Positions 1 through 64,000 of a stretch of DNA of 64,000 nt are shown here, piece by piece. The notes beneath the pieces are model-generated. The model searched no databases and had not been told where the DNA came from. It saw only the letters and a list, made by a program, of their open reading frames with translations. The DNA lies in assembly GCF_033153115.1 (NCBI RefSeq), contig NW_026889758.1, positions 24,304,001 to 24,368,000 of the forward strand. Reading direction: 5' to 3'. Source of the stretch: Saccostrea echinata. Lineage: Eukaryota. Every line of letters begins with the position of its first letter. Positions within the stretch are counted from its first letter, which is position 1. The position numbers and the translations under genes were made by a program.

Positions 1-12273: not shown

Positions 12274-14456
12274 ATGTCTTCTGTGAAACTTCCAACCTGG
12301 GAGTTGAATTGTGGTTTCAATCCTCTGAATGTGAAGATAAGGGAACAACCAGTATGGATTACACTTGAAGGAGGAATCCCTTTGCCTGCAACCCATTTAC
12401 CTCAGGCAGAGGAAGTAATCAGTGGTGACTTACAATGTGATGTTAGCTCTTTGCCATTAAGGGATCCAAGTAATTTTGTTTCTGGTCAAATTCATTCTTC
12501 AGTATCAGAATGGGAGTCAATTATTGATAAAAATGTATCAAGTAATGATAATATTCTTAGGTGGATAAAAAATGGTGTTAGTATTTTTGAGTTTTTTCAA
12601 GCATACAAAGGAAATTTTAAGGGAAAGTATTATAATTCAGACATGCCTCCCAAACAGTATTTTGTTAATTCTAGTATTTGTCAACAATATTCTGAATTTA
12701 TTGCCAGAGAACTTACAGGCAAGATTCAGTGTGGAGCAGTAAAACTTTTAGGTAGGCTCGGAGAGTGTCAGCCCCCAAGGGTGGTTATGCCCCTTACTGT
12801 AGAGCCGAATAAACCTCGTCTGTGTCAAGATGAGCGATTTATTAATTTGTGGATTAAAGATCTGCCTTTTCGGTAAGAAACACTAAGAGATATTCATCGA
12901 TTGGTAGATAGGAATGCTTTGTTAGTTACATGTGATGAGAAATCTGGTTATAGCCATGTTAAAATTGATAAGCAATCTCAGGGATTTTTTGGTATTCAGT
13001 TTGGTGGATTTTATATGGTGTACACAACATTACCCTTTGGCTGGAAGGCTTCAGCATTTATATATCAGTCGATAGGTATGTGTGTTACTTCTTATCTCAG
13101 GAAACTTTCTGTTTGCAATTCTTTATATATTGATGACAGGTTTGTTGCTACTAGGGGAGCTGATTCTGTAGATGAGGTTACAATTAAGGACGAAGCTAAG
13201 AGGCTTGTGTATAGTTTACTTGAATTACTGACAAGGTTAGGATACACTCTGGCTTTAAGTAAATGTTCCTTGAAACCTTCAAATCGTAAGAGATTTTTGG
13301 GATTTTTAGTTGATTCTGTTCAGGAGGCATACATATTACCAGAGGATAAAAAAGCAAGTTTCATAGAGCTTAGAGAATTCATTCTAAGTAAAGAGGAAGT
13401 TGATGTTAGGACATTACAAAGGTTTGCAGGAATGTGTATCTCAATGAGTTTAGTGATTCCAGGTTGCAAATTATTTTGTCGAGAAGTAAATGCTGGAGTA
13501 TCTCTATGTTTAAAAAATAGTAGGTCTATTAAACTTTCGGGGTCTTTGAAGGAGGAACTTGAGCACTGAAAGTTTTTAGATAGATGGCAGGGTTGTTCTA
13601 GATGGCGACCAGAATTTCCTAAAAGAGTTTCAATTTACACAGATTCTTCAGGTTTCAGGTATGGTGCCTTTGTAGAGCTAGGGAAGGAAGATATAATCTT
13701 AGGGGATTATTGGTTAGAAAATGATGACAGGCCAATACATGTTAAGAAGGCATATGCAGTTTTGAAATCTGTGGTGTCACTTGGGGGTATGATTCAAGAT
13801 TCAAGGGTGGATGTGTTTACGGATAGCTTGGCTGTTATTGGTTGTGGAATAGTCAAGGTGGCAAATGTAAACAACTTAATGATGTTATAAAAGATATTTT
13901 TCAGTTTGTTTGTACAAAAAATATCGATTTAAGGTTAACTTTTGTGTCATCTGAGTTGAATGAGGCAGATAAACCCTCTAGGATTTTAAGTGCTGCTGAC
14001 ACTATGTTAAGTGAGAGGTCATGGGTTCTGGTTGATACTACATATGGTCCACATTCTATAGATTTGATGTCGTTGGATTCGAATGTAATGAGGTCAAAGG
14101 AGGGCGTACCGCTAAAGCATTTTACACCCTGGGCAACCCCTCTTTCGGCGGGAATTAATATTTTCTGTCAGGACATAAGAAAGGAGGTTAACCCTTATAT
14201 TTTTCCTCCTTTTGGGATCATTTTTCCAGTGATTTCTTTACTTGAGCAACAAAAAGTGACCTGTACTATTATAGTTCCTATGATGGAGCCTTTACCCATG
14301 TGGTGGCCAAAGTTGCTAGCTAATTGAGTAGGATCATTTTGTCTTGGTGTAAAGGGTGAAAAAGGAGTTGTCAGTATTCCTACTAAGAAGGGTTTTGTGT
14401 TGGATAGTGTTGGTTTGAGATGGCCTTTGTTTGCTTTCAGAGTTTTATTTGTGTGA
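12274..14456 (+). pseudogene. Pol of the PAT-like element: reverse transcriptase, RNase H, DIRS-type adenine methyltransferase-like domain
   Basis: RT motifs CDEKSGYSH, LPFGW, YIDD, FLG. RNase H YTDSS, FTDS, NEADKPSR. MT-like IDLMSLDSN...YIFPPF. Stops at 12874, 13567 and 14325, frameshift near 13840. Confidence 0.9.
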
Positions 14457-14482
14457 AATATTTTCACACTTGTATATTGCAG

Positions 14483-15693
14483 GGAAAACAAGGAGGGATT
14501 GAGATTGACTGGGAAGTAATAGATAGGAGGCTTTCAGATCTGGATGAGAAAGTAGTTTCGTCAGTAAGGTACAAAAAGAAAACAGTCTTGGATTCATTCA
14601 TGACTTTTTTAAGAGCATCCCCAGAGTCATCAACTTTAGTGTCATGCACCCCTAATGATATTCGTCGATTCTGAGTTTGGAAAGATTTGAAGGGGAAGAC
14701 TATAGTCCATGCTATTGACTGTGAGAAGTTAGGTTTCAAAGGTATTTCTGATTGCGGATGTCCGAAACGGCTTGCTTCAGGTACAGTGGAAGGTTTAATT
14801 CAACAGTTGATTAATATATTTGATGATTATGGTTGTGGTAGAGTATGGGATGTCGTATCTAGAACTGGGAACCCGGCAGCATCCCCTTTGGTGAAAGAGT
14901 ACCTTAAACTGATAAGGGAAGAGCAAGCTAAGGTTCATGTATTGCCTAAGCAGGCTAAACCAATTTTCTTATCTAAAGTCAGAGCAATTGCTTTGTTTAT
15001 AGGTAGGGAATTAGGCAGATCCGATTTGTCACTTAGAGAGAGGTTCGTTTTGGCTAGGGATCAGGCATGGATTAAGGTTCAATTTTTTGCAGGTGATAGG
15101 GCAAGCGATTTATCTTTAGTGGTTTCTCAGGAAGTGAAGATTTTAGAGGATGGTTCAGGTTTGGTATTCCAGCATACTTTCGGTAAAACTTTAAGGGGTG
15201 AGAAGGGTAAGAACAATTATTTTGTAATTAAAAGATGTGAAGACCAAGTGCTTTGCCCAGTCAAAGGTCTGTTGGATTATTTCTTATTTGCCAAAAAATT
15301 GAAGGTTGATTTGTCCAAGGGATATTTGTTCAGGATAGTGTCAGAAAACGGAATGGTTTTGGATAAAAACATTAGTTATTCTGTGGTTTATGACAGGCTG
15401 TTATACTATCTCTCTACGTTAGGCATTTACGAGGGTGAGACGCCACACAGCTTCAGATCTGGTTGTGCAATTACAATGGCTTTATCTGGCTCAGCTGACA
15501 ATGCAGATCAAGTGATGAGACATATAGGTTGGTTTGGCAAATCAAGTGCGGAGTATATAGTAGAATGCATACTATGATTGATTCAGGTATTGTTGCATCA
15601 AAATTGGCGGAGTCTGTTTCTCAAGGAGATATTATTGAATCAGATTATAAGGGAAAGGCGGACTATACTTATTTAGGGAAAGCATTTATTTAG
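14483..15693 (+). pseudogene. Tyrosine recombinase of the PAT-like element
   Basis: Catalytic motifs GDRASDL, TPHSFRSG, HIGW, AEY. In-frame stop at 14672 and frameshift near 15556. Preceded by acceptor tatattgcag. Confidence 0.9.
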
Positions 15694-16825
15694 CTTGGAA
15701 TTTGTGATTTCCTGTAGAAGTCATATTTATATAGGTGCAGAATACCATTGTTAATATATTCATTAAAATAAATGGCAATATATTTTTCAGTGTATGAGTT
15801 GACTTCTTCATGAAGATCGTTTAGATTGAATACTTTCAGATGTATCCTAATTATATATATGTGTGAATTTTTGTTAGAATCATATATATGATCTATTGTC
15901 ATAATTTTGGTGGAAATGAAAGGTTCATTCTCTATAAGGCCGTTTTCCGGCCTACGTTGAAATCATTCTAAAATGTGTTTTTATGTTATTTTTATCCTTC
16001 TATTATATGATTTTGGTCCTTATTTTCCAACATCGATCGTGTGAGTCACGTGATTTATAAAATAAAAATGGCGGCCAAGCTTAAAAATATTGAGGGTATG
16101 TCTATTTAAACTTTGTTTTTATGCATGGTTTTTGAAATAATGTAGAATAAGTCATATAAATATGAAGTAAATAAATTATATTAAAAATTTAAATGTAAAA
16201 CTCGTACAAATTAAGGTTAAAATTAAAATAACATGACGCAACATGTTGCCCATTCACATTTTGTATATTTTAAATTTAAATCTTTAGAAAATGCTCACCT
16301 TATGACATGAGTAAATCTTTTATTATCATTTATTTGGCCAAAATACTTTATTTTAGAATCAATTGTTATTGTGTGTCATTTTTATCGACACTTTACCTTT
16401 ATTTCCTATAATATGCCAATTTAGAAATATGGTAGCGAATTATCTATTTGTGATTTAGCCAAGAAAACCTGCATTACAGACTATATTTAGACCAACCAAA
16501 TGAGCCATCGGTGTAAAAAAAAAAAAAACAAACAGTTAAAATGTATCTTCTTATGTATATAAAATAAAATAAATTCATTAAAAATGCTTTGTTTTCATTT
16601 AAATATACCTGTTAGGTATCATATTAATATCCAATGAATAGGAAATGCTATATGTCTTAAGTATATGTATTAAACGGGATAATAAAAGTTCTGAAAACGG
16701 ATCAAAATCACGTATCTAATAAATAATAATAATAAAAAAAACATTACCGGGTAAGTTCATACTTAATTCACAAAGGAACTAAAATGTCGGTATGTTGTGA
16801 TCCAAATTTGACTAAATAAATACAT

Positions 16826-18883
16826 TTACTCTGACCCTACTCCAGACAACCAGTCACAATCCGCTGCGTCTTTTGTATAATCAAAAAAGGGTCGTGGTAC
16901 CAACTTACCATCTTGATGTCGCTGGAAAGACAAATACCATAGCACAGCAGCAATATGTGCACAGCAGCCTAATGTGCGAGCTCCTGATTTACACTGACAA
17001 TACCAGCCTGTTATTGGATTTCTTTTCTCACTATCATATGAAATCCACAGTATGTAAGTTTTCGAAGAACTATGTCTTGATTGTAACTTGGCTTTCAATA
17101 GACCATCGTCTTGTTTGTGAACAAATAATTCATATTTGCCTTCAGGTGATATATGTTCAATTGTATACGCCTTTGCCTGCTTTAATTGATATACTCCGTC
17201 TGTAATATTTCTAAGAGCATCCTCTGAAAGACGAGGAAAATCCTCCATATCAAATCCATCAACTGACTCCCATACACTTCTTTTAGCTGCAAGTTTTTCA
17301 TTTTCCACCCGTTTTTGTAACTCATTAGTTGTTTTTGACAGAAATGACATTCGAATTGCTAGCTCCGTGTCCTCAAACTCAGAATTTCTTATCGGAGGTC
17401 TGTACTTATTGCACAATGCACATACAATACGTACATAATCACCAACAAATTGTATCTGTGTATTTGGCATCACTTGGCCCAAAGCTTTCCATCGCTTTAT
17501 CCTTCCATTCACTGACTCGACAACCCAACGTACCTTTGTTACCATTCTGGACTCGTTTGCTTCTTCAGTAGAGTGCTGTTTTTTCCCCTTTTCTAAGTAG
17601 CACGGCATCTGAGTTCTAAACCCCATTTGTTGTAAGAAATCTCTGCAGTCTCTAAATCCTCTGTCCAGAACAAATATATCTCCATCTGAAAGCCAAGTTT
17701 TTAATCGTTCAGTGTCATTTTTCATTATACTGGTTAAGATCGAAGCATCATTATTGCGTCCATCTGCTAAGTAAGGACCAATAGCGTCTAGTGTGTAGCA
17801 ATCAGTACCAACTATCATCATTGGCTTCAGGAGCGGTCGACTTTTGTAAGCACTGTATGTTCGGCTCTGGAAACTGTAGTTTGAACTCTTTTCTATATAA
17901 ATGTATGTGCCATCTATGACAAGGGCTGCGACATCTTGGCCATCTGCAAATAGTTGCTTTACAAAAGGAGTAGTGTGTTCCCTAATAAACTCGTCCCTAG
18001 AAATATGCTGAGTGCCCAAATGCTGGGGAACAAATTCTTTCATTAGAACAGCTCTTGCACTGTGGATTGCTTTTGATATGTACTGTACATTAGGTATCTG
18101 GAACATACTGCTCATCACTTTTAGGGACACTCCTGTTCGCAGTTTTGTCAACAGGAGTCCTAAACATGTCCTAGTTGATCTGACTGATGTGTTTCTCAAA
18201 GATTGAAGATATGTTACTAAATTGTCAAATTGCTGTTTAGTGAGACCTGTCAAGTGAATATAATCAGTGTCTGATAATCCAAGAGGGTTATCAAATTCGA
18301 TTCCTTTCGGCTTGTTCAACACATTCATGCGAACATTGTGAAGCAACGTCATTAAATCTGTTCTGTTGAACATGGTGTGGTCTGTCACCTTCGAAAGCAT
18401 CTTTTTGCATTCTTCTTTTAACCCACCCTCACTAAAATGTTTCTGACAACACCTGGTACCTTCAGGTATGATTGTACCAGTTTCTATGAAAAATTTTGTC
18501 CTTGTGTCTTCATTTATTACGACAAGATCTTCCCTCTGAGTACAAAATTGACATTTTGCATGTGAAGACATACTACGAGGGACTTCCAACTTAATAACCT
18601 TTGGACTACCAAATGCAAAGGATGAAGAAGTCTGCCCTTCCTCCACGTCAGTATCATTCTCTTCGCTTTCATTCATATTTCTTTTTTTGAGGTAATACGT
18701 CATTCGGCATTTATTACATAGTAAGTATCCTGATTCGTCTGTCTGATAATTTATTTTTGACGTGATGTAATCATAGAGTTCTTTGTTGATAGTCTCTTTG
18801 ATATATCTCGAACCTGATAAACTACGTTGTCGTAGGTTGCAAATGCAACAGATAGGGTATTGTTGATCTTTACTGGATTCCAT
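16826..18883 (-). CDS. DDE transposase (DDE_Tnp_4-like, with HTH, N-terminal Cys clusters and C-terminal SWIM finger), 685 aa
   Basis: VIDGTYIYIEKS, VLDRGFRD, RWVVESVNGRIK triad. HTH YIHLTGLTKQQFDNL. SWIM CQCKSGARTLGCCAH. Uninterrupted ORF. Confidence 0.93.
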   Translation of the reverse strand: MESSKDQQYPICCICNLRQRSLSGSRYIKETINKELYDYITSKINYQTDESGYLLCNKCRMTYYLKKRNMNESEENDTDVEEGQTSSSFAFGSPKVIKLEVPRSMSSHAKCQFCTQREDLVVINEDTRTKFFIETGTIIPEGTRCCQKHFSEGGLKEECKKMLSKVTDHTMFNRTDLMTLLHNVRMNVLNKPKGIEFDNPLGLSDTDYIHLTGLTKQQFDNLVTYLQSLRNTSVRSTRTCLGLLLTKLRTGVSLKVMSSMFQIPNVQYISKAIHSARAVLMKEFVPQHLGTQHISRDEFIREHTTPFVKQLFADGQDVAALVIDGTYIYIEKSSNYSFQSRTYSAYKSRPLLKPMMIVGTDCYTLDAIGPYLADGRNNDASILTSIMKNDTERLKTWLSDGDIFVLDRGFRDCRDFLQQMGFRTQMPCYLEKGKKQHSTEEANESRMVTKVRWVVESVNGRIKRWKALGQVMPNTQIQFVGDYVRIVCALCNKYRPPIRNSEFEDTELAIRMSFLSKTTNELQKRVENEKLAAKRSVWESVDGFDMEDFPRLSEDALRNITDGVYQLKQAKAYTIEHISPEGKYELFVHKQDDGLLKAKLQSRHSSSKTYILWISYDSEKRNPITGWYCQCKSGARTLGCCAHIAAVLWYLSFQRHQDGKLVPRPFFDYTKDAADCDWLSGVGSE

Positions 18884-19310
18884 AAGTATGAAGAAGGGTA
18901 TTTGCCCCTATTCAGGTCCGGATTGCGTTCTCAGCACGGCTGAGGCAATTAAAGCCAGGACACTGTCCCTCCCGCTCACCGGCACTCCATAGAAACCCGC
19001 AAGATTTTCAACAGCTCCTTCCACTACTCATGTAGAGAGCTTCAGTATGTCTACGATCAAGCAGGTTTCTGCAACTTCCAATAAGGAAGGGCTCCCCTGA
19101 CTTCTGGTTTGCTAAACCAGAGCCGCAGTTCTCAAAGCTTGTATTGCTACCAAAGATGCGTGTTGGCTCCCCAAATCCGCAGATGAAGTTCACCTCAGCA
19201 TCCAGATAACATACAATACTTCGACCCTGTCTCACTCATACGGAGAAAATATGAGCGTCTCTCTGGCAGGTTGGGTCGAGAAATTCCATTATGAAAGATA
19301 TTCTTCATGC
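18884..19310 (-). ncRNA. Candidate large structured RNA (5' leader or ncRNA) abutting the transposase start codon
   Basis: About half G+C in AT-rich surroundings. More than a dozen nested helices found by eye, several with G-U pairs valid only on the minus strand. Family not recognised. Confidence 0.6.
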
Positions 19311-21559
19311 CAGTAACCGTTTTTATCTAAATATCTTTAGTAACACAACGAACATAAATTAACTCATCATCTTTGCACAACCACAAAAAACTTTTTGAGA
19401 ACAAACGGACGTACTTCTAAATAATATATCAAGAGGTATGAAAGAGAAACGAAACAATAAGAATCCGTGCCATATAAGACATTAAAAAAGTACATACATT
19501 TGTCGCTGACAATTCAATCATCATGTGAAAAGCAAGATTTTATTTCATGACACTCAGTCTTTTCAGGCCTTTGATTATATTTTTTTTAAAAAAATAAAAC
19601 TCAACATTTTCTAGTGAAAATTGCATGGCTTATTTTAATTCTTATGGTATCCACAGAAAGTGTCACTCTAACTAAAAAGTAACCAGATAAAATAATCTAC
19701 AAACGCTGATAGCCTCCATAATGAGTAGATACCTTTTCGTCTAATTATTGCTAAAAATAGTGCGTAAAGTTTTTATTAAGATGTCATAACCACCTTTAAC
19801 CAAGTTCATCTTTTTCTAGTGACTTTTTATAGCTTTAAAAAGTTTACATTCAAATTTTGGTGCTGGTTAAAGGTGGTTATGACATGTGTAGGAGTTGTCA
19901 AACACACCAACCCTCTTATGTTTTCCCATTGCGCTAATGTTAATACGGAGCGATGGTACATCACTTTGAGACCCCATATCATAAAAAAATACTAGAGGAT
20001 TAGTAACCAAACAAGTTTTAGCATTAAATTGGATCTTTAGCCCGCTAATTCATACAGTTTTTAAGGGGGAAAATATATTTTGAAATTTTGGAGTCATTGT
20101 AGGCCGGAAAACGGCCTTATAGAGAATGAACCTTTGTTATTCTCATTTGCTTTCTAATAAAAATGGAAATGAATTGTTTTGTATTTAATTTTATTTTGAG
20201 TATTGGGAGAAGAATGTTATATTATTTTGGGTTAACTGAAGGAATGGAGAAGGGTGATTGCAAAAATGCAGAGTTTTTATGCCCAAAACTTAAACATGAT
20301 CTGAATGCTGGAAGATATTAAACACTGAGGATAGGGAAGAGCCTCATTGGTTAAGATCGAAGCGGAAGTACATGTGACGTAGTATTCATTCTTTAGACAT
20401 CCATGCTTGATAGTGGATAATGTGTACCGAAGGAATGATGATAAGTATGATGATGATCAATGAAAGAGGTTTTTTCCACCCACCCATCTTCGGGATGGGA
20501 TTGGGAATATATTTTAGTTTGTGCATCTATATTGAATGTGCATTTTATGTGGTGATGATTTTTCTATGTTAAAATTTACTATAGATGCAGTGTTTGATAT
20601 CATCCTACATTCAGATTTCCATCCTGCAGAGTTTTTATGCCCAAAACTTAAACATGATCTGAATGCTGGAAGATATTAACATGCATTCTCTGTAAGCACC
20701 AAAAAATTTACTATAGGGCTTGGAAACGACATCTCTCCGATTTTGATGAAATTTGCACCATAGGTGCATCTTGGCACAAAACTAGGAAATATGGTGTTAG
20801 AAGTTTCACACGTGCACCCGGTTGCCATGGAGACGGGTCAATTGAATTTGGCCATTTTTGGCCCTTTTTGACCAAATAAAAACATGAAAATTGAGGAAAT
20901 GTAAATGCATTTTTGTCTTTATGTAGTAAACTCAAACACAAATCATTGTATCATAAGAAAACATCAACTTTTAAGGTATACAGGGCATATAATCGGTTAT
21001 TCCAGAATTATTCCCACTCTAAGAAAAAGGTCCTGTAAAATGACATTGTTTCTGAAAATGTGAAAAATGGGAAATTTGGTATTTTTTGAGAACTTTAAGG
21101 TTAAATAAAAAAAATTGTCTACGGAAATTTTTCAAATCTTATGTGTGTTTTATACTTCAGAATTAGGAGTGTCACCTCATGAAAAAATTGGAGTGGGATC
21201 TCAATTCTATTTTTAGTAACATGTATCTATAAATAGACATATTTCAGAAAAATCTAAAAAATCAAATTTGGGCAGAGTTTAAGATGCCATTGGTAGGTAT
21301 TTAAGAAATATACTGTAAAAGTCAATATGTTAATGACAGAAACTGGACACCAATAACTACTATGCATATTATTTGAAGGGAGTTCCGTTTTCTATTTATA
21401 GCTTCAAATGCCTTAAAATAGACTTGTCTCATAATATGTGTAAAAATGACTATTTTCTATCATTTAGAAGCTCCACTAAAACATAAGTGATAAACATACT
21501 GCTATCACCAATATTTCATCAATTAGAACATGGGATAATACAATAACTCACACATTATT

Positions 21560-22560
21560 GAGGATAGGCTCTCATTTCTATAAATAGTACAAATGTCTAA
21601 AATTAGACACATGGGAAATTAACGACGAAATGTAGATTTTTGCACTAGTTCTCACATTAGAGATGAACAATTTGCATACTAACTGTCATTAACTGTAACT
21701 GACATAATGTGACTGACAAGTACAGGAAAGCATTAACTGAAATGCAGAATAATAAGCGGAGGTTTCCATTTCTATTTATAGTAACAATTGTTTAAAAATA
21801 GACATTCTGCAAATTATCAAGAAAATGTAGAATTTTGCACTATTTTCTCACATTAGGGATGGACAATTTGCAGACAAACTGCTATTAATTGTTAATAACA
21901 TAAGGGGAACAACAAGTACAAGAAAGCATTAACTGAAATGCAGAATAATAAGCGGAGGTTTCCATTTCTATTTATAGTAACAAACGTTTTATAATTATGG
22001 AAGAAATGTAGAATTTTGCATTGTTTCTTACATTAAGGATGGACAATTTGCAGACTAACTGCTATTTACTGTTATTGACATAAGGTGACCGACAAGTACA
22101 AGAGAGCATTAACTGAAATGCAGAATAATCAATGGAGGTTTCAATTTCTATTTATAGCAACACATGTCTAAAAATAGACATATTGCAAAAAATCAAGAGA
22201 ATATAGATTTTCGTACACTAGGAATGGAAATTTTGCCGATTAACTATTATTAACTGTTATTGACAAAAGGTGAATGACAAGAACAGGAAAGCATTTACTG
22301 AAATGCAGAATAATCAGCGGAGGTTTCGATTTCTATTTATAGCAACATACGTGTATGTCTAAAAATAGACATAGTGCAAATAATCAAGGAAATATATATA
22401 GATTTTTGCCCTATTTCTAACATAAGGGATGCTCAATTTGCAGACTAACTATTATTAATTTAATGTGACTGACAAGAACAAGAGAGCATTAGCTAAAATG
22501 CAAAATAATCTGCGGAGATTATTTCCATTTCTATTTATAACACCAAATACTTAAAAATAC
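21560..22560 (+). repeat. ~185-bp subterminal tandem repeats of the foldback element (mirrored at ~25860-26640)
   Basis: Recurrent aactgaaatgcagaataataagcggaggtttccatttctatttatag near 21735, 21930, 22110, 22295 and 22490. Confidence 0.85.
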
Positions 22561-22763
22561 ATATGTCTCAGCATATGAGAAAAAATGAAAATTTCCCCCA
22601 ATTACCTCCTTCACAAAAATATTTAAAATAACATTGCTCTCCAAAATATGCCATCTTCAAGTGCATGTGGTCATACAACACTTCACACATTAATGAGCAT
22701 GGGCTCACCATTTTTTACTACAGTAACAATAAACTAAAAATATATGTAATGTATATATAGGAA

Positions 22764-22897
22764 CTCCCATGGTTTGTGCTTGAATATGATTTTTATCCAA
22801 CCAGTTGTGTGGTTTTTTTACTCCCGAGCCTTAGCGAGGGGATAAAAAACTCACAACGAGTTGGATAGAATTCATATCCAACCACAAATCATGGGAG
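22764..22897. repeat. Long imperfect palindrome with ccgagccttagcgagg centre
   Basis: ctcccatggtttgtg...ttatccaac arm pairs with gttggatag...cacaaatcatgggag. Confidence 0.8.
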
Positions 22898-24574
22898 ATT
22901 CTTTTTATCCTATGTTTTATACATCACAATCAATGTTTTACACTGTTTTTATATAGGAATCTACTTCATTTTACTTCTCCACTCTCACGCTTAAACGCAT
23001 TGTGACGTCATTACTGTGGAATATCAAAAAAAAAATCCAATGAGTGATATCCACGGGATAAAGGGGTAAACATGTGTAAGATCACCTATTTTTCGTGGGG
23101 TTATTTTTTCGTGGTTTGAAGAAAAAATGAGTTGGTGAAGGAAATTTTCTTTGTGAATGAAGAAAAGCTTGGTTGATATATATCTGAATTTTACATTTCG
23201 TGGAGGACATATATTTGTGGGTCTCTCTATGCCATAAAACACCCACAAAATTTAATGATTTTACAGTATCTCAAATAATTTAGAAAATGTAGGTTCTTGC
23301 ACTATTTCAAACATAAGAAGTGGAAAATTTGCAGATTTTCTGTCATAACCATATTGTGACTTACAAGAACTAGTCAATATTAATTGAAATGCAGAATTAC
23401 CAGTACTAGTAGAGGTTTCCATTTCTATTTATAGCAATAAACATCAACAAAAACATACCCCTCAGCATATAAGGAACCAGAAGTCTCTGACGAGACTGTA
23501 GCTCTACTGGTATTTATTTAACAAAGGAAGAGAAAAGTAGCTAGCACTTGGACTTGACAGTAAATAAAAAAAATATATCCTTATTTAGCTTCTTTTTGTG
23601 TCAAGATTGCAGTTGGTCAAAAACTGTAATAGGAGTAGCTTTTGAAAGAATTGACGAAATTTCCTTTTTTATTTTTTTTGGTTACCATGACAACACTGTT
23701 ATCTAAAACTAAAATCTAATGTGCAGGATTATGTGTCTTCTTGGAATCAGATCAAAGCAGTAGAAGAGGCTTCCTGATAGAATTTGACAGGAATTTTTAA
23801 TTTTAGTCACCATTTCAACGCCATTCATCAAAACCAAAAACTGATAAGCAGAGTGATGTATCTCAGTGTAGTCTACTTGTATATAATTTAATTTTGGTTT
23901 TTACTCGTCATTTGATTGGATAAAAAATAAGTTTATACTATATAACCTGTGTTGCCTAGGTTACACTGACTTAAGTCAAAAACGTATCGATCCGCTTGAT
24001 GTTACATTTTAATTATGTACAATTTGAAGGAGAAATTGTTATTTTTTCACACTTAGTGCCCGCTGAAATATGGCTAAAATAATAATGCCTTGGCATTAAA
24101 CAGTAATCAATCAATCAATTACACTTGGTGAAGGAATATTAAATAATAAGGATTGAATTTAATAGCTACCCAGTATTAAAAGTAAGTCCCAATAAAGCTA
24201 AAAATGACAATCTTACACCAATTAGAAAATTCGTAGAAATTTTTTTTTTACAGTTCTACCAATCTCCACTATATTTCACACATTATTGAGAATGGGTTCT
24301 CCAGTCTTTTTATAGAAATATGTCTAAAATAGACATATTGTGATTTTTTGAAAGATGAAGATGCTCAGTATTTTAGACATTATGGATGGAAAATCTGCAG
24401 ACTGTCATAAACATCATTTGGCTTACATGTACAATTATAAGTCACAGTTAATTGAAATAATTCAATAAACAAAAATAATTTACAAACATTTACCAATATC
24501 TTTAAAAAAAATTAAGTATGGTCCTTCATGCATATATTTCCATTGTATCATTTTTAGTGTTTGGTGGCAAAATT

Positions 24575-25856
24575 AACAAGAGGTCCAAGAGCTTTGAATC
24601 GCTCTTCTGATAAACTGTACAACCTATCACTTCTATTTGAAGCCTCTAAGTATCCTGTATATTTAGATAAAGTCTTGAAATTCCAAATCGTCATCTTGAC
24701 CTACATTTTAGATGAAACACTCTGAGAACCCAAGATGATTCTAAGCCCATTAGTATCCGAAATATTGAATTATAGTCATATAAATTGAAAAGTAGGTCAC
24801 GGTAACTTACTTTTCAGTCAATTTACTCCGAGGACCCAAGATGCATCAACTGACAAAGTTTGATGATGCTAACCCAATTAGTACCCGAAATATTTAATTA
24901 GAGTGATATAAATTGAAAAGTAGGTCATGGTGCCCTACTTTTCAGCTGACGTTTTTCGAGGACCCAAGATGCATCAACTTACAAAGTTTTATGATCATAG
25001 GCCTTAAAATGTCCAAATTATGCCTCTAAAACGCTTTGAAATCGAATGCCTGCAAAGTTCAAAAAGTAGGTCACTGTGACCTACTTTTTAATAAATATGT
25101 TTTATGGCCCCAAGATGCATCATCTTACAAGATTTAATGATTCTAAACCTCTCAGTATTCGAATTAATGACCTTAATTGTTTTAAAAAAGATTAGCCATA
25201 AAATTCAAAAAGTAGGTCAAGGTGACCTACTTTTTAGTCAACGTACTCCGAGGACCCAAGATACATCAACTGACAAAGTTTGATGATCATGGGCCTTAAA
25301 TTGTTCAAAATATGCCTCTAAATCATTTTGAAAAAGAATGGCTGCAAAATTTAAAAAGTAGTCACCGTGATTTACTTTTGAGTCAACATGATATGAGGTC
25401 CTCAGATGCATCAACTGACAAGATTTGATGATCCTAGTTCTTAAAATAAACAAAATATCAACATTATAATATAATGTAATTTTTGGTCAACTTTGAAGAG
25501 ACCTTGAGACCATGCCCTTTGCCCCAGGGTGATTTCCCGTGCAAATTTTAATCTACAACATATCCTTATCCTTTTGTGTAAGTTGGTGATAATCTGCCCA
25601 GTGGTTTTTGAGAAGAAGATTTTTTAGCATTCAGTACTTTTGTTTCTATTTTCCTAATTATCTCCTCCTTTTTAAGGGTCACAACCCTAGTTTTAGTAAA
25701 AATGGGAGTTGTTGGGCCAAGGATACCCTGTAACAAATTTGACAATAATTGGCCAAGGGGTTCTTGAGTTATGGCCCATATTCTATAAAGCTTACACACA
25801 TCGCACAAATGGCCATAGCATTAGCTCTTTGAGCCTTTGGCTCAGAAGAGCTAAAA
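24575..25856 (+). mobile_element. HINE (Helentron-derived) with internal tandem repeats, nested in the foldback element
   Basis: Starts aacaagagg...gctcttctga and ends in hairpin agctctttgagcctttggctcagaagagctaaaa. Repeats of aaaagtaggtcacggtgacctactttt...gacccaagatgcatcaactgacaaag. Confidence 0.8.
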
Positions 25857-27577
25857 ATGGAAACCTCCACCGATTATTCTACTTTTCAGTTAATGCTGTG
25901 TTTTTCTTGTCGAATACATAACCTTTTTAACAATAAGTCTGCAGATTTCCCATCCCTCATGTGAGAAATAGTGCAAAATTCTACATTTCGTCTATAATAT
26001 GATTTTTAAAACATTTGTTACTATAAATAGAAATGGAAACCTCCACTGAATGTACTGCATTTCAGTTAATGCTGTCTCGCTCTTTTCAGTCGCCTTATGT
26101 TAACAACAGAAAATAAGAGTTAGTCTGCAAATTGTCCATCCCTAATGTGAGAAACAGTGCAAAATTCTACATTTCTTTAATAATTTGCAGTATGTCTATT
26201 TTTAAACATTTGTTACTATAAATAGAAATGGAAACCTCCGCTTATTATTCTGCATTTCAGTTAATGCTTTCTTGTACTTGTTGTTCCCCTTATGTTATTA
26301 ACAATTAATAGCAGTTTGTCTGCAAATTGTCCATCCCTAATGTGAGAAAATAGTGCAAAATTCTACATTTTCTTGATAATTTTCAGAATGTCTATTTTTA
26401 AACAATTGTTACTATAAATAGAAATGGAAACCTCCGCTTATTATTCTGCATTTCAGTTAATGCTCTTCTGTACTTGTCAGTCACATTATGTCAGTTACAG
26501 TTTATGACAGTTAGTATGCAAATTGTTCATCTCTAATGTGAGAACTAGTGCAAAAAATCCACATTTCGTCATTAATTTCCCATGTGTCTAATTTTAGACA
26601 TTTGTACTATTTATAGAAATGAGAGCCTATCCTCAATAATGTGTGAGTTATTGTATTATCCCATGTTCTAATTGATGAAATATTGGTGATAGCAGTATGT
26701 TTATCACTTATGTTTTAGTGGAGCTTCTAAATGATAGAAAATAGTCATTTTTACACATATTATGAGACATGTCTATTTTAAGGCATTTGAAGCTATAAAT
26801 AGAAAACGGAACTCCCTTCAAATAATATGCATAGTAGTTATTGGTGTCCAGTTTCTGTCATTAACATATTGACTTTTACAGTATATTTCTTAAATACCTA
26901 CCAATGGCATCTTAAACTCTGCCCAAATTTGATTTTTTAGATTTTTCTGAAATATGTCTATTTATAGATATATGTTACTAAAAATAGAATTGAGATCCCA
27001 CTCCAATTTTTTCATGAGGTGACACTCCTAATTCTGAAGTATAAAACACACATAAGATTTGAAAAATTTCCGTAGACAATTTTTTTTATTTAACCTTAAA
27101 GTTCTCAAAAAATACCAAATTTCCCATTTTTCACATTTTCAGAAACAATGTCATTTTACAGGACCTTTTTCTTAGAGTGGGAATAATTCTGGAATAACCG
27201 ATTATATGCCCTGTATACCTTAAAAGTTGATGTTTTCTTATGATACAATGATTTGTGTTTGAGTTTACTACATAAAGACAAAAATGCATTTACATTTCCT
27301 CAATTTTCATGTTTTTATTTGGTCAAAAAGGGCCAAAAAGGGCCAAATTCAATTGACCCGTCTCCATGGCAACCGGGTGCACGTGTGAAACTTCTAACAC
27401 CATATTTCCTAGTTTTGTGCCAAGATGCACCTGTGGTGCAAATTTCATCAAAATCGGAGAGATGTCGTTTCCAAGATTTTTTGGTGCTTACAGAGAATGC
27501 ATGTTAAACACTGAGGATAGGGTAAGTTCTGTATAACAACATATTCGAGAAGTGGTCTTAATCAGATGTGAATACTT

Positions 27578-28500
27578 AACAAGAAGCCCGTGGGCCACAA
27601 TGATCTCCTAAGTAACAAGCACTGCTGTTTATTTTCTTCAGGTTTCTATATTCCCATATTATGGATCCATCCTAAGTCTAAGGGATTTCTGAAACCACAT
27701 AAAATGGGGATGTTTCAATATCAGTATGACTAATATGGCCTTGTAGTTATGGAGACAAACATTCTTCTACTGTGTATATTTTGCGTAAAATTTGATCTTG
27801 GTTTTGAACAACTCTAGGGGTCCATGTATTATTAAAAAAAAAAGACTGAATAAACACAGTAGGGAGGGGGTGGGGGGTGGGGCAAGACTAAAACAAGAAT
27901 TTACATTACCTCAGGAAGCTTTCACAAAACGTTTTATTGTTTCTGATCCCGTAAAGGTTTTAATAGATTTTTCGTACATACATGTATTTCAATGTAAAAC
28001 TTTGATTCCCTTTTGTGACCATACCGTTTAGACTAGTTGATTGTATGTTTTTTTACGCTTTTCATCAATATATAGAGACGTCACCATATACCGGTGAAGG
28101 GCTTCAAATTTAGACCAAGGCCATTGAACAGTGAGGGATCATTGTCGTGACACGGCTTCTCGGTTTTTAAGGTTTCATCCGAAAGACCCGCAACTTTCAC
28201 TTCAAACTGCCGAGCGCTTGGCGAAGGAACAGTAGCTAACTATTTTTTATCAACTTAAGTCAGTGGCGGCCGGAGTTTCAACACATGACCTTCCGATAAC
28301 GGAGCGAGCGCTCTACTGACTGAGATACTGTGACGGTCCACCCTTAAGAAAAAGATTTTCAAATATATTTTATATTTACTAAATAAGACTTCGATGCTCT
28401 ATCGTTGCCGCACCTACCCCTGTCACCCCCCCCCCCCATCGCGGGATAATTTGACAACTTTAAATCTGCCATTACCTTAGGATGCTTTCACACAGGTTTC
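27578..28500 (+). mobile_element. Degenerate HINE with ~165-bp satellite-like units, interrupted by a SINE
   Basis: aacaagaagcccgtgggccac start. Units resemble those at 41525-42070. Confidence 0.5.
28036..28338 (-). mobile_element. tRNA-derived SINE (same family as 52639-52984)
   Basis: Colinear with the other copies: ctcggtttttaaggtttcatccgaa...gccgagcgcttggcgaaggaacag. Confidence 0.8.
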
Positions 28501-28552
28501 ATCGTATCTTAGTAGCAATTCGAGGTGACGTAAGTCAGCCTCGTAAGCTGCT

Positions 28553-28843
28553 GACCAGCTTCAATGCGTGGCGCAGTGGTTAGAGTGTCTGCTCTAGAGT
28601 CGCGAAGTAAGGAGTTGATCCTTACGTCGCGGGTTCGAATCCCACTGTGGGACGTGGAGACCGGTCCTTCAGATGAGACCGTATAAACCGAGGTCCCGTG
28701 TCGCAGTAGGTGCTGGCACGAAAAAGATCCCTTACTGCTCAATGGCCGTAAGTATAGGACAAAATTTGCAGCTCTCCACCGGCAAGTGGTGGCGTCTCCA
28801 TATGAGTGAAAAATTCTCTCGAGGGACGTTAAAAACAAACAAA
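28553..28843 (+). mobile_element. tRNA-derived SINE with Deu/Nin-like core
   Basis: A box gtggcgcagtggttag, B box gggttcgaatccc, core tccttcagatgagaccgtataaaccgaggtccc, (aaac)n tail. Confidence 0.85.
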
Positions 28844-28899
28844 CTTCAATGGCGCCCCTCTCTGATCACTACCATTTGCAATTTCTTATTTATTTTCAC

Positions 28900-29301
28900 T
28901 AGGGCTGGGACGATACAACTTTTTCTTTATCGATACGTATCACGATATTTGAGCCACGATACGATATGTATCACGATAATTATGTTATAAATTTGGGGTT
29001 TTTTTTATTGAAATGAACTAAACATTTCTTTACAAATAAGAATGATTTATTCAAAGAAGTTGCATATCTGTTGTAAAACAAAATTATTTTACATAATTGG
29101 TGTTAATTATTATGTATTTCATAATTATATTTATATTTAGCATATTTATTTTACATATTAAACCCAAAATGTTAAGTTAACAAAGAAAAACTTAAGTGAG
29201 AACTTTTGGGGGATATTTCGATATTTCTTCGTACGTACATGTATTGATATGCGTATCGTCCTCACACAGAATCGACATCTCGATATATCGTCCCAGCCCT
29301 A
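28900..29301. mobile_element. hAT-type MITE
   Basis: TIR tagggctgggacgata / tatcgtcccagcccta with perfect 8-bp TSD attttcac. Confidence 0.92.
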
Positions 29302-29716
29302 ATTTTCACTCTTCGGGACAATTCACTACTCTTGATGTTAACTGGTGATACCTTAGAAAGCAAGGATCAAATCAGAGATAGGTTACTAATATTTAAACAA
29401 TAGCACTTGCAAGATTGATTGGAAATATTAAAACGTTAATTTTGATCAGTTCACTAAGAAATATAGTCCTCTGTTTATACATGCATTGAAATCAGAATTT
29501 CGGTCACAAAACAAGATCGAAAATGAATTTAATGTGATTTTCAAGCAATAAGTAGTGTTTTCATGGATTTACAAATACGTACTACAAATTCCTGAGTGTG
29601 AATAAGATATGAAGTATCCCTACGCTCCGAACGATTCTAGCGAGGGTAAAATGTAAACAAATGGCTATGACAGAGATCGTGATATTGAACGTCGATCGCA
29701 GGCAAGGAAGAGAATA

Positions 29717-29928
29717 GGCCCAAAGACCATAAACTTAGAAAAGACTCAAGTCAAAATTTGAATATCTCGAGTTTTATTTAATGCATTTGCTTAAAAATTT
29801 GCAATTTTGTATAACATTTAAATTCAAACATATAACGAAAATTTTGTTTGATTATGAAAATTATTTCAAAAGATATATTGGTTTGAAATTTTGACTTAAG
29901 TCTGTTCTCAGTTTATGGTCTTGGAGCC
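29717..29928. mobile_element. Small MITE (Harbinger-like)
   Basis: Imperfect TIRs ggcccaaagaccataaact...aagtcaaaatt and aattttgacttaag...agtttatggtcttggagcc. Confidence 0.65.
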
Positions 29929-31099
29929 AGAATCGTGGAACAAAATCAGCTGAAAGAGGCGTTCTGCTTACTTTGAACTATGCAGTTAAATGAATTCGGG
30001 GATCAATATAGGGACGATTGAGCTCAAAACTTTGTCGTAAATTATCATAAAAGCGAAGGTTAACATTTTTATCCCCTCTGTTTTGTAAATCATTTTTTTT
30101 TAAATTTGTTAAGAGCACGTGGTATTATTGTCACAATTTATAAATCTGTTCGGTGTTATCACTGTTTAAATAGATGAATAACAGCAGGGCGCTTTCGTCT
30201 ATATTCTTCTGGAATTTACTCTTCTGCATACTAGTATATATTAAAAAATAGATTGTTACAAGTTATACACACCAAGACGCAAAACAGCTGGACCTCTATC
30301 GATATCATACCAAAAATGTTGGAGATGAATTTCGACTATTTGATTTAATTCATGCTGTGAATACAGACATATATTTTAGAGCTATTAACTGTCTTTGGCG
30401 ATCACAGATGTGAAAAACAAGGCTGATTGCATGATAAAGTCTCTCAGTCGACATGCAGTAGTAGATCTCTAGTTTTCATAATATAGTAATTAATTTATAA
30501 TTCTTTGTTTTCATTTATTAAATGCAGATTCACAAAAAAGAAATAATAATAAGGAATTTGAAAATGAACTTTGAAGAGAATGTAACAAATTTGCTACTTT
30601 GATAAGGCTCTGAAAATATGGAGAGATGAGAAAAGAAAAATGTGTTAATCTTAAGTATAAATATTATGTAAATAAACTATGCAAGAAATGAAATAGCTTA
30701 AACCTAAGTCTATTAGTTTAAAACTTTAGATTGACAATGTACGTATAATTTTGTTTTCCAGGTAGAGATTTATATGCCTTGCAATTGGAAAAAAATAAAA
30801 TAATTATTTTATTTAAATATCATACCTTTTTGTCTCTTTAAGTATTCTTAGAATATAAATTTATTTAAGGTATATACATTAACATTTTTTTTTTTTAAGT
30901 TTAAAAAATGATCAATTTTCTTAAGGTATTTCGAGTCTACAATGCTTCATATGATTAAATGAAATAAATTATACCAAATTGAGTTTAGTTGGAAAAAAAT
31001 GTCGAAATGGGCCTGCTCCCCCCCCCCCCAAAAAAAAAACAAAGAGAGGGTTTGTTTTTATTGTATTAAATGTTAGCTGCATCAGTGATTAATGTGGTT

Positions 31100-31238
31100 C
31101 CGGGGCCATAAAACTTAGACGAGCTCATTTTTGATCCCAGTCTCAATTTTGATCCCAGTCTCACTTTTACAAAGGAATCGTTAGCGGAAAAGTGAAACTA
31201 AGATCAAGAGTAAGCTCATCTAAGTTTTATGGCCCCGG
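31100..31238. mobile_element. Small MITE (Harbinger-like)
   Basis: 20-bp perfect IR ccggggccataaaacttaga / tctaagttttatggccccgg. Confidence 0.75.
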
Positions 31239-31844
31239 GGACTGGAATTTCAAAGACATATGACACATGGTTCCAGGCCCCCCCCCCTTTTTTTTTTTTT
31301 TACACATTCATATGGTAAAGATTCTTTTTTTTTTTGTTGGTATTTTCGCTTTTGTTTAAAAGTAACTAGTTCAGTTTTTATAGATCAAATAAGTTACAAA
31401 ATGCATTTGTCGTATTGCTCACTTTTTGCTTTCCAATGGTTTTCATTGGAGGTTGTCTTTTGATGTAAGGTTTTGTATATGCCAGTAAACTTTGGGATAT
31501 ATTTCACATTGTACTGGAAGACATCACATCGATTCAGTACTTTGATGTTAATGCCACACTGCTAGACTACAGCGTTTGAAAGACCTGATTTTAAGCTTAC
31601 GCTATTTACAATCTAGCTAAAGCTAAATGTTCTGTCCGCAGCATATCTGGATTGCAGGAATCACAAAGCAAAATAAATAACACTCGAGCAAAAATGCGTC
31701 GTTATTCTGGTTGTTCTCTGAAGCATCCACTCGTTGACCACAGTTATGTTAAGCCTTGTGCACCGTGAGCACTTTTTAAAAATCACTAAGTTGTTTGATT
31801 GGCATTATATTTAGCTTTGTATTTTACGATTAAATGTTGCGTTT

Positions 31845-32128
31845 TAGGGGTTCAAACCCCGTAAGCCACTGGCCTACGTCGATAAAAAGGTAACAAATGT
31901 TCTTTCGCTAAGCGCTCGGTACTTTAAAGTGAAAGTTGAGGGTCTTTTGGGTGAGACCTTAAAAACCGAGGTCCTGTGTCACAGCAGGCGATGGCACGAT
32001 AAAATTTCTTCACTGCTCAATGGAACGGAGTGCCGAGTAATGGTCTAGATTTGAAGCCCTTAAAGATATATGGTGACGTCTCTATGTTGGTGAAAAATTC
32101 TCGAACGTTAAACAACATGCAATCAATC
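31845..32128 (+). mobile_element. Degenerate tRNA-derived SINE
   Basis: gggttcaaaccc...ttcgctaagcgctcgg...aaaaccgaggtcctgtgtc...gtgaaaaattctcga...aatcaatc. Confidence 0.75.
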
Positions 32129-32829
32129 TCAAAGATATGTTGGCGGTCAATTTTCTTTGATTTTTTTCATTTTAGCAATTTTATTGATAAAATTTCCAAA
32201 GTAACTATGTGCATTACCAAATATCGTTTATAATATGCTCTCTGGAGAAAATTGTGAGATTTAATATAAAAGAGGGTGATCGTGCATTTAGGGACATTTC
32301 ACAAATTCTGTAAATTTCAAGCAATTTTAATTCTTTGATGTGTGAGACATCTTAATTAGAGCGACCTATAGATATCAACATTTAAAAAGTGCGTGCACTA
32401 TATCCTTACGTAAACTTTCATTCTTAATTCAATTGTGACTTGAAATTCATTTGAAGCTGACCAAAAAAAAATTATAAACCATAAGTACCGTCGTATAACT
32501 TAACCCATCCCTGACTTTGAGGCGACCATCACCATGATTATCTGGAATCTGATATTTCTCAGAAAATTTCAGTTTTTCTCACTAACCAGTGCCACTAAAA
32601 TTTGAGTTTTTCAAGTGTGCGATTTTATTCACCAACAAGAGCGCCACGGTTTTTTTTTTATTTTTGGAGGGGGGGGGGGGGGTTGCAGCTGAGATAAAAT
32701 GAAGGTTTTTCATGCAATCATGAAATTAGTAAATAGAAACCTCAGATAAATCCTACATGATTATGTTACGGGTAAAATAATCGTAAATGGTACCGATACA
32801 TGTACACTACTCATATCTTTTCCATGAAG

Positions 32830-32834
<5 letters not shown>

Positions 32835-32910
<76 letters not shown>
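32835..32910. repeat. (TA)n microsatellite
   Basis: Pure TA run. Confidence 0.98.
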
Positions 32911-32911
<1 letters not shown>

Positions 32912-33451
32912 CTATCTTGAAGATTAACAGATATTTTTTCTTTACTTTTATCATTCTTATTATTAACTTTCGAGCATACATCCATAATTTGAGTATACAA
33001 GTAAATTTCATCTTAATTAGAACTCATAACTGTTTTTTAGGAAGGCTACAATGGAATCTATTTTATATTTAAACATCTGATAGGTACAGGTATATTCTTT
33101 TCTAAAATGTCATAAATAACCATTTTTAAAAAGTTCAATTGGAAATTAACTTTGTTGGTGACGCGATCAAATTCTGTCCCAGAGAACTAAATATCTAACG
33201 TTGTTAATCATAACTTATATTTACATAACTACTTAGGCAAATATTTCACTAAACGACCCATTGTATTGTGCAAAGTTTCTGAGTTGCACTAAGTCAAGAA
33301 CTTTTTAGACCCTTTCCCCTCTTTTCAGTAGATTCATCTGAGAAAAATATTTGCAAATGTGAATCTTTTTTTAACAGAACATATATAGCCCCCCCCCCCC
33401 CAAAAAAAATCACCGTTTAAGAACTTTACAAGACTACGACAATACTGCCCT

Positions 33452-33534
33452 TTAATTTTCAATCTAAAGTTGAGAATGACTACATGACAAATTATAATCT
33501 GTCATGTCATTTTCAACTTTAGATTGAAAATTAA
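33452..33534. repeat. Near-perfect 83-bp palindrome
   Basis: ttaattttcaatctaaagttga...catgaca, 10-nt loop, tgtcatg...tcaactttagattgaaaattaa. Confidence 0.85.
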
Positions 33535-34794
33535 TAAATGACAATATATATCTGAGGCATGTGATACCGTGATCATTGCCATGTTAGTTACTTCAGGTTT
33601 TCAATGTATAACGACCATTTTTTTTGTACATAATTAATGAATGGTCCGATTTTTAAAACATGGTAGCATTTTGAAGGTGTTATCAAACAAAAATACTCCA
33701 CCAAAGGAATAAACCAAATTTTGATTATTGTACCTTGAAGTTAACATTGAAGTTCATGGGCAGCGCATGTGTTATTAAGATATTGTAAAAAGTAATTTGC
33801 ATTTCATGCAAATCTCTTGGTGAATATATGCATAAACTCTCTTTATTATAATATGAAATAAAATGAATCATTCACTATAGATATTTTGAAAACATTAAAA
33901 TTTTTCTTCTTTTCATTAAGGGCAGATAACTCTTCAAAAACTCTTAAGGTGCAAAGTGACTGGCTTCTTACATGTTATCTGTCATGTGAATTTGAATTTA
34001 TTTCACTTTCATTGTTATCTAGAAATGCATTTTTAACTAGTTCAAGATGATTCAAAATTGATTAAAATCCCTTCATTATACATTGAATACCTTAACAAAC
34101 TTGCTTGTAATTATGGAAGGAGGAAGGATGAAAAGAAGCTGGCAGAATGATGGAAAACAAGATCTTTTCATTTAAATTTCAAATAAGTGCACGTCTGAAG
34201 AGGATGCAATTGAATTTCCTTGCATGGTGAGAGGTATTTGTTCTTGAAAATAAATAGGGTAATTTAAACAGCTTTTTTACATAAATCACTGCCTTTAAGG
34301 TAGGTCGCGGGTTTGCTTTTGTCATCAATTTCGGTACACAATTTCGACGATTCGAGCGGTTGTTTTGTGCACATTTGATTATGACGTCAGTTACGTCACA
34401 AAGGCGACGTTGCATTGCTTCCCGTTTATTTCTCTGAAAATTACTTTAGCAATAGAATCTAGTCCGTACGAAGCGTAGAAAGTACATGTTATTGTCCGTA
34501 ATTGTATTGTCGTAAATGTATGAAACCAGAGTATTACAAGTTTGAATTCTGCTCTGATTATATGTGTAATGTATAAGAACAAACTAATAAAACATAATAA
34601 ATGCGATGCAAAATGCAAGGAATAATTAAATTTTATATTCAAAATGATACTAAACTGCTAAAGGTCAATCAAAATGAGTCAGTGTTAAATTAAAGATATG
34701 GCACGCAAAATGAAAGTTACCGTAAATTGCTAAGCCGAAAATTTGAAAGGCTGTATGTGTGCACGTAATTTGCAACGAAGGGAAGGTGCGTAAT

Positions 34795-37700
34795 CAGGGC
34801 TAGACAAATAGAATTTTAAGGTACTTGCCCTCGGACAGGTGACCACCATAAAATTACTTGTCCCATCAAAAAAATTACTTGTCCCACCTTTTTGCACAAG
34901 ATAAAGAAAAAACACAAAAATCATTTACAATAACATTCTTTTACTTCTCAACTGTCTGATACAGAAGTTCTTCACATTCATCAATGTTTACATCCTTTGT
35001 ACATTCAAATTTGTGCCCATTTATGTGCCTCCCTTTTCCATCCGAAGTACTGTTTAGCCACTTTTCAATGGCAAGATCAGGTTTAAACTCTGCAAGAGAG
35101 GGACCCTCCACCATTATCTGTAATTGTGAATTTAAATTGTCCTGTGTCAAAGAAGACCTTAACCTTGTTTTAAGCAGTTTTAAACTTGAAAACACTCTCT
35201 CACACTTTGCAGTGGAGCAACTAAGACAAAGCATAAGTTCAACCACTTTTACAATGTTTCTAAGAGAAGGAACACCAGTTTGAACAAGAGAGAGATAAGC
35301 ATCATATATTGGCATGGTTTTGTATGGCGCCATGTACGCTTTTAAATTCTGGTATTCTGTGTGGATGTTATCTCTCTCTTGTTCAAATATGGGGTTAAAG
35401 TAATTAAGAATAGTGTCAAGACTTTTCATTCCATAAACACACAAAGTTTCCCTATCTAAAGGCCAGGTTTTAAAATTAAAAACTAGATTCATGTCTTTCA
35501 CTGGACTTTCCTTGAAGACTGAAAATCTACAATGAATAAAAAATTAAATAATGAAAAATATGTAATACTGTGACTTTTTTATAATTTGTAATATTTGAAA
35601 GACTTTTATGGTTTAGAATTTTTGAGAGAAAAAATGAATTAATTGAAAATGCATTTACTGTCTATTTTATTTATATTACAATATAAATGCATGTGAGTAT
35701 GTAAATTAAAGCTATTAATTAATTCATTTGAACCTTTCATCCAAGAAAGCAATGGTTTTGTCCAAAATGTGTTGTGTTGACTTGTCCTTAAAATCCACCT
35801 CAGGACATGGTCCAGTTAGTTTCACATCACCAAAGTATCCGGTGTCCGGACTGTACTTCCCCAGAAATTCTTGCATATTTTCTCCTGGGTGATACTTTAA
35901 AGATGTAAGTCTAAGACAAGCAGCTTCCATTTTGGGAAGAACTTCAAGAATCAATAAATCTTCTGTCTGAAAAAACTGATTCAATAGGAAAAACATAAAG
36001 TCATCAATTAAGATTAAGAACTCTGATTCTCTGAATTTCTCTTCACCCTTTGGCTTGTTCACTAGACAGTTAATTATTACTTTCATTTGAAATCATAATT
36101 TATTTTTGTAAACACCATTTTTATGCAGAGCATTTGATTTGCTCACAAGTCTAAAAACAGCATATTACCTTGGACAAATCAGCTATCACTCCTAGGATGT
36201 CAAGAAGTAGAAACATAGTTTTCAAGACTGATGAAGAGCATAAATCTTTTAGATATTTCTTTGCACTTCCAGCATACACATCTGATCTTGAAGCAGCTTC
36301 ACCAAGATGTGTGGTAATGACCAGTAAGTTGGTTTTGATGGCTTGTAATGCTTTACTCTGACTAGCTACCCATCTGACCTGAAATCATAAATCATTATCA
36401 GACTATGAGTATGTTGAATTAATCATACTACAATACATTGCACCAATTAAGTTTTTTAAATTATCTAAATTCAATTATCTTTTCTATAGGTACCACACTG
36501 AACAGTATACAATATTTGAAGCTTTTGTATTTATATTACAAAAAATTTATTCAATATTACATTGTTTATAATATTTTAAAATTTTCACCTCTTTTAAATC
36601 TGGGATATGGGCCAAGTCTGCTTCAAGGACTTCAGCAACTGCTTTTACTTCTCTCCTCCGTTTAGGGGATCCGTGGTAATACTTATAAATACCTTTGAGG
36701 GTTGCCTCCAGTCTGTGTAGAATATCAACATCCTTTACTGCATCCATTACAGATAACTGTAACTTGTGTGCAATACACCACACAGATATCAGATGAGAAT
36801 AATCTTTCATTAACTTTCCAGCAACACCATTTTTTTTCCCCTGCATAACAGATGCTCCATCAAAATTCAAACCCACAAGGCTAGGCCCACTCTCATTTGA
36901 TTTTAGAGACTCTCTGGTTAATCCAACAGATGACAAAGCTTTAAATATGCCATCAATAACACCATCTGCATGGCCATGTTCTAGATCGACAATTCCAACA
37001 AGCATAGTGACAGGGGTACTTGAACTTGGTGAAATGTATCTGACACAAACATTTTCTTGTTCCAAGTTGCTTACATCAGTAGTCCCATCAGCAAGAATGG
37101 ACACAAAGTTAGATTTATGCAAGTCTTCCTTCACTGCATCAGTCATGGCATCGCAAATTGCTTTGATAAAGTCCTTACACCGATTAGCGTTTAGGTAATT
37201 ATTTCCTAGATCAACACCTAACTTCTTTATCAATTGACAGTCTATTTCAAAGTCAGTATAAGGTTTTCCATATTTTGCTATCTTGTAGGCAATGTTAAAC
37301 AAAGAAGAAAATTTTTCTTTTTGTAATTTATTGAGTTTGCCAATAGCAGTCATAATGGGAGTCTCTGTTACTGTTGTGGCACATATTTTTGGCTGATCTT
37401 GTTTCTGTTTATAGTAGCTTGTATATAACAAGTGAGGTTCACTTACTTGATGAGCTTTCATAGATTCCACCCTGAAAAGAGCACATCCTTCGAAAAAACT
37501 GTTTGTTTTCTTAGAATGAGCAGGTTTTGCAATGTTAGGAAATGTTTTACAATACGAACAAAACATCAGGTTTTTTTCTTCGTCAAATGTCAGCCAGGGC
37601 CATTTTTCTTCCCAAGCTTTAATATAAACCCTTACACGTTTCGTCTGATCATACTTGCTATTTTTCGATACAACGTTATTGTTGTTATCAGGTTCTGCTT

Positions 37701-38097
37701 TCCTTTTCTCGCCTGGAAGGCTTTTAGGGCAAGGCATAGCGTTATCTTTCCTTGGCTTAGCGACAACAAATTTCTCCATGCTGATGAATCAAAATCTACG
37801 TTAAATTGATGCATTGACACGTTTCACAGGTATACATAACAGCAAAGCGTTTACTTGATACTACTTATAGACAGCGATTATACGTACTTCGGAACCTCTC
37901 TGATTTTATCTAATGCAACATGCGCAAGTTTAGTTTCGATTTTAAGAAAGAACGAATTGAATCTTGGAATTTATTTATTTATTTTTGTTTTACGGGAGAA
38001 GCACTTGTCCGCGGGCAACTCACCCTTAACAAAAAGCTTGTCCGACCAACAAAAGTGGTCGTCCCGGGCGTCGGGCAATGCTATTTGTCTAGCCCTG
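34795..38097 (-). mobile_element. Autonomous hAT transposon with 5-bp TSD (hAT5-like)
   Basis: 17-bp perfect TIR cagggctagacaaatag. GTAAT duplicated at 34790-34794 and 38098-38102. Confidence 0.9.
34941..37779 (-). CDS. hAT (ZNF862-like) transposase, 4 exons: 37779-36589, 36378-36169, 35975-35734, 35526-34941; 742 aa
   Basis: GT-AG introns in phases 0, 0, 2 give an uninterrupted frame. TTF-like Zn finger (WPWL..FCSYC..AHQVSEPH), ILADGTTD, FDGASVMQG, WCIAHKL, VRW and hATC motif STAKCERVFSSLKLLKTRLRSSL. Confidence 0.88.
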
Positions 38098-39893
38098 GTA
38101 ATGCAACCATGTTTGCTCATCACAGCCGGAAAAAAAATTGAATTTGTTATTTTTAGGAAAAAATCAATCCTCAACAATAAAAACGGATGAAATTTAATTA
38201 CATGCATTTCCCCCCCCCCCCTTTTTTTTTGTTTAAATTGTGAATCTGATAAAGCCGTTCTCTATATACAGGCTAGCAAGGAATTGATTTATCATAGTGA
38301 AATGCTTTAAACATGTTAAAATAAATTTATACAAACACCTGGCATATCGGACCTTTATGACACTCTAAACAGATATTAATATACTGCATGTATTACGAAA
38401 TACAAGTATGAAGTACAATTTTTTCTACAACAAAATTAAGCTGTTTGTGTATAAGTTGAATGCAAGTATTTTACATTTTGCCGATGAAAAATTGATAAAA
38501 AAAAGGAAAAAGAAAAAAAAAGGAAAGAAACAAGAAAGAACAAATGTTTGAGAGATCGGTCTATACCGTTCATTCTGACTTTGTGGGCAGAATATGAATT
38601 GCATAATACTCGAGTAGATAAGTTGCTGTTCTTCCTAACACGTGAAATGCTGAATAAAATTACAGTGTGCATCTATGTCACCTTTAAGATCTTGTATATT
38701 CCAAATATAAAGATACTTAAACGATTATGTTCAATATATGACGTTTTAGTCATAAATAACGCCATAAACGCAATATTTTGGCAATATAAAAGCAAACTTT
38801 AAAATTATTTAGCAAAAAAACTAGCGAGAAGACGTACTGATTTTTTTACCTCAATAGTTGTAATTTTTCCTCATCTTCATATTTTGAAATTTCTGAGTAA
38901 TTCGTCTACGTCTTTAAAAAGTTATCCGACTCTTTCGGTAAAATTGTTTTAAAAAAGTCATTTTCCTATATATTTCTATAGTAAAGCGTAAAAATAGTAC
39001 CGAAAACTATACCGCGTTTACAGTAATATAGCATTAAAACCACGTAGGCAAATTTAATAAAAAATTCAGATAATATGCCGCAAATTCTAAGGAACATTAT
39101 ATCAAATTTTCAGGATATGTTTTCTCGTAAGAATTTTTATGCAGTAAACCCGCGACCTACCTTAAGAAAAGAAAATATATAAAGAAAAAGTGTGTACCTC
39201 TCGCATTCATGTTAAATAGTGCCTATATACGGTGAAACGTGGACGCTACCTGTATCCCGAAGTCTGTGTAACGCAGAAGCGATAAACACACCGCGGAGGG
39301 CAAGAATTGCGATGACTATTCTGTAAGCATGCGTATCATATGACTGTTTATTTCTGTAATTATTATTTTTAAATTTTTATTCAATAAGTAATAGAGGCAT
39401 ACGTGAATAATCCATTTAATCAATATGTGGTCAGTGAAACATATTTTTATATAACTTCATAAATCTCAAGAAAAACAGACTAAAATACACTTGTAACTGT
39501 CAAAACACAATTTACACCCACTGTTTTCTATATAATTTTAAACTGTGCGAAGAAAAACTCCCTTTAAAGTCCAACCACAGAAAGCATGGATGTTTAGAAT
39601 ACTTGCATACACCAACAACTTGGTCCCATCGCGAATGCCAAGTGGATACTATATACATATCTAAAATTAAACGACATTTTTACTGGAATACGTGGGATCA
39701 GAGGCACATTTCTATATTTAGATTTTTGGGGGGGGGGGGTATTTTAGCACTATTGTTTAAGTGTTTCAAAAGGTATTAAATTACATTACTTTATTCTGCG
39801 TCACTGGTAAAGATCGTATGTACTATGTCATTAATCTCAATCTGAATATCTAACTCCCAGGAAGAAAATGAAATGTTTCCAGGTAATACATAC

Positions 39894-39924
39894 CGTGTAC
39901 TTTGTCTTGAGTCAGCTGGTTTAA
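39894..39924 (-). CDS. Calmodulin-like protein, 31-bp exon (LNQLTQDKVH/E)
   Basis: poly(T)gcag|TTA AAC CAG CTG ACT CAA GAC AAA GTA CAC G|gtatgt. Exactly 31 bp, phase 0/1, equivalent to the calmodulin ADQLTEEQIA/E exon. Confidence 0.85.
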
Positions 39925-40060
39925 CTGCAAAAAAAAAATAAAAATAATTATAATAATTTATTAAAAAAAAAAATAAAAGCCTGTAGGTAAATAACTAAGT
40001 AAATGTTTAATGACCAGTCTGCTAGTATTTATACAAAGATGATACTCTACATAGAGGATA

Positions 40061-40210
40061 TTCAATGTTTTGAAGATGAATACGGAATTTATTTCACGAG
40101 TGGGACAGGATTTTTTGATATTTTCACGAGTGCGAAGCAGGAGTGAAAATATAAAAAAAATCCTGTCTCACGAGTGAAATAAATTCCATATTCATCTACA
40201 AAACATTGAA
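40061..40210. repeat. Long imperfect palindrome with cacgagtgcgaagcaggagtg centre
   Basis: ttcaatgttttg...aatttatttcacgagtgggacagga pairs with tcctgtctcacgagtgaaataaatt...caaaacattgaa. Confidence 0.85.
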
Positions 40211-41524
40211 TTTTCTGTTTATTACATTTTCTTTGGTTTTCCCTTTGCCTCTGTCTTTTCTTAACACAGTGTCATAGGCTTGACGTCATGGTTGAGCGGT
40301 TAAGACGTCATAGCTTAGCAGTTGTGAGATTGAAAACATTACATAGGATGGATTTTAGCAACATATTTGGGGAAAAAATTCCAGTTTTAGCTCTATCAAG
40401 ATGGTTAGTTACTATCTCTATCTTATGACAAGCCAGAAATTATTTTTTACTACTTTGATATCCTTTCACACTGTTAGAGAATATCATTTTGGTATCCTTT
40501 CTCAATGTGAGAGAATATCACTTTTATTCAATAAATAATTCACAGTATTTCACTGTTGAAAATGTAATAAATGAATTATATTCATCGGTTCACTATTTCT
40601 GAGGTCAAGGACAAGGAAGCATTTCATTTAACTCGTTTCTTGACGTTACAAAATCACAATGACTTCCACTTCACGTGATAGTTGGTCTCGCATTATTATT
40701 GGAGATATTGATCTTGAGACAAAAAATAATTCAAAGATTACTGTCGCTAAGGATTAGTGGTTAAACACTTTGTTCAACCCATAATTACATTTTCAAAGCA
40801 TCAAGAGAATGTCTTCACTGGGTATAGTTGTTATTGCTTGCTAGTACTTGCTGAAACCAAACTCAAATTCAAGACTACAATTGAACGTCGTGGTTATTGT
40901 TGCCGCTTTAACTACAGCAGAGATATTTACTGGTTCTATTACGGATATCCCGTATTTTTTTCGGATTTTATTTTGAAAATATGGATTTACTTCTGGATAT
41001 TACCTTATGGGAAGCAGGACACGTCACAATTTTTACATCACAATCCCTATTAATAAAGATGCTAAAACATTTGAAATCACAAAATTTTACCAAAATCAAC
41101 AAGCATTCTGAGAGTATTGCATTAGCAATACTAGTCCCCTACCGGCAAGTGTAATCTGGTTCCAATTAAAAATTGAAAATGCCATAATTCCATAAAAAAT
41201 CAATGAAGCGGAACGAAATGCGAACTTGATCTTTAAATCATCAAGGTAAAGTCACATGCCAAAAATCAGCTCAATATCTGCAAGCGTTTGGAAAAGAATT
41301 GCGGAAAACCCTGAAAAATTGAAAAGGTCGTAATGCCGTCAAAAATCAATGAAGCGGGACAAAATGCAAACCTCATCTGTAACTCATCAAGATACACTAA
41401 CATACCAAAAATCAGCTCAATATCTGGAAGCATTTAGAAAAAAAGTGCGGAAAACCAAGTGGGACAGACTGAGAGACAGCTAGACAGACAGACGGACGGT
41501 CAGACTCAGAGGAAACCTGTAATC

Positions 41525-42070
41525 CCTCGGGGTCATGATTTAAACAAACTTGAATTTACACTACCTCAAGATACTTCTATATCAATGTGACTAAATATGG
41601 CTTTGTTGTTCCTGAAAAAAAGGTTTTAGAATTTTTCTCCTATACATTCACATGCTAAACCCTGATAGTGCATTGTGGCCCATCCTACTCCTAGGGGGTC
41701 ATGGTTTGATTGATTGATTAGGATTTAACGCCGAGTCGGCTATATTTCAGCCATATTTCGGCGGAAAATTTATTTTATATGACCGGTTATCATGGTTTAA
41801 ACGAATTTGAATCTACAATACCCGAGGATGTTTCCATATCAATCTGATTAAAGATGGCTTTGCTGTTCTTGTGGAGAAGATTTTTCGATATATATCCTAT
41901 GTAAAACTTTGATCCCCCATTGTGACCCCATCCTACCCCGAGGGTCATGATTTGAACAAACGTACATCTACACTAACTGATAATGCTTCCATATTAATAA
42001 GACATTGCTGTTCTTAAGAAGATTTTTGAAGACTTTTTCCTAGATATTCCTATGTAAAACCTTAATCCCC
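41525..42070 (+). repeat. ~165-170-bp satellite-like units (resemble oyster Cg170-type monomers), with a short SINE tail inserted
   Basis: Repeated ggggtcatgatttaaacaaacttgaatttacactacc...cccatcctac. The family name is from memory, not a search. Confidence 0.6.
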
Positions 42071-42084
42071 CGTTTTAATCTATC

Positions 42085-43316
42085 TATTACAAAGAGAAAA
42101 TTATAGACAGGGTTCTTTTCTGTAGCATGAAAAATAGAGAAAGGGGCAGGGCGGACTTTAAAAAATAATATAATAAAAGGCCCGGCCTCTATATTTCAGA
42201 TATCTTACTATTACAAGGCGAAAATTTTGAACAGGGTTTATTTTCGTAGCATAAAAACTAGAGAAAGAGGCAGAGCGAACCTTAAAACGCAGTATATTTA
42301 AAGGTCCGCCCTCTATAATTTAGATGTCTTACTGTTAGAAAGCAAGCATTTTGGACAGGGTTTATTTCCGTAACATAAAAGTTAGAGAAAAAGACAGGGC
42401 GGTCCTTAAAACGCAGTATATTTAAAGGTCCTCCCTCTATTTTTCAGATATTTTACCATTAGAAAGCAAACATTTTGGACAAGGTTTATTTCCGTAACAT
42501 AAAAACTAGTCAAAATGGCAGGGCGGACCTTAAACTGCAGTATAATAAAAGGTCCGCCCTCTGTTTTTCAGATATCGTACTATTACAAGGCGAAAATTTT
42601 GAACAGGGTTTATTTTCGTAGGATACAAACTAGAGAAAGAGACAGGGCGGACCTTAAAACGCAGTATAAGAAAAGGTCCGCCCTCTATATTTCAGACATC
42701 TTACTATTACAAGGCGAAAATTTTGAACAGGGTTTATTTTCATGGCATAAAAATTAGAGAAAGAGACGGGGCGGACCTTAAAACGCAGTATAATAAAAGG
42801 TCCGCCCTCTATATTTCAGATATCGTACTATTACAAGGCGAAAATTTTGAACGGTTTATTTTCGTAGGATACAAACTAGAGAAAGAGACAGGGCGGACCT
42901 TAAAACGCAATATAATAAAAGGTCCGCCCTCTATATTTCAGATATCTTACTATTACAAGGCGGAAATTTTGAACAGGGTTCATCTTCGTAGCGTACAAAC
43001 TAGAGAAAGAGACAGGGCGGACCTTAAAACGCAGTATAATAAAAGGTCCGCCCTCTATATTTCAGATATCTTACTATTACAAGGCGAAAATTTTGAACAG
43101 GGTTCATCTTCGTAGCGTACAAACTAGAGAAAGAGACAGGGCGGACCTTAAAACACAGTATAATAAAAGGTCCGCCTTCTATATTTCAGATATCGTACTA
43201 TTACAAGGCGAATATTTTGAAAAGAGTTTATTAAAAGTTTTCGTAGCTTAAAAAAAACTCGTTAAAATGGCAGGGCGGACCTTAAAACGCAGTATAATAA
43301 AAGGTCCGCCCTCTGT
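42085..43316 (+). repeat. ~121-bp tandem array, about 10 copies, each with an internal inverted repeat
   Basis: Unit tattacaaggcgaaaattttgaacagggt...AGGGCGGACCTTaaaacgcagtataataaAAGGTCCGCCCT. Confidence 0.92.
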
Positions 43317-46101
43317 TTTTCTTTTTTACCAGATACATGTATCTCATTTACAAAGCAAAAATTATGGAAATGCTGTAAGTTCCTATTGTTTTTTTTCTTT
43401 GTTGGTTCGTGTGTTTTTCCAGGGTAAAAAGATAATTAGGTTTTTAATTTTAGGATGGACGCTAAATTAACTTAGAAGACTCTTGGAATGGCCTAATTGT
43501 GCATAAGAAATGCATATATACTACATGTAGTGTACTTTTTTTCATTTATGCTGACAAAAAGACAAATTTTCATGTCAATTAATTATCCACTCTATGTGCA
43601 TTTGCAGGAGATATGTCTACTGTATTGTATATCTATGTGCAACCATAAACATCTGTCTGAAGGGACCACAGATATATATTATTATATAATTAGTAATGTT
43701 GATGACGTGCAACAAGAGAACTATAACCCCACCCCCACCCCCCATCACACACACATAAATAAAAAAGAAATAGCCGCTAAAAGTGGAAGAAAATCTAATT
43801 TAAACCAAAATCAAAATAAATATAAAAAATATTAACAAAAGAAAACGACTTGGTGATGTTTTATGAATTTTTATATCAGTACGATCTCAACAGACACTTT
43901 CCTTTTCATATTAGGGGGAAATACCTGTCAAGTTGCTCTGTAAAACTCCTCTGTAAATAGTATGGGATGATAAGATTTTCCCTAGTAAGAAGGTGGAAAA
44001 GGAGAAAATTCCGTACTGAAGCGTACTGAGAATTTCCTATGGTGGATAATAAAGCCGGGTTGTTTCTTCCAAGCTCGCTGCATGTCATTTCCGAAATTTT
44101 GCATTGCATTTCCGACATTTTTTGTTTTCATTTTACAATACAATCAACACTAAGTCTAGTAAAAATACAAAGTCTAGTAATAAAATGCAATAATTTCAAT
44201 AATAAAACATGCAATTTTTGATCACCAAATTTTAATGCCCACTGAATTATATTTGTTTGAAAGCACCGAAAAACAGAATCCCCTCAACTTTGATTACTTT
44301 ATTCCTTAAAACATAGTTTCTGTATGTCATAAATTCTATCTTAACTATCTGATCTCAAATTCAGTCTGATTATCTTGATTTGAAAAGATGAATAAAATTC
44401 ACAACTTACACTTGTATGTGTCCGAGGATAAAATCTTCATAAGATTCTTTTAAATATATGCAGAACTTATTATTTGGAAATCAATGAATTATTCTTGATT
44501 TATTCTTTAATTTTTTTTTTTATAAGGGAAATTTCAATTCTGTTTTCATTGCCGGAAAAGTACTTTATGATGATAAATGTCAGAGATGAAAATTTTAAAA
44601 TATCAGATGAAAACTACAAAATGTAGGGAATGAAATGAACAATATTTTAAAAAAATTCCAGAAATAAAATCCTAGGGTAGGCTCATTTTCCAAAAGGGGG
44701 AGGGGTCTTTAAACCCAAGCTCGTTTTTCCGGGGAAAAATATTAATGCGGGAGGAAAGTCTACAACATCAGTACTATTTAAACTATTTGACATGTTTCAG
44801 CATAATTTTGCTATACCCCACCCACCAAAAAAAAAAAGACCATTTATAATCTTTTCTTTTTTTTTGGGGGGGGGGTGTTTTATTGCTTAAAATGTTCAAC
44901 TCGATTGACTTAGGTTTGATTTTGCCAATTAATGCACATCTTCCTTCACTAGTGTTAACCCCGGGGTAATATCAAGCAGGAATGATATAATCTTTAGTCT
45001 TTAACTGGATAAGAAACGATGGTTATAAAAACTCCTGGGATATATTCGACTTCAAGTTTCGTCAAGTGAGACAATAGGCCTACCCCCAATGCACAGATAT
45101 GTTGTTTTAACAACAACGGTGTATCGGCTAGTACACCGTAACACAAGTCCCTGTTACAGTGACCCTCCAATTATTTCATAGTTAGGTTCAATATGAATCG
45201 TAAGAATTATGCATAATTATTAATAATAATATAATGAAATATCTTTCGAAAGATATGAAAATTCTTTTTGGGAAGTGGAAGTCGAAAGTTGTTAGGAAAG
45301 AGACTGTAATGAAATGATCATTGTTGGACTTACTAACACTATCTACTGAACAATGTGCCAGTGAAGGTATGCGTATCATATATATGTATTTTTTTTTTAA
45401 TTTTGCAATGATAATATTGATATCACTTAAACTATAAAAGACACATGTCGTACATGATTTTCCCATAAGGTAACTCGATCAACAGATCTTTGCATCTTTA
45501 TATTTTTTGTTTTGTGCAGTACCTGGGAGGTATGTACTACGGTAAGGAGCAAACAGTTAATCAGTGCTAACATCAAATTTTGAATAATTTTTTGATAGAT
45601 ATTTTGAGGTTTTGTACTGAAATATATCATAGTATTAGAAATACAATTAATTAAAATTGATTAACGAAATCCAGCAACTAGCGAGATATCGCGAGACTTG
45701 ATCCTGTTAGTATACATGTATATACAATGTACATACATGTACGTCCCTGGAACTCTATTTTGCTGGGAGGAACTATACCTTAAATAATTTAAAAAGATTA
45801 ATAAAGCTTATTAATTTCGAATCAATAAAGGAGAAAAATCTGCATATTAAACCGAAGGCGGACCTTTTATTATAGAGGCAGGCCGGACCTTATATGTTAT
45901 CGTATTAGGTCCCCCCGGACATTTAAACGAGGCGGACCAAATTTTATGCGACACCGGTTTCACCGGTAGGAGACTGATAACATCAAAACGTACTTTTCAC
46001 ACTTTATGCAATACTTCGCCAAGGTAAATTAATATTTTAATTTTTGACATCAAAGACAGCTGCTTTTTCAATAAAAATGGAACTCATATTAGTATACTTA
46101 C

Positions 46102-46116
46102 CTTGTTGTTGGTCAT
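46102..46116 (-). CDS. Candidate first coding exon of the calmodulin-like gene (MTNNK)
   Basis: ATG ACC AAC AAC AAG|gtaagt, consensus donor, phase 0 fits the 31-bp exon and gives a 158-aa protein. No homology support. Confidence 0.4.
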
Positions 46117-46339
46117 TTGCAAAATTATTTTGTTAAAAAACGTTGTGATTGTACACACATGTACTCTGAAGTTGATATTAAAAGATGCTTGAGTGTCTGA
46201 TTGACAATATCTATGTAGGTTTAGGAGATCAGGTCTTCCAACAACATGTTGGAATTTCCATGGTACCAACTGCGCCCGGTTATTAGCAGACCAATTTTTG
46301 TATTCAGATGAACCAGAATTCATTCACAAACTTCTACAT

Positions 46340-47060
46340 GAGTATAAGGAAAGAACTTGTTGTGGCCTTCAACTCGACATTTAGATATATCGATGACGTA
46401 TCATCAATTAACAATAGTTACTTCCATTCTTATGTCGATTCGATATATCCCAGTGAACTTGAAATAAAAGACACCACAGTGTGACTCATGTGTTTCATAC
46501 TTGGATATTTCACTATAAAAAGACCTTACTGGTAACCTAACAACACAACTTTATGATAAACGTGATGACTAACATTTCTATGGTATACTTTCCTTACTTA
46601 TGTAGCAATATACCCTTATCACCTGCATATGGGGTATATGTCTCCCAGTTGATTTGATACGCAAGAGCATGATCGATTTTTTAAAACGAGGCAAGCTATT
46701 AACCAACAAGTTGATGAATCAAGGATAATCAGTCTCGTTTGAAGTTATCATTTTTTAAGTTCTATTGTCGATACAATGACCTTATCAGCAAATACAATCT
46801 ATCATTAGGTCAAATGCTGACTTACGTTTTTCATACTAATTTTTAGACCATTATTTACACACTGAAATTTCTACGGATTTTTCGATTTACCCGATCATGA
46901 CAAATGCAAGGAGCACACAGCGGATGTGACCTGTCGACAGGGGATGCTTACAACTCCATGGTACCTGATCCCGCCTCTGATGTTTTTGGAGGTCCGTGTT
47001 TGCTCTGCTCCCAATTGCACTATAAGCTTGAATACTGTTCGTTATCTATATGTTTCATCC
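46340..47060 (+). mobile_element. 5'-truncated, decayed Penelope-like retroelement (RT C-terminus and 3' UTR)
   Basis: TFRYIDDV.SINNSYFHSYVDSIYPSELEIKDTT...LYDKRDD...CSNIPLSPAYGVYVSQLI, with stops and shifts. Confidence 0.85.
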
Positions 47061-47277
47061 GTGAAGTAAATGGCGTCACAATAGGACGTCATATCATTTA
47101 AATTCCGATTTTAATTCAACATTGGATAAATAAATACCCCGTCTGGAATAGCATTGTTTTTGTTATTACGTAATCATTACTGCTTATTAGTGTTTCCTTT
47201 AATCATTGACCAAATTTATCCTTTTATAATCTTTCCAGCATAACTTCAGTGCCTCGATAACAATGAGGCATTTTTGA

Positions 47278-47430
47278 AAATACACACCAAATAATGACTC
47301 TAGAATTTGCTCTACTCTCTTCTTGGATGGGGAACCTACACCTAGTAATCCACACCCAACAATTAATATGGGACACAAGGATAAGGTTACCATGGGAAAA
47401 CAAACACCAAATGAAAAATCCTAAGAGATT
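47278..47430 (+). pseudogene. THAP-domain relic, probably from a decayed transposase
   Basis: KYTPNNDSRICSTLFLDGEPTPSNPHPTINMG resembles the THAP C-terminal RICSxHF..G.PT..NP.PT. Confidence 0.5.
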
Positions 47431-60700: not shown

Positions 60701-61342
60701 TCTGTGTCCGCGAGACTGCATGGGAATCATTTGACGAAGGAGCGTTCTACAGTATCTGCTATCTTTGTACACATGAGCACTGCAATAGTCCTGTTGTTTA
60801 GCATTGAAGTATCTTATACTATAGATGTATAACTTATAAATGCTATATTCTACATTATTTTCTGATATCAGAAATAAATTCTGGAAAGCTTCATCTGAAC
60901 TGGATAGAAATATAAAGGCAAATACATATTTTCAATAGAAAGTGATGTCCAGTATGGTAATTGTCAAACCCTTTTCGTAGCGAGCATGTGAGGCTATTAA
61001 AGATCTTATTCTAATTAAATTAAAATTGAATTATCAGAGAAGAGTACTTTGTGATTGCGAAGGACTCCAAATCATATGTGCGTTTTTACAATAAAATGAA
61101 TTAAAACAATTGAATGTCTCGCCGATTTTCTTTTAGTTTTCAACATAAACTGAAAAAGGGTTTTTGTAACTGATACATTAATTTTATTTAAAATACATGA
61201 ACCGAACAAAAACTTTCTATCTCTAAATATGAGTTTTCTAGAGTTATATTATATTATAATCTGCTAGATATTATAATATCGATATTTTTTTTATGTTATT
61301 CAAAGTATGTGACGAGATCAAAAGTTTAATTTCTAATCACAA

Positions 61343-61533
61343 GCACTTGTTTCGGTAATAATTTTTTGACCTATAGTATAATAATAACACACGCATGTTT
61401 CGGTAATAAATTTTTGACTCATAGTATAATAACAACTCAGGCATGCTTCGGTAATAATTTTTTGACCCATAGTATAATAACAACTCAGGCATGCTTCGGT
61501 AATAATTTTTTGACCCATAGTATAATAATAACG
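61343..61533. repeat. 48-bp minisatellite, 4 copies
   Basis: Unit gcatgcttcggtaataattttttgacccatagtataataacaactcag. Confidence 0.9.
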
Positions 61534-61986
61534 CAAGGTATCCAACTCCGAATTACATGGAGTACCCCCCTCCCCCAGAATCGCACTCATTTACACTTTC
61601 AGAGGAAACGCACTGGCAAACTGGTTATACCGCTGTCTTCTACGAAAATTTATCTACACAACCATATATAACATGCTTGTCTTTATTTTCTTTTATCTCT
61701 GTAAACAGCGTCAAATCTCTGCTCGCCGAGTGGAAAAGTCGATTTAACCCATGAAATGGTATGTGCTAGTCCGGACAGAGAACAAAAATTAAAAAATGAG
61801 TGGGTTTAATAATTCATTTCCAGTGTTTAAATATTGCAGTGAATAAAAAAAAATTGTTTAAGTCTGATTTTCCCTGAAAACACTACGATGTTTATCCGAT
61901 GTAATTTTAGAAGCAGATTTTTAGCCAATCAAAATCTCTGCCCGGGATTAGCACAAACCAAAACAAGTTATTATTACCGAAACAAT

Positions 61987-62236
61987 ACTGTTTATTCTGT
62001 GCCCCCCCCCCCTTGAAAAAAGTTCTTCTGTCTGTAATAGCTGAGGAAAAAATGTTACATTCCACTGTTTATTCTGTGCCCCCCCCCTTTTGAAAAAAAG
62101 TTCTTCTGCTTGTAATCGCTGAGGAAAAAAATGTTACATTTCACTGTTTATTCTGTGCCCCCCCCCCCCTTTTGAAAAAAGTTCTTCTGTCTGTAATAGC
62201 TGAGGAAAAATTTTACATTCCACTGTTTATTCTGTG
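61987..62236. repeat. ~78-bp minisatellite, about 3 copies
   Basis: Unit actgtttattctgtg(c)nttgaaaaaagttcttctgtctgtaatagctgaggaaaaaatgttacattcc. Confidence 0.9.
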
Positions 62237-63180
62237 ACATTTCAGGCTTTATGGAAAGCCAAACTTGTTATGTACTATCGCTTCCATTTGTGTTTTTTTT
62301 TTTTTTGGTCGGGGGGGGGGGGGGGGGGGGCTATCGTAGCGGAACACATGCATTCTAATTTCGAAACGCATACATGAGAATGTACTGCATAAGAAACAGT
62401 GCGTATGTTTATTCTTTGTTATATTGTTGAACAGTTCAAGTATTTACATCAGTAAATGATTGTTTCTTGTCTCCAATATGTGTTTCATGTGTTTATAAAA
62501 ATATCATCATTTAAAATCGCACAAAGAAAAGATGCACATTCAGAAGAGTAGTACCCGGGAAAGGGGCAGGGTCAAATTTTGTTTTGAGACCTTCTTCTAC
62601 TTTTTTATTAGATTAAATAAACTTTTTCATCGCTGCTCTTCTCCTCCTACTCCTCGATTCCGTCAAAATTACCACGCCACATTTTATTTTAATAATTGAA
62701 GCTAAACCAGCTAAACTACCAGTCTTTAGTGAAGGGCCTTTTCTAACAAAATAATTGTCCCAATTTCACGTTTATTGTAGTATTAAAATAGGTAGTATAT
62801 AATATAGATTGACAAATAAAGTATGTCCTGGACTATTCATATTTCAAAAGCTTTATTCTTTCTGTTTAATTGTCACCCCCTAAAGTAACATTTTTACATC
62901 ACTTCCGCAGGAATTCCCTTCTAAACTAATAATACTTTGAATCTAATTTTTTACCCTAATGATCTAATTTGTTAAAGCTGTCCGATCCATGCTATGTCTG
63001 ATCACCCTAGATGTGATTTAGAAAGCCGGTACATGTAGGCAAACCATCTAATAGTAAATGAGGGTGCCAAAATATGTATTGGAAAGGCATTACTATCTTA
63101 TATATCCTATGTGTGCAAATCGTAAGTCGGACACCTTTTTTCAGTTTATTTGGATCACCTCGGTATTGTACCTCAAATAT

Positions 63181-63328
63181 AAAATACATGGTTACTGTCT
63201 TGAAATATAAGCGATATTTGGGCGAGGGTAAGAAAACGTGATAGAGGGCGAGGCTTGCCGAGCCCTCTATCACTTTTTCGCCCGAGCCCAAATATCGCTT
63301 ATATTTCAGGATAGTATCGACGTATTTT
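63181..63328. repeat. Long imperfect palindrome with cgaggcttgccgag centre
   Basis: tgaaatataagcgatatttgggc...gtgatagagggc pairs with gccctctatcac...gcccaaatatcgcttatatttca. Confidence 0.85.
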
Positions 63329-64000
63329 GTTTATCCTGCAACATATTTTTACATGACCTTCAAAACGAGCTATTTTCAATCGATTTAGGTACATCTCTGC
63401 AGTTGAATCTAAAACGCCATGGCGTAAACTTTGCAATATTCATGACGTCACAAAGCTTTTAGAACGTCGGAATACATGCACGAGGCCTTATTAGGGCATT
63501 GACCGAATAAAGCTTTGGTTTATTAGGTTACCTTTATTAGGTCAATGCAAGGGGTAGTTGCAGGATAAAATGCATTCAGATGTAATAGAATTTCGGACAC
63601 ATTTGACATTGGGTCGGTCACTTTTCTTTAGATATAAAATGATGCAAATACGCGGATCTATAGGGGAGAGGAGGGGGGTGTTCCGGAGTTATTCAATTTC
63701 AGAGTTATTAGATCTATATAATAAAATGACCGATAGATGTCCTTGAAAACACTCCTCCACACGTGCACACAAGAAACACGGACCCCTGTAAATTGGCAAG
63801 AAGAGTCTACTTAGCGGCTTGTTCAAGAGAAGTGTCTTACACCCGCACCCCCTTTCAGGGTACACCCGCACCCCCTTTCAGGGAATTTTTTTTATTGTCA
63901 AAACACACACACACCCCTTTCCGCGCATTTGAATTTTTTTCTCTTTTTTTTTTCCCCTTTTTGTGTTCGTCAAAAAATTCTAATTCGTTTTATTTTTTTA

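What the first reader, a model, noticed from the sequence alone, without database searches (positions are those of the whole stretch)
18884..19310. A DNA transposon with a ~420-nt, densely folded, sense-strand RNA directly upstream of its transposase AUG
Seen: this segment is about half G+C inside AT-rich DNA, and on the transposase strand it is almost entirely covered by nested helices. (1) UCGACCC/GGGUCGA (19279-19273 with 19227-19221) encloses CUCAUA/UAUGAG. (2) UGUUAUC/GGUAGCA and GGAUGC/GCAUCU close a junction with hairpins AGGUGA/UCAUCU and UUGG-GGAG-CCAA. (3) A cloverleaf-like four-way junction closed by CUGCGGC/GUUGCAG carries UCUGGUUU-AGC-AAACCAGA (19121-19103), GGG-GAG-CCC and CUUCC-UUAUU-GGAAG. 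(4) A 10-bp long-range helix AGAAACCUGC/GCGGGUUUCU (19070-19061 with 19000-18991) encloses AGCUC/GAGCU. (5) A second multiway junction closed by CCGG/CCGG holds GGGAC-AGU-GUCCU, GGC-UUUAAUU-GCC and CUCAGC-CGU-GCUGAG. (6) A last hairpin UGAA..AGGGG/CCCUU..UUCA ends 5 nt before the AUG. Many helices contain G-U pairs that would be A-C mismatches on the other strand, which points to RNA folding rather than DNA palindromes. GGGAG recurs three times and there are several upstream AUGs. Established: eukaryotic cut-and-paste transposons are normally described as TIRs plus ORFs, and I do not recognise a hammerhead, group I or tRNA consensus here. Inference: an IRES-like or autoregulatory leader, a ribozyme, or a transposase-associated ncRNA, possibly an undescribed RNA component of Spy/ISL2EU-like elements.
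Basis: partly seen in the sequence, partly recalled or inferred. Interest (0 to 1): 0.88.

Follow-up and report, generated by a model that had tools for sequence, protein, structure and literature searches.

The report
Conserved structured leader of oyster Spy transposon
A roughly 400-base non-coding stretch just upstream of the transposase gene of an oyster "Spy" DNA transposon is better conserved than the transposase itself, and two of its hairpins are kept by compensating mutations, so it is probably a regulatory RNA leader, although no transcript has been shown.

Summary
The element at 15922-20132 (- strand) is a Spy-type (PHIS) cut-and-paste transposon. It has 34-bp TIRs, an AAA|TTT insertion site without duplication, and one 685-aa DDE_Tnp_4 ORF. 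The G+C-rich leader (18884-~19320) is real.

The leader is the only non-coding part that aligns between two autonomous clades in this genome. Their transposases are 38-53% identical. The leader is 70-75% identical overall and 90-100% over its last ~105 nt. It has no ORF, Rfam or tRNA match.

- Hairpin D2 (19229-19126) is kept by compensatory changes (38 cells against 11±5 expected, p≤0.0002). It is far more stable on the sense strand (-35 against -12 kcal/mol).
- Hairpin D4 (19070-18991) has moderate support (p≈0.01).
- The "cloverleaf" and several other helices are private to this family.
- The 3' block D5 is conserved in sequence without covariation.

The D2 fold is not kept in one non-autonomous family and only weakly in the other. 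Spy relatives from metagenomes have no such leader.

Three poly(A) RNA-seq runs show no expression, so no transcript start is known. My best reading (0.4) is a cis-acting leader of the transposase mRNA that controls its expression. Promoter, DNA cis-element and separate-RNA readings remain open.

The parts
15922..20132 (-). Complete Spy-type (PHIS superfamily) DNA transposon, 4.2 kb, inserted between AAA and TTT without target-site duplication
   Evidence: TIR arms 15919-15960 / 20094-20135 are 95% complementary. Near-identical copies L001, L003, L004 lose similarity to the window beyond this 5' end, and the non-autonomous copies beyond the 3' end near 15919.
15922..15955 (.). 3' terminal inverted repeat (34 bp; GGTTCATTCTCTATAAGGCCGTTTTCCGGCCTAC read on the + strand)
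20099..20132 (.). 5' terminal inverted repeat (34 bp)
16826..18883 (-). Transposase ORF, 685 aa: N-terminal Cys-rich region, DDE_Tnp_4 core, C-terminal SWIM-like zinc finger
   Evidence: Pfam PF13359 E 3.5e-20; SWIM E 0.0056, below the cutoff. 265 homologues at E<=1e-10; most named ones are bivalve, a few insect. The best is 91% identical and labelled Saccostrea echinata.
19311..20098 (-). AT-rich 5' subterminal region (GC 0.31). It is not alignable between clades A and B. It contains a perfect 22-nt inverted repeat at 19781-19802 / 19864-19885.
18884..19320 (-). Conserved G+C-rich leader (the finding). Conservation with clade B starts at about 19320 and is solid from 19281.
19233..19257 (-). 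D1 hairpin CGCUCAUAU/GUAUGAGUG. The sequence is conserved; covariation is marginal (p_comp 0.055).
19126..19229 (-). D2: ~105-nt long irregular hairpin. It has an outer helix 19224-19218/19138-19132, then helices 2a (19211-19205/19151-19145) and 2b (19203-19196/19162-19154), and a variable apical part that is deleted in L008. This is the best-supported structure.
   Evidence: Compensatory cells 38 against 11±5, non-canonical cells 18 against 67±8, p<=0.0002. Sense MFE -35.3 (z -3.5) against antisense -12.2 (z +1.1).
19076..19125 (-). It is moderately conserved in sequence but has no compensatory change. Helices 3b and 3c are broken in clade B.
18991..19070 (-). D4: 80-nt hairpin closed by AGAAACCUGC/GCGGGUUUCU, with compensatory G-C>A-U and U-A>C-G changes in clade B. 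The stem is longer in B.
   Evidence: p_comp 0.009, p_non 0.028. Sense MFE is 6-11 kcal/mol lower than antisense in all 5 autonomous lineages. RNAalifold gives -22.5 kcal/mol and 25 pairs.
18886..18985 (-). D5: the most conserved block, 90-100% identical between clades A and B. It includes the invariant hairpin AUUGCCUCAGC-CGU-GCUGAG-AAC-GCAAU (18949-18922). It is the only leader part kept in lineage H (L041, L066). It shows no covariation.
   Evidence: The covariance model R1 also finds >=110 further D5-like copies in the genome.

Best explanation
The segment is the conserved 5' leader of an oyster-specific lineage of Spy DNA transposons. I read it as part of the transposase mRNA that acts in cis on transposase expression.

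Two long hairpins (D2, D4) and an almost invariant ~100-nt block next to the AUG (D5) would form a platform for host factors. That platform would set how, or how much, the transposase is translated. The leader carries 6-11 upstream AUGs, so ribosomes would either bypass it (IRES- or shunt-like) or be held back by it to throttle expression.

Shown:
- Selective conservation of the leader above that of the coding sequence.
- Compensatory maintenance of D2, and more weakly D4, between the two autonomous clades.
- A sense-strand energy advantage.
- Loss of the D2 fold in non-autonomous family G and only weak retention in family F.

Inferred:
- That the leader is transcribed with the ORF.
- That the effect is on translation.
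- That D5 binds a host factor.
For: (1) Conservation above the coding sequence.
- Clade A (the window family) and clade B (L008, L009, L011, L012) transposases are 38-53% identical in amino acids.
- At the DNA level only 230-435 nt of the DDE core aligns, at 64-67%.
- The whole ~390-nt leader aligns at 70-75%. Positions 19076-18897 are 80-100% identical.
- TIRs and subterminal regions do not align.

(2) Not coding. No frame is open, and stop codons sit at conserved positions.

(3) Structure kept by substitutions.
- With a structure predicted from the window sequence alone, substitutions in clade B give 54 compensatory cells against 18±6 expected. Non-canonical cells are 121 against 184±11 (p<=0.0002).
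- With one B consensus, there are 15 compensatory pairs against 3.5-4.4±1.8 expected.
- The result is robust to local permutation.
- A negative control of equal divergence is not significant.

(4) The signal localises to D2 (p<=0.0002) and D4 (p about 0.01).

(5) Sense strand favoured.
- The whole-leader antisense test gives p about 0.08.
- D2 is -35.3 kcal/mol on the sense strand against -12.2 on the antisense.
- D4 is more stable on the sense strand in 5 of 5 autonomous lineages.

(6) The D2 fold is not kept in non-autonomous family G (p 0.24/0.45) and only weakly in family F (p 0.014/0.09). RNAalifold finds no consensus once these copies are included. This fits a role tied to transposase expression rather than to DNA mobilisation.

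(7) Upstream AUGs are not depleted, as in leaders that are not simply scanned.

(8) A 229-nt contig from a random-primed metatranscriptome covers 18890-19115, while the CDS has no coverage. This is weak evidence.
Against: - No transcript evidence. Three oligo-dT RNA-seq runs (about 35 million reads read) put at most 5 partial reads on the whole element, so the transcript start is unknown.
- Single transitions from Watson-Crick pairs go to G-U (35) no more often than to A-C (31), so that strand test is neutral.
- L011 and L012 show no folding excess.
- D3 and D5 show no covariation.
- There are only two independent autonomous clades, both from one genome.
- RNAalifold proposes a different inner pairing for D2 on the MAFFT alignment.
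- The leader is absent from other Spy relatives, so it is not needed for Spy biology in general.
- D5-like copies occur >=110 times elsewhere in the genome, in a context I could not read.
Confidence: 0.4

Rival explanations
1. DNA-level regulatory module. The conserved block, especially D4-D5, would be the internal promoter or enhancer of the transposase gene, bound by conserved host transcription factors. The transcript start would lie in or just after D5, so most of the 'leader' is never in the mRNA.
For: - D5 is almost invariant in sequence and shows no covariation, which is how protein-binding DNA behaves.
- D5 alone is kept in lineage H directly in front of the ATG.
- 6-11 upstream AUGs would be harmless if they are not transcribed.
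- No RNA reads are available to contradict it.
Against: - Compensatory maintenance of D2 and D4, and their sense-strand energy advantage, are not expected for double-stranded promoter DNA.
- There is no CpG-island signature: CpG o/e is 0.58, the same as the CDS.
- About 180 nt of contiguous 80-100% identity is long for a promoter.
- The metatranscriptome contig reaches up to 19115.
Confidence: 0.2
2. Cis-acting DNA needed for transposition itself. The leader would hold internal transposase-binding or architecture sites, like the 'UTR' sequences without which short-TIR Spy donors did not transpose in human cells.
For: - In PMC11304231, donors carrying only the short TIRs (cvSpy, hsSpy, crSpy, ldSpy) were not functional. 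The cvSpy donor with TIR plus UTRs was active.
- Non-autonomous families G and F, and a large unread family, retain pieces of the leader.
Against: - Transposase-DNA recognition co-evolves quickly. Here the TIRs and the N-terminal DNA-binding region have diverged beyond alignment or to about 31-37% identity, while the leader stayed 75-100% identical.
- In family G the leader pieces are no better conserved (72-77%) than the rest of the element (67-75%), and the D2 fold is lost.
- The leader lies about 850 nt inside the element.
- cgSpy needs only its TIRs (PMC11304231).
Confidence: 0.12
3. A separate non-coding RNA. The leader, or its 3' ~230 nt, would accumulate as a stable RNA that acts in trans, for example as a transposase partner or as a hairpin precursor of small RNAs.
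For: - The only RNA-library contig on the element covers just 18890-19115, and the CDS has no coverage.
- D2 and D4 are long hairpins.
- D5-like modules are dispersed in >=110 copies.
Against: - No leader segment is complementary to the element ends beyond chance: the longest match is 7-8 nt and the null mean is 7.2.
- Spy transposases expressed from the ORF alone transpose in human cells (PMC11304231).
- There is no Rfam family match.
- No conserved Pol III-type terminator follows D5 (alignment).
- The single contig may be DNA carry-over.
Confidence: 0.1
4. No function. The similarity would reflect a module exchanged by recombination or gene conversion between co-resident Spy families, and the helices would be chance.
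For: - The identity profile is mosaic: 53-63% in D2 against 90-100% in D5.
- Both clades live in the same genome.
- The L011 and L012 leaders do not fold better than shuffles.
Against: - The least conserved part (D2) carries the strongest excess of compensatory changes, the opposite of neutral decay.
- The permutation control on neutral element DNA of the same divergence is flat.
- D5 differs less than the CDS between clade B, lineage H and clade A: 84-88% against 73-80%.
Confidence: 0.1

Closest known systems
Spy transposons of the PHIS superfamily (Han et al. 2014, PMC4122938; Diaby et al. 2024, PMC11304231, which lists Crgi-Spy from Crassostrea gigas with a 685-aa ORF)
   Same: - Single DDE ORF of about 700 aa.
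- Short TIRs.
- Precise insertion between AAA and TTT without target-site duplication.
- Present in oysters.
   Different: - Text searches of these papers found no mention of a conserved or structured region between TIR and ORF. One only notes that 'UTRs' had to be included in short-TIR donors.
- The window's transposase has an N-terminal Cys-rich region and a weak SWIM match.
IRES-type and other structured 5' leaders of viruses and retrotransposons (picornavirus IRES; leaders of gypsy/Idefix, LINE-1) - named from my own knowledge
   Same: - Several hundred nt long.
- Multiple upstream AUGs.
- Conserved stem-loops kept by covariation.
- A highly conserved block just 5' of the start codon.
   Different: - No sequence or Rfam similarity.
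- The host is a cut-and-paste DNA transposon.
- Cap-independent translation is untested.
- Only two domains have covariation support.
Bacterial insertion-sequence 5'UTR regulators (e.g. ISPpu9, PMC8450116; IS10 and IS200 from my own knowledge)
   Same: mRNA leader structure limits or tunes transposase translation. The element is also of the IS5/PIF-related DDE kind.
   Different: Those are prokaryotic mechanisms (RBS occlusion, antisense sRNAs, Hfq). There is no homology.
RNA-guided mobile-element enzymes with element-encoded ncRNA (IS110 bridge RNA, TnpB/Fanzor omega-RNA) - named from my own knowledge
   Same: A conserved structured non-coding module sits next to the mobility gene.
   Different: - Those RNAs abut an element end and carry guide segments matching the ends or the target. 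Here the leader is about 850 nt internal and shows no such complementarity.
- The enzyme is a DDE transposase that works without it in published Spy assays.

Membership tests
Spy group, PHIS superfamily of DNA transposons | Transposase with an IS5/PIF-type DDE domain as the single long ORF | tested here: met
   PF13359 DDE_Tnp_4, E 3.5e-20. The other ORFs inside the element are <=110 aa and lie on the opposite strand or within the leader; they were not searched for domains.
Spy group, PHIS superfamily of DNA transposons | Terminal inverted repeats | tested here: met
   34-bp TIRs within 42-nt arms that are 95% complementary.
Spy group, PHIS superfamily of DNA transposons | Insertion between AAA and TTT with no target-site duplication | tested here: met
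   The window flanks read AAA|element|TTT. Alignments to other copies run about 3 nt past the TIR, as expected if they share AAA/TTT flanks. No empty site was examined.
Spy group, PHIS superfamily of DNA transposons | Phylogenetic placement of the transposase inside the Spy clade | not tested
   No tree with reference Spy, ISL2EU and Harbinger transposases was built. The only link is the same ORF length (685 aa) as the published Crgi-Spy.
Known RNA families (Rfam 15), including ribozymes, IRES families and small RNAs | Covariance-model match at or near the gathering score | tested here: not met
   No hit inside 18884-19310 at E<=10. ARAGORN finds no tRNA.
IRES / cap-independent translation element | Lies inside the mRNA, upstream of the initiating AUG | tested here: inconclusive
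   The position is right, but no transcript start could be mapped: RNA-seq runs are silent on the element.
IRES / cap-independent translation element | Evolutionarily conserved higher-order RNA structure | tested here: inconclusive
   D2 is strongly supported and D4 moderately. D3 and D5 are not.
IRES / cap-independent translation element | Drives translation of a downstream cistron independently of the cap | not testable with these tools
   Needs a bicistronic or circular-RNA reporter.
Element-encoded guide RNA (bridge RNA / omega-RNA type) | Segments complementary to the element ends or the target | tested here: not met
   The longest exact match to either end is 7-8 nt, equal to the shuffle expectation.
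Element-encoded guide RNA (bridge RNA / omega-RNA type) | RNA required for the enzyme's activity | not testable with these tools
   Published Spy assays use the ORF alone in trans (PMC11304231). That speaks against this reading, but this family was not assayed.
Captured coding exon | An open frame, or codon-like conservation, shared by the homologues | tested here: not met
   All six frames are closed in all five lineages, and stops sit at conserved positions.

The most novel reading that the evidence does not exclude
The leader is a functional RNA module of a eukaryotic cut-and-paste DNA transposon. It would be either a true cap-independent (IRES- or shunt-type) translation element, or a stable transposase-associated RNA. 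Its host-factor platform (D5) would also be spread through the genome on more than 100 non-autonomous copies.
Probability: 0.25. Interest if true: 0.8.

Novelty: new variant of a known kind. Interest (0 to 1): 0.55.

Why it matters
Eukaryotic DDE transposons are usually described as TIRs plus an ORF, and how they set their own transposase dose is poorly understood.

Here a non-coding module is held more constant than the enzyme, and part of it is held at the level of base-pairing. That points to an expression-control layer that depends on host machinery.

Oyster Spy transposases are already being developed as gene-transfer tools, and short-TIR Spy donors needed the 'UTR' (PMC11304231). Knowing what this region does therefore has practical value. 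It also offers a compact, testable case of RNA-structure selection in a DNA transposon.

Tried and rejected
- Coding exon or conserved upstream ORF: no shared open frame. Upstream AUG number equals chance.
- tRNA- or SINE-head-like 'cloverleaf': ARAGORN finds nothing, and the junction helices are not conserved.
- Known RNA family or ribozyme: no Rfam match in the segment.
- Guide-RNA idea: no complementarity to the element ends.
- CpG-island promoter: CpG o/e is 0.58, the same as the CDS.
- General Spy feature:
  - No leader homologue in 80 metagenome loci encoding relatives.
  - Their upstream regions are AT-rich and do not fold better than shuffles. L075 is the exception and folds on both strands, probably because of inverted repeats. 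The run timed out after 10 of 12 loci.
  - A degenerate D5 pattern found nothing in metagenome, genome or viral contigs.
  - A protein scan of genome contigs found nothing.
- Expression: X1-X3 show no coverage. X5 gives one 229-nt contig only.
- RNAalifold on 30 D2 sequences, mostly non-autonomous copies: zero pairs.
- Alignment-shuffle z-score of the five-sequence alignment: about -3.8 on both strands, so it does not discriminate between strands.
- G-U against A-C transition test: no bias, 35 against 31.
This is why I moved to the permutation test.
- Literature: no paper found on structured leaders of eukaryotic DNA transposons, and none holding the longer (15-16 nt) leader motifs searched.

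Tools that were not available:
I therefore did not fetch the other Spy families of this genome, the lineage at G000:C54:42495006-42496024, or the >=110 D5-like copies.
- Two of my fold scripts hit time limits. L012 and L052 whole-leader z-scores are missing.

Full report
**What the element is.**
- The window lies at G000:C9:24304001-24368000 in a 923-Mb eukaryote genome.
- The best protein hit, 91% identical, is labelled Saccostrea echinata. Most named homologues are from bivalves and a few from insects.
- The ORF at 16826-18883 (- strand, 685 aa) has a DDE_Tnp_4 core (E 3.5e-20) and a weak SWIM match.
- The element is bounded by 34-bp inverted repeats, within arms 15919-15960 and 20094-20135. 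It sits between AAA and TTT with no duplication.
- This is the signature of Spy elements of the PHIS superfamily (PMC4122938, PMC11304231). Crgi-Spy from Crassostrea gigas also has a 685-aa ORF.
- Another reader of this scan noted Spy-like elements elsewhere in this genome.

**The observation.**
- The segment has GC 0.48, against 0.31, 0.39 and 0.25 around it. It abuts the ATG.
- On the transposase strand it folds to -146.5 kcal/mol (z -2.6). The opposite strand has z -0.64.
However, a sequence of this size has 471 chance stems of >=5 bp, so a list of helices proves nothing by itself.
- There is no Rfam match in the segment, no tRNA and no open frame. Stop codons sit at conserved positions in the homologues.

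**Relatives inside the genome**.
- Clade A is the window family. It has 5-8 copies at 93-100% identity with intact ORFs.
- Clade B is four single, decayed autonomous copies: L008, L009, L011, L012.
- Lineage H (L041, L066) consists of B relatives that keep only the last ~75 nt before the ATG.
- Two non-autonomous groups keep pieces of the leader. Group G (L013-L030) is related to A. Group F is L052-L071.
- A and B transposases share 38-53% of residues.
- At the DNA level only 230-435 nt of the catalytic core aligns, at 64-67%, and the ends do not align at all. The whole leader aligns at 70-75%.
- Along the leader, identity between A and the B consensus is 53-63% in D2, 80-90% from 19076 to 18987, and 90-100% from 19001 to 18897.
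- The leader is therefore the most conserved part of these elements.

**Is the conservation structural?**
- Method:
  - I predicted a structure from the window sequence alone.
  - I then asked whether the substitutions seen in other lineages preserve its pairs.
  - The comparison set was permutations that swap whole alignment columns among paired columns carrying the same window base.
  - This keeps the window structure, the relatedness of the sequences and the substitution spectrum.
- Whole leader:
  - Clade B shows 54 compensatory cells against 18±6 expected.
  - Non-canonical cells are 121 against 184±11 expected (p<=0.0002).
  - With one B consensus there are 15 compensatory pairs against about 4±1.8 expected.
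  - Restricting swaps to 30-100-nt neighbourhoods changes nothing.
- The same test on the antisense structure gives p about 0.08.
- A negative control is flat. It used the AT-rich 5' region compared between A and six G copies at the same 72-74% identity.

| Domain | Window coordinates | Result |
|---|---|---|
| D1 | 19285-19230 | Marginal, p_comp 0.055 |
| D2 | 19232-19123 | 38 compensatory cells against 11±5; 18 non-canonical against 67±8; p<=0.0002 |
| D3 (the 'cloverleaf') | 19128-19069 | No compensatory change |
| D4 | 19078-18984 | p_comp 0.009, p_non 0.028 |
| D5 | 18985-18886 | No compensatory change |

- D2 folds to -35.3 kcal/mol (z -3.5) on the sense strand and -12.2 (z +1.1) on the antisense strand in the window.
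- D4 is 6-11 kcal/mol more stable on the sense strand in all five autonomous lineages.
- RNAalifold agrees on the outer D2 helix and on the D4 hairpin. It offers a different inner pairing for D2 on the MAFFT alignment.

**Weak points.**
- The L011 and L012 leaders do not fold better than shuffles.
- Transitions from Watson-Crick pairs go to G-U (35) no more than to A-C (31).
- Only two autonomous clades, from one genome, carry the signal.

- Kept, fully or partly: 2a, 2b, 2c, 3a, 4a, 5d, 6b.
- Broken in homologues: 1, 2d, 3b, 3c, the outer part of 4b, 5a, 6a.
It carries two compensatory positions.

**Context that bears on function.**
- The D2 fold is not kept in non-autonomous group G (p 0.24/0.45) and only weakly in F (p 0.014/0.09). 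RNAalifold finds no consensus once those copies dominate. In G the leader pieces are no better conserved than the rest of the element. This ties the constraint to elements that must express a transposase.
- Upstream AUGs (6 in A, 8-11 in B) are as frequent as chance. A scanning ribosome would rarely reach the main AUG.
- D5 is nearly invariant and survives alone in lineage H.
- A covariance model of D5 finds the 12 known leaders, one more leader-plus-transposase lineage (G000:C54:42495207), and >=110 further full-length 98-100-nt hits. Some of these lie in inverted pairs 2.5-3.9 kb apart. I could not read these copies.
- Eighty metagenome loci encoding relatives have no homologous leader. Ten of these with a confident start codon were folded. 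Their upstream regions are AT-rich (GC 0.26-0.37), and all but one fold no better than shuffles. The leader is therefore a lineage-specific acquisition.
- Expression could not be shown. Three oligo-dT runs of the same species label are silent on the element. One random-primed metatranscriptome has a single 229-nt contig on 18890-19115.
- In PMC11304231 the Spy transposase expressed from its ORF alone transposes in human cells, so an obligatory RNA cofactor is unlikely. Short-TIR donors needed the 'UTR' sequences, which keeps a DNA cis role open.
- The leader has no complementarity to the element ends beyond chance.

**Reading.**
- I consider a cis-acting structured leader of the transposase mRNA the most likely reading (0.4). 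D2 and D4 would be maintained RNA hairpins and D5 a host-factor site, together setting translation of the transposase.
- Rivals are an internal promoter or enhancer (0.2), a DNA cis-element for transposition (0.12), a separate RNA (0.1), and a recombined module without function (0.1).

**Novelty.**
- Conserved structured leaders are known for viruses, retrotransposons and bacterial insertion sequences (e.g. PMC8450116).
- My searches found no description of one for a eukaryotic cut-and-paste transposon, nor in the Spy papers.
- I class it as a new variant of a known kind. Interest is moderate: the evidence is computational and comes from one genome.

- Because of these two limits, homologous leaders from other oysters and the D5-like copies were not examined.

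Noticed in passing
G000 genome-wide; coordinates listed (e.g. G000:C50:2661629-2661728 + with 2665452-2665551 -, and C50:2981581-2981681 + with 2984119-2984219 -): A covariance model of the 100 nt before the ATG (D5) finds >=110 additional full-length 98-100-nt hits (35-54 bits). They are not next to transposase matches, and some lie in inverted pairs 2.5-3.9 kb apart. This looks like an unread repeat family that shares the D5 module.
   Followed up: partly
G000:C54:42495006-42496024: A further, more diverged lineage. It has a leader-like match (71% over 199 nt), a D5 model hit at 42495207-42495304, and a transposase N-terminus at 42495767-42496024 (32% identity, 1 stop).
   Followed up: no
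window 19781-19802 / 19864-19885: Perfect 22-nt inverted repeat with a 61-nt spacer in the AT-rich 5' subterminal region. It is also present in the near-identical copies L001-L004, L006, L007 and L010. It has only a sub-threshold miRNA-precursor resemblance (MIR7504, 21.7 bits against a gathering score of 83).
   Followed up: partly
L006 / L010 (G000:C44:4165097-4169250): This family-A copy carries a ~720-nt insertion inside hairpin D2. The window's 19166-19171 is present on both sides of it, suggesting a 6-bp duplication, so another element probably landed in the leader.
   Followed up: no
L007 (G000:C54:61000306-61003552): Internal-deletion derivative of the window family. It joins window 19064 to 17622, which removes D4, D5 and the first ~420 codons.
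   Followed up: no
L041 and L066 (G000:C12:11221279-11235768): Two decayed clade-B-like elements 14 kb apart. They keep only the last ~75 nt of the leader (84-88% identical to the window) in front of the ATG. Upstream of that is unrelated AT-rich DNA.
   Followed up: partly
window 13842-15577 (+): ORFs of another mobile element end about 350 bp from the Spy 3' TIR. One ORF of 296 aa has an ALOG domain (PF04852, E 3.3e-10).
   Followed up: no
protein P0107: A 431-aa relative (54% identical) is filed as a transposase of the bacterial MAG 'Candidatus Thiodiazotropha endolucinida', a clam symbiont. It is most likely host (bivalve) DNA binned with the symbiont.
   Followed up: no
window 18890-19115: In run X5 (random-primed metatranscriptome) the only sizeable contig on the element is 229 nt, 96% identical, and confined to the conserved 3' half of the leader. 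The transposase CDS has zero coverage.
   Followed up: partly
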